The notes under the pieces: model-generated
The model's database searches: none
The model's input: only the letters and a program-made list of their open reading frames with translations
Told to the model about the DNA's origin: nothing
Made by a program: the position numbers and the translations under genes
In this document: piece by piece, positions 1 to 64,000 of the stretch
How positions within the stretch are numbered: the stretch's first letter is position 1
Layout of the letters: each line of letters opens with the position of its first letter
Assembly (NCBI GenBank): GCA_900088475.1
Contig: FLMG01000116.1
Span: 11,302 to 75,301 of the forward strand
Length of the DNA: 64,000 nucleotides
Direction: 5' to 3'
Source of the DNA: Hyphochytrium catenoides
Taxonomy: Eukaryota; Protista; Hyphochytriomycota

Positions 1-394
1 GGGCCAGGGTTCCGCTTCTTTCCAGCCACTTCGTCTTCTCTCTTTCGCTTTTTGATATCAGTGTTTCCATTCCCTCCCTTGCCTATCTTCTGGCCCTACA
101 ACGGCTTATTTAGGAGACAATGAAAGGAGTCGCCCAAACCTGACCCGAGCTTGTCTCTTACCTTCTCCATCTCAGCTGGACCGTTCTTCTTACCCTTGCC
201 CATAGTTCAATAAAGGCTCGCCAAGGAAGACGTAGACCGATCGCCCAACGTAGGCGGGCCCGCTTCAAGCGTCTTGTGGCTGGTCCGTAGCGCAGTGTGG
301 GCGGCGATGACCTTTTGCGAGCTCTGACTCTGAAGCTGTCCCCATCATTGCTTTCTGCTGCTGAAGCTTCTGATTCTTCGTCTTCATACACCAA
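1..394 (-). CDS. Possible partial multi-exon gene of unknown product, running off the left edge
   Basis: Open frame YEDEESEASAAESNDGD...WRAFIELWAR followed by GTAAG donor-like sites (~193 and ~161) and a TAG acceptor near 96. The upstream exons could not be joined in phase, and no family was recognised. Confidence 0.25.
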
Positions 395-772
395 CCGACA
401 GCACGCTAGAAATGGCTGGAAGAGCTATTAGCCGTATTCCCGATGAATATGTCATTTACAAGTAATAGGTACGGAAGGATTCGAAATGAGAAGAAGATAA
501 GGATAACTAACCTCAGTTTAGCGCTGGTAACTATATGAGGAAGTCGGTAACGGCCATCCCCATGATTAGAACTCTGCTTTACTGTTCGTACCTGTGTGAG
601 ACAGGATCTGATGCGAATTCTGAAGCTTCTGGCTCCCTTTCTCTTTCTGCCATCTTACCTCGTTAGAAGCATCTAGGTGGTCAGGGGCCGAAGGCTTATC
701 CATACTTTGAGATATCTGTCGTCATAAAGAAGCCAGGCGGCGCTTGCCTTGAAGTCTCACGATACCATCAAG

Positions 773-3366
773 ATGCAGGCAGGATCAAGGATTTTAGTTC
801 GGTAAGGACAAGTTGATCGTTAGCAACCAGTGTAAGGTAACGCACCGGCCTCATGTCGCATACGGATTGCTACATACAGAAGCCGGCTGTTGGCAAGAGC
901 ACCGCAGACTTTGGCTTTAAATACACGAAGCTTCGGTTCGACAAGGGTCCTAGGTGCATCTCACTCACAGGACGATTTACCGATAAATCTGGTGAGCACT
1001 CTAGTCTGCTCTTGACCTCCATTTTTGTAGATTGCCTTGGTGCTGGTACTTCCCTGTTATTTCTCGCTGATAGTCAGCCCCTAGGGCAATCATTCCTTCT
1101 TATCAAGCTGTGTCTTTGTCTTCTCGGTGCCATAGGGCGTCCTTGTTGTTCCTCAGCAGAGGGCATGGGTAGTGGAGCGTTTCGGCAAGTTCCATCAAGT
1201 CTTAGAGCCTGGACTTCATTTTCTCGTCCCAGTGGTGGATCGTATCGCATACGTTCACTCTTTAAAGGAAGAAGCCATCCCAATCCCTAATCAGACGGCG
1301 ATCACTCGTGATAACGTCACAATTAGCATTGACGGGGTCCTGTACCTGAAGATTGTCAATCCCTACGATGCCAGTTATGGGGTAAGCTCCACTTTCATTG
1401 CACTAGAGAGTGACGAAAGACAGGAGCACGTTATTGAGCTAGAAGGCTAGGGGAGGGGAGAGTCACGCTTCTTTACAGCCGAGTCGCAAGCTTAATAGAA
1501 AGGACAGGATGGCCAAGGAGAGGTTGTTAACACAACAGGAAGACAAGACCCCGCGCTTGAGAGAAAGACTCTGCGCTTTTGAACTAGAGAAAGAGATGCT
1601 TGGCCAGGCGTTATTGGACGGGATGGCTGTGATCAGTGCGTAGATGGAGGAGAAACTTGAACGGTCCGGCGGTGATAAGGACGATTGTCCGTAGGTGTCG
1701 GACGAACCACCAACAGCTCCATTTGCCCTTTACATGTAGGTTGAAGATGCGGTCTACGCCGTTACTCAACTTGCTCAAACCACAATGCGTTCGGAGCTGG
1801 GCAAGATCACGTTGGACAAGACCTTTGAAGAGCGCGAGTCTCTGAATGCTAATATAGTGGAAGCTATCAATCAGGCATCAGGAGCCTGGGGAATTCGGTG
1901 TCTACGCTATGAGATTCGTAAGGAACTCCTTTCCCGCTTTCGTTTATGGAATCTTACTGGCTACGTATTATGACGGGAGAAGGCTTCCTGCTCTCTTTAG
2001 CTCTCCCCTAAGATGAACTCCTCAGGTTGCTTGCTAGTGTTATCAGCCTAACAGCTTTCCTTTATCATCTGCTTCTGTGGTCCTTGTCGACGTCAGGCGA
2101 TATCTCTCCCCCTAAAAGTGTCAGGGCTGCAATGGACTCGCAGGTAATGCATTGACCACTGTTGAAGGAGGACACTGAGGTCTGACGAAGACATACTGGA
2201 ACTTTGACAGGCCGAGGCGGAGAGAAAGAAACGTGCAGAGATACTTGAGTCAGAGGGAGAAAGGCAGTCTTACATCAACGTTGCCGAGGTAAGAAAGAGA
2301 CCGCCCTCAGCAGCGAGCCTTTCGTTGCGGAAAGGGTTCAGGAACGAATAGGAGAATATCCTAAGCCATAAAACGCGAGTTTAGTAGCTCTGGGTCATGG
2401 GAGTACTGGGGCGAGTGAAAGGCTGTCAGGAGGGAGCCCAATCAGAATGAAACGCCAGAATTGACTTGAGACAAAATGGCTTTGTATGATGAGAACCTTG
2501 AAAAATGCGATCGTAGAGAGAGTCTGGTCAGTCTAACGTTTTTGATGCACTCTCGTTTAGGGTAAGAAACAAGCTGTGATTCTCCAGGCGCAGGGAGAAG
2601 CAGAAGGAATAATTGCAAGGGCGAAGGCCACCTCGGCGGGTGTCAAAATGTTAGCTCAAGCTACTCGCACTGCGGGAGGAAGCGACGCTGTCTCGCTCAG
2701 GGTGGCAGAACAGTATGTAGAGGCGTTTAAAGAGCTTGCCAAGAAGAACAACACTATTCTACTCCCAGGTAAGGCCCCTTCCTTTAGCAAACCGCTTTGT
2801 TCACGATGTGTCGTCTTCCTTCTTTCAGTCATTATAAGCATCTTATAACTGTCCAGGGATAACTTTGTGCTCTGGCCGGGATCGAGTTGTTCCCATAGGT
2901 CATTCTTCCGTAGCCCGATATGTTACCTTTGATTCAAATTCTCTATTTCTTGGCTGCCTGTATCTCTACACTCTTTCATCCGTACCAATCTTCCATCCCA
3001 CTCTGCTCCCCCACCCATATTCATCATGAAATGGCTCTCACGTACTAACTTTGGCTCTGTCATTCTTCTCCACCAGCGGCGGTAAATGACCCAGCGTCCA
3101 TGATCGCTTCTGCTATGGCTATATATGACAATGTAAAGGACAACAAAGCCAGAGCTAGTCGTGATGAGGAAGTAGAAGACTCGGGCTCCTTTAGTCCGCT
3201 GAGCACCGGAGCCAACAGTGATGATATGGGCGACACACACATGGATTGGCAGGATTTGACGTGGGAGGAGGATGAGAGCCAAAGCAGGGCTGGAAAGGAA
3301 GCTAAGTCCTTCATGAACAATCCAGAGGGCCAGGAACATAGGTCAAGAGATGATAATAAGCCGTGA
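773..3366 (+). CDS. STOML2: Stomatin-like protein 2 (SPFH/band-7), mitochondrial; ~8 exons
   Basis: Spliced translation gives an Arg/Ser-rich presequence MQAGSRILVRSRLLARAPQ, then GVLVVPQQRAWVVERFGKF...TAITRDNVTISIDGVLY, AQTTMRSELGKITLDKTFEER, LRYEIRDISPP, AEAERKKRAEILESEG, LRVAEQYVEAF..LAK.NNTILLP. GT-AG introns keep the phase. Confidence 0.93.
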
Positions 3367-3555
3367 GAGGAATATGAGCTTTACGAGGAAGGAGGGGTGA
3401 AGGAGGGGGGCCATTGCTCTCAGGGGGCCAGTGCTGACACAGCTTCTGTCATAGGCGTTAGGGGTATATTGATCCCCTGTCACTGCGTGAAGGACTGTCT
3501 TCCATTAACATTTGGTCAATATCGTACAACAGAAACATCTGGATAATAGGCTCGT

Positions 3556-5302
3556 TTACTTCTCCTCCGCCCAGTAATCAATAATGTCCAGAGCAACCTC
3601 ACAGCTTTCCTTGACGACCAGCTCTGCATCATCCTTGTACCTTTTGAAACAGGAGAAAGAGAGCAAATATGCCGATGTATTGTCAGCTTCTGATGCTTGA
3701 TTGATTGAGAAGGCGACATTGGTTGCGTACTTTTCAAGGACATTTTCGCATTCCGGAGTCCCAATGGCTCCCAGAGCCTCAGCAGCCTCATGTCGCACCA
3801 TACGATGCTCTTCGCTATCTTCAAGAACCTAATAGGAAGATCGTTAGATGACTCAGGCCCCATCGTACTCCATAGCGGCCGCATCTTACCTTGATTAGGC
3901 TCGGGACAGAAGCAGGATGCATCATCTGGCCGAAGACGTAAGCTACCTCGTGTCTGAAGAGAGCACTTTTATCTGAGAAACCCTCCGCCAGCGCCTGACG
4001 TTTGTGAAAGAAAAGGATAAGCAACGACTGAGACGGCACGATAAGCAATCACGAAGTCCGAGTCCTACCAGAACATCCTGGTCCGAACCGCGGTTGCGCA
4101 GTGAGAACATGGCTCGGTAGCGGTCAAAGAGGGGCTTGGAGGTGTCCAGCAGAATGTCCTTGAGCTCGTTGGTCGTCAGCTCCGCCTTCAACGCTACTGG
4201 AGGTGCTGGGTCTACTGAATAGTATTTACTCTTCTCAATCAGGCCACTTCCCTCTTCTTCAGCTTTCTGCCGGTGATAAGAAGAGAAGACCATCTCAGTT
4301 TGTGGGGAGAGTCATGGTTTAAGACAGCAAGATATCAGAAGCCAAGGACTTTCGGTGCGTGGTGTTTGGTGGTGAGCAAGACGGCCGAGACTTTGAGAAG
4401 GAGGGTAACAATCGGGTACTCGATGGCCGGAGAGGAACGTGAAACTCCACGCGAGCGACAAGAAGTAAGAAGATGGAACATTAGTCGTACCTGAGTCTGG
4501 CACCACTTCACTCTATCCAGAGCTATCTCACAAGTCTCACTCACTTCAGGGGCAGGATCTGCACAGAACTCCTTCAAGGGGCTCAGAGCCTTATCTGAGC
4601 CAATGGCGCCAAGGGCCTCTGCGGCCTGGAAGAACAGAGTCAGAGGGCTAGGCTGCCTAACAAGATGAAAAAGAGACCGTCTGGGAGACGAAACAAGCAA
4701 TGTGTAGAAGAGCTTCAAGTTCAGGCATTCTGGAAGAGAGGGACTGACACAGCGAAATGATGATCCTCTAATGAAAATTAAGGTCATTAGGAGGTCAGAG
4801 AACCACAGCAAACTCATGTCAGGAGATGAAAGTCACAATAGAGCCTGGCGAGGAAGGGATAAGAAAGACAGAGACAAGAGGACATGAATTTGTCCGGTAA
4901 CCCAATCCAAACGTACAACTTTGAGAGAAATGCTGGCACATACGGGAGCAAAAGTTTACCTCGTGCCTAACCATTACATCGTCACCCACATCCCTCAGCA
5001 CTGACTCTAGAACGGGACATGCTGACTCCTGACCTAGCTGTCCTAACACATAGGCCAACTCATGCCGCATCAACGCGGAGTCCGCCTTATTTTGGAGCGC
5101 TGCGATGAAGTCTTTAGCCAGAAGTAAGCGGAAGACAATAGAAGATAGAGATGGTTTTCGAACCTTTCGCGATGATCTCTACAGCTTCTTCACCCCCTTT
5201 TGTCCTCAAGTAAAAGACGGCACGCGTCCGCTTCCCGATGGGCTCACTGAGGTCGAGGAGGCATCTGCCCAACTTCTCATAGCTCAAGTCCTCGACCTTC
5301 AT
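3556..5302 (-). CDS. DOHH: Deoxyhypusine hydroxylase (HEAT-repeat diiron enzyme); multi-exon
   Basis: Four His-Glu motifs ([52 protein letters not shown]), plus [20 protein letters not shown] and [10 protein letters not shown]. Confidence 0.95.
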
Positions 5303-5581
5303 CCTCCTAGTGGCAGATAGAGTACGACGTAGCTGGCTTATCGAGTGCTTCAGGCGACGTCAGTCCCACACAAAGAATTCCAGCCGCTCAATCAAAGAGC
5401 TGTGAGGCTGCCTCAGCGCTAGCAGCCGGTAAATCGCTGTTGGAGGCGGAGCCAGGTGTGGGACGACCGTGGAAGCCCGAAGTTCCCGTTACTCTTCACC
5501 TACAGATGATGGGAGGACCAGTGCCTGTGTCTCAATAATGCAACCACTTCTCATGCCAACGCTGTCGTGACAAGCTTCATA

Positions 5582-5760
5582 GTCTCTCCCTTTCCTGTGT
5601 CTCTCTTTCCTTTGTCTCTCTTCCTCTTCCTCTCTCGCTTCTCTCTCTCTCTTTCTCTCTTCTTTCTCTCTTTCTCTCTCTTCTCTTTTATGACCTTTCA
5701 TAGTAATTTGAGAACTCTTTCTTTGTCCTTTGCTAGGGCCAGTCCTTTCTGTCTCGTTCA
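5582..5760. repeat. CT-rich low-complexity/microsatellite tract between DOHH and ATAD3
   Basis: Runs of (CT)n/(CTTT)n are directly visible. Confidence 0.8.
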
Positions 5761-6151
5761 GAAGTTCATCTACCTGATCAGGTCTCATTGATGGAGTACA
5801 ACGCACATGCCATCATTCTAAACCAACATAGCAATATCTAGAAAACACACTTCATTTCTATCCTTTATCCTTGATCAGGTTTGTGTGTTCGTCGCATCTT
5901 TGCGTTGTATGTCGCCATCAGAACCTCTGTCAATTGTCATTCAGCAGCCATCACCACCCATCAAAGGCAAACCACAGGAAACCTTCAAACCTTTCTGCAC
6001 TTGCAAGTTTCTCCGAGTCTTTATTACAAGACAAGGCAATAATCTATAAGAGAATTTAATCTCTGAATCTTTCACTGCGGACTCGACTGTGGGAATTTGA
6101 GATATAGGGATGGGTTTTGTATTGGTTGGTGAGAGGACAGAGAGCACATGC

Positions 6152-6292
6152 ATTCTGTCTTTCTCTCTTTCTCTCTCTCTCTTTGTCTCTCTCCTTGACT
6201 TATCCCCGCTATCCCCTCTTTGCAATCATCTCTCTTTCTCTCTCTGTTTCTCTCTCTATCTCTCTGTCTCTCTTCCTCTGCTCTCACTCTAT
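6152..6292 (+). repeat. CT-rich tract ending in ttgcag; likely polypyrimidine tract of an ATAD3 5'-UTR intron
   Basis: (CT)n run followed by attgcag at ~6291-6297, about 220 bp before the ATAD3 ATG. Confidence 0.6.
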
Positions 6293-6514
6293 TGCAGCCC
6301 GCAGCCACATCGCGTCTTAGTGACGCCCACACCTGTCGCTTCAAGAATCATCAGAGCCTCAGAGATCTGCAGCTTGTCACGGATGCCCCAGACTGCACAG
6401 TGATAGTCCCGACTCCGTGATTAGAAGACTCCGGTTCAGAGAACTCTCCGACCAGACATCAAGCAGAGATCGTAGATTCGCCTCGTTAGAGATTGTAACA
6501 ACCCAAGCAGAAAG

Positions 6515-8269
6515 ATGAATTTTGGCTTCGGTCGTGCAAAGGAGCCGTCCCAAGCTCCTACTGGCGGGTCCGATGCTGCTCCGCCTCCTCCTCCGCCACC
6601 GCCTGAGAAAAAGAGCGGCGGCTCACCATGGCACAATTTTGACCCTTCTGGTCTGGAGCGGGCAGCCAAAGCAGCCAGAGAGCTCGACCAGTCTCGCAAC
6701 GCTAAGGCTGCTGCGGATATTGCCTTAGAACAGGAGCGGTCCAAGCAGATTGAGTACCAAGCGAAAGTGAAGGAACAGGAAGCTGCTTACGAAGCTTACA
6801 AAGCACAGAGGGTGCAGAAAGAATATGAGGAAAAGCGAAAGACTATAGATTATGAGACGCAGCAGCACCAGCAGCGCGCTCGTTACCAAGATGAACTCAA
6901 GCGCAAGCAATATGCTGACCAGCTAGCAGCGCAAAAATACATGAAGGAGCAGGAACTGAAGAAGCAGGAAGAGATGATCGCCAGACAAGAAGCCCTCCGA
7001 CGCAAGACTTTGGATCATGAAGCTGAGCTCAGGCAGCGTACTGAGATGGCCAGAGTTGCAGCCGAGACAGAGGGTCGCATCAAACAGGAACGGATGAACC
7101 ACGATCTTCACCTTGAGCAAGCCCGTCTGAGAGCTAAGGAACAGCGTGAGACCGTGCTCGAGTCCATCAGACTCATGGGTCAAACGGTAGGCAAAGGCGT
7201 TGATGAATTTTTAGGTGATAGTCAGAAGATGACTTCCGCGGTTGCGACTGTCACCTTTGTTGCCCTCGGTATTTATGCTGCCAAAGTGGGAACGAACGTG
7301 ACCGGTCGGTACATTGAAGCTCGTCTAGGGAAGCCGTCTCTGGTGAGGGAGACTTCCCGCCGCAATATGCTCCAGACTCTTGGCAACCCAGTCCCAGCCA
7401 TCAAGCGGATGTTTGCGAAGGCTGATGATGCCCTGCAGGGCGTAGTGTTGGCTTCAGACATCAACCATAAGCTCCAAGTTATTGCTCGTTCAACATTCAA
7501 TACCAAGAAGAACCGGGCACCGTTCAGAAACGTTCTATTTTATGGTCCTCCTGGTACCGGAAAAACACTTTTCGCCAAGCGTCTGGCGAAGCACTCAGGC
7601 CTAGAGTACGCTGTACTTACCGGTGGAGATGTGGCGCCACTGGGCAGACAAGGCGTCACAGAGATCCATAAGCTCTTCGACTGGGCGGAGTCTAGTCGTC
7701 GTGGCCTCCTACTGTTTGTAGATGAGGCTGATGCATTTCTGCAAAAGAGAAGCAATCAGACCATGAGCGAGGACCTGCGAAACGCTCTCAACGCTTTTCT
7801 TTTCCGGACAGGAGAAGCAAGCAACAAATTTATGGTTGTCTTCGCGACAAATGAGCCTGAGCAGTTTGACTGGGCCATCAATGATAGAATTGACGAGATG
7901 GTTGCATTCAGAGTCCCAGGTCTTGATGAAAGAATCCGGATGCTCGGCATGTACTTCGAGAAGTATGTTCTAACGCCACCTACTAGGTGGTCTAAGAAGA
8001 TTATAGTTGATTCAGAGATCAACATGGAGAAGTTGCAAACTGTGGCGGAGAAGCTTGAAGGGTTTTCTGGTAGAGAGATCTCCAAGCTAGCTATTGCCCT
8101 GCAGGCTGAGGCCTACGGTTCTAGTGACGCAAGACTGACTGAGGAGATGCTGGACTCTGTCGTGGCAGATCATATGCGTCAGCACGAACAGAAGCAGATC
8201 TGGTACAAGGCTGACCATGTGGGTCACGAACACATGCACAAGCCTGATGCCATGAAACTCGTCACCTAA
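6515..8269 (+). CDS. ATAD3: ATPase family AAA domain-containing protein 3 (single coding exon, 584 aa)
   Basis: Pro-rich N-terminus, FDPSGLERAAKAAREL, coiled coil, TM segment, RLGKPSLVRETSR, Walker A GPPGTGKT, Walker B LLFVDEADAFL, DWAINDRIDEMV, GFSGREISKL. Confidence 0.96.
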   Translation: MNFGFGRAKEPSQAPTGGSDAAPPPPPPPPEKKSGGSPWHNFDPSGLERAAKAARELDQSRNAKAAADIALEQERSKQIEYQAKVKEQEAAYEAYKAQRVQKEYEEKRKTIDYETQQHQQRARYQDELKRKQYADQLAAQKYMKEQELKKQEEMIARQEALRRKTLDHEAELRQRTEMARVAAETEGRIKQERMNHDLHLEQARLRAKEQRETVLESIRLMGQTVGKGVDEFLGDSQKMTSAVATVTFVALGIYAAKVGTNVTGRYIEARLGKPSLVRETSRRNMLQTLGNPVPAIKRMFAKADDALQGVVLASDINHKLQVIARSTFNTKKNRAPFRNVLFYGPPGTGKTLFAKRLAKHSGLEYAVLTGGDVAPLGRQGVTEIHKLFDWAESSRRGLLLFVDEADAFLQKRSNQTMSEDLRNALNAFLFRTGEASNKFMVVFATNEPEQFDWAINDRIDEMVAFRVPGLDERIRMLGMYFEKYVLTPPTRWSKKIIVDSEINMEKLQTVAEKLEGFSGREISKLAIALQAEAYGSSDARLTEEMLDSVVADHMRQHEQKQIWYKADHVGHEHMHKPDAMKLVT

Positions 8270-9095
8270 TGAGAGGAATACAGCCAGGTGCAGAAAAGAG
8301 AAAATAGGTGAGCGGCACTGGTTCCACGCAATCCGTCGAAAGCTGTCTGCAGGGGCACCTCGCTCAAACATCAGTCTTCGATAATCTCGAGACTACAGAG
8401 CAGCTTCTGCTCTTATCAAGATGGTGTGCTTATGATTCCGGTGGTCTAGGTTGGGAGGGCACGTCCCGACCTTCACGTTGCAGATCGCATTGTGCCCACC
8501 TGAGTAGCGGGCGAAGGCTGTTAGGTCCTTAAACCTTAACTCATAGTAACCTGGTACAGCGGGCACTAATAAATGCACCTCCTGAAGTTATAAAACTATA
8601 TATAAGTGCGATAAGGCTAGCAGTTACGCTGTATCCTGCTTGTCACAGGGAGGGGCGCATATGATCGAGGCTTCCGAGCGCTAGATATTAGGCAGTTACC
8701 TCGCCGCCTCCTTGCTACTATGTACCTATGCCACCAGACTGAACAGACTTGAGACTACCACACACGTTAAGCTCAACGAAGAGTCTTCCTTACGTTCAGC
8801 TAGCCACTCCTCTCCTTCAAGGGCCACTGTTCCACCTCTTTTGGCACCAAATAAAGAAAGGTTAATGAATAACAGTTCAAGGCAACAGATGAAGCCACGG
8901 GATGCGAAGCCCTCAGCTATAGAGTTTCTGGCTGTACGAGATCCCGGCGCTAGATGTCATCAGAGGCACTTCGGGTCCTTCACATTCGCTGGACATTGCA
9001 AGAGGGAGTATGAAACACATAGGTTGAGATCGCGTCCTTTATTGCAAACGGGCTTACTAGGTGCTACGAAGAGTGATACAGGAGTACTCAGCAAA

Positions 9096-9889
9096 TTAGA
9101 AGCGGAGCTTCTTGAAGAAGTACTGTACGCCACTGGCCTTCTTCTCGGATTTAGTGGCGGTCTGGTTCAGGTAGCTGCATCAAGGAAGAGATTGTGGGAT
9201 TAGGAAAAGATAGGCACTCTCGAGCTAATAACTGGCTATAAGGAAAACCTACCGGTCCTCGAAAACCTTCTTGATCTTGGCACGAGTCTCCTTTCTGGTC
9301 TCTGGAGCGGTAAGAGCCGCGTCATCGACCACCTTCTTGAGGTCGATGTCCACAGCGTATCTGGTGGGCATCAGGTGGTTGTAGTTGACCGACTTAATGA
9401 AGGGCTTAACCTTTGAGCGCTTCTTGATCTTGTTCTTGCCCATGCTGCGGGTCACCTGGCGAGGGTATCTGTCGATGCCAGCCACTGCATTGAGAAGAAG
9501 ACGGAAGAGTGAATATCGACCATTGCGTACTCTCCACCTAACTGAGATGTAACACTCTTACCAATAGCGTGGCCAAACTTCCTCTCGCTGTTTCCCTCAT
9601 CATAGGTCTTGATTACGACAGCCTTGCGGCCGGCGAATCTGCCCTGAAGGACGATGACAACCTTTCCACTCTTGATGCTGGGAAGTGAGACAGTATTAGA
9701 AAACGTACATGTGTAATTTGAAGCTCAATGACCGAGACATTAGCATTCGACAGCCACCACAACAAGCTACAGAGGCCTCTATGTAGCATCTACAACTGTC
9801 TTGCTCTGACAGCTAGACAGCTTGTGAAAGCTCTCTCTCTCTATACCCCGACATCTCTAAGAATGTAGAGGCCAAACTTACATGCCCAT
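9096..9889 (-). CDS. RPL27: 60S ribosomal protein eL27; 4 exons, with an 8-nt first coding exon (9889-9882)
   Basis: Spliced MGIIKSGKVVIVLQGRFAGRKAV...AGIDRYPRQVTRSMGK...SKVKPFIKSVNYNHLMPTRY...YFFKKLRF*. Confidence 0.96.
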
Positions 9890-10976
9890 GGTTGCTGAGT
9901 GGCTCCGATCTGCACGCGACAGAATATTTGTGACGCAGATCTCAGTGATAGCGAGAAAGAGACAGAGCTTCACGAAGGACAGCACCAGGAGCAGAACGCA
10001 ATAACTCACTGGATGGCCGCCGCGAGTTGGCGCGAAACTACCGTTAACGGCTTTAGGTAGTATAGAAGCTAAGGACAAATATAGCCGGTAAGACACTCTC
10101 CCAACCAGTGGCTTCAGCCAATGACTTTGTCCTTGATGTACTGAAGGAAAAAACTAGTAAATTTGGTTACTTTAAGACAGATCTTTCCTCCATTAGTTCT
10201 TGGTTCTTCATAATCTGTGCTCTGAAGATCTGGGATCTGGGAAAGCTCTGGGTTTGGAGAATTTCTTCCCTCCGTTGCAGTCTTCAACACCAGCAGACGT
10301 CTGCAGAACAGTGTCTGCCTTACGTCTCTATTATTAGCATCCTGTAGAGAGAGGTTTATAGCAGGGGCCTCCATATCAAGCATATGGGATATTAACGGTA
10401 GTGAAATGAGACTTGAATGCTAGGGAGGTTCATGGCGAATGAAGGCGGCCCAAAGATAAATATACTACCAAGTTCTTGTACAGTGTCTTCGCGACCATGA
10501 CGGACGAGCGAAGTTCTATCAGAACAGATAGATTCAGTTTCTAATCTTCACGAAAGGGGAAGTTAGCCAAGGGCGGTGCACCGTTGGCGCTCAACCATCT
10601 ATAGCCCGTGCTGCTGGAAGACAGCGAAATATGTATAACGGGCATGCCAAGAGCAAAGAAGTTGAGAGCGCGCAATAGTAGGAAAGGCCCTGGATTGTCT
10701 GTCTGGAGAGTGAGAGAGATGTTACTTATACATGCACCTAAGTGGTTGTGCATCAGTCTTATTAGCTTGTACCGAGCGGCCTAGGAATCGGATACGTCGC
10801 CTTCACAGCCAGCATAAGAGGTTAGACGGATTCTGGAGTTGACGCAGAGAAATCTCTACTTATTGACGAGTATCCGTCCGAGAGTCTGTCTTTTCCTGTC
10901 CCTCTAACTGCACGTCTTCTTCGGATTCACATACAGCGAGTCCGAGCGAGGAAGCTAAAGCAGAGCAGCAGTCTTA

Positions 10977-13768
10977 TTAGCAGCCCTTCGGGGGAAAGGG
11001 TATAATAGTGTAGGACCTGCGATAGTGAGGAGGATGGCGGAACCTGCAGTACCCTCTCTTCTGCATGGAAGTGCACCAGCCTTCCTCTGTGAATTCCACG
11101 CAGTCTTCTATTACATTGCCTCCTCGGTCTTTGTCTTTGGCCCAACCGGCACTTTCGCTCTCAACAGTTATTCCTCGACCCCCACCGCTAACGCTACTTT
11201 TCTCCGGGTACTTCCTGACCTTTTCTTCTATTCGTGCACGTAAGCCGCTCCACTTAACGTGTCTACAGGGATACCTGAGTGTGCAGATATGGCACCGCGG
11301 GAACTGATTTGCCATCTCAACAAGGTTCATGGGAATCAGGGGTAGCGGCTGTGCAAAGTGCTGCAATTGAAGGAGAGATCCAAAGAGCAATACAACGAAG
11401 GTAAGAGAAGGTCATAGCTGAGGGCTTGGCGTCTTCCATCGCCTTTCTCTACCTCTAAAACAATATAAGATCTAAATAAACCTAACCTGGTACTTCTTGC
11501 TTTCCTCTCTCAACCCTTCCCGACCCAGGCGATGTTGGAATGTACCGCTACCCCGTCACACCGTTATCTCTTGATCCCTGCTTCCTTCTTATCGCTTCTC
11601 TCTACCTCCGCTCGTAGCCATCTCCAGGCGACTTATCATGTCCTATGAGGAGGCATACCTTCAACACATTCTCCAGCGAAAGGAACCAGTACTTTCGCCA
11701 CACTTCATACATTGTGTGTAGAACTAAGGAAAAGTCTTCTCCGCCATTGAGGAGAATCTGCTCCAGTCCCTCGCGGGTGTAACCGACCTAAACGCTGTAA
11801 GTCAGCTTAATAGGACAAAAAGGTACGGAGCCAGTATGTGCTTCAAAGACGGCAAGAGAGGGAGAGAGAGAGAGAGATGGGGGACCGTGATGGAAGAGTA
11901 CAGAAAGATCAGGCGAAAGGAAAGCCGCACTAACCCAGGAGTAATGAAGAAAGGGGAAGAGAAGCTCGACAAAACCTTCTCTTGCACACAGAACTCTAAA
12001 GCTCTTCGCACCCTGCTTTCTTCTCCCATGGCCTTCATCTCAAAGGCGTGGGCCATTTGCTAGAGGAAAGACACCAGTAGGACAGTTTCGTCAACTGAGA
12101 TAGACCAAGTCGAGAAAGAGGCAGACTTCCATTGTGGAGCTAAAGCCGCAAGCTCTAAAATGTACCTTCACTTTTGTTGCCACTTAATGCTTGCCGTCAC
12201 TACCACTCCGCTCACTTACTGACCAGTTTTCTCTTCCCTTCTCTCATTGACCTTTGGCTGCCCTCTCCTCGAAGCAACTCGTAACTCTTACCCGAATTGC
12301 GCTAAGAATGAGTTTGACATCATAGCATAGCATAATGAACTTCGTCTTCGGAATGTTAGCCTCAAGAAGCTTCCGAAGGAGCTGCTGGGAATGGGGGACC
12401 AGTCTTGGGTATGGAGTTTGAGAGAAAAGGGTGGTAAAAGGGATGAGAGCGGCAGCACCGTCAAAGTCGTTGCCATGAGGGCAAAAGAAGGACCAAGTAA
12501 GAAGGACGACAGCAGTGCGAGCAATGCAGCCGCCAGGTGGTATTGGTACGGTGCAATGCAGTGCTGAACGATGAAGGCTAGGGATGGACAAGGAAGAAGC
12601 TACAACCGCATCCCATACGTAGTGGCTAGCGGGGATAGAGTGGGACTGATGTAAAGCGCACAGGAAGGGATGGAGTGTGCGTGGAGGCGAAGAGGAGAGA
12701 GTCACATACGATATTGCTCAGAACAGCCACGTTCAAGCAATAACTCCAGAAATAGTATTGCACGGTTCATCTTCTCACCTGCAGAGGCCGTCAATGATGA
12801 CCAGCTGCGTCGTCTGTTCTGGAGCTTGACCTTGTCCTTGCCCTTTCTTTGAAAGAAACTCTTCGAGACGCGGCGCCACTTCGCTTTGAAAAGAAATCCT
12901 AGGGAGCGCAATGAGGCTGCTTAGCTCTTCTACGTCTTTGCGTTCCTTTCTTCACTCTTTCCTTCTTTGATCCAAATCAGCTTCTCCTCTTCTCTTTCAT
13001 CTTCTCCCCCTTTCTCCCATCTCGCTCTTCTCCATGTCGCACTCTCTCTCTCTCTTCTGACTTTTCTGCTTCCTCCCTGAGGAGCGCTAGAGAATGGTTA
13101 TTTTCGAGGTGTAACACTTGTGTCGTCCATACTTTTCTTTATGCGGTATTGTCAAAGTCAGACAGTTTTCCTCCGGAAGGTTCAATTGACGCCGGATGCA
13201 AGCAGCAAGAGCAGACTTTCCAGTGCCTTTGGAGCCCTAAGACAGTGAGAAATAAGAGCACTTGAGACTCCGGGCTGAGGCAGAGTACGACAATGATGAA
13301 GAGGTGAAATGATTGAAAGTAGTAGTGGGATCGAGGGAAAGCGTTGTATAAAGGTGGAGAGAATGGAGGGAAAACACACGGAAATCCTGAGATGGGTAGC
13401 TGAAGGAGAAGCGGGGATGAGAACTAAAAGAGGCAAGCGACAGAGAAGCTTAGAGAGGATCAATGGAATGTGAGATCGAGGGAAGGACTTCACCTGGAGA
13501 AGGACGTAGTATTTGTATGGGTTCTCGCTCTGCTCAGAGTCAAAGGGTGGCTCCTCCGTGGTACTCCACGTCTTCACAACTTCCTCCAGCTGGGGACGAA
13601 GTTTATCCAAATCTTTAAATTGTGAGAGCTGTCGCGGCGCACCGACAGAGCCGAACAAAGATCCATAGAGCGTAGACATTGAAAACGAGGAGGAGGGAGG
13701 GGGGACAGAAGAGTGCCATAAGTGAGATGGATTGAGCCCTAATGAGAGTGTAAGATTAAGGCTAAAGA

Positions 13769-13799
<31 letters not shown>

Positions 13800-14338
13800 A
13801 AAGTCAGGGAACAGCGCCTGGCTATTGACGACAAGTTCGTGCATTGAAAGGAGATGCTAGGAGTTCCTTTGGACGGTAGATAGAGAGAGATAGAATACTG
13901 ACTGGGTGAGAGAGCCTGGGAAAGTGTGTTTGAGGACACAAAGAGCAAGAGATGGGGAGAGGAATACCGAGGGAGATTGTGCGTGTGAGGGAGAGAGACA
14001 CAGAGAGAGCGACAGGAGAGGAGAAAGGCAAAGGAGAAGCCAGGGGACGGAATTACGTGGAGTGAGAGGGCCAGGAGGGAGAAAAAGCGGGACGGGATCT
14101 CGTCCAAGACACTCACCGTCTCAGGTATGGCTTTCTCCAGCCAGTTCTCCTGCTTCCAGCGATATCCTTCCGCTGCTTCACCTGACGTACCCTCTGCTTT
14201 AGCTACATCACTCTCTTTCTTCTCTCTCTCAGGAGCTCTAGGCTTTGTAACCTTATAGCTTGTCCATATACGTGTCCATCTCTCCTTCTCCCTTTCCGCC
14301 TCGAGGAGTGTAGCACTTCTAGACCTATCTTTCCCCAT
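10977..14338 (-). CDS. Divergent RFC2/Rfc4-like clamp-loader AAA+ protein (predicted inactive) fused to C-terminal CxxC-x4-CxH and CCCH-type zinc fingers; ~429 aa, 8 coding exons
   Basis: Phase-consistent exons 14338-14117, 13628-13494, 13236-13133, 12898-12779, 12403-12292, 12059-11976, 11787-11659 and 11360-10977. They give NWLEKAIPETL (RFC box II WxEKYRP), VLLQGSKGTGKS (Walker A), LVIIDGLCRLVPHSQQLLRKLLE (Walker B, AQQALRR..E), TKFIMLCY, ILSAIRQMA, RALEFCVQEKVGYTREGLEQI...FLSLENVLKHFAQPLP (RFC2 lid). More coding exons may lie upstream, up to ~15269. Confidence 0.8.
13764..13800. repeat. (GA)n microsatellite in an intron of the RFC-like gene (CT on the sense strand)
   Basis: gagagagagagaga...gagagagaa is directly visible. 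Confidence 0.85.
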
Positions 14339-14667
14339 GGTTAGGACCTGGGATAGAGGTAGACAGGTACTAGATAGGAGACGGGGCCCAGCCAAGGTTG
14401 AAGGCTTATGGCTGTATCAACCCTAAGCGTCTGGATGGTTGAGGTGAAAGCGGTGTGAGACAGCGCATGAAGAGCATAAGCAAGGTAGTAACAGCTTTGC
14501 GGTAAGAATGGGAGGAGAAGGATCAGCTACTAGAGGAGATAAGAGACCCAGCTCGGGAGGAGCAGCGATGTAGTGCCTTCAATGGCGAAGGAGAGTGTCA
14601 GGGTGGAGAAGCGAGGAAAGGATGGCAGCAAGCGCATGAGGAAGAGGAAACGATGAGGAGGGAGTGT

Positions 14668-14780
14668 GAAGAGAGGAGAGAGAGAGAGAAAGAGAAAGAT
14701 AGAGAGCGGGGCACAGAGAGAGAGAGAGAGGGAGGAGATAGGAGAGAGAGGCAGAGGCTGGACTGGATGAAGAGAAGAGA
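14668..14780. repeat. GA-rich low-complexity tract (CT-rich on the minus strand)
   Basis: Interrupted (GA)n is directly visible. Confidence 0.8.
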
Positions 14781-15350
14781 ACAAAGGTTTGCACCTACAG
14801 TACATTCCCAGTTGACCTTTCGCATCAGACATACCCCAGGAGCAACAGGCCGCTAACTTCTTCTCAATCTTCTTCGTTCTCGAGTCATGAGTTATGACCT
14901 CCGCGCTTACTCTTCGCTCGCTCTGCCTTCCGGCTGGCCGATTTCTACTCTGCTTTGCAATGATCAGGCTCTCTGGTTGAGTCTCTACCTCTCGTGACGC
15001 CCTCCCCTCTGTTCGCCCTCTCCACTCCTCATTATTCTACAACTCCTCATTAGTTCACTAATCCTTTGCGTGGCACGACACCCTACCCCTTTGTGCGGCT
15101 GAGTCAGGTAGCGGCACCGCATAAGGAGAATGTTCCAGAGAGCGAGAACGAGAGACCTATGGGCAGCCCTGGGCACCTAGACCACCACTGCCAGAAGTAC
15201 AACCATGGGGTCGGACGTCTTCGCTACAGGGTGCCTTGCCCACTGCTGAGCTTCTGCTAAAGCTTCCATTCTGACTGCGCAACCAAGGATAACTCCTGGC
15301 GCTCCCATTCTTGGTGTACGCTACCAACCCATCCTCCCGGCACTCTCAAG

Positions 15351-18300
15351 ATGGTCTTCGAGGCTGCACTGGTTGCCGCGTTGCGGCGGTTCTTGGGCTC
15401 AGTAGTTGACATTGACCTGCAGCAGCTCCAGCTTTCTTTATGGACCGGTAGATATGTTCATTCCTTATGTCTTCTTTCCTCTCTGTTAGCGCCTTCTGTC
15501 TTCCCGGAACGTTATACAACCAACCTTCGTTCTAGCTTATGCCTGCCCGACTAGATACCTTTATTCTTTCGCTTGTGGCTCTTCCACCTCATCACCCTCT
15601 CTTCTTTATTCAGGAGACCTAGCGCTGGAGAACGTGGTCCTGAAAGGGGATCTGTTGGCAAAGTTTCCAATCCCTCTGTCTTTCCTTCAAGGTAGTACGA
15701 GATGAGTTTACTCTTCTCTATTAATCCAACATGCTCTATGGTTGTTGCGGGAGCTCTATTTAGCTCTCCGTCCAAACATTTGCTTCCGACCTGCCACTTA
15801 AGGAGGAAGTTTGTCTGCTCTGTGGGTCCCACGGTCTAAAGTATCGGCGTTCCAAAAAGCTTGCTCCGGAGATGAAAGCCATCTGCGTCTCCATCCCACT
15901 GTCAAATTTACTGCTAATAGCTCTGCACTTCTTCTGCGGTCTTTTCTCTGGGTGTCCGCTTCTCCTCCTTTACTTACACTCTGCCCTTGCTATAGACTTC
16001 CTGCTAGTATTCGCGTTCGTCATCGGACATCACCTTTTTTCGACTAAGATTTTCCTTTGTAGGCTCTATAGGGCATCTTCGTCTTGAGATCCCATGGCTC
16101 TCACTCTGGAAGAGTCCTGTCGTTATCACTGCTGAGAAAGTTAGAATAGAGCTGGAGACATCGGCCTCTTCCACTCGCACGTCGCCCGTGCCCCCAAGCC
16201 CTGCAAAAGTAAGAGTACTCTTTCAGCTAAAGTGACATGTACAAGGAAGGGTAGAAAGTGTAGGGGTTAGCGCGCTAGAGTGGATCTTCTTACAGCAGCC
16301 TGAAATCAACAAACACAATATTCACTAGGGGTCGAAGCTACCGGGAGAGGATGATACTATGCCTGGAGGTTAGTCTCTAACACTTGTATGTGCGCGTTAG
16401 GTTACTCTTTCCGTCGCTTTATTTGGCTATCCTTTCTCTATCTTCGCCTCTGAACATTGACGTTCCTCGTAAGAGTTGCACTTCTATCGTAAGCTTCTTA
16501 TAAAGTCAGTTTATTAATCCGTCGAACTTCCTTCCATCGCCAGCTCCGCCTGGCTATCTCAACCGCCTGATTAGACATGTTATCGAAAACATCAGGTTGG
16601 AGGTGAAAGATGTGTCTATCAGTCTCTTTCAAGGCGGGTTATTGGTGACCGAAGAGGTAACGTTCGACAGCTATTCGCCTCTTGTCTCCCTCTGTAAATC
16701 ATAGACTTACGTTCAACTATTGCTTCTTTGTTTATATGCTTCTTCCTTTTTATGCGACGTCAATGTTCTAACTGGATGGCTTGCAGGTTAGCGGTCTGGC
16801 TTTAGTATGGGACTCGTTACGCGTCTATAAAACTGAGGACGGCATTCAATCAAAAAAGGTGGGTTGGCTTCCTCCTCTCTTTTTTGAGTGCCTTTATTGA
16901 TAAAAAGTGCCTGGGTTCTTCTTGATTTGTTCTCCAGATAGCTTCGGTACGAGATATTGGTCTCGTCTGGAGACAACCAGAAGCTAGTGATGCTGGGACA
17001 GACTTTATACTTTATCCTACCACCATTCTTTTAGAGGTAAGGACGGCTTGAGGGTAGAAGAAATAAGTTGATGAAAATATCTGAGAGACAAACCCATGCT
17101 TGGAGTATCAGCGGACCTAGGAATGAGTAACTTACTGGTTCGCCGCAGAACCTCGACGTGCTGGTTATGCTTAGGTGTGGTCGGAAGAGGCTGGTAGATG
17201 GTGAAGATAGTCCTAAACGACAGTGAGGCAGGGTATCGCGTCACTCTCTGCTGCCTTAACTCTTCAGTCTTCCTTTACCTTTAGAGCACAACCAACAAGA
17301 AAGAAGACCTTGAGGGAGGAGACCAGACCCAAATGAGAAACATTACTATGTCAGTCAATGCAGAAGAAAAGCTAAGTTCCAAACCAATGCGAGCGAAAGT
17401 CAGCGAAGAGCAGCTTCTAGACCTGGCAAACCTCGTGGAGGAGCTTTGTAGCAGTTTGCGCCAAGAAGATGATGGAGAGGAAGAGGAAAGTGAGGAGGCG
17501 ACTTTTTCCCCACCAAGGCCTCGGAGTGTCCTTGAAGAGTCTTGGCTCCAGCTGGACCTATGGACTCACTTCTTCTCCTCTATTGGCGCTCCTAGTCCTA
17601 ATAATAAAGGACGGGAGGACATAGCCTCTCAGGTCTCGAATGATGCATTGAATGGAGAAGGCCTTGACGAAGGCGATCTGGCTATTGAGACTAGCTTCAA
17701 AACTAGGGATCTGGAGTTCTGTCTGTCCATTGTTTGCGGACTTGAGCTGTCTCTTTCTTGTGGTACATTGCGCTGCAAGGAGGGCGACCAAATGCCGGAC
17801 GAGGAAATGAAGAAGAGCTGCAGAAAACTTAACAAAGAGCGAATACTGCTTGCTAAATTTGGATCCTTCCACCTTTCCTACCTGGATTCCTCTCTGCTTT
17901 CATCGTTCTCGATGAGCATTATGTCTCTCTCTGTTACTGAAGACGGATCGCGTCCTTTATTCCACACGAGGAGTGAGGAGTTTGAGGCAGTCATGGCCCT
18001 GTTTTGGGAAACGCCCAAGCCTCTCTCGCCTCATAGAAGAGAAGCTTCAGCAAGCCTCTATCTAGGACCAAAGTACAAGGCATCGTTGTCTGCTTTCACA
18101 ATGACTATTGATCCTCTTGTCCTGGAAGTACTCTCTCTGCTGTGTGACATTTCCCTTAGAGTAATGGCACCTTCTCCTCAACCATCGTTACGACAGCCAT
18201 CTTTTTCCTCTACACCGTCTCAGTCTTCCTTGTCGCCTATTTCTTCCCTGGGATCTCTGGAAATTTCTCTGGGAGATATGACCTTCTATTTTCCTGTTAG

Positions 18301-21300
18301 TGTATCAGAAGCCAACACAACCAGATACGCCATATCCCTCGAGGAGATCCGAGTAATTTCGGACAAAGAGTGTCAAAATGGAGTTGAAGCAGAGGAAAAA
18401 CTCGAGGGGCAAGGGAGCATACGAGGGCTTCAGATCAAGATTGCGTCCTGCAGCGTCTTCCACCAGAAGTGGAGCTCAGAGCGACGCACCTGGGAGGCAA
18501 AAACCAGTCTCATAACAGGCCTGTCGCCCTTGGTCCTGACACTGAGAGAGAACCTCACAGGCCCTCATTCCCCGTCACCAAACTCTTCTCCTTCTCCTTC
18601 TGAGACGGACGGGGTCTGTCAGCATGTCTTTGGATCAAGCTCTTCTTCACTACCTTCCTTGGCTACAGAGGAGCAGCAAAGAATCAATCTCACGGCTCCA
18701 GAGGTCTTTGCAGTATCTCTCTCCGTCATGCTCTCAGACGTGACTCTTCATTGCACGGATGAGCAGTTATGGCAAATATCTTGGCTGATAGGCTCTTTTG
18801 TCGCTTTCCTTCCAACAAAGGGCCTAAAGCGGAAAGGAGGGCCAAAACAGCCGAAGGGTCTGGATATATGTCAGACATACGGGACTTGCTTCGACCTCTG
18901 CAAAAAAGAAGTAATTTGCGCTGTGTCTCACCTTAAAGTGCACCTCTCTGTATCTGAGACCTTCGCTTGGGCGGAGGATGTATGCGCTTATAAGCTCTCT
19001 TCCTTACCTACACATCACTCTTCCTCCGTCAGCTTCATTTCGCCCCTTCAATATGAGCTTGAGCTTGGAGGACTGCAATGGCGAGGAACCGATTGCTCTC
19101 ATGTTCAGGAAACAGAGGTGAAAATAGATTTTTTAAGCTTGTGTGCTAAGAAAGAGGCATCATCTGGAGGTATGGCTAAGCCGGGGCTAAAGAGAGAGGG
19201 AGGGAGAGTGTCGAACACTGATATTGATGAGAAATCTCACACTGGTCAAGGCCGAAATGTTGCCGGGCGATGTCTGCTGTCGTTGGGCTCCCTATCAGGT
19301 CCTGGTCTTCGCGTTCGAGGCTCAAAGTATCCGCGAAGGACTTTCAGTCAAGAACAGGGTCTAACGGTTGCTGTCGGTACAGTCTTTGATTCCCAGGTGA
19401 ATCTGGGCGATCTGAGAGTTGGATTGGAGCCAGAGGTCACTTTTAACCTTTGCAAAATTGTTGCAAGATCGTTGAGCCTAGCAGAGCTCAGCACAAAGGT
19501 CAGAGTCAGGAGAAGCGAGAAAGCCCGATCCACGAGGAAGAGAAAAGTGAAACATCTCAGTAGTCAGTCTTCGGCAGGCGAAAGGTTCACATGTGAGCGA
19601 AACCCCTCGAGAGTTTCCGCATCCCTCTCTGTGGTCTGCTCCTCGACTGACATCCGGGCACTGGTAGGCGAGCGACAGCTATGCGCAGTCACTGGAAGTA
19701 GGCTTAGCGGCACTCTTCTCGTTTATGATGGGATCAGCTGTTGTTCAGGCTGTGTTGCTTTCGAAGGGCGAGGGAGCTGGGAGGAGATTGAGTTGGTAGA
19801 CCTTTCCGGCGTCAATGAGTTACATCGCAACATCATCTCCTGGAGGGGAGCCGCCAGAGAGGAGGACAAGCACTATCCGATGCCATCCATAGACTTCTCC
19901 ATTTCTTCTTTCTGCTCTCATGCATCCGACTTTCCCGGGTATTCTCCTCTGATCTGTGTTCGGGCGGGTAACTTCTCCCACAAGGTTCTGTACCGCTTCT
20001 ATCGGGAAATAGGGAACTTTGTAGGGTTGAGATTGCTGCCAACCGTCCTCTGCTTTGGTCAAACAGATGGAGAGGAGGAGAGAGTTTTGAGAACCATATT
20101 AGAGAAGCTTGGAGCTTGCGACCTGGTACTTAGAGGCTGGCCAGAGGGCTTATCTATGGAGAAGGGCCCATCAGGCAGGACGATCTGCAATACTGAATCT
20201 CTTCTCACATCGCAGCCTTCCCCCAAAATTGATCTTCTCTTCCACGACGTTCTAGTGTATCTTGTCGAGGGGTCCAGAGCCCCAGACTCTCTCATATTCT
20301 CCATCCAGAGGCTTGAGGCTTGGACTTGTGGAGCATTTGGAGATACAAAGTCAAAGTTTCTTCTTCAGGGACATTTCCCTGACGAAGATCTAGATATTTT
20401 TCAGGAGCCAGACAATAATCCTGACGACTTCAGATATTACCTTCAGAAGATTAAAGAAGGCTATCGGCGAGAAAGAAGGGTCCGGATGCAAAGAAGGTTC
20501 GAGCTATCAACCCTCCTCGCAGACTTGCTGGCATCAAACAAGAGGACAGAGATCGAAGGGGAGCAAGAGACCGAAGAGCAAGACGGAGAGGCCTTAGCTC
20601 AAGACAGCACAGGAAGATGCGACTTGGATCAGCAGATATGTGCGCTCGAAGAAGCTCTAGAGAATCTGAATCTGGAAATCAAAAGTCTAACGGAACAAAT
20701 AAATGCGGACGGAGAAAACCATGATTCTTCCCTTCTATCGCCTCAACTCCTCGACCCAAAGCGAGACGTCTTCATTGAGGAAGAGGAGGATGACAACGAT
20801 GAAGGCTTCTACGATGCTGACGATGAGGAGCAAGGTCCGGCAAATCTAAGGAAAGAGGAAAACAGGATGGAGTTTCTAGCATCGCGCGTAGAAATATTAT
20901 CTGCCGCATCCTCTTCGGTTATTTCTCAGCTATCTTGTATAGCCGGGTGGGTGCATTTTGCACAAACCCTCCGGCAGCCAGACCAGGAGGAGTCGATGTC
21001 TTCTTTCTCTTCCAATGCATGCAAGCAGGGCATACACTCTCCAATTCTGCACACAGGCCGAGAGGAGAGCATCTCCTGCTTGTCGTCCCCAGCGATAATG
21101 TCCAGGACATCCTCACCCGGCTTGACAGATCTTGAACTTTCGTCTTCTTCCTTCTCATCCCCGAGGTCCTTTGGGAGAAGGGCAACCTCTTCCTCTTGTC
21201 CTCGCCAGGGACCATTGTCCCAGTTTCCGTCCAACAAAAAGAGTACCCCGCTGATTCTCTCTTTTAGCGTCGGCCACTTTCCCCTGTGTCTTACACCTCA

Positions 21301-24300
21301 ACAGTTGGAGACTCTCTTGGGCTTCATCATGAGGAACTTAAAGGAGTTCCCACATCTATGTCCTGATCCTCCCTTATCTCTCCTTTTCTGCACCCTTTGC
21401 AAGGGGCACCACTACGCTCACCAAGATTGCAATGCTCCATGGTTCCTTCTTTCTCTCTATTTTCCGTCTGCTACACTAAGTCTCGTAGAAGAGTACCCAG
21501 GTAGGGAAGCTCAGGACGGGGAAAACAAAGCAGGTGAAGGCATGAGCGGGCCCTTCCCGCCGTTTGGGGAGCTGCAGTTCGAGCAGTTGGAGATTTTAGT
21601 GCAGCAGAACAGCAACGATGTCGCCCAGTTAGCTGTGTCTGCAAATTACGTACGGGTACAGAGTCGAGCCCTAAACGTCCCACAAGGCGATACGAGTATT
21701 GCTGATTGGAGAGAAGTCTTTTCTCCTCTTACGTCAAACCGGAGACAGTTGTTCTATCGGCAACTCTCGTCATGGACCTCATGTTCCCACTCAATTCATG
21801 TCAATGACTCTTGCGTCAGCATCCTCCCGCCGCTTATGGTCCCTCTATCTCTCTTCTTTACAATCGCTCTAAAAAATGTTCTAGACAAAGCGAGAGAGGA
21901 ACAAGGGCCGTATGTCGTTCCTGCTACGCTTTTCAAAGACAAGGAGACAGAGAGGACCAGGAACAACCAGACTCATGACGAAGGGGGCTCTAGCGTAAGA
22001 GGCTGGCCAAACTTCGATCTAACCTTGGACTTATTCATAGACAACACGCTCTTCTGCTTGTATCAAGATCCTCAAGGAACCTCCTCGAGGTAAATGAGAG
22101 GGGCGTTAGAGGCATAGTGACCGTTTGATCGGAGTAGGCCGACAAGAGACACCAGGAGAGAATCATCACCGATACACCCGGACTGGGTCTGAGTGATAAC
22201 TCAGTTACAAAGCAATAGCTTGAGGCGGTCAAGACGTAGAGATTGTATCATATGCTCGCCCTAACCTCTTTTTTCGGCTGCTGTCTCTTTGATCCCCTAA
22301 GGGTACTTTGTATCCTTTCTTGCTTAGACTTACAGCAGCAATGGCTGGATGAGGTGAAGCAAAGCAACCACTTTGCCATCAAACAGAAGAAGATATTTTT
22401 CTCTTCTTTCCCAGATCTGCAGGTAACTCGGGTCACTACTTTTCCTGCCTATATGACCTCCGTGTTGCCGCTTCGGTATGGTATGGCCCTAAATTCGTTG
22501 TCTGGCGGGTGACGTCGAGCTCTCACACTCTTCAACTTTTCTTCTACACCCTCTTTGACTTTTCTTCTAACACACCTTCTTTGTAGATCGAGCAGTCAGT
22601 CGCATTAGCAAATGAGTTCTCCATCGCCTGCGACTATGAAATTAATGTCAGCCGAAAGGACGGCCTCGCAAGTGAGGGCATGAACGAGAAGGAAGGAGAG
22701 GCTCAAATGGTGGCCATTGAGAAGTTTTCCTTCCTTCTCCACCCACTGAAGCTGGCTCTGTCTTACCGCGACTGTCTGCAATTGGTAGATATCCTTGATT
22801 CCGTAAACTTATCTCTGTCGCTTGTGACACAAGACACAGATGAAAAAATCCAGAGAGGCGCCGCCGATCCTTCTCCCCTTCCTTGTCAAGAGGACCCTAC
22901 AGATATCAGCATTATGCAGCAGCAGACCTTGGGGCAGGTTGGTGACATCCGCCTGATACTGCTGGAGGACGAAAGAGATGTTCCTCTGTTAGAGCTCTTT
23001 GTAGAGAGTATAGGGATAGAAAGCGGCAGTTGTGGAGGAAACACTGCCCTTTCCCTTGATGCATCAGCCTCACTCTCTGCCTTTAACTCACGGAATAATG
23101 GCTGGGAGCCGCTGCTCGAGAAGACGGCCTTCCAGCTTAGGTTGGCTGCTAGCAACAGGGCAGAAGATCCAGTTCAACTTGTTCTCTCTGTTCCCTCGGT
23201 TATGAACCTCAACCTCACACAAACATGGGCCGACACTCTCCCTCGCCTCCTATCAAATCTGAGGTCCGACGAATCAATTATTTCTCCGTCTCTTTCCAGC
23301 GGTGTCCATATCGAGAACTCAACAGGCCTTCCCATAGAGTTTTGCCTGAGGCAGGGAATTCGTGACGTAATCCGCGGGAGATTGGAACACGATCAAAGTG
23401 CTGACGCGATCTTGCGTGGCCAGGAAGAGGATTTAAAAAGGAAGAGGAGATCGGCCGCCATTGACTCTCTTTTACCTTCAGCACCTCTATTCCAGCAAGA
23501 GGCGGCTGCTTCTAAGCAGACCCTTGCCATTTGGCTTAACGACCGAGAGTGGGGAACAGCTTCTCCTGTTGCTATCAGCAACACTGGCAAATATGTCTTA
23601 CCTGTCCGGCGAGCAAAAGTGAGACGGCAAGACGACCTCCAAGAGGTGGCTCAGGGAAGGAGTCTTAACCTCTTTCCCGGCACGTTAGTGCTGGATATCA
23701 GCCTCAATCAGGGTGACGGGACTAAGGTCCTGAAGATACTGTCTCCTCTAGTCATTTCTAATCAGACAGACATTCCCCTGCAGCTTTGGGCTTACTCACC
23801 GCAAGGGGGAGGGCGCGTCGAAGAGTGGACGGTGGATGCAGGCGAGTCTTCCACAGCCCCTCTTTCTGTCCTCCACGTAGAAAACAAGGTCAGCATCAGA
23901 CCCACAAACTCCACTGACTGGGGACCCTTACTCAGCAGCTTGAGCCAGTTGCGGGGCGAGAAGATACCTGGTAGCCGTTATCAAACGGTAGCAGTCTGCC
24001 CCGTAGCCGCAGGGAGGGAAGAGGATAAAGCAAGAAATAACACAGAGGAGGAAAGGCAGTTCATTTGTTCAGCTCTCCCTTCCTGGTGCTGTGTAGCTGT
24101 GGCTGTCGAAAGCGCGCTGGAAGAGGTCCCGATAGCTGATGGTCGTCTAACCTCGAAGATAGCTTTGACTTCCATGGATGGAAGGGACGGTACTGCCAAG
24201 AGGGACAGAACGCCTAAAATAAGGCAAAAGCAGAAGGAAAGCAAGATCGTATCAAAAACGAGTCTTACATCAGTTTTCTCCACCAGTCGCCCATCTCTCT

Positions 24301-27300
24301 TTACATTGGTCCTTCTACCTCCCGTTCAACTCATCAATGCTCTTCCCTTCGTTGTCAGTTACCGATTCTGCTGCCATGAGAGGCATCTGCTCCTGGCGGA
24401 AGGAATAGTGGACGTAGGGAAAACGTTGCAATTGTGTCAAGTTGAGATGGGAACTGTTCTTTCACTTTCCATATCTCTTCCTGGTTATGACTGGAGCGAG
24501 TTTACTCCCATTACCTCTCCTGCACGACTACATGGGTTCCCAGACTCAGTAGGCAAAAGTAGGGATCTCGAAGACCGGAAAGCCTATAAGATTACTCTTA
24601 GAAGGCGCGTAGAGAGCCATTTAGACGGGAGCGTAAGAGAGGATGAGCTGTCTCTCCTTCTCAAGAGAGAAGGAAGGCTTCTTCGTCTAGTTGCCCCGAT
24701 CTGGCTTGTCAATCGAACCTCTCTCCCTGTTGAGTTCAAATCAGGATCGCAGATTACTCCTATGACTCCTTCTAGAAGAGCTTCCAGACGCGTACTCGAG
24801 AGAGAAAGGTCAGACAGGAACCGGAATGGAAGACAAAAATTGTCGGCTGCACTTGTTTCCAAGGGCAGTATGAAGCGCGTTTCTGATCAGGCCCCTTCTA
24901 TTCTCATGGTCGTGGTGGAGCAAGCAGAGTACTTGCCTGATATGGCGCTGGTAGGGCGACAGGACCCCTTTGTTCGAGTTTCTCTCTTCTTACCCGCTTT
25001 CCGTCCCTCCAAAGTTCAATCTGCCCTGGAAAAGGGGATGAGACCCCGAATTCTCTATAAGGCTGAGACCCGTCCCTGTGTCGCAGGGGGTTCTAGGCCT
25101 CGGTGGGGGCCTCAGCATAACTGCAGCCTCCTCATACCTCTCTCTGGAGAGCGCGATGTCGTGAACCAGGGTAAACTTCTGGTGGAGGTTCTCCATCGAA
25201 CAATCGTGGGAGAAGAGCTGCTAGGATGGTTGCAGCTAAGTTTGGCACAGATAGGAAGTTCTACGGGCGACATGGACCAACCCCACTGGTACTCTTTGTC
25301 TCCCTCTCCTGCTCATCAAAATAGGGGAACAACGGCAAGAATTGTCCTTTCTATCCACATCAGCTCTAGTCAGCGGCCTCCGATCAATACGAGTGAGGGG
25401 AAAATAGGGCCAGGAAGTAGCATCTCTCTCTCAGAAAGAGTAGGGGCGGATGGAGGTAGCATGCAAGACGAAGGGAAAGAAGCAGCTATGCCATCCTCCG
25501 CAGAAGCGACAAGACATCGGATCTCCCTATACCTGGCTCATCATATACAGAATCGTCCACCTAGGAACATCCTTATCTCCAGAGGCATCCTCACACCTCT
25601 TTTGTCGCCCACGATAGCTAAGCGGAGCGCTTTCCTTGCCGCCAAACTAGATTTGCGACCAAGCAAGAGGAACCTTGAGGAGAGAGGCATTCTTGTCAGG
25701 AGTCGACCGCTCATCTTCCTCCGCATCTATTTGCCTCATAACCGCTTTCATTATGTCTCTCTGTTTCTACCAGAGGATACCGTTCTTGCCGAGGCAGTTG
25801 AGCGGGCGCTGATGGTCTGTGGCCTGAGTTTCAGTAGGCCCGACCTCTATGTCTGCTTTGAAATCACCACAAAAAGTTGGCCTCTTTCCCGAGACCCCAC
25901 AAAACAAACACAGCTGACAGCCATGGTTGCCCAATTCACCGCTTTGGAACCTGCTGTTCCAGTGTCCGAGGATCATCTTCCGGCCATGCGGTGCGTGGGT
26001 AGGGAGTATGAACTGACGTTGCCTTTAGCAATGTGTAATGTGGAGAACGGGCTGCTGTTAATGCATAAGGCGGGTATTGGGCCTTTGCTTAATCGCTCTT
26101 CATCCACAGCTCTTGCCTTGCCAATGTCATGTCCCCTCATGCTGGAGCAAGATACAGACAGTAGCGAGAACTTTGCAGTGAAGGAGGTAGTCCTCTTCCC
26201 TCTTGGCAATGAGGAAGAAAATAAGGCCAGGCTATCTGTCCGCCTTCCAGATACGCCATGGAGCCGCCCATTTCCTCTACTCTCGGAAGCAGGGGTGCTC
26301 ACTCTCTCGCAGAGACCAATACCAGCAGGTATGGAGGTTGTCCAGCGTACAGAAGAACTGCAGCCAAGCCTCAGAAAGTACCAGTTCGGCGTCCAAACAA
26401 CAGAGGGAGAGGGCATATTCTCAGACTCTCTAATAGTGTCCTTTATGCCCCGCTACCTTCTTCGCAATAACACGTCGCAGGAGATACGTCTACGGCAGTA
26501 TGGATCTCGACTCATTTCCTTCATGAAGCCCGGCCAGGCCCAACCATTCCATTGGGACGACAGGACAAAGGAGGTAAGGAAAGGAGTACGTGATAAGTAA
26601 TTCCTGCAACAGTGGCAAACGTTGAGTCCTTGAGTGCTCAGTCGATCTTGTGAAACTCTTTGGGGGGCATCCGCCACAAATGGCGTTCGTGGCTCAACCT
26701 GCTCTCCTTAAACGATCGACTTGCATGTCCTCGTCCTGACTGACAACTGGTTGCCCAGGAGTCGCTTTCAGTTACTGTAGGCAAGAAAGTCTGGCAGTGG
26801 AGCGGGCACTTTTCCCTTGATGGTGTGGGCAGTATATTCCTCCTTTTGAGACCGGTGCATCCCACGGCCCCTACCTCTGCACCGGGGTCGTTCAGCCTTC
26901 TACTTCAAGTGAGAAGAGAGGTAGCTGGGAGCTGTCTCCTCGTCTCTTTCGAGCTCGGGGATGTACGCTTTCCACCATATCGCATAGATAACAAGACGTC
27001 ATATCATCTCAAGTATAAGCAATCCAGGTGAGCGGGCTTGGGAGCTGCCGATTTAAACTCCGCAGCTGCTCCAATTACTGATGAATGGCGCTACGCCTCC
27101 CATCAAACAGTCTTGTCTCTAGCATCCACAGCCCATCACTACCCCTCGGCTACCGATTAGTTCCGGTTCAGCTCCTTCTTCATACCAAAAAGCATTCTCT
27201 AAGACTCTTAACTCACCTAACCTCCCTCGTTCCCCTTCTGAATCTTTCCGCCGCTGGTATTCACCGTCGCTGAAGCTCTTCTCCGGATGATACTGGACCG

Positions 27301-30300
27301 TGGGATGACTTGGGTCCTAAAAGGTGAGCTACTGTGCCCTACTAAACCATGAGAGATGGAACGACGCAAAGCATAGAAGATCTTTAGCTTACATGACAAG
27401 ACCAGGGGAAGAAGGAACGGGAGACGGGCAACAAAATTAGGTTTAGACTTTGGACCAAATATAGTCAACTATGAAGGAGGGTGATGGCATTACGTAGAAC
27501 CAGTTTATGGCACCATGATCGACGGAGGCCACTTAGTTGACTGTGTTGCCTACGTCTGCCTAGATCAAAGCCATATGCTTGGGAGCATCCCAACAGCGTG
27601 AATCGAAGCCTCTGCATTCGTTTCTTACAGGTGAAGGAGTGCTGTCGACCTCTTAATCGCCCGTTGAATTTTCCTCAATCCGATCTTATCTGGCTCCTCT
27701 TGCTCTTCGAAGCCCCACCTTTACGTTTGACGTGAAAGTAACGTTTTAGGTCTTTCTAAACGTACCAATGAGACCCCCTATGGTGAATGTCCTTCCTATT
27801 CAGCCGAAATCCTCCCCGTAGGTTGCGGATGCGGGTCTGGAGAGCTACCAGTCCTATAATTTTAGCTTAGATGAGGTCGTCGAGCATAAGGTAAGAGAAA
27901 GGCTAAGCTTCACTTCCAGATGACCTAAGAGTTACTTTTCTGTGTTGTGCTCTGTCCCTCCAAGCCATCTCGCCATTTCAAGATACTGCCTGGCCTTGCG
28001 ATGCAGCAAAGAGATCTAAACCAAGTGCTTTCAGCCTCCTCCTGCGAACAGCCGGCTCTCTCTTAGCCACCTTTTCCCTAAACTTCGCTAACTAGCTACT
28101 CACCTTCTAATCGAATCCGCTCATCACCTCCCTCTTTCAGACCTTCAAACTTCAACGAAGTCTTCCCTCATTCAAAAACCTTACAAAAGAGGGCTTTCTT
28201 CTAAAAAAAGACGAGTCGCTCTCCTCCATTTCGCGCTGGCAGCGGCGCTACTTCCGTCTCCAAGGAATAAGCCTATACTACTTTAAGAGCAAGGAGGACT
28301 GGGAGCTGAGGGGAGTGATCGATCTTGTGACGGAGGAAATGGGGGGTAGTTTCATAGCTGTCTACATGTTGCCTCCCTCCCCTAAGAGGAGAGCTCGAAG
28401 CTTCTTCCCTGGCCCCGCGCCCTACTCACTCAAGGGTCGGCTGCAAGGCTTAAGGAATATCGTCGGAGACGAGCGGGTGGGAAACGTAATGGCAGCTCGA
28501 GAGCGCAGCGAAGCGGGAGCCGAGCCTAAAGCCTCCTTAAATTACCTACATGGCTTGCAACATGCGGCCGAAATTCTTCGCAGCTCTTATTTGGAGGTCC
28601 TCCGCGAACGAAACGCGGAGATGTCTACCAGGAGGGTGAGGGAAGGAGATAAAGAGAAGACGGTGGAAGGACAGGTCTCCCCGCATGTGGTAATGGAAGG
28701 TTCAGAGATCGTCCGTCTTCTCCTTGCTAAAAGGATTGCACCAGCGAGATCCTATGCGATAGACATGGCCAGAGATCTTCTGGAGTGTGGCCTACTGGAA
28801 GAAAGAGGCGGAAAAGCAAAGGATAGAGATCTGACGGTGGAGGAGGAGGACAACAACTTTAGAGAAGGCGGGGCCTACGAAGTGCTTCCGAGCATTGTGG
28901 CGCAGGATCTGCCTACTTTCTCCAGTCATTCAAGGGCTAAGGGATTGTCAAATCGCTTCTGTATAGTGACATCAATCAAGACTTCCTATTTTACATGTCG
29001 TGACTACGAGGAGGCTCTTAGTTGGGTACAGGCCATCCAGAGAGCCTCCCATGCAGAAGCCCAAGAGGTACACTTCTTACCTTGAATAGCACTAACGCTA
29101 TCTCTGGCTCAGGAGAGGAATTCCTTCTTTATTTCTCCGACTCCCTAATGTACTCTGCCTGGTTCTACTGCGCTGGCCATCGTGAGAATACTTTCAAAAG
29201 TCTCACTGGGCCTTGTTCCTCGTTCTACCGTTAGAATGTGAATACGTCCAAGTCGATCGTTGGGGATACGCTTCACGACCGAGTCCGCACCAAGTCCTTC
29301 ATTCGGGCGAGAATCAGAGCTGATGGACCCACCAAGGTTCTCGAGCTCAATGAGGTCGGACTAGACGATGCTGCTGAACAAGAGTCTGTGGACGGCAGAG
29401 GAGAAGCAGATGAGCATGAAGAAGCCACGATAGGCTCAGAAACAGCTACGTCACGATCAGTGGGAGGTTCTCCTTTCTTCTTCCCTCGAGGGACTATTCA
29501 CATACTCTTGCAGCTCGACTCCTTTGGAATATCCATTGTTGACCAAAGGCCCGAGGAGCTTCTTTATATGAGCCTTCATAACATTCGAGCGCTGGCCTCC
29601 GTTTCAGCAGCGAGGGCAAGTGTCACTCTGTCAGTGAACAAATTGCAGATCGACAATCAGTCGAGAAGCGCAATATACCCAGTAATCCTCTACGTGGATA
29701 GTGAGCCACAGAGGAGGAGAAGAAGTGGCCTAAAAGGAGAAGACGGAGATCGGGCGGCTGGGACTTTCGGGTTCTCCTGTGCTGACTGTGAGATGTGGAG
29801 CGAGCAAGAAACGTCTTTTCACCTCTGCTTCTCGTTGCTGCGTGGAAGGAAGGATCTATTATACTTTGAGCACTTGTCTTCCTGGTTGGCTCCTCTGCAG
29901 TTGTGCTTGGAGGAAGACGCTATGGCGACTTTGCAGCAATTCTTCGCCTCGGTAGGCAACCACTCCGGTCTATACTCCCATCTTCCCGTCATCCGTGCAA
30001 TTAGCATTCTCTTGCCTCTTCAAATCTATGTTAAACCAATAACTATTTTCCTGCACGTTGTGCTGCTTGCACACCTGTGTTCGACTTCTTTGTCGCCATA
30101 GGATTCATGTTGCTACACGATATCTTTGTAACGTAAGGTCTACAATGTCTAGAGGACTCTTGCTCAGTAGACTCTCCACATGTTATATCGTCAATCATTC
30201 TCTAGGGGAATTATTCCAGAGCTTCGAAGTCCCTTACAAGTGACCACCCAGAGTGTGATGACGAGCCCGGAAGAGGACAAGGCCTGCGACGAGGAACGTT

Positions 30301-32961
30301 AAGCAATGAAAGAAGGTCAAGGGCAGCATCACTGGATGCGGACATATTGAAGGATTATCTAGCGACGATGCAAGAAAATGTCTTCCTTGGCATAGACAAC
30401 CGTTTTCGATCAATTGGTCCATATCAAGCAGAGACGTGGACATCATACTTCTCCTTCCTCCATCTTCACCCCGTGTCCCTCTCACTAACGTACAGAAGCA
30501 GCAGAGGGAGTTATCTTATGGGCCGGGAGGGCGTTGGGGATGAGCTCATTGAGAGGAGGCGAAGGCTAGGCGGAAGAATGTTTCGCCTGCCTGCCCTTGA
30601 TGACGCTTCCATACAGTTTGGTACTTTAGTGCTAGAGCATGGCTTTGGGACGTTGCAGGACACGCTCCAAAGCGTCTGCCGCCACTATACTGGTCAAGCG
30701 CTGCGGCAAGTTCATAAGGTCATCGGATCAATGGACTTTTTAGGCAATCCTGTCAACTTCTTCGGGCATATGGGCGCTGGAGTAAGTACATGTACTGGCT
30801 CTCCTCTGCTTCAGCCACTGGCAGTCTTGACTTTAAGTTCTATCGTCTTCAAACCTTCGACTGCGTACATTGTGGCATCATAGACCCGCCGCCGTACCGT
30901 CAGTCCCCCAGCACCTCTCTTCCATGACAGGGTGTTTCATTCTCCTCATGGGTCAAGGCCCTTTGATTGTTATAAGCGCTTCTCTATTGTCAACCTAATA
31001 GGACCACTCTTCCGTCAGGCTTCACCTAACTCGATGACTCTCTGCAATCTATATTGTTATAGGTACGCGATTTTATTCAGGAGCCTCTTGATGGCCTCAA
31101 AAGTGGCGGAATAGGATTCGGGCAGGGGTTAGCTAAAGGCACTGCGAGCCTAGTTCAGAATACGGTGGATGGCACATTGGATGCTGCCTCCAAGATCTAT
31201 GGCAGTTTAGGCCAGGGGTTAGCCTCTCTTCTCGATGATCACTACCAAGCGAGGAGACAGCAAGAAAGAATGGAGCCAGTTGGCAGTCTGGGAGAAGGGC
31301 TTAAACAAGGCGCAAAGGAACTACGTCTTGGGCTAGTAGAAGGATTCTCGGGCATGTTTCTTGCGCCTATCAGGGGAAGTCAGGAGGGTGCGATGGGGCT
31401 GATGAGAGGAGCAGTGCAGGGAGTGCTTGGAGTGGCCCTCAAACCGACCGCAGGCGTCTTTGACTTCGCCTCTCGCGCCTCTCAGGGCCTCAAGTATCGG
31501 CCACAATTACAATTGCAGGGCCATCTAGGAAAAGAAAGGGTTCGTCCCCCTAGGGTCTTCGGGCGCCATGGACAGCTTAAGGAGTTTCGCGAGGAAGATA
31601 CCGTGGCTTTTGCTCTTCTACGGGAGGTCCTCGGTGGAAGGTTTAGTCGCTCCTACATCGTGTTCCATTCGCAAATTGTCCAAACGCTACCGATGGTGGA
31701 AGTCGCTGCTCGGGAAAGGAGGGCTGCAAAGGAACGGGATCAGGGCGGATACCAAGGAGGAGATCTTTATCAAGTTACCTTTCATCCTGGCCCTATCGGT
31801 CTTCAGTTGGAGACCGACTTCTACCAGCAACACATTGTAGTAAAAGGCTTTAATCGCAGTAAGGACGGCTCTTATGGTCAGGCTGAGCTCTCTACTCTTA
31901 TAGAGACTGGGAACATTCTACTCAGTGTTGGAGGTATTGCGGTTCAAGACATGCGATTTTCTTCCGTGATGTCGCTGATCAAAGGGGCTGCAAGGCCAGT
32001 AACCCTGACATTTGAGAAGCCAACTCGGCCAGGTCGAAGAAAGGGAAGAGCACGCACGGTCTTTTCGTTAGGAGCCGTGGAGAGCGGTCAAGTCCAGTCC
32101 GGGGGGGAAGAGCCATGTTCTGCCAGGAACCCAACACTGGAACCTTCAGCACTAGTTCATTTGACCCACTGGCTGATTGTCACTGATACCCATGCTCTGC
32201 TCATCAACATTAGTGACGTTAGCCAGGTCTGTGTTGACTGGATAACACCCTTACAGAATGTCATTGATGTCTCGTGCGATCAAGAGGTTGAAGCGTTGGA
32301 TGTGAGGGTACGTGTACCGTTAACTGCGGGATCCAGTGGACCAATGGTTCGGCCCTCGTCTGAAGCTATGGCTATTAGAGACAGGAATCTGCATCTTTTC
32401 CAGGTCGCTATGTGGCAGGCCTTCCAGTCGAAAGCAGCCGCTGCGCAAGAGTTCTACCCGTCTGAGGCGATCATTCAAGGGCCGCTGCGGAAGAAGACTG
32501 GGCTACGGCTGTTGAAACGCTGGTTCGTGGTTAGTAAAGGCTGTCTGTACTACTTCACCGATCCTGACCAGAAGAACTTAAGAGGTATAGTTCCACTAGC
32601 ATACCTAGAAGTGACTCCAGACCGAGTGAGCACAGAGGGCTTCTCTCTACATCCGCGGGGTGATTATCCGCTCAAGGTGGTCCATATAGAGGATAGAGAG
32701 GCAGTTGTGCAAACCTTCAAGGGCATTAAGCTTTATGCCGACGACAGCGACCAGCGAGATCGATGGGTAAGCGTTCTGCGGTCAGTCTCTCTTATGCACG
32801 AGGCTTCGGGCCAAGAGGGAGGCAGTACGGACAGTAGTAGCCAAAGCTCCACCCTTCTACGCGTTGGAGTAAGAGGCGTGCCATCATCACAAGTTGAGTC
32901 TCTGATCCTGAACTTCAAGCAGTGTCTGACCTCATGTGAGCTAGCACGCTCTCTCATCTGA
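15351..32961 (+). CDS. VPS13: VPS13-family bridge-like lipid transfer protein, ~4,600-4,700 aa, multi-exon, with inserted C2, 2xRPEL, ubiquitin-like, split PH/DEP, PDZ and PH modules
   Basis: Chorein-N start MVFEAALVAALRRFLG..DIDLQQLQLSLWTG-DLALENVVLK...GSIGHLRLEIPW; FNSRNNGWEPLLE; VAB repeats (IENSTG, ISNQT, LINALP, WLVNRTSLP, PRYLLRNNT, WSGHF, PPYRIDNKT); GPTKVL, GISIVD..PEELLY, LQIDNQ; GSMDFLGNPV; ATG2_C-like Gly-rich helices (KPTAGVFD); RVRPPR. Confidence 0.93.
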
Positions 32962-33395
32962 ACTATGGAGATTGCCGTCTTCATGTTCATAAAGTATGCA
33001 GCCAGATGTGTGGAGGAATAAGAGCTGCACACGGCAACAAGTGAGACTATTTATGAATGATCAACAGGCAGGTGTCCTTCTATGTCTCTACGGCTCCATA
33101 TGCCCAGTCTTATCATACACATTCTCCTTCGATATTCGAGACTTGATAGGTCCATAGGGTTAGGCAACTAGCAGTATCGCTCGCTCACTCTCCACTTCTT
33201 ATTAGCTGGAAACATGCACCCCAGTCCGATGACCCACTTGCTGAGCTCCACCACGAACAGTCTAGTACTCGTATAAAGTAGACAGACCCGCAGATTGCCA
33301 GACTTCACAAGTCATAGCTAATAACAGGCGCGTGGGCCTAATAAAGTTGTGCAGACAAGCTTCTCGGTGTTTCACAATCTCGACTACTGCGTTAC

Positions 33396-33406
33396 AAAAG
33401 TAAAAA
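33396..33406 (-). terminator. RNA polymerase III oligo(T) terminator of tRNA-Glu
   Basis: TTTTT followed by TTTT on the minus strand, a few nt after the discriminator base. Confidence 0.75.
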
Positions 33407-33410
33407 GTTT

Positions 33411-33483
33411 TTCCCAGTCCGGGACTCGAACCCGGGTCTCACGGGTGAGAGCCGTGTATCCTAACCACCTAGACTAACTGGGA
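33411..33483 (-). tRNA. tRNA-Glu, anticodon CTC
   Basis: Minus strand TCCCAGTTAGTCTAGGTGGTTAGGATACACGG-CTCTCAC-CCGTGAGACCCGGGTTCGAGTCCCGGACTGGGAA. Acceptor stem TCCCAGT/ACTGGGA, anticodon stem CACGG/CCGTG, T-loop GTTCGAG, no intron. Confidence 0.97.
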
Positions 33484-34007
33484 TAACAGCTGGAGAGAAG
33501 ATAGTTCTAGGGCAATATCTATGTAGGGCCTTTCTAAAGTAACGCTGTCAATGGAGACATCAGCATATCTCTCAACAGACGTAATCACTCAGCTCATCAC
33601 CTGTTCCCATTCATAGTCTGTAGTTCGTACATTCTGCTGTCATAGTCATAGCGATGGTGTCTGCCCTGGGATCAGAACAATAGTCAGGGGACGTTCATGT
33701 CCAATTATGTAGGGTGAACAAGGCGCTAGCTGGGCGTGGGCGCATCACATCGCCCTGGAAGGTAGATTTACGTCAATCCCACTCCGGCACTGGCAGTGTA
33801 TTAGCAACATGAAGTTGTTACTCTAGTTTACGCATACAGATTAGACTTGTAAACTGACAGAGCATAATAAGAGATAAATGAACTGGTCCATGTGGCCCTC
33901 TCGCATTGGGCATCTAATCGCGTCGACGGCATATTCTTTCTTTGTAGAGAGAGGCACATAGGGCAGGAATACTTCGGAGTAGGCAGGGTGAAGTACAAGG
34001 CTTATGT

Positions 34008-37000
34008 CTACTCTTTCATCCGGCTGCGGAGAGAGTCCTTCAGCTTCTTGAGTTTCCGATTGAGCACAGCCTCCATCTCATTCGCATCCTTATCGGAAAA
34101 AGCATCCAAATACAGTCAGTCGTCGTCAATGCATTTTAATCAGAACCCTCTAGTCGGAGGGAGAGATTGGAGTACAAGAAATGGAGGCTGCCAACCAATA
34201 GCAGTGTTATGACTCATCTACCAAAGCAAGGCCAAGCAGGAAGTGCGGGGGACGTTGAGCAGAACTCAAGCATGACCTGGGGTCTAGGAGAGAACTCGGC
34301 TAGACTACTTCCCCAACAGCGTTAATAATGACTGAGAAGAGAGGCTCACCTGGTAGACAATGGAGTCGGGTCTGTTATATAACCTTGCGTTGTTGAAGAG
34401 CTTTCTCATGTCTTCTTCAAAGTCCTGCACTGTGCTGTACGCGTGGTCCTTCAACTGCCTATGGATAGTGCGAAGATCGATAGGGTCCTTGATAATCTAG
34501 GGAGTCAATGTTAAGAAAGAAAAGGTGAGTGACAAGGACAGAACAGAACGGCGGTAGTAAAGACAAAGACGAGAAGATGAGCGGGCATGAGCAAGGGCAT
34601 AAATGGTGACTGAAAGGCTCATATAACTAGAAAAGGCCCATAGAGCTACAGAAAGACTCTCCAATAGAGTTACAAAAGGGCCTATAGCGCTAAAGAGGCC
34701 CATAGAGCTAACCAAGAGCCCATAGAGCGGCAATGAAGGTTGGAGTTCCTTAAGGGAAGGTTAAGAAGGGTAGGGTTAAGCTGACCTTATAGTAGTCCTG
34801 GTACTCTGTACGAGAGGGCTTGTCTAGATAGAGCTGGCAGCGAAGGCGACCATGCTCGTCTTTTAATTCGCGAACTGCCTTGTAACACTTAAGAGACGTC
34901 TGTCAGTTATACTTAACAAGCGAAATGTTGAACACATCAAAGCCGACACCAAGTAGCAGGAGCAACCCGGAGCAACATGACGAATAGAGACAGGATAGGA
35001 CCTAAGAAAATTCGCGTACCTTTGATAACTTCTTAGAGAGATGCTTCCTGCTTAAACCTGCCTCTCCTCCCTCCAACTGTGGCACGAAACACTAAGAATC
35101 AAGGCCCGCTCTATGATCTATACAAAATCTCTTGATACCTTGGGATGCTTTGAGCCTCCCGATCCGCTTTCTTCGTCACTCCTGGGCCTTTTCTTCCCCG
35201 TCTCTTTTCCTCCTGCTTCAAACTCCGAGATATCCATTCCAGCTTCAACCATTCGGGTAAATTGCCTGTCTGTCAGGCCATCATTGTACACGACTTCCTT
35301 TCTCTTCCTAGATCCACGGCCTGCTTCTTCGAGAAGCTATTGAAGTAGAATAACGAAGTAGAATAGAGGAATAAGTGGAATAGAGGAGGAGGAATAAGTC
35401 CATCAGATGCGCTGTGTTTGCCTTAAGAGATCCTTAGTAAACAACAGGATGGAGGAACCGGACATAGGTCAACCAAAGTAACAAGGCGACTAAACATATA
35501 CCTCTTTATTCCGGCATGTGCGAGACTCACCTCTTTTTGTTTCAGATCGGCAGCCATATCCGCCTGCTCCTTACTCTTGATGAGCCAATCGGGCAAGTCG
35601 TGCTCCTGCATTAGACGGCTCGGCCGTTTCCCTGTCAAGCCGAAGATCTTTCTGCGTTCGTTCCATTCACGCTGCAAGAAGCAAATCGGTGGGTAAGCAG
35701 CGAAAGAGAATGAGCAGATGGGAAAGGGAGACTTTTAGGGAAAGGGTAATCCAATAACTCATTGCACCTGCAAGGGGGGTAGTAAGTGGAGAGGAGCCAA
35801 GCGCGAGAAGAGGGACAGCTCCACAGGGCTTACGAGCTAACTTCGTACACTTAGGACTCTTACCTCTTCTCGTGCCTCTCTTTCCTGATCTAGTCGTTGG
35901 TACAGTTCATATTCCTCATCGGTTACAGCCATCATCGTGTTTATCTGGTCATCATCAACAATTCCCTCATTGTCCTCTGCTCCTTCCTCTGCTTCTACCT
36001 TGAGTAGAGATTCGAGCATTGCTCTCCTCTCCGCGTCCTTACTCTTGGCGTTGAACTTGCCAGCCTCAACAACGAGCGAGTTGATGTTGAGTTTGTCAGT
36101 GGCTCGGGCAAGGATTTTTTCCTCGATTGGTGAGTTTGTGACCAGACGGAAGACCCTGAGAGTAGAGAGAGAGAGAAGATCGGTGAGGCTAAAGTCTTGA
36201 AACAAACACCCTGACAGGGCCCGTAACCGAGGGGTGGCGCAAATGTACTAAGAGAGCAATAGCGCATTTATCTCTGAGTGGCCTCTGTGCGCGCTTTTGA
36301 AGCATGGTCAGAGTACTCACCTCACTTCATTCTTCTGGCCTATTCTATGAGCTCTATCTTGAGCTTGAGCGTCCATCATGGGATTCCAATCGCTATCGAA
36401 GATAATGACAGTATCTGCTGTGGCGAGATTCAAGCCGAGACCACCTGCTCTTGTTGAGAGGAGGAAGATGAAGTAAGGCGAGTCTGGGGCATTGAACTGA
36501 AACATTCGCTGCTCTCTCTCATCGGCAGTAGTCGAACCGTCCAGGCGAAGATATCTGAAACCTCTCATGGCAAAGTAATCCTCCAGAATGTTCATCAGCT
36601 GGGTCATTTGACTGAACATCAATACTCTGTGTCCGGCTGCTTTGAGCTTGGGCAACATGCGATCCAGCAGCTCGAACTTCCCCGCACAACGCACCATCGC
36701 TTCATCCACCGGCCATGAATCTTCCATGAAGAGATAAGGATGGTTGCAAATCTTCCTAAGCTGCATGATGATGTTAGAGAGGCCGCGACTGCCTGTCTTT
36801 CCAAGTGAAGACGAAGGATCCACTAAGAGGGCGCCTTTCTCCTGAATCTGCCTATACATGATCTTCTGCCATGCAGATAACTCACATCGGAGAACCTTCT
36901 CCACCTTACTCGGCAATTGGTCGATGACAGCAGATTTTACTCTACGCAAAAGGAAAGGCCGTAACAGTCGATGCAGTCTGTTGATGATAAGCAGCTTCTC

Positions 37001-39343
37001 CTCCTCGTTAAGCTCGTTGCCTTCGCCAGTGCCGCTATAGTTCTGAAATGGCTTATTAAACCACTGTTCAAAGTTCTCCACGCTCTTAAAGATCTTCGGT
37101 AATAGAAAGTTTAAAAGAGACCACAGTTCTGGAAGGTTGTTTTGCAAGGGAGTACCCGTGAGCAGGATTCTGTTTCTTGAGTTGTAGAGCTGCCCCAGAG
37201 TCTGTGCAAACTTGCTCTGCGCGTTTTTCATCCTATGTCCCTCATCAACTATGATGTACTGCCATAGCGTCTTCCTGAGCACGTGCTTATCCTTCATAAC
37301 GTATTCATAGGTAGTCAGTNNNNNNNNNNNNNNNNNNNNNNNNNNNNNNNNNTATGTCACTAGGGAAATGGTCTGAATAGTCTTCCCGAGACCCATTTCG
37401 TCCGCAAGGATGCCGTTAAGATTGTTGTTGTAAAGAGAGACCATCCACTGCAGTCCCTTCAGCTGATACTCCTTCAAGTCTCCGCCCACTAACATTGAGG
37501 GTTGTCGGGTTATCTTCTCCTGGACTGCGTGAGCCAGGTCATAGTAATCGCCCTGAGAACTCTCGGAAGACTCTCCTTCCTGACTCTGATTATTCTGGGC
37601 TACTCCACCACCCACCGCCTCCTCCTGATGGCGGCGTACTAGCTGCATGACGCTCTCTAGGTACTCGTCCGTCTGCTTCAGGAGATACCGGAGCCTTTCG
37701 TTCTTTGCGTTCTCTACCAGCTTGGCATATGCCTCCATGTCATTTGCTTTCAGCGCTTTCAACCGGTTTCTTTCAAACCTTTCCTCTTCTCTTTCCGCCT
37801 TCAGAGCAATGCCCTCTAAATGGGTCTTGACAGCCCTTGCAGCCTTGGCTGCAGCGCTATACTTATTCCGATGGAAAGAGAAAAAATCACGGCTGTGGTT
37901 TGCCACGCTTCGTAGAAAGTTTTGATGACGTTGGCGTCGCGCATTCTCAATCTCCATTTGCTTCTTTTTCTGCTCCTTCTCATAGAGCTTAAGTTCCTTT
38001 TTGGATTGCTTCTTATAACGTTTCATGGCGAATCGATCGACGACGGCGGGGTCCCTAAGAGAGAGAAGGGCTTGCTGGTGCGTCTCAATAACAGCCAGCC
38101 GAACCTGCTTCTGTTTCCCTAGCAGTTTAAGTGCTTTAAGCTGGATGAGATCCCTTAGGCCCTGCTTTGACTGTCCGTTGACTGGGTCTTCTGCGCTGTT
38201 CAGCTTGCTTTGCAGTTCCATAATGCGGTTTGAGATCATTCTCGAGATCTCCTGCTCCCTCTTCTCTTTCAGCTCATCTAGGTCAAGCGGTAAAGGACCC
38301 TCGGACCTTCGGAAGAGCTGTTCAAACCCTTGCTGCGGTACGGGCAGAGCCTCAGCCGCTTTCCCTATGAAGATGAGCCCATACTTGCCCCTCCTCCATT
38401 GGGTGCCAAGATTACGCTTCTCTAGAGCCTTCTTTGCGGCGGCCTCCATCTCCATCTGCTTCCTCTGCAGAGTCCGAGGACTGTCAACTGGAGGTGGAGG
38501 AGGAACCTTCTTCTCCACCGGTGTTTTGATTTCTGGCCTGGCCGACTGTATTTTATCTCGACCTCCAGAAGCCTTTGCCCCGATGCTGGTTCTTGAAGGT
38601 TCCGGCTGGCTGCTAGTCTTGGCGATTTGTGGCGGCTGTGCAGCTTTTGTTGTTTTGCCCTCCTTCGCTCGAGGTTTTGATGCCTCCTGAACGGCCTTTG
38701 CCCCGGCATGTTCGGCGGGTTTGGCATACAAAGCGCCTCTGATGGCCTTAAACAATCGTACTTGCTCCACCAACTGAGCAATTTGCTGGGGCTGGAAAAG
38801 TAGCGCAGAAGCTGCCTGCTCTTGTAGATTTTGGTGAGCGGTCTGTTGCTGCTGGATTGCCTGCTGTTGTTGTTGCTGCCCATGAGCTGTTGGTGAAGTC
38901 CAATGAGCGTAGGCTGTCCCTTGCTGGTATGCATTCGGACTATCGCGCTGAACGCCATACTGTCCCTGTTGGTGCTGGTACAAATGCTGGGCCTGTTGGT
39001 GCTGAGAACCCCCTGCGGGGGCGGCAACATGCGGCGAAGGTTGGACCACCTGTGGCGAGGCCGCGGGTTGAGCCTGAGAAGCTCCTTGTTGCCTAAACAT
39101 GCTGGAGTGAGCTTGAAGAAGTTGGACCAGCTGCATGTATCTTGGATCGTCCGTTCTTCCCATCTCCTTCATCTGAAGGACCACCTAGAACAAATAAAAA
39201 CACTTGTTAGCTGAAGCTGAGATGATTTATCGGGCTACGGAAGTAATGGTCACCTGAAAAACCTTCTTCAGTTGCTCAGGTTGCAGTTGAGGCATTTGGT
39301 CCCTGCCTAAAGGCATTTGGCTACCGCTTGTGGCACTATGCAT
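34008..39343 (-). CDS. BRM: SWI/SNF catalytic ATPase of the Snf2/BRM (SMARCA2/4) subfamily: QLQ-like, HSA, SNF2_N, helicase C, SnAC-like and bromodomain; contains an assembly gap
   Basis: [30 protein letters not shown] (HSA/post-HSA), [91 protein letters not shown]; bromodomain [12 protein letters not shown]...[22 protein letters not shown] at 39343, TAG at 34008. Confidence 0.95.
34631..34730. repeat. Degenerate ~19-23 bp minisatellite (about 5 units, core a(a/g)aggcccatagagcta) in a bromodomain intron
   Basis: Units: aaaggcccatagagctac, aaagactctccaatagagttac, aaagggcctatagcgcta, agaggcccatagagcta, agagcccatagagcg. Confidence 0.7.
37320..37352. other. Assembly gap (33 N) inside the SNF2_N coding region
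   Basis: Run of N. Confidence 0.99.
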
Positions 39344-40163
39344 TATAATTATGTGCCGCCTTTAGAGACGGAGCGCCAACCTTGATGCCCCACTTGCTAC
39401 TCAGGCATTGCCAAACGCGATCAAGTGCTGCAGCTAAATGTTCTTTACGACGAGCACTTGGAGGAGTGCCAGCAACACTGCCTAGTACCGCTGTCACGCT
39501 AAAATTAAAAATAGAAGGCAGGTCCTCTCAGAGTCAGACAGATGTGGCGCTGACAGCTTCAACGCTTCGTATTGAGCGATCTTCAGAATCAACCGAAATC
39601 TCATTTCGATCTCTTTTCCAGTTTCCAATTTTGAAGCTCCTTCTGTTTGTGTGATAAAGAGCCACCTACCGTACTGTAGTTCTTGCCAAGTCTTCTGTTA
39701 ATCCCATTCCCCGTTCCCCATACAAATAACACAACACCTCCTCCAAACACAAGGAATAGAAGTAAGAGCGTTGGATTCAGAACTATGCCTTTCAGGTTCC
39801 ACAAAGTAGTTTTTCTTATCAAGAATACCCAGTGTGTTTTCAAAATGGGGGGACGTTACTGGTAAGGTTTACGCCATCAAACGCAGAAATGACACCATCA
39901 ATAGAGTTGTCGTGTGCGTACAGGGCAAGATCCACTTTTACACTTGCGCGACATCACATGAATGAGACGATAACCCGATGATGTGATGAGACTGTGAGAC
40001 AGATAGATGGGCGGGTTATCACGGCCTGGAACGCAGTCCCTTCTTCATCTCTGACTGCAGAGAGCAAGCGGGATATGTTGGGTCCGATCTTACGTATGAA
40101 GCTGCGTTCAACTGCCGTAAGTAGAGCCGACAAGTTTAGCGGTTCTGTAAATCGCTAAGTGGG

Positions 40164-41893
40164 ATGGCCAGGAACGAGGTGAAACGGCTCATTGGCTGGG
40201 CAGCGGCTTCGAGGGTACTCATCTTGGTTCTAACTGCACTCAGCCAAGTTCTCATTCCGCCTTACGACCAATCTAATCGAGTCCAAGGTCAGGACCACGT
40301 GACGAGCCACGCTTATGACAAAGTTCTTTTCTGAATATCTTTTGAGTCAGGGTCACATCTACTGGGAGGGTTTGCAAACTGGGACGGCGTCTATTTCACT
40401 CGAATAGCCAGTGCTGGCTATGAGTACGAACAGTTTCACGCATTTTATCCTATGCTACCTATCTGCATCAACATGACCCGGTGAGAGAGCCTTTTAGGTC
40501 GGTTCACCAAGCATTGGCCTAACCTGTTAGTCCTGAAGCCGTTTGCTTACGGCAGCTATGGTTGGATGTCACATGAGCTATGAAGATCTGACGTTGCTCG
40601 CAGGATTCATGATAAGGTGACCCTTAGAAAGCGGCGGTCAGAAAAGGAATACCCCTAAGCTAATTTTCCCTCATAGCAACGGCTCGTTCGTGGGTTCTAC
40701 GGTCCTGTTATATCTCCTGACGGAGTCACTCTTCCACTGCAGAAAGCTAGCCTTTGCAGCGAGTTTGCTCTTTATTCTATCGCCTGCGGGTATATTCATG
40801 AGCGCTATATACTCGGAGAGGTTAGGTGACGTCTCGTGCTGGAGCGACAAGCTTCTTCCCGACTGACAGCGTGACTGCAGTCTGTTCACGGTCGCATCAT
40901 TCTTAGGCTTTTATTTAGTTGAGCAGTCGGGAAATTCCCGTAACCCAGAACGTCTACTTCTATGTGCAGCTGTGGTTTTTGGAATGGCATCACTGGCAAG
41001 ATCCAATGGCGTATTACTATCATGTACGTCTTTCATGGGCTTGGTGAGGAATGAGACCACTGACTCAGCTTCTTAGTGTTCATTCTTGCTCATCAGCTCC
41101 CTCGCTCGCCCTTACCTTGGGAGGGACCTACCCATCTCCTCTACTTCCTGCGGCATTGGTTGGTGACATTGTGCTTGGGAATAATAGCAGTTCTTCCAGG
41201 ATTCATGTTCCAGCTCTACGGCTATCTGCTCTACTGCACTGGATCCCATCTAGCAGAGTAAGTATGATGTGTATTGAGATAAAGTAAGCACCATAGCTAA
41301 ATGGCAGACGTAGGCCGCGGCCCTGGTGTCAGAACTTGCTTCCAAGCATTTACAACCACGTCCAGACAGAGTATTGGAAGGTGGGCTTCATGAGGTATTG
41401 GACGATTAAGCAGGTAGAATTGGGCAGGTAGAGCTTGAAGTTGTAGAGGCTAACCGTTTTGCGATTCAGGTTCCCAATTTTCTTTTAGCGGCGCCAATTT
41501 TATCTATTACCGCGAGCTGCATGTGCAAAATCTTGCTATCGCACCAACTAGTTGGCTGCACTGATAAGGTCCCTAGGACCACCTTCACAAAGAGAGGGTT
41601 TGCCTACTTTCTCCACTGGGCATTCTTGTCTATTGTCGCAGTAACCACTATTCATGTGCAGGTAAGTTGAGCTTTGCACACTAAGCGGGGCTTAGATGAC
41701 TTGACCAAACAGCTCCTTGCAGGTGGCGACTAGGTTACTTTCGTCTTGTCCTGCCCTGTACTGGTACCTAGGCTCCTGGTTTATAAAACCTTATCGCGTC
41801 GGCGGCATATATCGTTACCTCTACTTAGCTTATTGCGGCATCTACTTCGTCGTTGGGACTACACTGTTCACCTCGTTCTACCCTTGGACGTAG
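40164..41893 (+). CDS. PIGV: GPI mannosyltransferase 2 (PIG-V/Gpi18); ~9 exons with short introns
   Basis: MARNEV...ASRVLIL, FANWDGVYF.RIA..GYEYEQFHAFYP, LSPAGIFMSA.YSESLF, ARSNG, RPWC...[50 protein letters not shown], FYPWT*. Confidence 0.93.
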
Positions 41894-42303
41894 ATAACCC
41901 AACCGAGCGCGCGGAACTGTTTCTCTCAAAATCACTTCCATGAAGCCTCATTGTGAATAATATGAAGAGTTCCTGCAATTCCTCATGTTTGTTAGGAGAT
42001 AACAGGGGGAGCAGAAGCTGTCAGCGCAGTGAGAACATGATGATGTCTCTCTTCATTTACAAAGAGAAATGGACATGATACTGTAGTTTTTCTAATTCCT
42101 AGTTCTACTTGACAATTCCTAGTACCGGATAGTCGTACTTCTCTATGTTCTGAGTGCTAGCCTAGAAGGAGACTCCGATTTACCGCTACTCTTACACTAG
42201 AGACTTCTACTCCCCGCTGTGTTTAGACCATTTGCCGACGGTTGCGCTGTAGCGGATTCCCCTTAGTGCCTCCTACCCACCTAGCTGGCATTCTAAATAG
42301 TTA

Positions 42304-42701
42304 ATGGTAGTGGGACGATATTCACAAGGGTTAGTAGCTTAGTTACGAATATCGCCGACCAATTCCCATCCATCCTCCGTAGTGACAACAGTGTCGTGAT
42401 GGAAGGCTGCTCACCCTAGTAGTGAGACGATGTTCATGGCCAAAGTGTTTGACATTACTTGGGGGGAAGCCCCTTGGACACCTCCCAGATCGCTGGGAGC
42501 CACCCCTCAGTGGTAACTAGCGGAGGAGCCGCTGATCAAAGCGAATCCAGAGACAGCTTCCTCGTTCGCAGGCCATTGCTCTAGAATGGCTCTTTATGAA
42601 GCTTTGATCACCACGTTCCTGGGTGTGCACTTTCGATACCTGGTGAAGATCCGTCAGTCCTTCTGCCGCTCAAAACGAGATCGCAGAGCTCGCGCTTGAG
42701 C
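42304..42701. other. Hairpin-rich intergenic segment; candidate structured ncRNA or structured regulatory region
   Basis: Perfect stems of 10, 8, 7, 6 and 6 bp within 400 nt and no substantial ORF; no RNA family recognised. Confidence 0.3.
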
Positions 42702-42733
42702 ATTTGACTCTGTTATAGACCTTCGTAAGAAAG

Positions 42734-44230
42734 ATGTTGTCCCTACTCAAGAGATGCTCCGGTTTGCCTGTCCGTCAAGTGGTAAGCTGTTCTCGAATAC
42801 ACTAAAACGCGTTAGTGTTGGTCTTAATAACGTGTCTACGATGTTGCCAGGGTCTAAGGTCCGCGCGTGCCTTCAGTGCAGGCGGAAAGGAGGTAAGGAC
42901 CCCGTCATCTTGCTATACTTCTACCTTGATGATATTTGTGTCATACCGTCATTTGTAGATGACCGTCAGAGATGCCCTGAATAGTGCTCTGGATGAAGAA
43001 ATGGAGAGAGACGAAAGTGTCTTCTTAATGGGTACGTTCGTCCTTAAACTACTTGTCATAACGATCCGATGAACTAAGTCTTCCATGGGAACTCTTACAC
43101 CAGGTGAGGAAGTAGCTCAATATCAAGGTGCATATAAGGTACACACAGTGACTTTCCACTGAACGGCAGTGGGTATTGACTCTTGGCGAACCTCAGATCA
43201 GCAAAGGTCTCTATCAGAAGTATGGCGAAAAGAGAGTGATTGATACTCCCATCACCGAAATGGGCTTTGCTGGACTAGCGACTGGTGCAGCCTACAAGGG
43301 GTGCAAGCCCGTTCTGGAGTTCATGACCTTCAACTTCGCGATGCAGGGCATCGACCACATTCTCAACTCTGCCGCCAAGCAGCTTTACATGTCTGCAGGA
43401 GATATTCCTGTGCCTATCGTCTTCAGAGGCCCAAATGGGGCCGCTGCTGGTGTCGGTACGTCAATCCCTATGCAACTCAAGAGTCACTCAGTTGGTTGAT
43501 AGCCTTTGTCTTCTTCCTGGTGTTCTCAACGGACAGCCGCGCAGCATTCCCAGTGTTATGCAGCTTGGTATGGTCACTGCCCTGGACTTAAGGTAGTAGC
43601 ACCTTACAGTGCTGAAGATGCAAGAGGACTACTCAAGGCTGCCATTCGCGACCCCAACCCTGTTATATTCCTAGAGAACGAGCTTCTCTATGGTATCTCC
43701 TTCCCTGTGACGGATGAGGTTCTCAGTAAAGACTTTGTCTTACCTTTTGGCAAGGCCAAGACCGAAAAGGCTGGCAGCGACGTCTCTATCATTACTTTCT
43801 CCCGAGGTGTACAGCACGCACTCAAGGCTGCGGAGAAACTCGCCGAGGAGGGAGTCGACGCTGAAGTGATTAACCTACGCTCAATCAGGCCGATGGACCG
43901 TGAGGCCATTATCGAGACTACCAAAAAGACCCATCGGGTTGTCACTGTAGAAGAAGGATGGCCGCAGCATGGCATTGGGGCGGAAATTGCGGCAGTAATA
44001 ATGGAGAGTAAGTTCCAATTTTTAAGTTCAGACTAGTCAGTTCCTATGTTCTCCACTGACTTCGTGCTCCTCCGGCAGCTGATGCCTTCGACTACCTTGA
44101 TGCGCCAGTGGAAAGAGTGACTGGAACGGATATCCCAATGCCTTATGCCATCAATCTGGAGCGTGCCGCTCTCCCTCAAGTTGACGACATCGTAAATGCA
44201 GCTAGGAGAACTGTGTACAGGAAGCTTTGA
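42734..44230 (+). CDS. PDHB: Pyruvate dehydrogenase E1 beta subunit, mitochondrial; 7 exons
   Basis: Presequence [10 protein letters not shown]...RAFS, then [97 protein letters not shown]. Confidence 0.97.
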
Positions 44231-44285
44231 GCATCAGGAAAGCTCAAGCTCTCTTATTTAACGCTGTTAATGAAGGCCTTTGCCA

Positions 44286-44707
44286 CTAGTAGCTCAGGCG
44301 GTCACTGAAACTTGATGGCCATGCTTCCCCGTCCACTGTACAGACTCCGCCTTTGCAATAGTTGTCCTGAAGCGTGGTTCGTGGATCTGTGAACTCACAT
44401 CCACCACCATCACATGTTGGAAAGCGACATTCAACGAATGTGCACCCTCCACCTAGTCCAGAGATGCTTCAGTGAATGACAATGAACATAGGCTTAAAAG
44501 TACTAGGAACTGACCTGAACATGATGGTGATTCGCAGTTGTAGAATGTACACCTTCCTCCTCTGCAGCTTACCGGCCTTGTACATGCTCGATAGATGCAT
44601 CTGCCTTTGTCACAGTCCTTGTCACAATCTGTCTCTCTGCCATCAACCATATAGAAGGACACCATGAACATAATCAGGAGAAGGTGCAGGGACTGTGGTC
44701 TGGCCAT
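44286..44707 (-). CDS. Small secreted Cys-rich protein with CxGGxC repeats (~119 aa, 2 exons)
   Basis: Signal-peptide-like MARPQSLHLLLIMFMVSFYMVDG, then CDKGRC, CRGGRC, CSGGGC, CDGGGC, CKGGVC. The GT-AG intron at 44514-44453 preserves the repeat. Confidence 0.75.
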
Positions 44708-45482
44708 GGTCCTCAGCTTTCGGGCACCACACTTGTCCATCCACTGGTGAGCCCCTGTAAGAAGGATAAGGCTTCGAACAAGGGGTGACGGTGGCAGGTG
44801 GCAAGTAAGCTATGTGGAAATTGGTTATGAGGCCGAGCAAAGGGCCAGACAACTACTTGTACAGTGTGACTCACGATGTAGAGCTCAGTGTGGGCTCGTC
44901 AATCACGAGTTTGGTTTCCATAATAAACAGATGACAGCCTCACTTACAATCAGTACAAACCCATAAATGACTCTTCAAAGATCAAACGAGTACTCAGTAC
45001 TTACGGCATGGCGAAGGAGATGATAAAGGATGTAGATGTTATCTGAGAGCTGAGAGTGTCCTGCAGACTACAATCCAACATCAGCACCAAGTGTTTGTTC
45101 AGGACAAGTATTGTACCGATTACTGTACACAGTGACACAGCACCATTATTATCGTGGATCTCCTTTCGCTCTATCCCTGATCAACGAGGCTCTATGTTCT
45201 ACACTGTACTGTACATGAAATTGACGTTTGGGCCATGATCTCTTGTTCGTAGTAGAAGCTATGAACTGAAGGCATCATGACAGGAAGTTTTTGGGCCAAG
45301 GTGTGCATTTGAAGCTTCTGAAGTCCCAGAAAGGCTGTTCGCCGTTGAGCTCGTCGCCGCTATACTCTATTTTACATTTTGCCTATTATAAGCCGTAGAG
45401 AAGTTGTTTTCCATAAATACTGTGGGTAAGGCTTATATAAATAGAAAGTATAGTAATGGAAAGAAATGGTATCGAGCGTTGC

Positions 45483-47600
45483 CTACAGTGATAGGCGATA
45501 TTTCACAATAACGTCTGCTTCAGCCTCAAGCGGCGGGTAATCTCGCCATTCCAGTTTCTCCTCCTCACCGTCACTCATGCCATAAATCTCTTGAAGCCTC
45601 GTTGGATTTATGCTGACAGTCGGTATGCTTTTGATCAGGCTGCGATCCAACCCTGCCAACCCGGTCTCCTTCCATGGAGCATGGGCAATCTGGTTGTCAG
45701 GCCCAGTAGGGATAGGTGGGTAGTACTGTAGAGTGGGAGGGGCTGTGACCTCGGTTAAGCCGTTAAGCCCTCTTCGGCGTGGAGGGATCCTAAGCCGATC
45801 GATGATAAAGCGTCCTCCTCTCCCCATCCGACCACGGCTGCCGACACGAGAGCGGTTAGTTTGTGAAGGATCTCCACTTTTGACAGGGAAAGCCTATTCT
45901 TACCACACAAAGGATGGGCTCAAGCCAACATGCGATGCAGTAAAGGGAGCTGACTCCAGATCTAGCTCTATAGGGACTGTGTCACATGGTACCATAGTGC
46001 TGACCACACAAAGCTCACTAATATTGCCATCATAGTCCATGAATGATGGCTGGATAGCGTTTGGAGTCCCGGTTAGATTGCCCCCCGGCGCCGGAGAAGG
46101 GCCACCTTTCAGCCCAGCATCTGGACCACTTCCAGTGAAGGCAGGAACAGGCTGGGGCACCTTGCTTAGGTCCACTCCTGCGGTTTTTACTTTGCTCATT
46201 TCTCCTTCTCCTTCATCGTCGACCCCTTGGCCGTCTTTCCTTTCCTTTTTGTGCTTCTTGTGCTTCCTCTTGAGTTTTTTTAGTAGCCTCTCTTCCTCGC
46301 TAGCCTTAGGGATTTTAAGCCGCAGTTTGAAGTCTTCCCTCTGCAGACGGCATCACCAATCAGTAAACTTGCCTAAGAGGAGTAGGAAGCTCACCTTACC
46401 AGTTCCGACTTTCTGGGCTTCCCAGAGGTGTTAACCAGGTCATAAATAGATTGTTCAAATACTTCTCCGACGTAGTCAAGAGCAAGTCGCTTCATACTTT
46501 CTCGCCTCTTGATCAAGGCTAGCAACTCTCGAGAACGTTCAAAGTCGCCTCGCAATGTAAGAAGTTTTCGGTATGACTCCATATCATTTTTCCGATGCTT
46601 CCGCAGCTTGTAGCGCTCCTACATTGACCAGGGATGTTACGCGTACGAAGGCTGACAAGTAAAGACCAGATCACATGACCAACCTTTTCTCTCGGTCTAA
46701 AGACATGGTGTGGATTAGTATCATTCAGCGCAGTTTGCGGCCAGAACCTTCGCAATAACGGCTTTTTGAGTCTTAACGTCTTGGCCAGCCAGTAGTTGAA
46801 CACATCCTCTGTCACTCTATTAACTGCAGTCTTCCGTATCCCAAGTTTCAAGTTGAATATCTCCTCAGCTTCTGACTGCAACCAGGTAGGTATGGTAAGA
46901 AGACAAAATATCGATACACCGGGACTATTACGAGCTGGGCGATAATGAAACCAGGGAAAGCATAGGAGAAGAGAACGAGCTGCATTATTGCGCTACCGGG
47001 AAGAGGATGAGGTTTTGAACTTACAAGCTTCAACGTAGGTGGGTGGTTCTTTCCATTGGCCTTCTCTAAAAGATCTATCATTCTCTCGAAGGTAGCCTGG
47101 TCCAGTTGATAACGCGGATCACCATCTTCTCCGTACTTGGGGTGACCCCGTAGCCATTCCTAGATTCACTGGGTTAGTGACTGTCACACCAGTCAAAGAC
47201 AATAATATGGACCTGACCTCATCGTCGTAATCCAGGTCATACTCCACTTCATCTTCATCTCCAGCTACTCTTTTCTTCAGTCTTATGTAGCTGACCGGCG
47301 GCTGGTAGTTGTTGGGGTGCTCCTTGTCATAAGTTGACACTGTGTTCACGATTGGCGTTGGAATGTCCACACGCTTCCTCGCCCTCGGTTGAGCTTCGAC
47401 GATCTGTCGGGAAAGATTAGCTAGTAGTTAGGAGCTGGGAGCGCAACAGATAGATAACTTACGCCCGCGATGTCATCCAGCTTGGCGACCCTTTGCACGA
47501 CTCCAGCTTCATCTGTAAAGGTGAGATCCTCCGCAGAACGCACGACATTTAGCTTCTTGTAAACATCAATTGGCCTGGGCCTGAAGCTTTGACGCCTCAT
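45483..47600 (-). CDS. EPC1: Enhancer of Polycomb-like (EPL1/EPC) NuA4 subunit; multi-exon
   Basis: MRRQSFRPRPIDVYKKL, DIPTP, VEYDLDYDDEEWL, FERMIDLLEK, VFNYWLAK..R.KKPLLRRFWP, NPHHVFRPREK, YRKLLTLR.DFERSRELL.LIKRRE, CRGRMGRGGRFIIDR. Confidence 0.9.
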
Positions 47601-48418
47601 TGTGGCAGACCCAGGACAGACGCAGTTTCCTACAGCCAAGCTGGATTGCCGTTGATTGGTAGAAGTTGCTCAAGAACGTCTCATGAGTTAAAGAAGGTTT
47701 CAAAAGCAGCTAATAGCGACAACATGAGGTTTCCGTGATATTTATCCCCACCCTGGTGGTGGTCACCACCTGAGTTCGTCTTCAGGGACTTGACGAGGTC
47801 CAATTCAAGCCTCTCTAGCCTTCGAGCAATTACTCTCTTTGCTTAGGGATATTAGTACAGTGTGCCAGACAAAGGAACAACTCCGGACCCGGCAGTTGGA
47901 GCTCATGTCAGGAGGCCCTTTCCTCAGGATGCAGCTGCCTGCTTCCTGATGTTACCTCAATGCATTGGTCTCCCAAACAGCAGAGAAAGTGTATTTGGAG
48001 GTATCCCTTGAGTACTGTCGGGTAGAAGTAAAGGCGATACTCTCACCCTTGCTGCGAACGAGCGTAATTCTTCAGATAGAGATTGATTCCAAAGATTTCT
48101 GGCTTCGGGACCTCCGACGACTTGTAAAGATTAGAAAAACACTATTTCGCTTATGCTGGAATATACCTCACCGTGTAAATGGTGATTTTTCAAAGTCTTC
48201 TCAAGCCAAATGGCGTTTAATCGTTCCAAAACAGCCACCCCCTTCCCACACCCACAATCCATGTGTCACGCAATAACTTTAGACCCTAGAACAGTGATAA
48301 AGGGTGAGGCTGGGTGGGCCATCACATGCGGGATTTGAGATTTGACATTTGTCTGCCAGAACTGATAATCAAACCTGTCGTTAATGAGTTACTGGTATGT
48401 TAGTAAGCAATCTTTGAT

Positions 48419-48444
48419 TTTCGCGGTGGCGCGGTGGCGCCAAT
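48419..48444. promoter_or_regulatory. Inverted pair of E2F-like sites upstream of the MCPH1-like gene
   Basis: TTTCGCGG (48419-48426, +) and ATTGGCGC (48444-48437, -) both fit WTTSSCSS; ~340 bp before the ATG. Confidence 0.4.
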
Positions 48445-48779
48445 TTTCAGATTATTGATGAGAATGCGAACTGCTAAAGAAGGTTACGACGTGAAAGTCG
48501 AATTAACTTGACCATTATACAGCACATAGTTCGCTTCTTTGGCATTGATAGCTTGACAGAGCCCTCAAACTTGTCAGCCATTGAAGCGTTTGTCTCTATA
48601 TAATGCTTAGATGAAGAAGCGTGGCTCTCCCATGGGATGGGGGCCGAAGCTCTAGGTTGCTCTAGGCACAATGTCTAACTCAAACTGTGGCTTACTTCCA
48701 GCGGATACAAAATGAACCCAGCAGGCAATCCGGCTACAATCCACTAAACGTTGGCACTGTGGCTCTAAAAGAAAGGAGC

Positions 48780-51758
48780 ATGGCACAACGTAAGGGAAGG
48801 GGAAAGGCGTCACATTCAAAGACAAAGCCCCCAATAACTTCTGGAGAAACGGAAAACTCCAACCAGTCAGTGCAACTGCCTTTGAACGGAGTAGTGGCAG
48901 TGGTAGATGTACGTCGCACGCTCAATCGCGCTCAGGATTTAGTCTATGCGTGGGTGGTGACTGAGTTATTTCAGGTCCATCTCGAACCTGGCATTGAAGC
49001 AGCTGGAGCGATAAAGTCGAAGATGCTCGTCCTTGGGGCAAGGTAAAGGGATGCTCTTTATGCATAAGAATATGTACCTTTTCTTTACCCAGATGGATAT
49101 GTCTAATCAGGGTTGAGCCAAAATTATCCAACAATACCACGCATCTTGTGTGGGCCAAGGGAAGCCAACACACGTTAAATTCTGCTCTTAGCAAGAATAT
49201 TGCAGTGGTCAACCCACTCTGGGTTCAGACCTCAGAGATGGGCAGGGCAGATGAGGCGAGCTACTTTCCAAACGTTGGGACAGCGACCTATGTCAAGAGA
49301 AAAAGACCTTCAATGGAGCCTGGCGACAAGGATTGTCGAGAGCCCACTGATCCTTTCTACTCCTCCTCCCAGCGAGACTTTAATGATGGACCTTCTAACA
49401 CAAACCACTCCAAGTTGAAGAGAGCGAAGAAGGGAGACCCATCACCCACCACCCTACCCTTGCTCGATCGGACGAACTTAAGTGACGGCAATAAAGGCTA
49501 CAAGGTAACTACTTCCATAACAAGCTGATTCTTGAATCTAATAAGACGCCACATTGGTTGCTTCGCAGGAACTGGAGAGCAGTGACGCTGAGAGCAGGAC
49601 CACAAAGCAAATGGACGAAGCTAAGTCAGGTCAATTGGCGTATCCGAGAACGTACTTTCGAGACGGTGCTAACGTTAGGTGCAGATGGTACATCCCACAA
49701 TTCTTTTCTAGCTGTTTCGTCAGAGGCCTCCACTGAGATGCAGGTAGGCGTGCGTATCTTGGCCTGAATGGCATTGTTTTTAACTGGAATGGCCAGGGTG
49801 TCAGCGGTTCTAGAACAAGCGCGAATGGATGGGCTTGTTCAACGTGTACTTTTGAAAACCAAAGAAGCTCTCGGAAATGCAGATTATGTGGCACTCCACG
49901 GGAAACTCTAACATTGAAAGAGGCCCTTCCATCGCGAGAGACGTCTACTAGAAGAGCAAGGACAGCTGGTGATAAGGTGACCGAGAACAGCGTGACGTTG
50001 ATAATCCAGTCTGGCTCTTCCGGAAGCACCCAGAAAGAACACGCCGAAGTTTTTCTAGATACAACCAATTATATAAAGGGGAAAAGGACTAAGGATGGTA
50101 GAGTTCAGAAGAAGGGGGACAAACGACGGGAGACAGTTCCTGGACCGGGGGATGATGAAAAGCAGTTGCATAGCAGCAAGCCTCCCCAATCAGATATCGT
50201 GCAGGCAAAAGAGTTAATCAGCCCCAGCGACCCACAACTAGTCTCATATGCGCTCGATTCCCATTGCAAGCCGCTCGAGAGGCCAGGTAAGGCTAGGGCG
50301 AGGCGGATCAAAATGACGCATTCACGTGGTAAAGCTGCGATGATTGAGAATCCAACGAATGAGGCAGAAGCAAACTCTAGGCTTCAGTCTGAGAATCCGG
50401 ATGAACAGGCTGACCAGGACAAGTCACCTGAAAGTATCACCAGCGATGCCTCTAGCACTAGGCAGAAGACAATCGACGTTGGATCGACGTCGAGCGTTAC
50501 TACACATAAGGACGCAAGCCTTGCAAGGAATACTGTTCCATCGACCGTCACAGAGAAGGTGAATTTCAGCATCGGTGAATCGAACAAATCACATCCCGCT
50601 ACCCGGGCCAACTCTACCAAACGTCGGGTTACAAAAGGGCCTAGCCCGCCTAGCAATCATATGTTGGAAGTTGCTGCTGCCAAGGCTACTGGTCCTGACA
50701 ATAAGAAGGATGGAGCTTCTGACTGCATTGAAGTCCATGGCCGTACAAAGCTAACAGCAGCTAGCAACACATCCCTAATGAAGGGGACTTCTACCAAAGC
50801 TAGACAACCGAACACTGGAACTCCAATAACGACTTTCAGCAAAAGCAAAAATGATTCCAAGGCAAAGGGCAAGCGAGGCCCTCAGGAAGTATCAGGCGGC
50901 ACTGTCGTTCAAGGGACACAGATACCTCAGCCTGGTGGACCATTAGTGACAGTCGCGATCTCGGCGCTAGATGGAGAGGAAAGATCTTCGCTAGAAGCCA
51001 CTATGGAAACCCTGATGAACCGCGACTGCCGGCGTATTAGGTATCTGGCAGCGAATGCGAAGCCCTATGAAGGCTTCACGCATCTAGTATATGGCACCCC
51101 AAATAGCCGGACCTTGAAGCTTCTTTTCGCCTTGGCAAAGGGTGCAAAGGTGGTAAAGCCATCCTGGATTTATGCTTCTCTAGATGCCGAGAATCTAGTA
51201 GCAGAGGAGAGCCATCTCATGGATGAGTTCATTGGCAGAGACGGATGCTCTGCACTTTTGCAGGACTACTGCGTTTGCATCATAGCTGCGGTGGATCCTA
51301 GTATGAAGATCTTGACGAGATTAGTTAAAGCAGCGGGGGGTAAGGTGAGTGCTGATTGCCTAGTGTCTCGCTGTCCTGTTTCACTGAGTTGAGTCCCATG
51401 AGGTGGTCCGTAATGTCAAGCTAGCGAATGTCATTATTTCGGGCAAGAGGCTGCTCAGAGCTGCTTCTGTTACCAGCGTGAAGCAAGAGGTAAAGTACAC
51501 TAGTGTTCTAGTGCGCCGTAGAGGAGGAGTAGTCAGGGTAGCGGATGAAGCGTGAGGAGAGAAGACGAGGTCGCAGTAGGGAAGAGAGCTTGCTTGAGTG
51601 AGAGAAGACGAAAATATACTGGTAATGGCCGTCGCATTGCAGCTGACAAAATTGCTTTCGCTCGTTCCTTGTAGTGGCTCTTCGACAGCATCCAGAGAGG
51701 CGTGGTACAACCCTTAGAGCAATATGCGTGGCATTCAGTAAAGAATAAAAGGTCTTAA
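48780..51758 (+). CDS. Microcephalin (MCPH1)-like protein: N-terminal BRCT, central disordered region with a RanBP2/NZF zinc finger, C-terminal tandem BRCT
   Basis: LNGVVAVVDV...MLVLGARVEPKLSNNTTHLVWAKG...VVNPLWV...ADEASYF followed by KRKRPSMEP (cf. MCPH1 KKRKCMQP); WACSTCTFENQRSSRKCRLCGTPR; FTHLV...RTLKLLFALAKGAKVVKPSWIYASL; LVKAAGGK...WLFDSI. The start codon is tentative. Confidence 0.8.
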
Positions 51759-51774
51759 CTAAGCCTACGTCCCT

Positions 51775-54700
51775 TCAAAATCTTACTGTAGCTAAATCAG
51801 GCCGTGCACGGTTGCACATTTCGCAATAAAACTGAGAGTCCGCGTTGAAGTAAGTACATCCACCTTGCTCAGAGGCACAAATCCACTTTCCCGGTGGCAC
51901 CTCCCTCTTCCCAGTCCATCCGAGGTCACACATTGCACATATTTTGTCCTCAATAGAGTTTACAAAGGTGCAGTTGTTGCATCTCCATGTCTGTGGCTTG
52001 GCTTCTTCGGAAGGACGCTCGCCTTGCGCATATGGATTCCTGGCCTGACAAATGGCACAAGCCGCCGATTCTCCAGCGTTCAGATAAGTGCACGCCTCAC
52101 ATACCCATTCAGAGGGCAAATCAATTTCCCCGCCCCTGGGGCTCTCAGTCTTGACTTTCAAAATGACGAAAGTGGAGCTGAACTCCTCCCAGTCGATCAC
52201 ACTGTAACGAGTACAACGAAGGGGTTTAGTTAGGACTTCAATGCACTTAGAAGCGCAACTGACCAAGAGGTGTGGGGAAAGAGTTCACTTTAAGATCTTC
52301 CAAGGTGACTGCGAGCCATAGGGAGAACAGGAGGCCTGCGCTGTCAGGACATATAAACACGTACCCATCGCCCTTCTGGTCAGCCACGTGAATGACCTCA
52401 ATAATATCTCCTGCAGAGAAGCCAAGCTTCAGAGATTCGAATAGTCGCTGTGTCTCATCAAAAGTGAGTCTCCCGTCATTATCAAGGTCAAATGTCCTGA
52501 ACGTATCCTCCATGTCGAGCTTTTTGATCTTGATCTCGGAGTTAACCTTCAAATTGAAATCGTCAGAAAGGGATGCTTATATACCATGTCATTCCTTCAA
52601 AGGAGGGCCGCAAAGCAACTGGCCATCGTAACATAACCTTCTTTATCACTCGAACGTGGAGGTACTAATGCTGATTGCACCGTTTGGCCCCTCACCTGTT
52701 CCAGTTTGGCCCTAGCATGTAATAAGTGCCACTCTTCCTGCCTTGTGAAAATCTTGGCCAACGGTGTGTCTCCCCAAAGATGGCGCTCACGACGCCTTAG
52801 TCGCAGTGTCTCTCCAAAGAAGATCAGTCTGTACGGCGAGGAGATGGCGTTAATGCCAATCGTCAGCAAAAGACGATGGCCTCTTCCAGACTTGACGGCA
52901 GAGCGACGGAAGTAGAACGCACTTCGCGAAAAAGAAGGTATTCAAGCTGAAGACTTACCGATCAGGAAGAGACACATCCTTAAGTCCCTCCATCAATGCT
53001 TGCAGCTCATTATCCGTGTAATACATCTCTGCATTATAGAAACGCAGACACTGCAATCCTACTTCCAGTGCAGCTTCGGAGGCTTCCGTTGTTTCGTAGG
53101 CTTCAGAGCGGTCCAAGAGACGACCATCCAGCGTTTTGAGCGCGACTGCCGCGGCGGCTAGCACGGGTTGCTTTGAATGGATGACCCTTCGTAAGGTCTC
53201 AGCTTCGGCCAACGAAATCGCCACAACGAATCTAACTGCACTATCGGCTTCGGCTTTAAGCTGGGTCTGAAACTCGGGGTCCATCACTGTCTGAAGGGCT
53301 TTGGCGGCGGCTGCGTTCGCTTCTAGGCCTTGCGCGATGAGGGAAGTGAATATAGCCGCTATATGAGTCTGTAATGACTTTTTCGTCGCTTGGGGCAGCC
53401 ACTCCATGACAATATTAACATTCTTAAGCCTGCGGTCACCAAGGCCGACCCAAGTCGGTCGGAAGAAGTTGTCCGATAGCAAAAGATACTCGGGAAAGTG
53501 GATCTGGACACTATCTGCACGAATTTTGAAGTCACTGAAGCGGTAAAACGCTTCTTCGCCACGCTTAAAGGATGGCAAACGGCTAAGAAGCGAGAGGTTC
53601 CAGGGATTGTGCTGTTCGTCATCGCGTGTGAAGGCCGATATCTTCTGCTCTTCTTGCTCAGCTTCCTGTTCAGCTTCTTGTTCCGCCTCAGCTTCATTCT
53701 CATGCACCACTTCTGCAGTCAACTGCATGCTCACGGTATCTCTAGTCTGAGATTCTGACACTTGTTGGACTAAGTGGACTACGTAGTTGACCCGCTGGTG
53801 CTCAAACTCCGATTGCGTAAAGTCTCTGTTATGCTCTACTAGCTCCCGGAGTTTATCTTTGAAGAAGGTGGGCTTGGGAATGTAGTCGGGCACAGGGTAC
53901 CCAATCTTTTCTCTAAATTGGCCGATCGCGCGTCGAAGGAGGGCGTGAGACGAGTCTTTACCCTCAAATCGACGGAGACGACTGTGGGCTGTGGTGCCGC
54001 TTTCTGTCGGGCCATTAGTATGCACTTCATCAATTAGCAGCCGAATAGCTCTCTTTCTCCAGACATTGTGAAGCTCTTGAAGAGAGAGTTGAATGAACTG
54101 TAGGCTCTCCATCCTCATACTGTTGACCAGTAGCCAAGCAGGCACGTCAATTTCGGCCATGGACGTGGCCCGCCCCTCCAGGTCCCTGGCCATCCTGTTC
54201 TTCACTTCGGGTATGATATACAGCTGGATGGTCTGCCCCTGTCCGATGCCCCTCATTCTATAAGCGCCTTGCGCATAGTCTCTGAAGGTCATGTCTTTCC
54301 CTATGGTCAACACTGCTCGAGCATTTGGCCATTGCTTGATGTCCATTCCGGTGGTGTGGACTTGGTCGTAGAAGGTAAACCGTTTCTCTGGATCTATTCC
54401 ACACTGCATAAGGTTGATGGACTTTCCAGTGTTACGGAGAAGGATCATCTTTCGGTCCAATCGGTCTAGGTACACCACACCTTCGAACGTGTGGGGAAGG
54501 TGCTCAAGCAGAAAGTGCGCAACTTCTTCATTGTCCATCCCTGTAATCAGTGCCCCCGTATCGATCAAAGCGTGAACTGCAGGGCTGGAACGTGCCACAT
54601 CCATTAGCAAGGTCTTCGCGGTCCAATCAGACTTAAAGATAGCGGAAGTGACTGATGGCGAAGTGAGAACATTGATAATTCTGCCGTCGCTGCCAGGCTC

Positions 54701-57700
54701 GTAGAGACACTCCCCCAAATCTACAGGGAGAAGATTCGACGGTGTTCCTGAGAACCCAATGCGTGATTGGAAGAGGATATCACTACCTAGCTCGTGACCA
54801 GATGCGCTGATCTTGAGATTTTGAAAGTTCATGCAGGCCGGAAAGACGTGTTGTCGCAAGTAATAATGGACCACCTCCGGAACCTTTCTGACAAGAATGA
54901 AGAGCTGGCTGAGCTGCTTCGGATCGTTAGGCTGAAACAGGGGGAGAGGCAGTACTGGGATGGCCTCTCTCTTCCCTGCCCGCCTGCTGGACTTTGCCAT
55001 CCCAAGGAGGAGCCATCTCTTGAAAAGAATGCTCGCTGGTCGCTGGTCCCTTGGCCCAACCTGCCGACTGTAATCCTGCTTCAGCTGCTGGATTAGCCGC
55101 TTCAGGTCGGATATCCTCAGACCTTCGTAGCGATAGGCTAACACGGTGAGACCAATTACCACGTCCGGATGAGCGAACTCGGAGGATCGGCTAGGCACAT
55201 CTTTTCCGACAAATGGCACAGCCATCAACCGGCGACTTAACGGAGCTTTTGGGTCTATCATTGTAAGATCTGCAGGGCTGAGTATGCCATAGGAAACGCG
55301 ATCTATTTTCGAGAGGACATGGGGAAGCAAGGTCATAATCCAGTCTCGACAAAGATTTAGCAGTTTTTTGCTCTCTTGCAGAAGTCCATCCTCTATCTCC
55401 GCTTTCTTGATGTCATCCACTTCCTCCCTCGTCAGATACTCTAGCAGAAGCTCGTCAGAGACCTTGCAAGTACCAACAAAGTGATCATGGAGCCAAAGAA
55501 GGGCCCATCCCGCAATTAAAGGCTTCAACCGTTGATGATAAAAATCAAGATCCAAAAGCACCAAGTGCGGGATACGTTGCATAGCGTGACCCTCATAACC
55601 CTCCTTCAGGGTCTGGTCAAGGGCTTTTACGATCCCAGATGCGGCTTCCACTGACCGCCTGCTCTCTTCCGACGTCACAACGTGCGACTTACTCCTCGTT
55701 CCTTCCGCTCCCGTACCAGGAATAGGCTCCGTCAGCTCGCCATGGCCCAAGTGGAATATGGCATCTAGAATAAAAATGGGAAGGTCCCACCTTGGCCCGG
55801 CCAAGTCAATAGGAAACTTATTGCCAATCGGGAAATTGAGCTCAGAACGAAGCGGGTGAAGTAGAACATCAACTTCATCCATGATAAGAACCCCTTGCCT
55901 CCAGATATCCAAGATGCGCACCAGGGCATCTGCCATATCTGAGCGAGACGTCATGACATCCCTTAGTCTTGCCACTTCCTTGTTGTGTCTCACGGATGTG
56001 GTTGGGACCAGGGAAGCAAAATCCACTTGCTCTATCGAATGAAGCTGTTCAATGAATTTGAGCACTAAGCTCTTGATAGCCTCAGGTGGGGCGCAGACGA
56101 CGTCCCCTCGCCTTCTAGCGCTGTCCAACTTAGCATATAGCTTCGCCACAACCTCTACGCTATCCTCACATGAACGATCAAAGACTAAGGTGTAGACCCT
56201 CTTGGTCACAATCGAGCTAAACCGCGATCGTAGAATGTTACGAGTTTGCTCAAGGAGCGCTGTCGGCATGACTTGTGTTACGAGCGAGCGACGGTCAGCC
56301 AAAATGAGCGTGAGCAGTGGACCGACCACAGTTGTCTTCCCATACCCCATAATCATTTGCTGCACCATTGATTTGCCTGTCTTTGCACTGTCGACGAAGG
56401 AGTTGACCATCTCCACTTGTCGCTCTCGCAGCTGGATTTCAAAGATGTACTCGAAGACCAGGAAGCGAGGATCGTAAGTAGCGGACCGAGCGGATGAAGA
56501 GATGGAAATCAATGCGGTTTCCTGGTCCTTGTATTGAGTATAGTGCCTGACCGTCCCAAGCACTTGCGCTAGCTCTATCGAGGAGTGAGTCACCCTGTTT
56601 ACCAAGGAAGCAAGCTGATGAGGCTCCCTAGCGCTGAAGAGCTGCAGCAATAGGGACTTAAGAGCCTTTGCTTTGGAAATAACGCCGCTAGCGTGGGTGA
56701 TTCTGTTGGTGTGGAGAATCAATGCTTGTGAGAGGAGAATAACTTTCTCTGCGCTGCCCACGTAAGGTGAGGAGGATAGAAGATCTTTTTCCAATCGAGA
56801 AGAGAGAAGAAGAGCAATAAGATAGCTCACGCCAACCACTTGTCGCTGTCGTCCAAGCCTCTGCAAATAAAAAAGACACTTCTTCCGGGTCGAAGCAGGG
56901 TCTGCCCTTGCTTGACTAGCATTCGCGCCTGTTCCCTCTACATCCACCGTCTGGATCAACGTCCCGAGCTCATCCAAGCACCGATTGACGTGCTGGAAGT
57001 CTTTCTCCCGCAGCTTCTTTGTATCGTCAATGAGGTCATCTAGTAGTTGATTCGCGCCTGTGAAGACTCCATTTTGCGTAGTGAGAGCATGAAAAGAAGT
57101 GGAAGGCGAAGAGGAAAGCAACTGCAGGCACGAAGCTAAATCTTCGTCAGTAAAATAACGTAACCGGGGAAGAGGCCTAGCATTGGTGCTTTCTGCGTAA
57201 TCCTTGACGTCTTTGCTAAGCCTTCTTAGCAAGTCTTGGGCGACAGCTGTTTTTGATGCAGGGTGAGAATGGAGATCGAATGGTAGCACGTCCATAACTT
57301 CTTCCCGCTTCTGATCTAGCAGCACGTATTTATCCAGACCGATGCTACTCAGAGGCCGCGTAATAAACTCAGAGAGAGCAGCTGGAGATAGTTCTAGAAG
57401 CGGAGAGAAAGAGAAAGGCAAGAAAGGCCTCTCCTCGCAGCTGGTGTCTGAAGGGACCGCCGGTCTCTGGAGGCGTGCATCTGCTTCCCCTTTTATCTCA
57501 CTCACTCTCAAACTTCTAGAAAGCGGCTTCTCCTTCAACACTCTCCTNNNNNNNNNNNNNNNNNNNNNNNNNNNNNCTATCATTATCCACGGGAACGTCG
57601 GGCCAAGCTGCCTGCGGATGTCTCATCATACAGGCCAGTACGGCCATGGCTCGGGAGGGTACAGCTTCCTCCTCCCCCTCTCCTGCAGTCTCCTTCCCCC

Positions 57701-60700
57701 ACCGTGCAAGCTTCAGCTGGAAAACTCGAGTGAGAATCTCTCCAAATGAGCGATTGATTCTTCTTCCGTCGTATACAACATGGAGCTGCTGAAGGAGTAC
57801 TTCGTAGAGAAAGAGAAAACCTAATTGCTTGTTGGCTCCACTCTCTTCGTCGGCGGGAACATCATCAGACCAAAGAAGTTCGAGGCAATCCTCGTCCTTC
57901 AATAGCGTGCTGAGGCCCCCTGCTGAACCTCCTCCGCCTATCCCTCGCAATCCTCCTCGTCCACCTTCGTCCTCTTTAGGTCTTGGTGGCCGCTTGTATG
58001 TCAGACGGGTAAGATTGTGACCGTGTTCATCCAAGTACCTCTTCCCTAATGAAGTCAGCTTGTACCACGGCTGACCTCCAATCTTCGGGTGCTCTATGGG
58101 GAGGATGAGGTCCAGATCCTCGGCCCTCCGACGGCCATTCTCCTTGCTTCGGGCAGAAAGGAAGGCCATACGACACTTAATCGGCGTCGTGAACTGCTTG
58201 CAAAGATGGAGGGCATCTAACTCTTCTTCCCAGGTCAGTCTGCAGCCAGCTGAGACATGTGGGAGCTTGGCTAGATAGCCATGGGCCTCCTCGTGCACTT
58301 CCCACGGTGCCTTATTGTCTGAGTGCATAACGGCTAGTGAGAGCTTCAACCGGACAGCGTGAGCATCAGGATGAAGATCGTCGAGGGTCCGAGAGAGCTG
58401 GCCGAAGACCCAATTCTCCTCCTACAGAAGCATAAAGGGAATTATAAGAATTGTTATTTTGTCGTTAGCTGAGCTGTGAGCGGCAAAGGGAAGCAAACAC
58501 TGGTTGTACTTAGTTCGTGCACCCTCCTTGTTCAACGATAGCAAGATCTCATGAATGTCCAGAAAAAGCAACTCCTAGAGAGAACAAGTCCTAGAAAAAA
58601 CAGAGCGCATGTTAAGGTAAGGGTAGAATGCTTCCCACCTGAGTGAAAGGTACGTCAACGGTACAGCTATCGATCAGCGAAAATGCTGCTTCGTAATCTC
58701 TATGCAGAAATCGCAGCAGGATCAGGTACAGGGCCGACCCCAGAGTGTTCATCACGAGGAAGGTCCGAGATGTGTGCACAGGGTAGAGGTAGTACCGTGT
58801 CTCCATAACCTGCGTGAAAGGGACAGGGAAGGCTTGATGAAACGGATAGTATTACAGTGATAAACAACGCAGTTAGAGAAACGTAGATGGCTTCAAGAAG
58901 GTAAAAGCGCCAACCATCATCTATCGTCAGCTTAGCAAGCGTAGAGCTGGCTTGCAAGTAAATAGACTGGTACCAGCGCCAGTGATAATAACGAGTGACG
59001 AAGTTTGTATGCAATCATCCCTCCTTAGGACGAATCAGAGCAGCGTCTTACCTCCTGCCACCCTATGGAGCCTCTGTCGCTCACAACCTCGGCAGAAAAA
59101 GCGTTGCCTCTCACTCGTGGTCGGTAAAGATCATGATTAGCCACTAAAAGTTGCATGTCGCCATTAGTGCTCTCCAAGATCAAGGAGTTAGGGATCCCCT
59201 CTACTAGTCTTTGCAAGTAGGATGCACAGGGCGATGCTACTCCGGCCACAGTCGTGTCTGCTATCTTCCCTACTGGATCATGAACATACCAGCCGGCGTG
59301 ATCGGTGAGGAAGAGGTGTACTTTTCCCTCAGCGTCTCTTTGTGGCTGAAACTTAAGCTTCAGACGTGGAAGCTCAATCATTGCAATTTGACAAAGAGAA
59401 GATATATCAACTTCCATTTTGCTCTCCTCTCTTCCTCTCTCATCCGAGCCCTCTCTCTCGCCAATTACCGCCTTCGCTGTATCAGTGATGTTAGAGCTGC
59501 TTGTCCATACTAAAATATGGGAAAGATTCTCCAGGCGTGAAAGTGTACTGGCCATGCGAAAAAGAAGAGAGTGAGAGGGTGCATTGAACAGGTCCAGGAG
59601 CACCAAATCACCTCCAACATGTGCGCTACTTGAGGCCGGACGAGGAGACACACCTCCAGACGCTGTCCGTTCGTCTGTAAATAGAGCAGCTGCAGGTCTC
59701 GCACCCTGGTCCTCTACCTCCATTGCGTCCGAAGAAGCAGCCGGCTGCACTCCCTTTCTCTGATCCTCATAGGAGCGAATCTCTCCCTCATTGGTAGGGT
59801 CAGATAGCCAAGCTCGAGCCAGGTTCACGTCGTCTCCAAAGAGCTCAAGAGCGTAGTCCAATGCATGGTCCGAGAGCGAAGGAAGAGAGAGCTTTAGCTC
59901 AGAGATAAACTGCATACGGGTCAGTGAACGAGAAAGAGAGGCCTCTCCCTCCTTGATTACTGCGTCAACCTCGTCTCCCGCCATTGCTTCTGCAAGAGCT
60001 ATCTCATCCTGATTCTCCTCGTCAAGGAGCCACTGTGCGGCGAGGGCTACAGAGTTACCGCACTTCTTGAGCGCTAGTTTGCAAGCAGCGGGATCAAAGC
60101 CCAACGCTACAAGCTCCAATATCGCTTCTTCTGAAGGCAGAGAGGAATGGGACGCCTGCTGATGTGCCTTTGATGTCTGCCGGACAAGCGGCGGTGCAGC
60201 GGCTAGGATCTCCTTAGGATTCTTAACTTTGGAATGCTCCGCTGCAAGAGGCCTCCGAACGACTATCGCGCTAACCCTAGCTTCTCCGTCTATGCCGTTG
60301 TCTTTCCTTTTCTTGCTCCCTGGGAGAAAAATCTCTATGTTATAGCCGAACCACTGATCGTTAGCATCCACAGGCCAGCCCCGAAGGATGTCATCCTCGC
60401 CTATCCAAATCTCAAAGGCTTCCAGGAGTGCGGATGGGATGAGTCCTTGTAAAAGACGGGGAGGTAGGTAAGTCTCTGTTCCTCCTATACTCTGGTTCTT
60501 TCGGACTATGACGAGGGACGAGTCCACATCTCTCCTCTTCTTCCAGTCTCCGGCAGAAAATGTCACTCCTGCCTCCAGACTGATGCCCAGGCGATCAAAG
60601 TTGGGGGAGAGAGAGTGAAGAGGAAAGCGAGAGTCAGAGGAAAAGACCAATTGGCGGTACATTTTCCTACCATGGCTCACTAGGTTGAAGACCAGAACCA

Positions 60701-63700
60701 ATGACCTATCTCTCTCCACTAGGATCTCCTTCCATGTTGATGGGAACAGCTGATTCCCGAAATCATCCTTCTCTGCCTTCTCTAGGCCTATTAACCGGCA
60801 ACGTCGTGCCGCGGAGGTTAGCTTCTGCTCAGGGAACAGAAGGGGATATTGCAGTTTGTTTTCTGGAGGAAGGGGAGGGAACTCCGCATACACCACGGGC
60901 TTTAAAATGTTGATTACCCACTCCTCCTCAACTTCTCCCCAGGGTTCGTCTCCATAAGGATCCCAGACACGCGAGTAGACTTCTCCATCGTACGAGTACG
61001 AAGGAGGATTCTCTGCCTCCTGCTGCGGGGCAACAGCGCCCCGAGGGGTGCCGCACATCTCACAAGTTGTTCCTCCATTAGCATTGTAGAAAGTGCAAGC
61101 AAGGCACTGCCAGAAGGCCTGGCTCATGTTCGCCGAGCTACTCGAAGACGAAGAGAGAGAAGAGCGCGGTTGCCCTATTCCTTGATCCTCATCCTCAGGC
61201 TCATCCCACTCCTGAATATCACAATCGGTCCCTACTACATGGATCCACAGCCGGTGCCTCTGCCTGGCGACTAGACCACAATGTAGAGGCTCTCTACCAA
61301 AAATAGTCTCATAGTCGGCGAACTGGACGACAGAGTCTGGGACAGGCTTCAGCTCATCATTCCGCCATAGAACTTCAGCACACTGCACATCCACCTAGCA
61401 AGGAACGAAAGATCACAATGTAAGACTAGAAATGGCTGTAGCCACCAAGCATATAGGTAAGATTAGGAAGAGGATAAAGGCAACTTCGCTACATTCGTAA
61501 AACGCAGTCATAGACTCTAAGACAGTTGTTGCTGAGAAGCACGGAGCTAGGAAGTTACAGCCTACCTTCAAGTCAGTCTTCTCTGCCCAGTAACGGCCAG
61601 GGACTCCTCCAGTGGCCCTCGTCCATCCGGAGTAGACGAACTGCGGCGTCTTCAGCGCGGTTTTCACCACTTCTGTCAACAAGTTGTCCAGGGCCGCCCG
61701 GTTGGAGCTCTCCAAATGCTCCAAGAACTGGACCACTTGCCTACGTTGTCTTTGGAGCATCTCAAATAGTGAGGATTCAGGCACCTCTACTGGAGGATAT
61801 CTCTTGCCTTCTTGTGGTGCACAGAATGATGGCGCACGAATAGTCTCACCTCCTACCTATACTCCATTGTAGGTTCAAGAAGAGGATTCAAGTTAAGGCA
61901 AGATGACACTAGTCAGCATTCTAGACGAAAGAGCGGTCTTGCTGAGAAGATGGACAGTTGAGGTCAAGCAAACAAAGATGATAACAGCTAGAGACGAATT
62001 GGACGTAGGCGACGAAGGGTTAAGGTGTGAGCTACTTGTGCAAGGCAGGGAATCAGATGTACCTGCAGGAAGAGAGGCCTCCCTCTTAAATACTTGTCCA
62101 ATGAGCCAGGCGCGATGTTATCAGTCTTAATACCTTGTGACTGCATCCAACGGACAAGCCTCTGCTCAGGGGTGAGACCATTTTCCCTCAAAGGCAGCGC
62201 CGTTTGTCCAAAGGCGTGCCAGTTGCGCACATATGCGAGTGATCCCAACATGCGGACCAAGACCTCTTCAGTGAGCTCTGAATAGCGCGCGTTCTTCCAT
62301 ATAAGTGCAAGGTAGGAATGAATAACGCAAGCAGTGGTGATATCCTCAGCCACCTCAGCTTCTCCTTTCCACCTATTGAGGCAATCAGCTGCAAAGCCAT
62401 GAAGGAATGCCCTTAGCCTTGCCAGGTAAGAACTAAGGAGGTCTTCCTGCTGCTTGGAAGGAGTGAGAGAAGGAGGAAGGGCGAGAGAGCCCTCTGAGCT
62501 ATCAATCAGCTGAACCACATAGGTTTCTACATCTACCGCTAGGCCAATCATATAGATTATGAAAGCAGCATCAGGTGAATGAACCGGAGCTTCTCCAAGT
62601 TCTTTGACACTGTTGAACATTTCAATTAGTGGATCCATCGTGGCGCCAGGAGAGAAAAGTAGCTCATTCAGGAGCAGGCCATATGGAGATCCTAATTGCT
62701 CTGTTTGCTCTGGAACGCGGGCGTCTAGGAGTCTTTCCAGTGCTTTCTCCCGCCTTTGGGTTACCGTAAGTCGCACTGGTACCTCTCCAATCGTCTCTGG
62801 GCCTTTACGAAGGGGCACCCAAGGCCCGGGCTCAAACAGCACAGCTCTTAGCAGCTGTTGCAGCTCAGAGTTGAACAAATAGGTGACCCTATCTCTTGAG
62901 GCAAAAAACCCAACGATTAGGGGGAGACGTGCATAGGGCACAGTAAGGTAGGAGAGAAGGCATTCTGCCTCCTCGACGCTTAAGGTCCCCTCAAATGTCG
63001 GAAGGCTCTCCGCATGCATCACATCGTCTTCTGTAGGGTACGGCAGACCCAAAATTCTGCCGATATCTGACGGACTCACAGTTACTGGGCCTTCGCCGAA
63101 GAACAATCGTCTGCCCTTGAATCCATACACTTCTACATCAGCAATGTCAAGATCTAAGCCTCTAAAATTGACCACTTCCCAACGAAGAGGGGTGTCTGGC
63201 CGGTAGCTAGCGCCAAAACGCCGGAAAGCCGTGTTCTCGTCGAACGATAGCTGCCAGCTTTGCCATTGCTTCGGAGCCAGTCTTCGCCTCATGAGCTCGC
63301 TCTCTCTGCTTTCCATTGTCGAGAGGAATTTGTAGATTGCTATCATGTCCCGGAGCATTCCAAACTCTGGATGTTCCTGCTGCAGTTTTGTTCCCTCTCC
63401 AAACATCCAGTTCATTAACGCTTCCATTTCGGTAGGAGGATTAGGATTGTTCGGCGGGAAGAGAGGGTAGCCAGCCCTCTCCATCAGTCTTCTCAGAAAG
63501 CCGACAGTGCTGCTGTACTTCCTAATTTCAACTCTGTCCTCTGGCATTCGATAGTCGAAGAGTGTGTGGGAACATGTTGCTTGTAGCGCCTGGATGTATT
63601 GCAGTACCGAGTACATACGAAGGTTCAGCTGCGGTCTCGCAGTTTCAAGGTAAGTGGCCACTGCTTCGTATGGGCGATTGTCCTATAGAAATACGGCAGA

Positions 63701-64000
63701 ACGGGAAGAGATAGCGCGATTAGAACTCAGTCTTAGCGTCGAGAGGTGCAAGGACGAGGAGAGCGGTTGAACTCGAGGAGAACCGCGTTTAATTTTTGAC
63801 GGAGCTATCTAGCTATCAACAATAAGTACGGACAAACAATGAGCAGAAGCGCAACGTAGACTTCAGCTGTAGTGCTCTCCACGGATAAATAAAACCACTA
63901 TTATCTCTTCCTCTCGCGATCTTTTAGCTGCCAAGACGTCCTTCCCTTGCGCTTGCTTACCTGGCAAAGGTTAAAGGCTACGCAATAGCCTCCGTTGTCA
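51775..64000 (-). CDS. Giant DUF3638/DUF3645-type SF2 P-loop ATPase with NZF x4, UBA/CUE x2 and an EF-hand pair; 5' end beyond the window (>3,500 aa in window)
   Basis: YDPRFLVFEY.FEIQLRERQ, QMIMGYGKTT, LIMDEVDVLLHPL.SELNF, MAVPFVGKDVPSRSSEFAHPDV (DUF3645-like), GFSGT, ALIDTGALITG, FYDQVHTTGMDIK, AQGAYRMRG. ORFs 61988-63661, 61413-61784, 59025-61394, 58612-58806, 57516-58349, 52955-57583, 52597-52869, 52247-52552 and 51775-52266 are exons of one gene. A further exon runs from 63961 to beyond 64000. Confidence 0.85.
57548..57576. other. Assembly gap (29 N) inside the giant ATPase CDS; explains the apparent frame change
   Basis: Run of N; the flanking ORFs are in different frames. Confidence 0.99.

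What the first reader, a model, noticed from the sequence alone, without database searches (positions are those of the whole stretch)
10977..14338. Hidden clamp-loader offshoot: RFC2/Rfc4-derived pseudo-ATPase whose collar is replaced by zinc fingers
Seen: eight phase-consistent exons, only fragments of which appear in the ORF track, rebuild a protein colinear with RFC small subunits, from box II (NWLEKAIPETL) through the lid (FCVQEKVGYTREGLEQI...ENVLK...QPLP; cf. RFC2 EKVPYTDDGLEAI...ENVFKVCDQPHP). Walker A is kept (GSKGTGKS). Walker B DEAD is DGLC, sensor-1 Asn is Tyr (MLCY), the SRC arginine finger is QMA, and GDMR is EDFS. Established: RFC subunits need these residues for ATP hydrolysis and use the C-terminal collar to assemble the pentamer. 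Here homology stops just where the collar begins, and Cys/His fingers follow. Inference: a catalytically dead, non-pentameric RFC derivative repurposed as an adaptor, perhaps linking PCNA/9-1-1 or RFC to RNA/DNA. I do not recall such a family being described.
Basis: partly seen in the sequence, partly recalled or inferred. Interest (0 to 1): 0.85.

Follow-up and report, generated by a model that had tools for sequence, protein, structure and literature searches.

The report
Dead clamp-loader module with zinc fingers
This is a real eight-exon gene whose protein joins a catalytically disabled copy of the DNA clamp-loader subunit RFC2 (without the part that builds the five-subunit ring) to an RNA-type zinc-finger module; the same unnamed, unstudied protein family occurs in oomycetes.

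Summary
I had no RNA evidence, but homology supports the model. The spliced protein aligns colinearly, across all seven junctions, with 550-570-aa "hypothetical / C3H1-type domain" proteins of Phytophthora, Pythium, Lagenidium and Albugo. Its front and back halves each match that family's profile on their own.

A profile of the family finds human RFC2 and then yeast Rfc4 as best solved-structure sequences. An AlphaFold model of a Phytophthora member gives the same ranking by fold. RFC domains I and II are present. The collar is absent in every member.

Walker B Glu and sensor 1 are lost family-wide. The arginine finger is lost in the window protein and in most relatives. The window protein keeps an intact P-loop. 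The tail holds a C-x2-C-x6-C-x-H knuckle and a C-x8-C-x8-C-x3-H finger related to Muscleblind fingers.

So this is a conserved, undescribed pseudo-ATPase family, not a decaying duplicate. Its function is untested, and the PCNA/RFC-adaptor idea has no direct support. Other agents of this scan read the genome as Hyphochytrium catenoides, an oomycete relative. That fits, but I did not verify it.

The parts
14117..14338 (-). Exon 1 (aa 1-74): start codon, a basic/acidic N-terminus carrying the family motif W-x3-W...KPR-x-P, and RFC box II (NWLEKAIPET).
   Evidence: ATG, donor ACG|GTGAGT. Searches align it with oomycete W..GFW...KPR.P and EW.KR.VP.
13494..13628 (-). Exon 2 (aa 75-119): the helix before the P-loop, with a 10-aa insertion relative to oomycetes.
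   Evidence: AG|CTC...CAG|GTGAAG, phase 0.
13133..13236 (-). Exon 3 (aa 120-154): intact Walker A, GSKGTGKS.
   Evidence: One search gives weak P-loop Pfam hits (AAA_16, AAA_22). One search gives the motif table.
12779..12898 (-). Exon 4 (aa 154-194): Walker B remnant LVIIDGLC. The Asp is kept and the catalytic Glu is replaced by Gly.
12292..12403 (-). Exon 5 (aa 194-231): LVPHSQQ (RFC box 'T..AQQAL') and the sensor-1 strand FIMLCY (Asn->Tyr). Its AAG acceptor is validated by homology of the first residues.
11976..12059 (-). Exon 6 (aa 232-259): QMA in place of the SRC arginine finger, and the start of the lid domain.
11659..11787 (-). Exon 7 (aa 260-302): lid domain (VGYTREGLEQI...EDFS...ENVLK), the stretch most like RFC2.
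   Evidence: the only PDB sequence found with this exon alone is human RFC2 (43/43 colinear, E 1.8); lid against the family, E 5e-4 at Z = 1.8e9.
10977..11360 (-). Exon 8 (aa 303-429 plus TAA): remnant of the first collar helix (QPLPLIPMNLVEM), the zinc module, a degenerate second knuckle (RRSYTIIPFPPKGC) and the stop.
   Evidence: In the AF2 model of this exon the two zinc sub-domains reach pLDDT 79-91 and the linker is disordered.
11259..11294 (-). Zinc knuckle CHICTLRYPCRH (C-x2-C-x6-C-x-H), the family signature RC..CT[LI]..PC.H.
   Evidence: invariant R, C, C, T, L, C, H in 26 modules.
11034..11102 (-). CCCH finger with C-x8-C-x8-C-x3-H spacing.
   Evidence: The family profile hits Muscleblind fingers in the PDB at E 3e-4. 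Pfam zf-CCCH matches 18 of 26 family modules but not the window's own.

Best explanation
The locus is an intact, functional gene for a stand-alone pseudo-ATPase. It has a clamp-loader AAA+ module (RFC domains I and II, nearest to the RFC2/Rfc4 'B' subunit). This module has lost the catalytic Walker B glutamate, the sensor-1 asparagine, the SRC arginine finger, the sensor-2 arginine and the whole collar domain that assembles RFC pentamers. It is fused to a basic zinc module, made of one C-x2-C-x6-C-x-H knuckle and one Muscleblind-like CCCH finger. It belongs to an unnamed family present in oomycetes and at least one further protist lineage. Shown: gene structure, family membership, fold class, motif states, absence of the collar. 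Inferred: (1) It cannot hydrolyse ATP. The window version, with an intact GxxxxGKS P-loop, a Walker B Asp and box II, may still hold a nucleotide as a structural ligand. (2) Without a collar it does not sit in an RFC-type pentamer. (3) The CCCH/knuckle module binds single-stranded nucleic acid, most likely RNA, and the dead AAA+ module serves as a protein-docking or duplex-contacting platform. The protein would then act as an RNA-directed adaptor, not a motor. It would be monomeric here and probably dimeric in oomycetes, whose proteins add a long coiled-coil hairpin.
For: Gene model. Colinear homology across all junctions. Both halves are independently significant against the oomycete profile. 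A second isolate (DNA run X1) keeps the frame and all splice sites. All 3 of its indels lie in introns, and it has 3 synonymous against 4 non-synonymous exon SNPs, pN/pS 0.37. Clamp-loader identity: the family profile scores human RFC2 at E 1.6e-11, yeast Rfc4 at 3e-7, archaeal RFC small subunit at 4e-5 and pol III gamma/tau at about 1e-2, and no other RFC subunit is listed up to E 10. The AF2 model of Phytophthora P0030 has pLDDT 75-94 over the AAA+ and lid part. Foldseek against the PDB puts 6vvo_B (RFC2) and yeast chain B on top, and archaeal RFC domains 1-2 reach TM 0.81-0.83 at rmsd 3.3-3.5. The top nine Swiss-Prot hits all belong to the RFC2/Rfc4 orthogroup. Dead motifs are family-wide. 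There is no collar: the lid is followed by a short low-complexity linker and then the knuckle in every member. Zinc module: invariant ligands in 26 modules, relation to Muscleblind fingers, Pfam zf-CCCH in 18 of 26, folded sub-domains in the window's own exon, pI 9.3. Independence of the zinc module: it occurs in tandem without an AAA part in other protists.
Against: No transcript evidence for this organism could be obtained. No functional datum exists for any family member. The window protein sits on a very long branch and lacks the second knuckle and the coiled coil of the oomycete proteins, so it could be a relaxed or partly degenerated member. pN/pS is not significantly below 1 (p 0.18). 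RNA binding is inferred only from finger type. The window's own finger does not reach any Pfam threshold, and Foldseek matches of the zinc model are not significant. The RFC2 affinity of the window protein itself is transitive (window to family to RFC2), apart from the weak exon-7 hit.
Confidence: 0.6

Rival explanations
1. It still works inside the clamp-loader world. The dead RFC2-like module docks onto PCNA, 9-1-1 or the AAA+ face of an RFC or RFC-like complex, as a decoy or regulator of the B position, and the fingers bring it to RNA-containing structures such as primers or R-loops.
For: The nearest relatives are specifically the B-subunit orthogroup rather than generic AAA+. Box II, the P-loop and the 'PS.QQ' box, which shape the nucleotide pocket and the inter-subunit face, are conserved.
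Against: No conserved PIP or APIM motif. The arginine finger and SRC helix, which make the inter-subunit and DNA contacts in RFC, are not conserved. The collar, the main assembly interface, is absent. No interaction data exist.
Confidence: 0.2
2. It is a decaying duplicate of RFC2 (a pseudogene or a gene under relaxed constraint), and its apparent fingers are chance Cys/His clusters.
For: A very long branch and unusual composition. Loss of the second knuckle and coiled coil relative to oomycetes. pN/pS not significantly below 1.
Against: The frame is intact over eight exons with canonical splice sites. The same dead motifs and the same zinc signature are conserved in oomycetes and in the L001 lineage, so the losses are ancient and were followed by long retention. 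Every invariant zinc ligand of the knuckle and finger is kept. The second isolate has no frameshift or stop.
Confidence: 0.04
3. It is a gene-model artefact: the exons belong to a longer or different gene, or this is the organism's canonical RFC2 misread.
For: There is no RNA evidence. One acceptor is a weak AAG (exon 5).
Against: Start, order and spacing match full-length oomycete proteins from about 20 aa before the first conserved Trp to the CCCH finger. The residues just after the AAG acceptor (LVPHSQQ) are family-conserved. A double stop (TAATAA) is followed by the eL27 gene. The motif losses are in the DNA, not in the model.
Confidence: 0.04
4. The family acts in RNA metabolism with no remaining link to replication. 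The AAA+ shell would be only a folded scaffold or nucleotide sensor for a CCCH RNA-binding protein, for instance in mRNA regulation in zoosporic stages.
For: The zinc module exists on its own in other protists and is Muscleblind-like. All named carriers are zoosporic pseudofungi.
Against: No expression or localisation data were found. This overlaps with the best explanation and differs only in denying any clamp-related partner.
Confidence: 0.12

Closest known systems
RFC2 (human) / Rfc4 (yeast), the 'B' small subunit of replication factor C
   Same: Same fold for AAA+ domain I and the lid domain II. It is the best hit by sequence profile and by structure. Box II, the P-loop, the 'T..AQQ' box and the lid sequence (V/I)(G/P)YT..GLE...ENV.K are shared.
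   Different: No Walker B Glu, no sensor-1 Asn, no SRC arginine finger, no GDMR sensor 2 and no collar domain III. It has extra N-terminal W...W...KPR.P motifs and a C-terminal zinc module (plus a coiled coil in oomycetes).
Oomycete 'C3H1-type domain-containing / hypothetical' proteins (e.g. Phytophthora cactorum PC118_g808 = P0030, P. infestans PInf_019804, Pythium brassicae TYZ56902.1, Albugo laibachii F0W211)
   Same: Same architecture and signature motifs from the N-terminal Trp motif to the CCCH finger. About 25% identity over 350 residues.
   Different: The window protein is shorter (429 against 550-570 aa). Its second knuckle (RC..HTLPLPC.HC) has decayed to RRSYTIIPFPPKGC and the C-terminal coiled-coil hairpin is absent. 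It alone keeps a canonical GxxxxGKS P-loop.
Inactive clamp-loader subunits (E. coli delta' HolB; eukaryotic Rfc5/RFC3 'E' subunit)
   Same: AAA+ clamp-loader modules that do not hydrolyse ATP and act as structural parts. PMC1636414 (abstract) states that only gamma has ATPase activity. The rest is my own knowledge.
   Different: Those keep the collar and sit in the pentamer. This family has no collar and carries nucleic-acid-type fingers.
WRNIP1 / Mgs1
   Same: A clamp-loader-like AAA+ module combined with a zinc finger. It appears among the fold matches (rank 17).
   Different: From my own knowledge, WRNIP1 is an active ATPase with an N-terminal ubiquitin-binding UBZ finger and its own oligomerisation domain. 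Here the finger is a C-terminal CCCH type and the ATPase is dead.
Muscleblind (MBNL1/2) CCCH zinc fingers
   Same: The family's central finger matches MBNL fingers, including the 'C(R)FAHP...ID' continuation (E 3e-4).
   Different: The spacing is C-x8-C-x8-C-x3-H instead of C-x7-C-x6-C-x3-H. It is a single finger flanked by CxxC...CxH knuckles rather than tandem pairs. RNA binding is untested.

Membership tests
RFC small subunit (clamp-loader AAA+ subunit) | AAA+ domain I plus lid domain II of clamp-loader type | tested here: met
   The family profile matches RFC2 at E 1.6e-11. The AF2 model of orthologue P0030 matches RFC chains, with TM 0.81-0.83 to archaeal RFC domains 1-2. The window matches the family at E 2e-10 for residues 1-302. 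This is transitive for the window itself.
RFC small subunit (clamp-loader AAA+ subunit) | Walker A GxxxxGK[ST] | tested here: met
   GSKGTGKS in exon 3. It is not met in the oomycete and L001 relatives, which have GK followed by A/M/H/R.
RFC small subunit (clamp-loader AAA+ subunit) | Walker B hhhhDE(A/C)D with catalytic Glu | tested here: not met
   IIDGLC in the window; IIER, VVER, IVDN and VIRD in relatives.
RFC small subunit (clamp-loader AAA+ subunit) | Sensor-1 Asn and SRC arginine finger | tested here: not met
   N->Y and SRC->QMA in the window. Sensor 1 is Arg in oomycetes. The Arg finger is kept only in the Pythium/Lagenidium-type members.
RFC small subunit (clamp-loader AAA+ subunit) | Sensor-2 GDxR in the lid | tested here: not met
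   EDFS aligns with GDMR.
RFC small subunit (clamp-loader AAA+ subunit) | C-terminal collar (domain III) that assembles the pentamer | tested here: not met
   Homology ends at QPLPLIPMNLVEM. There is no collar-like frame in intron 7 or downstream. All relatives go from the lid through a short linker to the knuckle.
RFC2/Rfc4 orthogroup specifically | Groups with RFC2/Rfc4 rather than other RFC subunits in a phylogeny | not tested
   Only ranking evidence is available: RFC2 and then Rfc4 are the top sequence hits, with no other eukaryotic small subunit up to E 10, and the top nine Swiss-Prot fold hits are all in this orthogroup. No RFC1-5 sequences could be obtained for a tree.
CCCH (C3H1) zinc finger | Three Cys and one His with C-x(7-8)-C-x(4-6)-C-x3-H spacing, recognised by the curated profile | tested here: inconclusive
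   The window has C-x8-C-x8-C-x3-H, so the middle spacer is longer than canonical. Its own sequence has no Pfam hit up to E 1. 18 of 26 family modules hit zf-CCCH (best E 1e-4; P0008 scores 17.7 bits against a 20.5-bit cut-off). The family profile hits MBNL fingers at E 3e-4.
New family: RFC2-like pseudo-ATPase with knuckle and CCCH module (oomycete 'C3H1-type domain' proteins) | N-terminal W...W...KPR.P, box II, degenerate AAA+, lid 'G(Y/F)TR(E/D)GLE', knuckle RC..CT[LI]..PC.H, C-x8-C-x8-C-x3-H finger, in this order | tested here: met
New family: RFC2-like pseudo-ATPase with knuckle and CCCH module (oomycete 'C3H1-type domain' proteins) | Second knuckle RC..HTLPLPC.HC and C-terminal coiled-coil hairpin with KWG.AK | tested here: not met
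   The window ends 18 residues after the finger with a degenerate RRSYTIIPFPPKGC. No further exon lies before the eL27 gene.

The most novel reading that the evidence does not exclude
Pseudofungi (hyphochytrids and oomycetes), and perhaps other stramenopiles, may carry an undescribed sixth type of RFC-derived protein. It would be a collarless, nucleotide-binding but non-hydrolysing copy of the B subunit that uses a Muscleblind-like finger to recognise RNA (for instance primers, R-loops or specific transcripts). It would couple that recognition to sliding clamps or clamp loaders, giving a direct RNA input into clamp handling that is unknown in animals, fungi and plants.
Probability: 0.12. Interest if true: 0.85.

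Novelty: new variant of a known kind. Interest (0 to 1): 0.6.

Why it matters
Clamp-loader AAA+ modules are known almost only as parts of collar-held pentamers: RFC, Rad17/Rad24-, Ctf18- and Elg1/ATAD5-RFC, and the bacterial gamma complex. A conserved family has kept the RFC2-type module for a long time while discarding both catalysis and the collar, and has attached RNA-type fingers. This shows that the module can be reused as a non-enzymatic platform and gives AAA+ evolution a clean example of a pseudo-enzyme. The family occurs in Phytophthora and other destructive plant and animal pathogens and has no counterpart found here in plants or animals, so its function is worth testing. No paper, Pfam family or informative database name covers it. 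In practice, the gene may be easy to miss or mis-model by automatic annotation: the longest exon encodes 127 aa and the AAA+ part gets no Pfam hit.

Tried and rejected
- RNA evidence: no RNA run was listed for the locus. The 'any' search gave only DNA runs of the same organism and three tiny runs that hold nothing, so splicing remains unconfirmed by transcripts.
- Pfam on single exons gave only weak P-loop hits. The PDB sequence search with exons 1, 5 and 8 alone found nothing. The pieces are too short and diverged.
- The spliced 429-aa protein has no reference, so it could not be given to the structure, Pfam, PDB or large-database tools. I left those steps out and worked through orthologues and in-script alignments.
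- An exhaustive phmmer of the last exon against 1.8e9 representatives gave only 8 weak hits and no self or near-self hit. The exact look-up of the neighbouring ATAD3-like ORF found nothing. It appears that this genome's proteins are not in the collections.
- Three word-based homology searches never left the oomycetes, and AFDB clusters hold one family cluster.
- Aligning the single exons together with full-length relatives in the alignment tool misplaced the short pieces (A3), so that alignment was discarded.
- My first guess of an apicomplexan origin (GA microsatellites, 50% GC) was dropped. No coccidian homologue appeared, the eL27 fragment is less like alveolate than like opisthokont proteins in the PDB, and other agents' notes point to Hyphochytrium.
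- Foldseek on the zinc-module model gave only non-significant CCCH tandem-finger matches.
- A PIP-box/APIM scan found nothing conserved.
- Literature searches for the architecture and for the oomycete locus tags found nothing. An 'RFC-like protein' in a Plasmodium preprint is unrelated.
Full report
**Observation**

The minus strand of 10977-14338 was read directly. The eight exons were joined in a script. The exons are 14338-14117, 13628-13494, 13236-13133, 12898-12779, 12403-12292, 12059-11976, 11787-11659 and 11360-10977.

- All seven introns (188-488 nt) begin GT and end AG.
- The phases fit.
- The product is 429 aa and ends in TAATAA.

**Is the gene model real?**

I could get no transcript evidence. 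No RNA run was listed. The only holders are DNA runs of the same coded organism. Homology supplies the test instead.

An exhaustive phmmer of the last exon against 1.8 billion representative proteins gave eight weak hits. These led to a family of 'hypothetical / C3H1-type domain-containing' proteins of 490-570 aa in Phytophthora, Pythium, Globisporangium, Lagenidium, Nothophytophthora and Albugo.

- The spliced model aligns with Phytophthora cactorum P0030 in one colinear segment: model 60-412 to P0030 56-409, 25% identity, 117 bits.
- In a multiple alignment, no junction coincides with a break.
- The first residues after the one weak acceptor (AAG before exon 5) are the family-conserved LVPHSQQ.
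- With E-values scaled to the whole 1.8e9-protein library, residues 1-302 score 2e-10 and residues 303-429 score 3e-9 against a profile made only from oomycete proteins.

Both halves, and hence the fusion, are therefore shared with the family.

A second isolate, laid on the locus as assembled DNA contigs, gives further support.

- It keeps every splice site and the frame.
- All three of its indels lie in introns.
- It has 17 intron SNPs and 7 exon SNPs (3 synonymous, 4 non-synonymous).
- pN/pS is 0.37. This is in the direction of constraint but not significant (p 0.18).

**What the front half is**

Pfam sees nothing in the AAA+ part of the family. A profile of six oomycete members against all PDB sequences gives this ranking:

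| PDB sequence | E-value |
|---|---|
| Human RFC2 | 1.6e-11 |
| Yeast Rfc4 | 3e-7 |
| Archaeal RFC small subunit | 4e-5 |
| Bacterial gamma/tau | about 1e-2 |

No other eukaryotic RFC subunit appears up to E 10.

An AlphaFold2 model of P0030 is confident over residues 31-290 (pLDDT 75-94). Fold searches with it agree with the sequence ranking.

- Foldseek puts human RFC chain B (RFC2) and yeast chain B (Rfc4) first in the PDB.
- Archaeal RFC domains 1-2 superpose at TM 0.81-0.83 and rmsd 3.3-3.5 Å.
- In Swiss-Prot, the first nine hits, from rice, rat, Arabidopsis, human, mouse, Dictyostelium, S. pombe, Drosophila and S. cerevisiae, are all the RFC2(human)/Rfc4(yeast) orthologue.
- In AFDB clusters, the only non-RFC top hit is the family's own cluster.
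- For the window itself, exon 7 alone retrieves human RFC2 as its single PDB hit. It is colinear over all 43 residues, though at E 1.8.

No tree was possible, because no RFC sequences could be obtained.

**Motif states**

I chained the printed alignments: window to family, family to RFC2, and exon 7 to RFC2.

| RFC2 feature | RFC2 | Window |
|---|---|---|
| Walker A | GPPGTGKT | GSKGTGKS (intact) |
| Walker B | DEAD | DGLC |
| Sensor 1 | LACN | MLCY |
| Arginine finger | SRC | QMA |
| Sensor 2 | GDMR | EDFS |

Across the family, the catalytic Glu and sensor-1 Asn are absent everywhere. The P-loop Ser/Thr is lost in every member except the window protein. The arginine finger survives only in the Pythium/Lagenidium-type members. 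The ATPase was therefore disabled before these lineages split, and the protein was retained afterwards.

**No collar**

- RFC homology ends at QPLPLIPMNLVEM, which corresponds to the first collar helix (PHPLLVKEMI in RFC2).
- Intron 7 has no collar-like frame.
- The stop is followed by an eL27 ribosomal protein gene on the same strand.
- All oomycete proteins pass from the lid through a short low-complexity linker straight to the zinc knuckle.

**The back half**

The window encodes CHICTLRYPCRH (11294-11259) and, 52 residues later, a C-x8-C-x8-C-x3-H finger (11102-11034).

- In an alignment of 26 such modules, the ligands and the R-C..C-T-L motif are invariant.
- A profile of this alignment hits Muscleblind CCCH fingers in the PDB (E 3e-4), including the residues after the His.
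- Pfam zf-CCCH matches 18 of 26 modules, but not the window's own.
- AlphaFold2 of the window's last exon folds both sub-domains (pLDDT 79-91), joined by a disordered linker.
- Foldseek on this small model is not significant.
- The module is basic, with pI 9.3.

Oomycete proteins continue with a second knuckle (RC..HTLPLPC.HC) and a confident coiled-coil hairpin. The window protein has only a decayed trace of the knuckle (RRSYTIIPFPPKGC) and then stops.

**Range of the family**

Besides the oomycetes, I found two further lineages.

- A genomic metagenome contig (L001, 53% GC) encodes a more divergent member with the same order of parts. It has box II 'EW.AK', 'GTEGAGKR', 'VVVIRDFC', a lid 'VGYDREGIE', knuckle, finger and knuckle.
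- AT-rich contigs (L002/L003) encode proteins with two zinc modules and no AAA+ part.

In a tree of family members, the window protein lies outside the oomycetes on a very long branch. Word-based searches, AFDB clusters and a metagenome scan found nothing further.

**Organism**

I could not identify it myself. The exact look-up of a neighbouring ORF failed. The eL27 fragment only shows that it is not alveolate-like.

Notes of other agents in this scan read the genome as Hyphochytrium catenoides, because the known HcCCR channelrhodopsin gene is in it. One note called it a chytrid. A hyphochytrid, the sister group of oomycetes, fits three things:

- the family's distribution;
- the position of the window protein outside the oomycetes;
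- the published gene statistics of 3.6 introns per gene and mean intron length 208 bp (PMC5795050).

I treat the identification as probable but not verified here. The finding itself was not noted before in this scan.

**Mechanism**

Shown:

- a conserved stand-alone protein with a clamp-loader AAA+ shell that lacks the hydrolysis machinery and the pentamer collar;
- a fused knuckle and CCCH module.

Inferred:

- It has no ATPase activity. The window version may still bind nucleotide, since the P-loop, the Walker B Asp and box II are kept.
- It has no place in an RFC-type pentamer.
- The zinc module binds single-stranded nucleic acid, most likely RNA.
- The AAA+ shell acts as a docking platform.

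No PIP or APIM motif is conserved, and the SRC helix is degenerate.

I put about 0.85 on the identity statement and 0.3 or less on any specific partner. The stated confidence of 0.6 is for the combined explanation.

**Novelty**

Database names are all 'hypothetical', 'uncharacterized' or 'C3H1-type domain-containing'. No Pfam family covers the AAA+ part. Full-text searches for the architecture and for locus tags found nothing.

This is a new variant of a known kind: a clamp-loader-derived pseudo-ATPase with a new architecture, restricted as far as seen to pseudofungi and a few unplaced protists.

Noticed in passing
window 9252-9724 (-): A multi-exon eL27 (RPL27e) ribosomal protein gene lies directly downstream of the finding. 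Among PDB sequences, its C-terminal exon scores best with fungal and animal eL27 (77-81 bits) and lower with Plasmodium, Tetrahymena and Toxoplasma (58-61 bits).
   Followed up: partly
window 6515-8269 (+): A single-exon 584-aa ORF of the ATAD3 family (AAA plus ATAD3_N by the atlas search). No gene with exactly this product is on record in the public gene collection.
   Followed up: partly
window 11849-11886, 13751-13808, 13977: GA/CT microsatellites sit inside introns of the gene. A second isolate (DNA run X1) carries a 20-nt microsatellite insertion at 13977 and a cluster of 12 SNPs plus a 3-nt insertion in 12183-12280 (intron 5).
   Followed up: partly
L002:105-1523, L003:105-1523 (P0021); P0001: AT-rich (31% GC) metagenome contigs encode proteins with two tandem copies of the same knuckle and C-x8-C-x8-C-x3-H module but no AAA+ part. 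The second copy ends 'HPP.YANH.IRLP', like the window's degenerate tail 'HPPHYRRSYTIIPFP'.
   Followed up: partly
L001:2-2464: A genomic metagenome contig (53% GC) holds a divergent full-architecture member. It is interrupted by a short GTGAGT intron after 'ELWLR' and carries a roughly 90-aa Ala-rich insertion between Walker A and Walker B. A third ORF (1889-2464) of unknown nature follows.
   Followed up: partly
P0004, P0006 (hits): Ala/Pro-rich proteins with three C-x8-C-x8-C-x3-H fingers, each followed by a conserved 'HPDV(I/L).DK(I/V)(K/R)QGK' tail. This is the same unusual finger spacing in an unrelated architecture.
   Followed up: no
window 17333-26600 (+): Very long open frames (1586 and 1306 aa) upstream on the other strand. 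A first-stage note calls the region a VPS13 gene with inserted modules. I did not examine it.
   Followed up: no

Follow-up and report, generated by a model that had tools for sequence, protein, structure and literature searches.

The window analysed here, a stretch of 64,000 nucleotides of Hyphochytrium catenoides DNA, carries on its forward strand a complete gene, a divergent paralogue within the family of VPS13 bridge-like lipid-transfer proteins. An insert within the fourth repeat of its VAB region holds an old cassette of a C2 domain and a probable beta-grasp module, to which a pair of RPEL motifs has been added in this lineage, and with moderate confidence we read this arrangement as a VPS13 whose recruitment would be linked to actin. 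VPS13 proteins are bulk lipid carriers between organelles, and their activation at the correct contact site is a standing question. Canonical G-actin sensor motifs in the adaptor-binding arm of such a protein would offer a simple model for coupling actin to lipid transfer. The C2 plus beta-grasp cassette in VAB repeat 4 of one VPS13 paralogue, undescribed so far and kept by oomycetes (among them major pathogens of plants and animals) and by this relative, extends the list of VPS13 accessory domains. The features are as follows, in positions of the window.

15351 to 32961, + strand: whole VPS13-family gene (VPS13_N, VAB, VPS13_C and PH profile matches; bounds approximate)
22587 to 26573, + strand: long exon of 1329 codons in a stop-free frame, with VAB repeats 1 to 4, the head of repeat 5 and the insert
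24705 to 24767, + strand: head of VAB repeat 4 (LVNRTSLPVEFKSGS), placed by its repeat-start motif and spacing; VAB profile positions 174-326 end here
24768 to 24899, + strand: basic lead-in to the insert, probably disordered, without family match and poorly conserved in the orthologue alignment
24900 to 25337, + strand: C2 domain, probably without Ca2+ binding (Pfam C2, PF00168, 20.8 bits, E 4.6e-4)
25338 to 25532, + strand: disordered linker rich in Ser, Gly and Glu (pLDDT 25-35, without secondary structure)
25533 to 25598, + strand: RPEL motif 1 (LAHHIQNRPPRNILISRGILTP; Pfam RPEL 27.3 bits, E 2.7e-6; aligns with the Phactr1 RPEL in 4b1z)
25635 to 25694, + strand: RPEL motif 2 (LAAKLDLRPSKRNLEERGIL; Pfam RPEL alone 17.1 bits, E 0.0044)
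25701 to 26144, + strand: probable beta-grasp (RA / FERM-F1-like) module and conserved tail (invariant columns; RA features)
26202 to 26459, + strand: rest of VAB repeat 4 (Pfam VAB positions 345-453 resume at 26202)
26460 to 26573, + strand: head of VAB repeat 5 (LRNNTSQEIRL, a repeat-start motif), which resumes at 26759 past a 185-nt intron

The assignment to the VPS13 family was based on both ends of the gene as well as on its VAB region, with exon joins that were predicted. Exons 1-3 matched positions 1-33, 33-60 and 58-93 of Pfam VPS13_N in order, so that a chorein-type N-terminus was covered consecutively over profile positions 1-93; one by one these matches were weak (12-25 bits) because the exons are short. 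The VAB profile scored 116.7 bits in pieces spanning positions 55-532, and the N-x-T heads of six repeats were located. In the last exon, VPS13_C (27.8 bits, cut-off 21) and a C-terminal PH domain (39.4 bits) were detected, with 35-37% identity to oomycete orthologues across that exon. A 1586-residue open reading frame at 17333-22090, inside a 1602-codon open frame at 17285-22090, gave no Pfam match at E <= 1, and a search of the H. catenoides genome revealed no close VPS13 paralogue (identity 36% or less).

The long exon is bounded by an acceptor ending in TTTGTAG at 22586 and a donor starting with GTAAGG at 26574; the GT at 22090 and the AG at 22586, the evident ends of the intron upstream of 22587, differ in phase. 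All the peptides quoted in an earlier note on this DNA were present in the translated open frame 22680-26600. That note had placed the cassette between VAB repeats, and its location in the VAB region holds, but the insert interrupts repeat 4 itself: the VAB profile is broken at 24767 and 26202, and the spacing of repeat starts goes from 148, 192 and 125 to 585 residues. The first strands of repeat 4 (LVNRTSLPVEF, at 24705) belong to a head that aligns with WIVNHSDLDLEY of oomycete orthologues. The insert, of about 478 residues with VAB sequence on either side, comes directly behind these strands, in the first loop of repeat 4, and contains in this order the C2 domain, the disordered linker, the two RPEL motifs and the ubiquitin/RA-like module. 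A single-sequence AlphaFold model of the whole cassette reached a pLDDT of 38.

Identification of the C2 domain does not depend on its Pfam score alone, which is narrowly under the cut-off of 22 bits. Synaptotagmin C2A/C2B matches and a multi-C2 protein in a large sequence library also backed it, the orthologous inserts gave Pfam C2 matches, and language-model features assigned it to C2 clusters (0.95; 85 of 100 matches were C2). Canonical Ca2+-binding C2 domains carry aspartates in loops 1 and 3, with a D-x-D pair in loop 3. Here loop 3 reads VLHRTIVGEE, without D-x-D, and the acidic pair is missing in the oomycete relatives too, which have Ser or Asn (QSPYV, QNPYV) in place of the Asp of the loop-1 DP[YF]V motif. 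The C2 domain is therefore probably Ca2+-independent; on these grounds we rejected its reading as a Ca2+ sensor, and the Ca2+ gating that had been proposed earlier is not supported.

In order to follow the cassette beyond this genome, we compared 19 sequences, the window and 18 oomycete orthologues (Phytophthora, Pythium, Globisporangium, Peronospora, Aphanomyces, Thraustotheca). A C2-like segment and a second module were present at the same site of VAB repeat 4 in all 18 oomycete proteins; at E <= 1, Pfam C2 was matched in 14 of the 19 orthologous inserts, including that of the window, and VAB in all 19. These orthologues of the same paralogue (P0012-P0030) include, for example, Phytophthora fragariae PF005_g9408, Nothophytophthora BBJ28_00007604, Pythium insidiosum PINS_up000463 and proteins of Thraustotheca clavata and Aphanomyces invadans; they also share with this VPS13 a DEP/PH region downstream. 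In the databases, the oomycete proteins are named only 'hypothetical' or 'C2 domain-containing'. Since the cassette is common to the oomycete orthologues, the comparison indicates that it is a conserved element older than the split of this lineage from the oomycetes.

When the 323-residue cassette was run with HMMER on a set of 1.84 billion representatives, just two matches came back, a repeat-rich fragment and a kinase-like protein with several C2 domains (E 6e-5 and 4e-4). The view that the cassette has no relatives was nevertheless rejected: the search was limited in sensitivity, since the modules of the oomycete orthologues are only about 24% identical. No matches were obtained either in a metagenome scan with 24900-26573 or in a word search with the 1306-residue exon.

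The second module is probably a beta-grasp fold. It shows 22 invariant columns over 18 sequences, YLPxNRF among them, its language-model features fall in RA-domain clusters (0.92), and a single-sequence AF2 model (pLDDT 49) predicted the order beta-beta-alpha-beta-alpha-beta. Pfam gave no match to this module in any of seven members, and Foldseek with the pLDDT-49 model none. PDB profile matches were weak (E 0.4-1.3): residues 10-62 of the SNX27 F1 lobe (E 1.3) spanned the first two strands, helix 1 and the third strand, and the C-terminal half showed a weak likeness to a portion of the C2 domain of PLC-beta (E 0.4-0.6). The RA/ubiquitin-like stretch described earlier can thus be retained tentatively, on features and strand order but without a Pfam match or a significant fold or profile match, whereas gating by a small GTPase, for which only the RA-like resemblance speaks, is not upheld.

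The RPEL profile scan called for in the earlier note was run, and it bore out the two motifs. Over 25440-25720, the pair scored 38.4 bits (Pfam PF02755, cut-off 23 bits) with E 8.9e-10 in two stretches, motif 1 being above the cut-off alone and motif 2 below it. As the site also stood at E 8.9e-4 in a six-frame scan across the entire 61-Mb genome, a chance similarity was rejected. A second RPEL gene was found in the same genome (L001). Among solved structures, the cassette was best matched by the Phactr1 RPEL peptides 4b1z and 4b1w, together with MRTF 2yjf; for motif 2, the best was 4b1w (RPSKRELEEKNIL). The invariant Arg residues, at 25554-25556 and 25656-25658, are 34 residues apart, and 5-8 residues separate the end of motif 2 from strand 1 of the beta-grasp module. 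The earlier list of contents (C2, RPEL, RPEL, ubiquitin-like) is accordingly right, its last part probably so, but these parts do not form a single unit, given that the RPEL pair occurs only in this genome.

To our knowledge, every characterised RPEL motif binds G-actin. Compared with the RPxxxEL consensus, the cores RPPRNIL and RPSKRNL retain Arg, Pro and Leu, but have Ile and Asn, respectively, where the consensus has Glu. In the alignment to 4b1z and 4b1w, the helix-1 Leu at -7 and Ile/Leu at -3 are kept, as are Leu at +6 and Ile-Leu at +11/+12 in helix 2 and its cap, and both motifs retain all the positions through which MRTF and Phactr1 contact actin in their complexes. These contacts are made by the helix-1 Leu/Ile, Arg-Pro, Leu +6 and the Ile-Leu cap, whereas the consensus Glu makes none, and its change to Ala barely alters affinity (PMC2583105). 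Binding of G-actin by the pair is plausible.

In characterised RPEL proteins, G-actin competes with another ligand (PMC7599070). By analogy, the motifs would bind one or two actin monomers, and bound G-actin would compete with another ligand, as with importin in MRTF, with PP1 in Phactr and in ArhGAP12. That ligand would most likely be a partner of the adjacent beta-grasp module, of the C2 domain or of a neighbouring VAB adaptor site, and the balance of G-actin and F-actin would then govern when the lipid bridge is recruited to the membrane that it targets. In a stronger form, to which we give rather low credence, free actin monomers would directly switch membrane recruitment, RPEL-bound G-actin masking the targeting module beside it, RA-like or C2, within the adaptor-binding VAB arm; lipid flow at the contact site would then turn on upon actin polymerisation. 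Actin links have been reported for VPS13A and yeast Vps13 (PMC5393151, PMC6361151). Our literature search retrieved no defined actin-binding motif in any VPS13 and no paper joining RPEL and VPS13, in agreement with the earlier statement that no RPEL-containing VPS13 was known; the two terms were co-mentioned only in an unrelated yeast study of alpha-synuclein and contact sites, and no paper paired RPEL with an oomycete.

The survey of VPS13 homologues, which confirmed the co-occurrence of C2 and second module, did not extend it to RPEL, which was detected in none of the 18 oomycete orthologues and in 1 of the 19 sequences, that of the window. The pair is thus a lineage-specific addition, and it is carried by the least conserved part of the insert: among six oomycete relatives, identity was 72-73% in the beta-grasp module and 74-82% in C2, as against 34-44% in the linker, which in Saprolegnialean orthologues is short and almost gone. 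With RPEL absent from all 18 orthologues and the Saprolegnialean linker so short, nothing in the comparison points to the motifs being under selection. These observations, together with the score of motif 2 alone and the lack of the consensus Glu in both, lend some weight to a reading that we hold possible though on balance doubtful, namely that the RPEL-like pair is a recent, neutral feature of a fast-evolving linker, that only C2 and beta-grasp work, and that actin has no regulatory role in this VPS13. However, drift alone is unlikely to leave two adjacent motifs at such an E value with all actin-contact positions kept, and our search of the genome found no second copy of the cassette, hence no donor copy of the kind expected had the motifs been inserted recently by accident.

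The motifs could also be functional with another ligand, for instance an actin-related protein or something that partners the beta-grasp module, or keep C2 and beta-grasp at a set distance as a helical spacer, which we regard as improbable. The H. catenoides genome encodes many actin-related proteins, the top actin-family matches inspected being multi-exon Arp-like genes, and the Glu replaced in both motifs is thought to act apart from actin binding (PMC2583105); yet the residues kept are the ones that make contact with the cleft and ledge of actin, and characterised RPEL motifs bind G-actin (PMC2583105, PMC7599070). That the segment lies outside the mature protein, through alternative splicing or an assembly artefact, is very improbable, given the 1329 open codons, the clean split of VAB repeat 4, the presence of the flanking C2 and beta-grasp modules at this site in oomycete genes that are poor in introns, the lack of tandem repeats (which also led us to reject a tandem-repeat artefact) and a codon score that was best for the exon frame in each sub-segment except the linker at 25339-25514, where two other frames were higher; the stop-free frame and codon score likewise led us to reject a constitutive intron.

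Our preferred reading, a divergent VPS13 with an old cassette and an added RPEL pair, has counterparts among known proteins. MRTF-A/MAL, Phactr1-4 and the ArhGAP12 family share with it tandem RPEL motifs, the Arg-Pro loop, the hydrophobic contact positions of helices 1 and 2, and the placing of RPEL beside another binding module, through which G-actin can compete with importin, with PP1 or with GAP activity (PMC7599070). Here, in contrast, binding is predicted only, the host is a lipid-transfer bridge of a stramenopile-type protist instead of a transcription cofactor, a phosphatase cofactor or a RhoGAP, Ile and Asn stand for the consensus Glu, and there are only two motifs, spaced by 34 residues against 38 in the aligned Phactr1 peptide. 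The oomycete orthologues, for their part, differ in being devoid of RPEL and in having an unrelated or very short linker. The second module is comparable to RA and FERM-F1 domains (SNX27 F1 lobe, afadin RA) in its predicted beta-beta-alpha-beta order, RA being nearest by features, but differs from them in the lack of a significant sequence, profile or fold match. Finally, folded accessory domains within loops of VAB repeats are known from plant VPS13M1/M2, with a C2 domain in the first loop of repeat 1, and from human VPS13D, with a ricin-type lectin in a loop of repeat 6 (PMC7613979). What the plant C2 is seen to share with the one described here is its placement, and the insertion of H. catenoides differs from both in lying in repeat 4 and in bringing two domains together with RPEL motifs.

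All searches were run exon by exon; the H. catenoides genome comprises 61 Mb in 4759 contigs. In Pfam, three short first exons matched VPS13_N positions 1-33, 33-60 and 58-93 consecutively, the long exon 22587-26573 matched the VPS13_M end and the VAB adaptor-binding region (VAB, 116.7 bits), and the last exon contained VPS13_C and a PH domain. These N-terminal, VAB and C-terminal matches argue that the gene is a complete though divergent VPS13-family member. Its VAB region carries an insert of about 478 residues, which includes a cassette made up of a C2 domain, two RPEL motifs and a conserved stretch, here called the second module, tentatively read as a beta-grasp (RA/FERM-F1-like). The features are the following:

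About 15351-32961, plus strand: VPS13-family gene, a single gene.
24900-25337, plus strand: C2 domain (Pfam, structure matches, language-model features).
25338-25532, plus strand: disordered Ser/Gly/Glu-rich linker.
25533-25598, plus strand: RPEL motif 1, LAHHIQNRPPRNILISRGILTP (Pfam, 27.3 bits).
25635-25694, plus strand: RPEL motif 2, LAAKLDLRPSKRNLEERGIL (Pfam, 17.1 bits).
25701-26144, plus strand: second module (language-model features, low-confidence model).

The Pfam VAB profile was split, with positions 174-326 ending at 24767 and positions 345-453 restarting at 26202, and the six N-x-T repeat heads (23310, 23754, 24330, 24705, 26460 and 26984) were spaced by 148, 192, 125 and then 585 residues. 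The profile break and the 585-residue spacing therefore place the insert within repeat 4, after its first strands, and not between VAB repeats as the earlier note had wrongly proposed; the peptides quoted there were all found in the translation. The insert segment is coding. The open frame spans the 1329 codons of the long exon, which is bounded by typical GT-AG introns, and the exon frame had the best codon score in every sub-segment except the linker portion 25339-25514, where two other frames scored higher; no tandem repeats were found in the insert segment. At the intron preceding the long exon (22088-22600), the obvious donor GT 22090 and acceptor AG 22586 are in phase conflict; the actual boundary may lie elsewhere, or a short exon may sit in between.

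Elsewhere in the gene, the 1602-codon exon 17285-22090 includes an acidic coiled-coil-like stretch, and no Pfam match at E ≤ 1 was obtained in its 1586-residue ORF (17333-22090); in this paralogue the lipid groove has probably either diverged strongly or been interrupted. A split PH domain (28111-29082, 55.4 bits; halves at residues 25-73 and 285-312) encloses a weak DEP-like match (E 0.009), and this arrangement looks conserved, since DEP (PF00610) is precomputed in the oomycete orthologue proteins P0015 and P0016. Between VPS13_C and the C-terminal PH, window 31762-32028 (last-exon residues 234-322) gave a weak PDZ match (E 0.06); because copies 31-36% identical occur at at least seven other loci of the genome, sequence comparison identifies it as a shared domain. 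The VPS13 family of this genome is unusually large, with at least eight further VAB-bearing loci (on contigs C3463, C2997, C2241, C3141, C3870, C929, C3571 and C1442), and no paralogue closer than about 36% identity was found in it. Upstream, window 6515-8266 encodes in a single exon a clear ATAD3-type mitochondrial AAA ATPase (ATAD3_N 314.6 bits, AAA 86.9 bits).

In the Pfam scan the two predicted RPEL motifs jointly scored 38.4 bits (E 8.9e-10), motif 1 lying above the cut-off of 23 bits by itself and motif 2 below it, and the site was still significant (E 8.9e-4) in a whole-genome six-frame scan. The top solved-structure matches of the whole cassette were the Phactr1 RPEL peptides 4b1z and 4b1w and MRTF 2yjf. 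In MAL RPEL2, actin is contacted by Leu, Ile and Lys of helix 1, by the invariant Arg (stacked against actin Tyr169 and paired with the C-terminal carboxylate), by the backbone of residue +3, by the +6 Leu and by a hydrophobic cap, with the Pro shaping the loop (PMC2583105). Alignment to Phactr1 showed that these positions are all retained in both window motifs; at +3, motif 1 has Arg and motif 2 Lys, whereas MAL RPEL3 has a weakening Pro there. The sole departure from RPxxxEL is Glu to Ile (motif 1) or Asn (motif 2), at a residue that makes no actin contact and whose change to Ala leaves affinity nearly unaltered (PMC2583105). We consider it slightly more likely than not that the motifs bind G-actin.

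The C2 domain was likewise upheld, by a Pfam match just below the cut-off (20.8 bits, E 4.6e-4), by synaptotagmin C2A and C2B as top solved-structure matches, and by language-model features (C2 at 0.95, 85 of 100 matches); in a HMMER search of 1.84 billion proteins, the sole domain-level match to the cassette was a multi-C2 protein. The suggested Ca2+ control is not supported, as the acidic pair of loop 3 is missing and oomycete orthologues have Ser or Asn in place of the Asp of loop 1.

For the second module, the RA/ubiquitin-like reading stood in part. By language-model features RA domains were its nearest clusters (0.92, 175-182 shared features), ahead of other ubiquitin-like folds, and a low-confidence model gave a beta-beta-alpha-beta-alpha-beta order; Pfam, PDB sequences and Foldseek gave no support. 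The best PDB matches of an 18-sequence profile, neither of them significant, were part of a PLC-beta C2 domain (E 0.57) and the F1 lobe of SNX27 (E 1.3), the latter alignment following the expected succession of strand 1, strand 2, helix 1 and strand 3. With only this RA-like resemblance as its basis, Ras-type GTPase control is not supported.

As a search for relatives, that HMMER run with the cassette alone yielded nothing useful, the long-exon word search no relatives, and the metagenome scan was blank. The last exon, in contrast, retrieved six orthologues from Logan assemblies (35-37% identical across 98% of its length), on intron-poor contigs (L019-L024); their upstream ORF of about 2100-2200 residues contains the VAB region, in which repeat 4 carries an insert at the corresponding site. 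A word search seeded with L019 then reached proteins of Nothophytophthora, several Phytophthora species, Globisporangium, Peronospora, Pythium insidiosum, Thraustotheca and three Aphanomyces species, deposited merely as hypothetical or "C2 domain-containing" proteins; all orthologues found were oomycete. Among the 19 aligned inserts, window included, Pfam detected VAB in 19, C2 in 14 and RPEL in one, that of the window; RPEL was thus absent from the 18 oomycete orthologues surveyed. The second module has 22 invariant columns across 18 sequences, YLPxNRF included, and identity among the six close relatives was 74-82% for C2 and 72-73% for the second module versus 34-44% for the linker, which shrinks to about 50 residues in Saprolegniales. 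Such conservation beside a variable linker indicates that the C2 and second-module cassette is old and under purifying selection, and that the RPEL pair is specific to the window's lineage and lies in a freely evolving linker. Loss on the oomycete stem would also account for the distribution between the two lineages compared; absence from both major oomycete branches and the variable linker favour gain in the window's lineage.

RPEL-type actin sensing plausibly exists in H. catenoides, because a second RPEL gene (L001, G000:C2945:9056-12118, minus strand) encodes a Ser/Pro-rich N-terminus followed by one motif that passes the Pfam cut-off at 24 bits and by three or four weaker RPEL-like repeats spread over consecutive exons. 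The top Pfam Actin matches inspected (including loci L014, L017 and L018) were Arp-like, multi-exon genes, with no outstanding match to conventional actin among them; the gene for it may be divided among many exons, masked, or absent from the assembly.

Known RPEL proteins work by competition: a second ligand binds at a site overlapping or adjoining the motif, and G-actin competes with that ligand (PMC7599070). Here, five to eight residues separate the end of motif 2 from the first strand of the second module, and about 65 residues separate the C2 domain from motif 1. Bound to either motif, an actin monomer of 42 kDa would encroach on the C2 domain, the second module and neighbouring VAB repeats; in yeast Vps13, the adaptor-binding site is formed by VAB repeats 5 and 6. 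Hindrance of the cassette's ligand binding by bound G-actin is the most likely working model. Recruitment of the lipid bridge could then depend on actin dynamics, although we consider this full G-actin-governed switch doubtful.

As the earlier note held, no characterised RPEL-containing VPS13 appeared in the literature searched, the sole co-mention being unrelated yeast work, and RPEL was not mentioned jointly with oomycetes. Accessory domains within VAB loops have precedents: in plant VPS13M1/M2, the first loop of VAB repeat 1 holds a C2 domain, and VPS13D has a lectin in VAB repeat 6 (PMC7613979).

Follow-up and report, generated by a model that had tools for sequence, protein, structure and literature searches.

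In the eukaryotic cytosol, ubiquitin-directed unfolding is thought to rely on AAA+ rings, and SecA, outside bacteria, is to our knowledge found in plastids only. Both p97/Cdc48-Npl4 (NZF) and ZRANB3 (NZF and SNF2 motor) combine an ATP motor with NZF-type ubiquitin readers, the former being a hexameric AAA+ ring rather than an SF2 motor and the latter a standard SNF2 core without an insert or scaffold helices; as a protein unfoldase and a DNA translocase, respectively, they are functional analogues of the two main readings of the protein described here. The motor motifs of SecA read EMRTGEGKT, DEVDSIL (209), GMTGT (around 391) and GRGTDI (508) in the E. coli K-12 secA translation, just as the first-pass annotation of this DNA had given them, and the literature bears out its placing of the PPXD between motifs II and III, where the preprotein-binding domain sits on an antiparallel beta stem (PMC11610655). 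Divergent SecA_DEAD modules of Omnitrophota and Actinobacteria are likewise SecA-type motors in giant multi-domain proteins, and their role differs from canonical Sec export (bioRxiv 10.1101/2023.11.21.568195). For the DUF3638/DUF3645 family, to which the present protein belongs, a 2025 proteogenomics paper describes the molecular mechanism of the domain as undefined (PMC12615304), and no paper tying the family to SecA was found.

The window, a 64,000-nucleotide stretch of the Hyphochytrium catenoides genome, carries a giant multi-exon gene (Table 1), whose product is a DUF3638/DUF3645 protein of more than 3,500 aa from a stramenopile. Its collinear exons, traced by tblastn with homologues, lie at ..63034-62201, 61388-59049, 58818-58642, 58442-57579, 57547-52950, 52869-52693, 52540-52358 and 52197-51778, and the gene probably runs on beyond the window end at 64000. 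By tblastn, residues 1151-1413 of the Fragilaria homologue P0135 (3668 aa) match 63034-62201, and because this match starts at residue 1151, a further N-terminus is expected upstream; a search with the N-terminal ORF gave no usable match.

Table 1. Features of the DUF3638/DUF3645 gene in the window, with the basis of each assignment
Feature	Positions	Strand	Basis
Giant multi-exon gene, visible part	51775..63661	(-)	tblastn of homologues, collinear exons
Upstream NZF (RanBP2-type) zinc finger, CTF signature	61053..61112	(-)	Pfam PF00641
UBA domain	60027..60134	(-)	Pfam PF00627, E 6.7e-10; PDB sequence matches to NUB1 and USP5 UBA domains
Large exon with the entire motor (1542-codon ORF)	52955..57583	(-)	unbroken homology 57496-53021 to Polarella P0011
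First RecA-like domain, N-terminal part (motifs Q, I, Ia, II DEVD)	55841..56479	(-)	Pfam DUF3638; model residues 23-235, alternating strands and helices
Q motif LRERQ	56417-56431	(-)
Motif I MIMGYGKT	56333-56356	(-)
Motif Ia VMPTALLEQ	56246-56272	(-)
Motif II IMDEVDVLL	55859-55885	(-)
Inserted domain, model residues 236-581	54803..55840	(-)	long strand at either end (236-245, 573-581), 14 helices between
DUF3645 signature PFxGKDxPSxxSxFxHPD...YRYEGL, within the insert	55145..55240	(-)	Pfam PF12359
Return to first RecA-like domain, with motif III	54656..54802	(-)	model, motif positions, conservation
Motif III GFSGT (GFSGTPS)	54743-54757	(-)
Second RecA-like domain, with motifs V and VI	54176..54655	(-)	model residues 631-790; invariant residues
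Motif V HTTGMDI	54338-54358	(-)
Motif VI QGAYRMR	54251-54271	(-)
48-residue helix right after second RecA domain (model 797-844)	54014..54157	(-)	DSSP
Remaining C-terminal helices of conserved core (model 845-965)	53651..54013	(-)	model, structure alignments
EF-hand exon	52358..52540	(-)	Pfam EF-hand families, E about 1e-8; tblastn
Last exon, three NZF-type fingers (CTY, CTF, CTY) and stop codon	51775..52197	(-)	Pfam PF00641, 3 stretches, E 1.9e-9

All seven motor motifs claimed in the first-pass annotation were recovered where it had put them, within a single 4.6-kb exon, and the roughly 370 aa that it had placed between motifs II and III amount to 367 residues, motif II ending at residue 575 and motif III beginning at residue 943 of the ORF. 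The Q, GxGKT, DExD, SGT, TTGxD and QGxxRMR residues are kept in every one of the 55 aligned sequences. Pfam recognizes DUF3638 (PF12340; E 1.6e-31, 109.8 bits against a gathering cutoff of 31) as well as DUF3645 (PF12359; E 6.2e-16, 57.9 bits against a cutoff of 25), and more than 390 homologues at E<=1e-5 share 40-63% identity across 800 aa; because of these E-values and the number of homologues, the motif set is not a product of chance. The pair of RecA-like domains, together with motifs Q, I, Ia, II, III, V and VI, makes the protein an SF2 ATPase, and the DUF3638/DUF3645 core is an intact SF2-type motor in which all catalytic motifs are invariant.

The predicted order of the core is a first RecA-like domain, a 340-aa domain inserted straight after the DEVD box, a second RecA-like domain, the 48-residue helix, which is a candidate counterpart of the SecA scaffold helix, and a helical C-domain. 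In the model, the opening strand of the insert lies 10 residues past DEVD, inside an invariant HPLxSELNxPxG segment. Short exon-fragment homologues stop near model residue 965, and the conserved core is taken to end there. The DUF3645 signature is near-invariant, and in the model its first half forms a loop of low confidence (pLDDT <50 at residues 444-457); K448, D449, P451, S452, F457 and D461 are invariant, and H459 occurs in 46 of 55 sequences. When the insert model was compared with solved structures, neither a known enzyme fold nor a helicase accessory domain (Arch, Hel2i or any other) was matched, and as modelled the insert has a new, all-helical fold that belongs to the DUF3638/DUF3645 family alone.

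Among all solved structures, SecA and the wing-less SecA2 are closest to the predicted core, the full-length proteins standing 3-5 Z units above every helicase. The SecA motor alone scores Z 14.2, about equal to helicases, and inclusion of the SecA C-domain raises the score to 17.0-18.4; only with this domain present does the SecA alignment reach model residue 911-955. The lead of SecA arises from the helices that follow the second RecA domain, the 48-residue helix among them, and a SecA-like architecture is therefore supported; as in the helical scaffold of SecA (a long helix and the IRA1 helices after NBD2), a long helix and further helices follow the second RecA domain in the model. The SecA-type reading of the first-pass annotation is thus partly supported: the architecture has held up, while homology of the insert to the PPXD is unsupported. 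Between motifs II and III, SecA has a bilobate preprotein-binding domain with an antiparallel beta stem; such a domain is absent from the predicted insert, which is ~340 aa and all-helical, whereas the preprotein-binding bulb of SecA is roughly 150 aa and bilobate.

At the level of sequence, the relationship to SecA and SecA2 is undetectable. None of the Pfam SecA families (SecA_DEAD, SecA_PP_bind, SecA_SW) appears in the core even at E<=10, PDB sequences, searched with this protein alone and with a profile of 55 sequences, returned nothing usable, and hhalign failed to match the family profile to a lone E. coli SecA sequence (probability 0.3%). Sub-profiles of RecA1, RecA2, the whole motor and the C-domain, run by hmmsearch against E. 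coli SecA, RhlE, RhlB, DinG, RapA, RecQ, Rep, UvrD and Rho, all scored ~0 bits and were non-discriminating, and a language-model neighbour search yielded ResIII/DEAD neighbours only, at noise level. In addition, the Q motif is LRxxQ here and FDVQ in SecA, no counterpart of the C-terminal metal-binding tail of SecA was seen, and the motor, unlike SecA and SecA2 of bacteria and plastids, is embedded in a multi-domain eukaryotic protein. Compared with the bacterial SecA_DEAD modules (10.1101/2023.11.21.568195), the situation is reversed, as this eukaryotic family has no Pfam SecA signal or PPXD fold, yet possesses a scaffold-like helical C-domain in the model.

The motor is flanked by one NZF and a UBA domain upstream and by an EF-hand and three NZF fingers downstream, and the top PDB sequence matches of the upstream NZF are the NZFs of Npl4, TAB2 and HOIP. 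Domain isoelectric points, computed as a hint of nucleic-acid binding, were uninformative. The predicted UBA, NZF and EF-hand context argues against a canonical Sec role, and accessory domains of ubiquitin- or protein-binding kinds, with a nucleic-acid-binding one in none of about 120 homologue architectures, weakly favour a polypeptide motor. This absence also counts against a quite possible, if somewhat doubtful, alternative, a nucleic-acid-dependent SF2 translocase or helicase recruited by ubiquitin readers, in which the SecA likeness would be convergent or trivial and the insert would take the role of the XPD/DinG Arch over a nucleic-acid path. Such recruitment has parallels, as ZRANB3 is directed to ubiquitinated PCNA and the RQT helicase to ubiquitinated ribosomes. 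However, besides the Z-score lead of full-length SecA and SecA2, the insert model finds no counterpart among XPD or DinG chains, alignments with the Rad3-like XPD, DinG and CasDinG end at model residue about 807, the C-terminal helices not being common to both, and the family alignment holds no invariant or near-invariant cysteine between motifs Ia and II that could form the four-cysteine Fe-S domain of XPD/DinG.

Far less probable is a non-threading motor through which ATP would switch an activity located in the insert or in another part of the giant protein. The DUF3645 loop, among the best-conserved segments yet modelled as flexible, could be a catalytic or ligand site, the insert equals the motor in conservation (mean column identity 46%), and such a site might suit the label 'ubiquitinyl hydrolase 1' that several members bear in UniRef. 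This label is, however, an unverified database name, the insert resembles no known enzyme fold, and Pfam detects no peptidase domain, of deubiquitinases or otherwise, in any of the large exons of the gene or in three long homologues.

Our tentative preference, held at a little under an even chance, is for a SecA-like core acting as an ATP-driven motor that is guided by its NZF and UBA modules and grips a linear substrate, polypeptide being slightly likelier than nucleic acid. Through its NZF and UBA modules the protein would be recruited to targets that carry ubiquitin, with the EF-hand perhaps contributing calcium control. The RecA pair would close and open with ATP, and this movement would be passed to the insert via the invariant HPLxSELNxPxG strand, which adjoins the catalytic DEVD, as well as to the C-domain via the long helix; the insert and second RecA domain would grip and then release the substrate, with ubiquitinated proteins perhaps being extracted or unfolded. 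A bolder proposal, which we consider unlikely, is that DUF3638/DUF3645 is an ancient cytosolic SecA-type motor, present in the last eukaryotic common ancestor, that shares the scaffold architecture of SecA, carries a new helical domain in place of the signal-peptide-binding bulb, and pulls or unfolds ubiquitin-marked polypeptides as a second, non-AAA+ class of ubiquitin-directed unfoldase.

Members of the family, from the homologues found here and the literature, occur in oomycetes, diatoms, dinoflagellates, kinetoplastids, chlorarachniophytes, haptophytes, ciliates, fungi, microsporidia and Plasmodiophora. Homologues of roughly 1,100 aa were considered as stand-alone bacterial versions, but this idea was rejected, as they are gene calls made in prokaryotic style on contigs of eukaryotes, where HSF and Paf1 genes adjoin them. 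A scan of 185,579 prokaryotic genomes with two very specific peptide patterns, too narrow to show absence, gave a single contig, its origin unclear.

In many eukaryotes, members of the DUF3638/DUF3645 family belong to the largest conserved proteins, and the predicted SecA-like shape gives this giant, unstudied family a first testable idea of function. If the architecture is confirmed, the family would gain a concrete, testable mechanism, and the question would arise whether a SecA-type polypeptide motor was retained by eukaryotes or invented anew. Should the substrate be nucleic acid, the family would still add a new branch to SF2, one with a novel inserted domain.

The core of the DUF3638/DUF3645 protein is, as modelled, an SF2 motor whose predicted architecture resembles that of SecA and which holds a novel insert, carried within a giant multi-domain eukaryotic protein. 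The motor lies in a 1542-codon open reading frame on the minus strand (52955-57583), where every SF2 motif listed by the first-pass annotation was found at the place claimed, with 367 residues counted between motifs II and III for the ~370 it had estimated; the SecA motifs it had given also proved right when checked on the translation of E. coli K-12 secA. In Pfam, DUF3638 (E 1.6e-31) spans the Q motif to slightly beyond motif II, and DUF3645 (E 6.2e-16) covers a signature of 32 residues midway through the insert. At the motif level, the motor resembles SecA in DEVD, MxxGxGKT and G-F-S-G-T, and ResIII/SNF2-type proteins in LRxxQ and SGTP; in E. coli RapA, by comparison, motif III reads LTATP and motif VI contains RIGQ.

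Features of the motor in the window (nucleotides) and in the 966-residue core model (model residues)
Feature	Position	Strand	Source
Q motif LRERQ	56417-56431	-	located in ORF
Motif I MIMGYGKT	56333-56356	-	located in ORF
Motif Ia VMPTALLEQ	56246-56272	-	located in ORF
Motif II IMDEVDVLL	55859-55885	-	located in ORF
DUF3645 signature	55145-55240	-	Pfam
Motif III GFSGT	54743-54757	-	located in ORF
Motif V HTTGMDI	54338-54358	-	located in ORF
Motif VI QGAYRMR	54251-54271	-	located in ORF
First RecA-like domain	model 23-235 and 582-630		AlphaFold2 core model
Insert, long strand at each end (236-245, 573-581)	model 236-581		AlphaFold2 core model
Second RecA-like domain	model 631-790		AlphaFold2 core model
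48-residue helix	model 797-844		AlphaFold2 core model
Further helices	after the 48-residue helix, to model 965		AlphaFold2 core model

The core model, obtained by AlphaFold2 without templates from a 55-sequence alignment, is confident (pLDDT 82.8, pTM 0.81). In a Foldseek search of the PDB its top six entries are all SecA (E 7.7e-7, TMq 0.32-0.34), followed by MDA5, DNMT5, a TFIIH subunit and DinG (TMq 0.20-0.25), and the same order emerged from a second search, independent of Foldseek, of all 48,161 representative chains, in which the structure-search score Z was 18.4 for SecA, 17.0 for M. tuberculosis SecA2, 14.2 for the isolated E. coli SecA motor, 13.2 for CasDinG, and 12.9 for FANCM and CSB. 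The additional ~4 Z and ~100 aligned residues behind the SecA lead are seen only when the SecA scaffold domain is present, and the extra alignment maps to the 48-residue helix and the helices following it, which argues that the predicted overall architecture, not the RecA motor alone, places the family with SecA. SecA residues 597-816, which include the wing domain of ~80 residues, correspond to only ~123 model residues, and the furthest-reaching alignment (450 residues, model 1-955) is to M. tuberculosis SecA2, SecA2 being a form not known to carry the wing. Both points hint at a SecA2-like layout that lacks the wing; this stays a prediction, since alignments between long helices may be trivial.

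The insert folded alone (pLDDT 81, pTM 0.83) is a bundle of 14 helices for which the PDB offers no match (Foldseek E 1.1 at best). Its only ESM Atlas matches are DUF3638/DUF3645 clusters (TM 0.77), the remaining rows being at or below 0.33. The SecA preprotein-binding domain has the form of a two-lobed bulb carried by an antiparallel beta stem, and makes a clamp by closing on NBD2 (PMC11610655). Homology in fold between the two was rejected because the structure searches find no match outside the family, and the correspondence is in position only, between motifs II and III: the insertion point lies ~10 residues past DEVD in both proteins, and in both a Gly stands 18 residues beyond the first Asp. 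This position alone is not diagnostic, because the Arch domain of XPD/DinG helicases uses the same insertion point. Across eukaryotic supergroups the DUF3645 signature hardly varies, yet its first half forms a loop (model 444-457) of low confidence in both AlphaFold models, suggesting a candidate loop for partner binding or catalysis that takes on order only on contact with a partner.

No sequence method tried supports a specific relationship to SecA. Pfam at E<=10 gave no SecA family for the motor, only a weak DEAD match (0.0099), and again none for the homologues (DEAD 5e-4, ResIII 0.062); the family profile had no match among PDB sequences, and hhalign against E. coli SecA was negative. For sub-profiles, the scores were ~0 bits with E. 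coli SecA, RhlE, RhlB, DinG and RapA and reached 7 bits with RecQ, while the language-model neighbours were bacterial ResIII/DEAD proteins at noise level. Thus the SecA-type reading proposed in the first-pass annotation is supported for the predicted architecture, nearest to SecA in both structure searches, but not for the fold of the insert or the sequence.

Pfam has long listed DUF3638 and DUF3645 as domains of unknown function. The eight papers found to mention either one do so in passing, DUF3638 in Tetrahymena, microsporidia, Plasmodiophora, Aspergillus and Hypomyces and DUF3645 in Trichoderma, and a 2025 paper describes the mechanism of the domain as undefined (PMC12615304). No paper linking the family to SecA was found in the openly searchable literature. 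'SecA-like helicase-related domains' have been described by the Aravind group in Amoebophilus effectors and giant actinobacterial toxins, and giant proteins of Omnitrophota carry divergent SecA_DEAD modules (bioRxiv 10.1101/2023.11.21.568195, a 2023 preprint); all of these are bacterial, Pfam-recognisable and without the scaffold, whereas DUF3638/DUF3645 is eukaryotic.

At E<=1e-5 there are more than 390 matching proteins, 40-63% identical across 800 residues, from sources including dinoflagellates, oomycetes, kinetoplastids, diatoms and a chlorarachniophyte, to which ESM Atlas clusters add haptophytes and ascomycetes. In the 55-sequence alignment (46% mean column identity), invariance extends to HPLxSELNxPxG, which directly follows DEVD, to a large part of the DUF3645 signature and to the ATP-binding and hydrolysis residues, which argues that the motor is under strong selection as an active ATPase. 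Dozens of metagenome matches (L001:10001-13321 and similar, P0042-P0120) are prokaryote-style gene calls of ~1,100 aa, neighboured by HSF and Paf1 genes; stand-alone bacterial proteins were ruled out, as these are single-exon calls on eukaryotic contigs, and their clusters also contain members of 2,350-3,670 aa, so that the short form is a false impression. Among 185,579 prokaryotic genomes, two very specific peptide patterns matched only PABI01000099.1 (Anaerolineaceae MAG NAT123; L005:3-9947), a 9.9-kb, 65% GC contig that is entirely one 3,315-codon frame open at both ends, with DUF3638, DUF3645 and 38% identity across 1,168 residues; either contamination by a high-GC eukaryote or a genuine bacterial copy could explain it.

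By tblastn with homologues, a collinear exon series extends from 63034 or beyond to a stop codon at 51775, and the gene probably continues past the window end, because the diatom homologue P0135 (3668 aa) has 1,150 further residues upstream of the aligned part. Within the coding region, 29 masked N occupy 57548-57576; homology stops at ~57579 and restarts at ~57547 in another frame, which may reflect either a short intron or a difference in length. The motor is flanked upstream by a single NZF (RanBP2-type) finger together with a UBA domain, and downstream by an EF-hand exon and a last exon with three NZF fingers. Each finger has a CTF or CTY signature, a mark of ubiquitin-binding NZFs; in sequence the fingers best match those of Npl4, TAB2/3 and HOIP, and the UBA is most similar to the UBA domains of NUB1 and USP5. 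A 557-codon upstream exon (61991-63661), conserved in diatom homologues, had no match in Pfam, PDB sequences or a language-model search, and apart from the NZF and UBA modules no domain was assigned in the N-terminal residues of the family (at least 1,500). UniRef names several members, including P0011, P0018 and P0056, 'ubiquitinyl hydrolase 1', a label with no visible basis in sequence, as Pfam finds no peptidase domain in this gene or three long homologues; it may derive from the shared NZF/UBA modules rather than an enzyme domain.

Accessory domains in this gene and ~120 homologues comprise UBA, NZF, AZUL, RING, WW, SH3, FYVE, EF-hand, thioredoxin, PA and F5/8 type C. A nucleic-acid motor is an only slightly less likely reading, as the motor alone is equally close to helicases, every sequence hint is helicase-like, and ubiquitin readers also occur beside DNA/RNA motors, ZRANB3 and the RQT helicase among them. 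However, the closest structure, SecA, is a polypeptide translocase, and none of the accessory domains in this gene or its ~120 homologues binds nucleic acid, and for both reasons a polypeptide substrate is favoured by a small margin. That the ATPase is instead an ATP-gated switch governing another activity appears unlikely. The family presents a conserved, catalytically complete SF2 ATPase inside a giant protein with ubiquitin readers and an EF-hand, which we tentatively read, inferring its substrate, as a protein-remodelling motor.

What the first reader, a model, noticed from the sequence alone, without database searches (positions are those of the whole stretch)
51775..61120. Six ubiquitin-reader modules and an EF-hand pair bracket that motor: candidate Ca2+-gated, ubiquitin-directed segregase
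Seen, N-terminal to the motor: NZF WQCLACTFYN...CEMCG (~61020-61113), UBA ELVALGF....KLAL...NSVALAAQWL (~60020-60135) and a CUE/UBA-like helix bundle (~59800-59910). C-terminal to it: EF loops DLDNDGRLTFDE and DQKGDGVIDWEE, plus three more NZFs (CTYLN..CAIC, CTFVN..CAMC, CTYFN..CEMC). Established: the T-F/Y...hydrophobic signature marks ubiquitin-binding NZFs (Npl4, TAB2, TRABID), and tandem NZFs read chain linkage. Inference: a one-chain analogue of p97-Npl4 built on a different motor, possibly for proteostasis or cell-autonomous defence.
Basis: partly seen in the sequence, partly recalled or inferred. Interest (0 to 1): 0.75.

Follow-up and report, generated by a model that had tools for sequence, protein, structure and literature searches.

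The report
Giant SecA-like ATPase with ubiquitin readers
One protist gene of roughly 4,200 codons really does flank a SecA-like ATP motor with ubiquitin-binding-type zinc fingers, UBA-type bundles and an EF-hand pair, but it belongs to an ancient, widespread and unstudied protein family (DUF3638/DUF3645), so its role as a ubiquitin-guided protein-pulling machine is plausible and untested.

Summary
On the minus strand, 64000-51775 is one intron-containing gene. Its 5' end lies on another contig of the same assembly (C4220:2747-1).

N-terminal to a DUF3638/DUF3645 ATPase it encodes an NZF-type finger, a Pfam-significant UBA, and a second three-helix bundle whose predicted fold matches CUE/UBA domains. 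C-terminal to the ATPase are an EF-hand pair (loop 1 canonical, loop 2 degenerate and split by a GT-AG intron) and three more fingers with the Thr-Phe/Tyr plus hydrophobic signature.

The N gap cannot be shown to be in frame. Both flanks are coding and colinear with relatives, and about 40-50 residues seem hidden.

No DUB or E3 domain was found. The recovered 5' part holds a tryparedoxin-like WCKPC domain. Relatives add Ubl and AZUL modules, which ties the family to the ubiquitin system.

The "segregase" and "Ca2+-gated" readings remain inference. This is a new member of a known, uncharacterised family.

The parts
63961..64000 (-). Partial exon at the contig end. The gene continues 5' on G000 contig C4220:2747-1 (minus strand), outside the window.
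   Evidence: It encodes a DNGGY.. motif matching the family consensus DGGY. A GT donor follows at 63960. Homologues align colinearly to C4220:2765-4.
62063..63682 (-). Exon of about 540 codons. Strongly conserved (about 47% identity to relatives), with no known domain.
   Evidence: tblastn colinearity. No Pfam hit at E<=1. No PDB hit with a 25-sequence profile. Splice sites.
61566..61856 (-). Exon of about 97 codons with no known domain.
   Evidence: tblastn. Donor AAG|GTAGG is in phase 0 with the acceptor at 61394. No Pfam hit.
59052..61394 (-). Exon of about 781 codons. In order it holds a beta-rich domain with NZF1 in a loop, UBA1, long helices, a second UBA/CUE-like bundle and an alpha/beta domain.
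   Evidence: AlphaFold model md48a2a40d7b8, pLDDT 77. phmmer shows residues 1-76, 150-345 and 590-782 conserved family-wide, while the ubiquitin modules sit in variable linkers.
61053..61112 (-). NZF1, a RanBP2/Npl4-type zinc finger with a TF motif and CEMC.
   Evidence: PF00641 at 28.2 bits alone and 22.6 bits within the ORF. Present in the consensus of the six closest orthologues.
60018..60131 (-). UBA domain with an LGF loop.
   Evidence: PF00627 39 bits; PF22562 28.8 bits. The model matches Mud1 UBA (rmsd 0.4 over 35 residues), Ddi1 UBA-ubiquitin and Rad23 UBA.
59757..59963 (-). Second three-helix bundle, CUE/UBA-like.
58639..58809 (-). Exon of 57 codons.
   Evidence: tblastn at 47-61% identity. 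GT/AG sites in phase.
57577..58421 (-). Coding stretch upstream of the assembly gap, ending ..WPDVPVDND.
   Evidence: Open frame aligned to homologues.
57548..57576 (.). Assembly gap (N run). It probably hides about 120-160 bases of coding sequence.
   Evidence: The flanks are out of frame at the nominal length. Homologues have 73-87 residues between the anchors against 34 plus the gap here.
52959..57547 (-). Large exon of 1,529 codons: a pre-motor region, the SecA-like SF2 ATPase and its helical C-terminal scaffold.
   Evidence: Open frame. 8,547 family clusters at E<=1e-3.
53378..56485 (-). Modelled motor. RecA1 is split by an insertion of about 370 residues between motifs II and III. RecA2 follows, then a long helix and a helical domain.
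55757..56479 (-). Pfam DUF3638, including Walker A (GYGKTT, 56330-56350) and Walker B (DEVD, 55868-55882).
   Evidence: PF12340 109.8 bits. Motif coordinates.
55145..55240 (-). Pfam DUF3645, a near-invariant AVPF.GKDVPS..SEFAHPD motif inside the inserted domain.
   Evidence: PF12359 57.9 bits. Invariant columns. It lies in a low-confidence loop of the model, residues 426-437.
54242..54757 (-). Helicase motifs III (GFSGTP, 54740-54757), V (HTTGMDI, 54338-54358) and VI (QGAYRMRGIG, 54242-54271).
   Evidence: Sequence. Invariant in 11 full-length relatives.
52696..52828 (-). Exon of about 44 codons with a conserved RRRERHLWGDTP.AK.FT motif.
   Evidence: tblastn at 52-70% identity. Splice phases.
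52365..52546 (-). Exon holding EF-hand 1 (loop at 52454-52489) and the first half of EF loop 2 (52365-52381).
   Evidence: Pfam EF-hand_5 32.6 bits and EF-hand_7 29.9 bits against a cut-off of 30. The orthologue profile hits calmodulin at E 1.5e-6.
51775..52201 (-). Last exon: the second half of EF loop 2 (52183-52200), fingers A (52048-52107), B (51928-51987) and C (51814-51885), and the stop codon at 51775-51777.
   Evidence: PF00641 at 27.4, 17.4 and 15.9 bits. Tail and stop position are shared with relatives ending ..ARP[DN]LA[ST][VI]RF.

Best explanation
This is one gene of about 4,200 codons. It is the single copy in this stramenopile genome of an ancient eukaryotic giant protein of the DUF3638/DUF3645 family.

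Its core is an intact SF2 ATPase built like SecA. A large domain is inserted between helicase motifs II and III, where SecA carries its preprotein-binding domain, and a long helical scaffold follows the second RecA domain.

The core is surrounded by modules of ubiquitin-binding type. Upstream are one NZF, one UBA and one CUE/UBA-like bundle. A conserved tail carries an EF-hand pair and three NZF-type fingers. A tryparedoxin-like WCKPC domain lies near the N-terminus.

Most likely mechanism (inferred): the UBA and NZF modules hold the protein on ubiquitylated clients or ubiquitin chains. ATP hydrolysis by the SecA-like motor then remodels, extracts or moves the client polypeptide. In relatives that carry an N-terminal Ubl or an AZUL domain, the client is probably delivered to the proteasome. 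Ca2+ binding at EF-hand 1 and the redox domain would be regulatory inputs.

Shown: the gene structure, the domains, their conservation and the predicted folds. Inferred: ubiquitin binding, the nature of the motor's substrate, and any calcium or redox control.
For: One gene:
- Relatives of 4,100-4,300 aa align colinearly from window 63682 to the shared stop at 51778, and to contig C4220 for the 5' end.
- P0001 and P0007 are single Trinity transcript ORFs from the euglenids Entosiphon and Flectonema. P0008 is an Albugo protein.
- A Leishmania tarentolae entry carries the motor plus three fingers in one predicted protein. Leishmania genes are essentially intron-free (general knowledge).

Domains: Pfam results.

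Motor:
- Model pLDDT 85.8.
- Walker A, Walker B and motifs III and VI are invariant in 11 relatives.
- The insertion lies between motif II (aa 556-560) and motif III (aa 931-936).

Ubiquitin link:
- Of 131 fingers in 279 family proteins, 67 have T+[FYLM], 119 have a hydrophobic residue in the second CxxC, and none has the NF..R pattern I used (from memory) as a proxy for RNA-type fingers.
- The TF-motif definition of NZFs comes from PMC11372445.
- UBA and CUE fold matches.
- Partner domains in relatives: Ubl in 6 of 11 aligned relatives, UBA in 5 of 11 and RanBP fingers in 8 of 11, AZUL at 33.7 bits in P0151, and RING, WW and FYVE in others.

Single copy in G000.
Against: - No experiment exists for any family member. 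Full-text searches for DUF3638 and DUF3645 found only gene-list mentions.
- The SecA resemblance is at the level of fold only. There is no Pfam SecA hit, the motor profile finds no SecA in the PDB, and hhalign against E. coli SecA gives probability 0.4%.
- Most SF2 ATPases act on nucleic acids.
- Fingers B and C and the second bundle fall below the Pfam thresholds.
- EF loop 2 has Lys at a coordinating position.
- This genome's copy lacks the Ubl and the AZUL domain that suggest proteasome docking in relatives.
- More than half of the protein has no assignable fold or function.
- The frame across the N gap and the junction between the two contigs are inferred.
Confidence: 0.45

Rival explanations
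1. The motor is a nucleic-acid translocase or helicase that ubiquitin-binding modules recruit to ubiquitylated chromatin, ribosomes or RNPs. ZRANB3 (SNF2 motor plus NZF), SMARCAD1 (SNF2 motor plus CUE) and ASCC3-ASCC2 (helicase plus CUE) work this way.
Against: SecA stands 4 Z units above every helicase, with 100-200 more aligned residues. The insertion between motifs II and III and the post-RecA2 long helix are SecA traits (SecA domain boundaries are from my own knowledge). No nucleic-acid-binding domain was found by Pfam in any exon.
Confidence: 0.2
2. The protein is itself a ubiquitin-system enzyme, a deubiquitinase or an atypical E3, with an unrecognised catalytic centre. The readers would then position chains for it. 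Candidate centres are the invariant DUF3645 loop or one of the unassigned conserved domains. UniRef's automatic name for relatives is 'ubiquitinyl hydrolase 1'.
For: UniRef names for the Albugo, Polarella, Leishmania, Durusdinium and Pseudictyota relatives. The invariant polar motif K-D-V-P-S..S-E-F-A-H-P-D lies in a flexible loop. Invariant Cys residues lie outside the motor, for example in the LHCG motif at 61269-61286. TRABID and CAPN15 are enzymes steered by NZFs (PMC11372445, PMC12805371).
Against: No DUB or E3 family was detected by Pfam in any exon or in 11 full-length relatives. A whole-protein orthologue profile against the PDB found only tryparedoxin and calmodulin among the 60 best of 377 matches; the rest were not shown. 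Fold searches of the two models found none. The UniRef name is automatic, and none of the searched papers gives experimental backing for it.
Confidence: 0.12
3. The small modules do not read ubiquitin here. RanBP2-type fingers and UBA-like bundles can bind other partners, such as Ran, exportin or FG-nucleoporins (as the TAP/Mex67 UBA does). The protein would then be a scaffold or motor in another pathway.
For: Mex67/TAP UBA-like domains are among the fold matches. Fingers B and C are below the Pfam cut-off. About half of the family's fingers lack T+[FYLM].
Against: All four fingers in this gene have the TF or TY motif plus the hydrophobic residue. Ubl, AZUL and RING co-occur in relatives. UBA1 passes the Pfam cut-off and has the LGF loop.
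Confidence: 0.1
4. The stretch holds two or more adjacent genes, and the single-chain architecture is an artefact of reading across them.
For: The N gap at 57548-57576 and the contig break at 64000 prevent a continuous reading. No transcript data for this organism were available.
Against: Full-length single-transcript ORFs in two euglenids and gene models in oomycetes and Bigelowiella have the same order of parts. Every junction has an in-phase GT-AG intron. There is no stop codon in either gap flank.
Confidence: 0.03

Closest known systems
DUF3638/DUF3645 giant proteins (Pfam PF12340 and PF12359), e.g. Albugo laibachii F0WWQ5, auto-named 'ubiquitinyl hydrolase 1'
   Same: Orthologous. They are colinear over the whole window, 40-60% identical in the motor, and share the tryparedoxin-like domain, the UBA, the EF pair, the finger tail and the C-terminal ..ARPDLA.VRF end.
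   Different: This copy lacks the N-terminal Ubl seen in about half of the relatives and the AZUL domain seen in some. It has an NZF1 insert that is clear only in the closest relatives.
SecA, the bacterial preprotein translocase ATPase
   Different: No sequence-level relationship is detectable. The inserted domain is about twice as long and mostly helical. This is a eukaryotic, apparently cytosolic protein with no SecY partner, and it is four to five times larger.
p97/Cdc48-Ufd1-Npl4 segregase
   Same: An ATPase combined with NZF and UBA-type ubiquitin readers.
   Different: p97 is a hexameric AAA+ ring that threads ubiquitin. This motor is an SF2 two-RecA ATPase, no AAA+ domain is present, and the readers are in the same chain.
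ZRANB3, SMARCAD1 and ASCC3-ASCC2 (SF2 motors steered by NZF or CUE domains)
   Same: An SF2 ATPase joined to NZF or CUE/UBA modules. SMARCAD1 CUE1 is the top fold match of the second bundle.
   Different: Those are SNF2 or Ski2-type nucleic-acid motors, whereas this motor matches SecA better than any of them. What those proteins do is from my own knowledge.
UBL-UBA shuttle factors (Rad23, Dsk2, Ddi1) and UBE3A AZUL-Rpn10 docking
   Same: Relatives combine an N-terminal Ubl, or an AZUL domain, with a UBA. That is the logic of factors bridging ubiquitylated clients and the proteasome. The Ddi1, Rad23 and Dsk2 UBA domains match UBA1.
   Different: The shuttles are small and have no motor. This genome's copy has neither a Ubl nor an AZUL domain.
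TRABID/ZRANB1 (three NZFs plus an OTU deubiquitinase)
   Same: A tandem array of three NZF-type fingers with TF motifs.
   Different: No OTU or other protease domain was detected. Here the fingers are C-terminal, follow an EF-hand pair, and the last one has C-x6-C spacing.

Membership tests
DUF3638/DUF3645 family (Pfam PF12340, PF12359) | Both Pfam models score above their gathering thresholds, in the right order. | tested here: met
   PF12340 109.8 bits (cut-off 31) at aa 357-597, and PF12359 57.9 bits (cut-off 25) at aa 770-801 of the motor exon.
DUF3638/DUF3645 family (Pfam PF12340, PF12359) | Full-length colinearity with family members beyond the Pfam regions. | tested here: met
   tblastn of five proteins of 3,961-4,293 aa covers window 63682-51778 and C4220:2765-4 in order.
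NZF (Npl4-type, ubiquitin-binding subgroup of RanBP2 zinc fingers) | [quoted passage not shown] | tested here: met
   NZF1, A and B fit W-x-C-x2-C-x3-N-x6-C-x2-C. Finger C has C-x6-C, so it does not meet the canonical spacing. Pfam scores are 28.2, 27.4, 17.4 and 15.9 bits against a cut-off of 27.
NZF (Npl4-type, ubiquitin-binding subgroup of RanBP2 zinc fingers) | A Thr-Phe/Tyr motif plus a hydrophobic residue in the second CxxC (definition in PMC11372445). | tested here: met
   TF with CEMC, TY with CAIC, TF with CAMC, and TY with CEMC.
NZF (Npl4-type, ubiquitin-binding subgroup of RanBP2 zinc fingers) | Binding to the I44 patch of ubiquitin. | not testable with these tools
   This needs pull-down, SPR or NMR with purified fingers.
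UBA domain | Pfam UBA above threshold and a three-helix bundle with a hydrophobic loop motif. | tested here: met
   PF00627 39 bits (cut-off 22.4). Helices at 422-430, 435-444 and 449-457 with an LGF loop. Mud1 UBA superposes at rmsd 0.4 A over 35 residues.
CUE/UBA-like domain (second bundle) | A sequence-family match, or the CUE MFP and di-Leu motifs. | tested here: inconclusive
   [not shown]
EF-hand pair | Two canonical 12-residue Ca2+-binding loops. | tested here: inconclusive
   Loop 1 (DLDNDGRLTFDE) is canonical, and the single-hand Pfam models pass (32.6 bits against 25.9). Loop 2 (DQKGDGVIDWEE) has Lys at position 3. The pair model EF-hand_7 scores 29.9 bits against a cut-off of 30. 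The orthologue profile hits calmodulin at E 1.5e-6.
SecA family | Sequence membership (Pfam SecA_DEAD, SecA_PP_bind, SecA_SW). | tested here: not met
   No SecA Pfam hit. The motor profile finds no SecA in the PDB by sequence. hhalign against E. coli SecA gives probability 0.4%.
SecA family | Architecture: a DEAD motor with a domain inserted between motifs II and III, and a helical scaffold after NBD2. | tested here: met
   [not shown]
AAA+ segregases (p97/Cdc48) | An AAA+ ATPase domain able to form a hexameric ring. | tested here: not met
   No AAA Pfam hit in any exon. The ATPase is an SF2 two-RecA fold.
Deubiquitinases ('ubiquitinyl hydrolase 1', as relatives are auto-named) | A recognisable DUB catalytic domain (USP, UCH, OTU, Josephin, MINDY, ZUP1, JAMM). 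| tested here: not met
   None was found by Pfam in all exons and in 11 relatives, among the 60 listed matches of the whole-protein profile against the PDB, or in the two fold searches. The N-terminal 330 aa, the 540-codon exon and the pre-motor region were not folded.
Tryparedoxin/nucleoredoxin-type thioredoxin fold (in the 5' part on contig C4220) | A Thioredoxin_8 match and a WCxPC active-site motif. | tested here: met
   PF13905 95.3 bits. The WCKPC motif appears in the translation. The orthologue profile hits tryparedoxin structures at E 2.8e-23.

The most novel reading that the evidence does not exclude
DUF3638/DUF3645 giants are a third, ancient class of ubiquitin-dependent protein-remodelling ATPase in eukaryotes. 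They would be cytosolic descendants or analogues of the SecA polypeptide translocase, would grip ubiquitylated clients through built-in UBA and NZF readers, would feed or extract the polypeptide with a monomeric SF2 motor, and would dock to the proteasome through Ubl or AZUL modules in many lineages. Calcium and thiol-redox state would act as inputs.
Probability: 0.15. Interest if true: 0.85.

Novelty: new member of a known kind. Interest (0 to 1): 0.55.

Why it matters
The family is very large: 8,547 clusters at 50% identity. It occurs in stramenopiles, alveolates, rhizarians, euglenozoans including trypanosomatid parasites, fungi and even rotifers, yet no function is published for any member. 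Public databases call many members 'ubiquitinyl hydrolase 1', a name for which no domain evidence was found here.

If a SecA-like motor is really coupled to ubiquitin readers, protein quality control in many eukaryotes would include a mechanoenzyme unrelated to the AAA+ machines on which the field is built. That enzyme appears to be missing from the standard animal and yeast models, although absence there was not tested. This gene adds no new architecture to the family, but its clean set of modules gives a concrete, testable hypothesis.

Tried and rejected
- ESM Atlas search with the 564-aa open frame 63682-61991 (which holds the 540-codon exon) gave no usable hit. With the motor it returned only the family itself and generic helicases.
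- phmmer of the motor against PDB sequences found nothing. The motor profile against the PDB gave only low-complexity poly-Q/E hits.
- hhalign of the motor alignment against E. coli SecA gave probability 0.4%. The SecA link therefore rests on predicted structure alone.
- A profile of the 540-codon exon against the PDB found nothing.
- The third homologue search, with the 789-aa exon, returned a single protein because the candidate list was saturated. Its alignment had to be built from whole proteins, and a first version was too large to fold.
- A search for a Ubl exon upstream of the start codon on C4220 found none.
- I considered an intron just downstream of the gap (GTGAGT at about 57495). 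I rejected it because the open frame there aligns to the homologues' ..RP.PSDTSC.. motif.
- I considered acceptor 52258 for the last intron. I rejected it because it would insert 19 residues into EF loop 2, unlike all homologues.
- Literature searches for DUF3638, DUF3645 and 'SecA-like' found no functional study.
All work on this gene was done exon by exon, by reference.

Full report
**Gene and assembly**

The window is eukaryotic DNA: contig C4216 of a 61-Mb assembly, positions 11302-75301. On the minus strand a series of long open frames runs from 64000 down to a stop at 51775-51777. The contig ends at window position 64000, so the 5' end is not in the window.

A search of the same genome for the thioredoxin-like domain that relatives carry near their N-terminus found it at the start of contig C4220. 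Five full-length relatives align colinearly to C4220:2765-4 on the minus strand, ending about 28 residues before the first exon of the window. The gene therefore spans two contigs, and its likely start codon is at C4220:2747.

Every search on this gene was made exon by exon, by reference.

**The gap**

With 29 N the two flanks are out of frame, because two bases of a codon are left before the N run. Both flanks are open and coding. The upstream flank ends ..WPDVPVDND and aligns to the homologues' WP..P.D motif. The downstream flank contains ..RPAVPSDTSC.., which aligns to their ..RP.PSDTSC...

Five homologues have 73-87 residues between these anchors, and the window has 34 plus the gap. About 40-50 residues (120-160 bases) are probably hidden. 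Continuity is inferred from colinearity, not read.

**One gene or several**

A search of 1.84 billion representative proteins with the motor found 8,547 clusters. The best hits are 3,900-4,300 aa long. By tblastn they cover the window in order from 63682 to 51778, ending at the same stop.

Two of them (P0001, 4,233 aa, Entosiphon sulcatum; P0007, 4,143 aa, Flectonema neradi) are ORFs of single Trinity transcripts. P0008 is an Albugo laibachii protein, and others come from Bigelowiella natans. A Leishmania tarentolae entry carries the motor and three terminal fingers in one predicted protein, and two further transcript ORFs carry the motor plus fingers. All exon junctions in the window have in-phase GT-AG introns. 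The segments belong to one gene.

**The reader modules**

- Pfam confirms DUF3638 and DUF3645, a UBA (39 bits), RanBP2-type fingers and an EF-hand.
- Scanned singly, the fingers score 28.2 (NZF1), 27.4, 17.4 and 15.9 bits against a cut-off of 27.
- All four have the Trp, the Asn, the Thr-Phe/Tyr motif and the hydrophobic residue in the second CxxC that define ubiquitin-binding NZFs (PMC11372445; coordinates).
- The last finger has an unusual C-x6-C with a GGC. It is nevertheless the best-conserved finger in the subfamily.
- EF loop 1 is canonical.

**The motor**

The ATPase motifs are present and invariant in relatives. About 370 residues are inserted between motifs II and III. From my own knowledge of its structure, that is where SecA carries its preprotein-binding domain. 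A long helix follows the second RecA domain. The near-invariant DUF3645 motif lies in a flexible loop of the inserted domain.

No sequence method links the motor to SecA, so this is a resemblance of fold and topology, not membership. It is not an AAA+ ring.

**The rest of the protein**

The 5' part holds a tryparedoxin-like domain with a WCKPC motif (95 bits; PDB profile E 2.8e-23). No DUB or E3 domain was found by Pfam in any exon or in 11 relatives, among the listed matches of the whole-protein profile against the PDB, or by the fold searches. The UniRef name 'ubiquitinyl hydrolase 1' borne by relatives is thus unsupported by any domain seen here.

More than half of the protein, including a confidently modelled beta-rich domain, has no assignable fold. 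These parts were only weakly tested.

**Family context**

The EF-plus-fingers tail recurs in dozens of relatives. Family proteins carry fingers mostly C-terminal to the motor (85 against 10), and none matches the NF..R pattern I used, from memory, as a proxy for RNA-binding RanBP2 fingers.

Relatives also carry an N-terminal Ubl (6 of 11 aligned) and a UBA (5 of 11). Some carry an AZUL domain, and others RING, WW or FYVE domains. Ubl and AZUL domains dock proteins to the proteasome in other systems (my own knowledge). This genome's copy has neither. The gene is single copy here.

**Verdict**

A ubiquitin-guided ATPase is the best reading, and the SecA-like fold makes a polypeptide substrate conceivable. 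Segregase activity, calcium gating and a defence role are conjecture. A nucleic-acid motor recruited by ubiquitin, as in ZRANB3 or SMARCAD1, remains a serious rival.

The gene is a new member of a known, widespread, uncharacterised family. The value lies in the hypothesis it sharpens for that family.

Noticed in passing
G000 contig C4220:1-2747 (L006), minus strand: The 5' third of the gene lies on another contig, so C4216 (high end) and C4220 (low end) are neighbours separated by roughly 85 coding bases or more. It encodes a conserved N-terminal domain (motifs PGGW, N.G.G..YH, SEY.R.EV.YDVLLPW) with no Pfam match, and a tryparedoxin-like domain with WCKPC.
   Followed up: partly
window 55163-55222 (-): The DUF3645 core motif AVPFVGKDVPSRSSEFAHPD is invariant across distant relatives, yet it sits in the only low-confidence loop of the inserted domain. 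It could be a binding or catalytic site.
   Followed up: no
window 51778-51885 (-): The terminal finger (W.C....GGC[TS].FN......[FY]YC..C) and the extreme C-terminus ..ARP[DN]LA[ST][VI]RF are conserved from oomycetes to Leishmania. The linker between fingers B and C (GW.G.R.VP.G.W) is conserved too, which suggests a fixed tandem unit.
   Followed up: partly
window 53645-53695 (-): A conserved acidic Glu/Ala/Gln repeat (EAEAEQEAEQ..) lies in a long predicted helix after the motor. It produced spurious poly-Q hits in the profile searches.
   Followed up: no
[not shown]
   Followed up: partly
relatives P0008, P0159, P0165, P0199, P0217: UniRef automatically names family members 'ubiquitinyl hydrolase 1', although no deubiquitinase domain is detectable. 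This is probably annotation carried over from finger-containing OTU enzymes.
   Followed up: partly
relative P0151, residues 1154-1196: A transcript-derived relative has an AZUL domain (the UBE3A-type proteasome-docking zinc module, 33.7 bits) inserted between the motor and the EF hands, at a position that is variable in this gene.
   Followed up: partly
window 49914-51392 (+): A 492-codon open frame lies on the opposite strand just downstream of the gene's 3' end. It was not examined.
   Followed up: no
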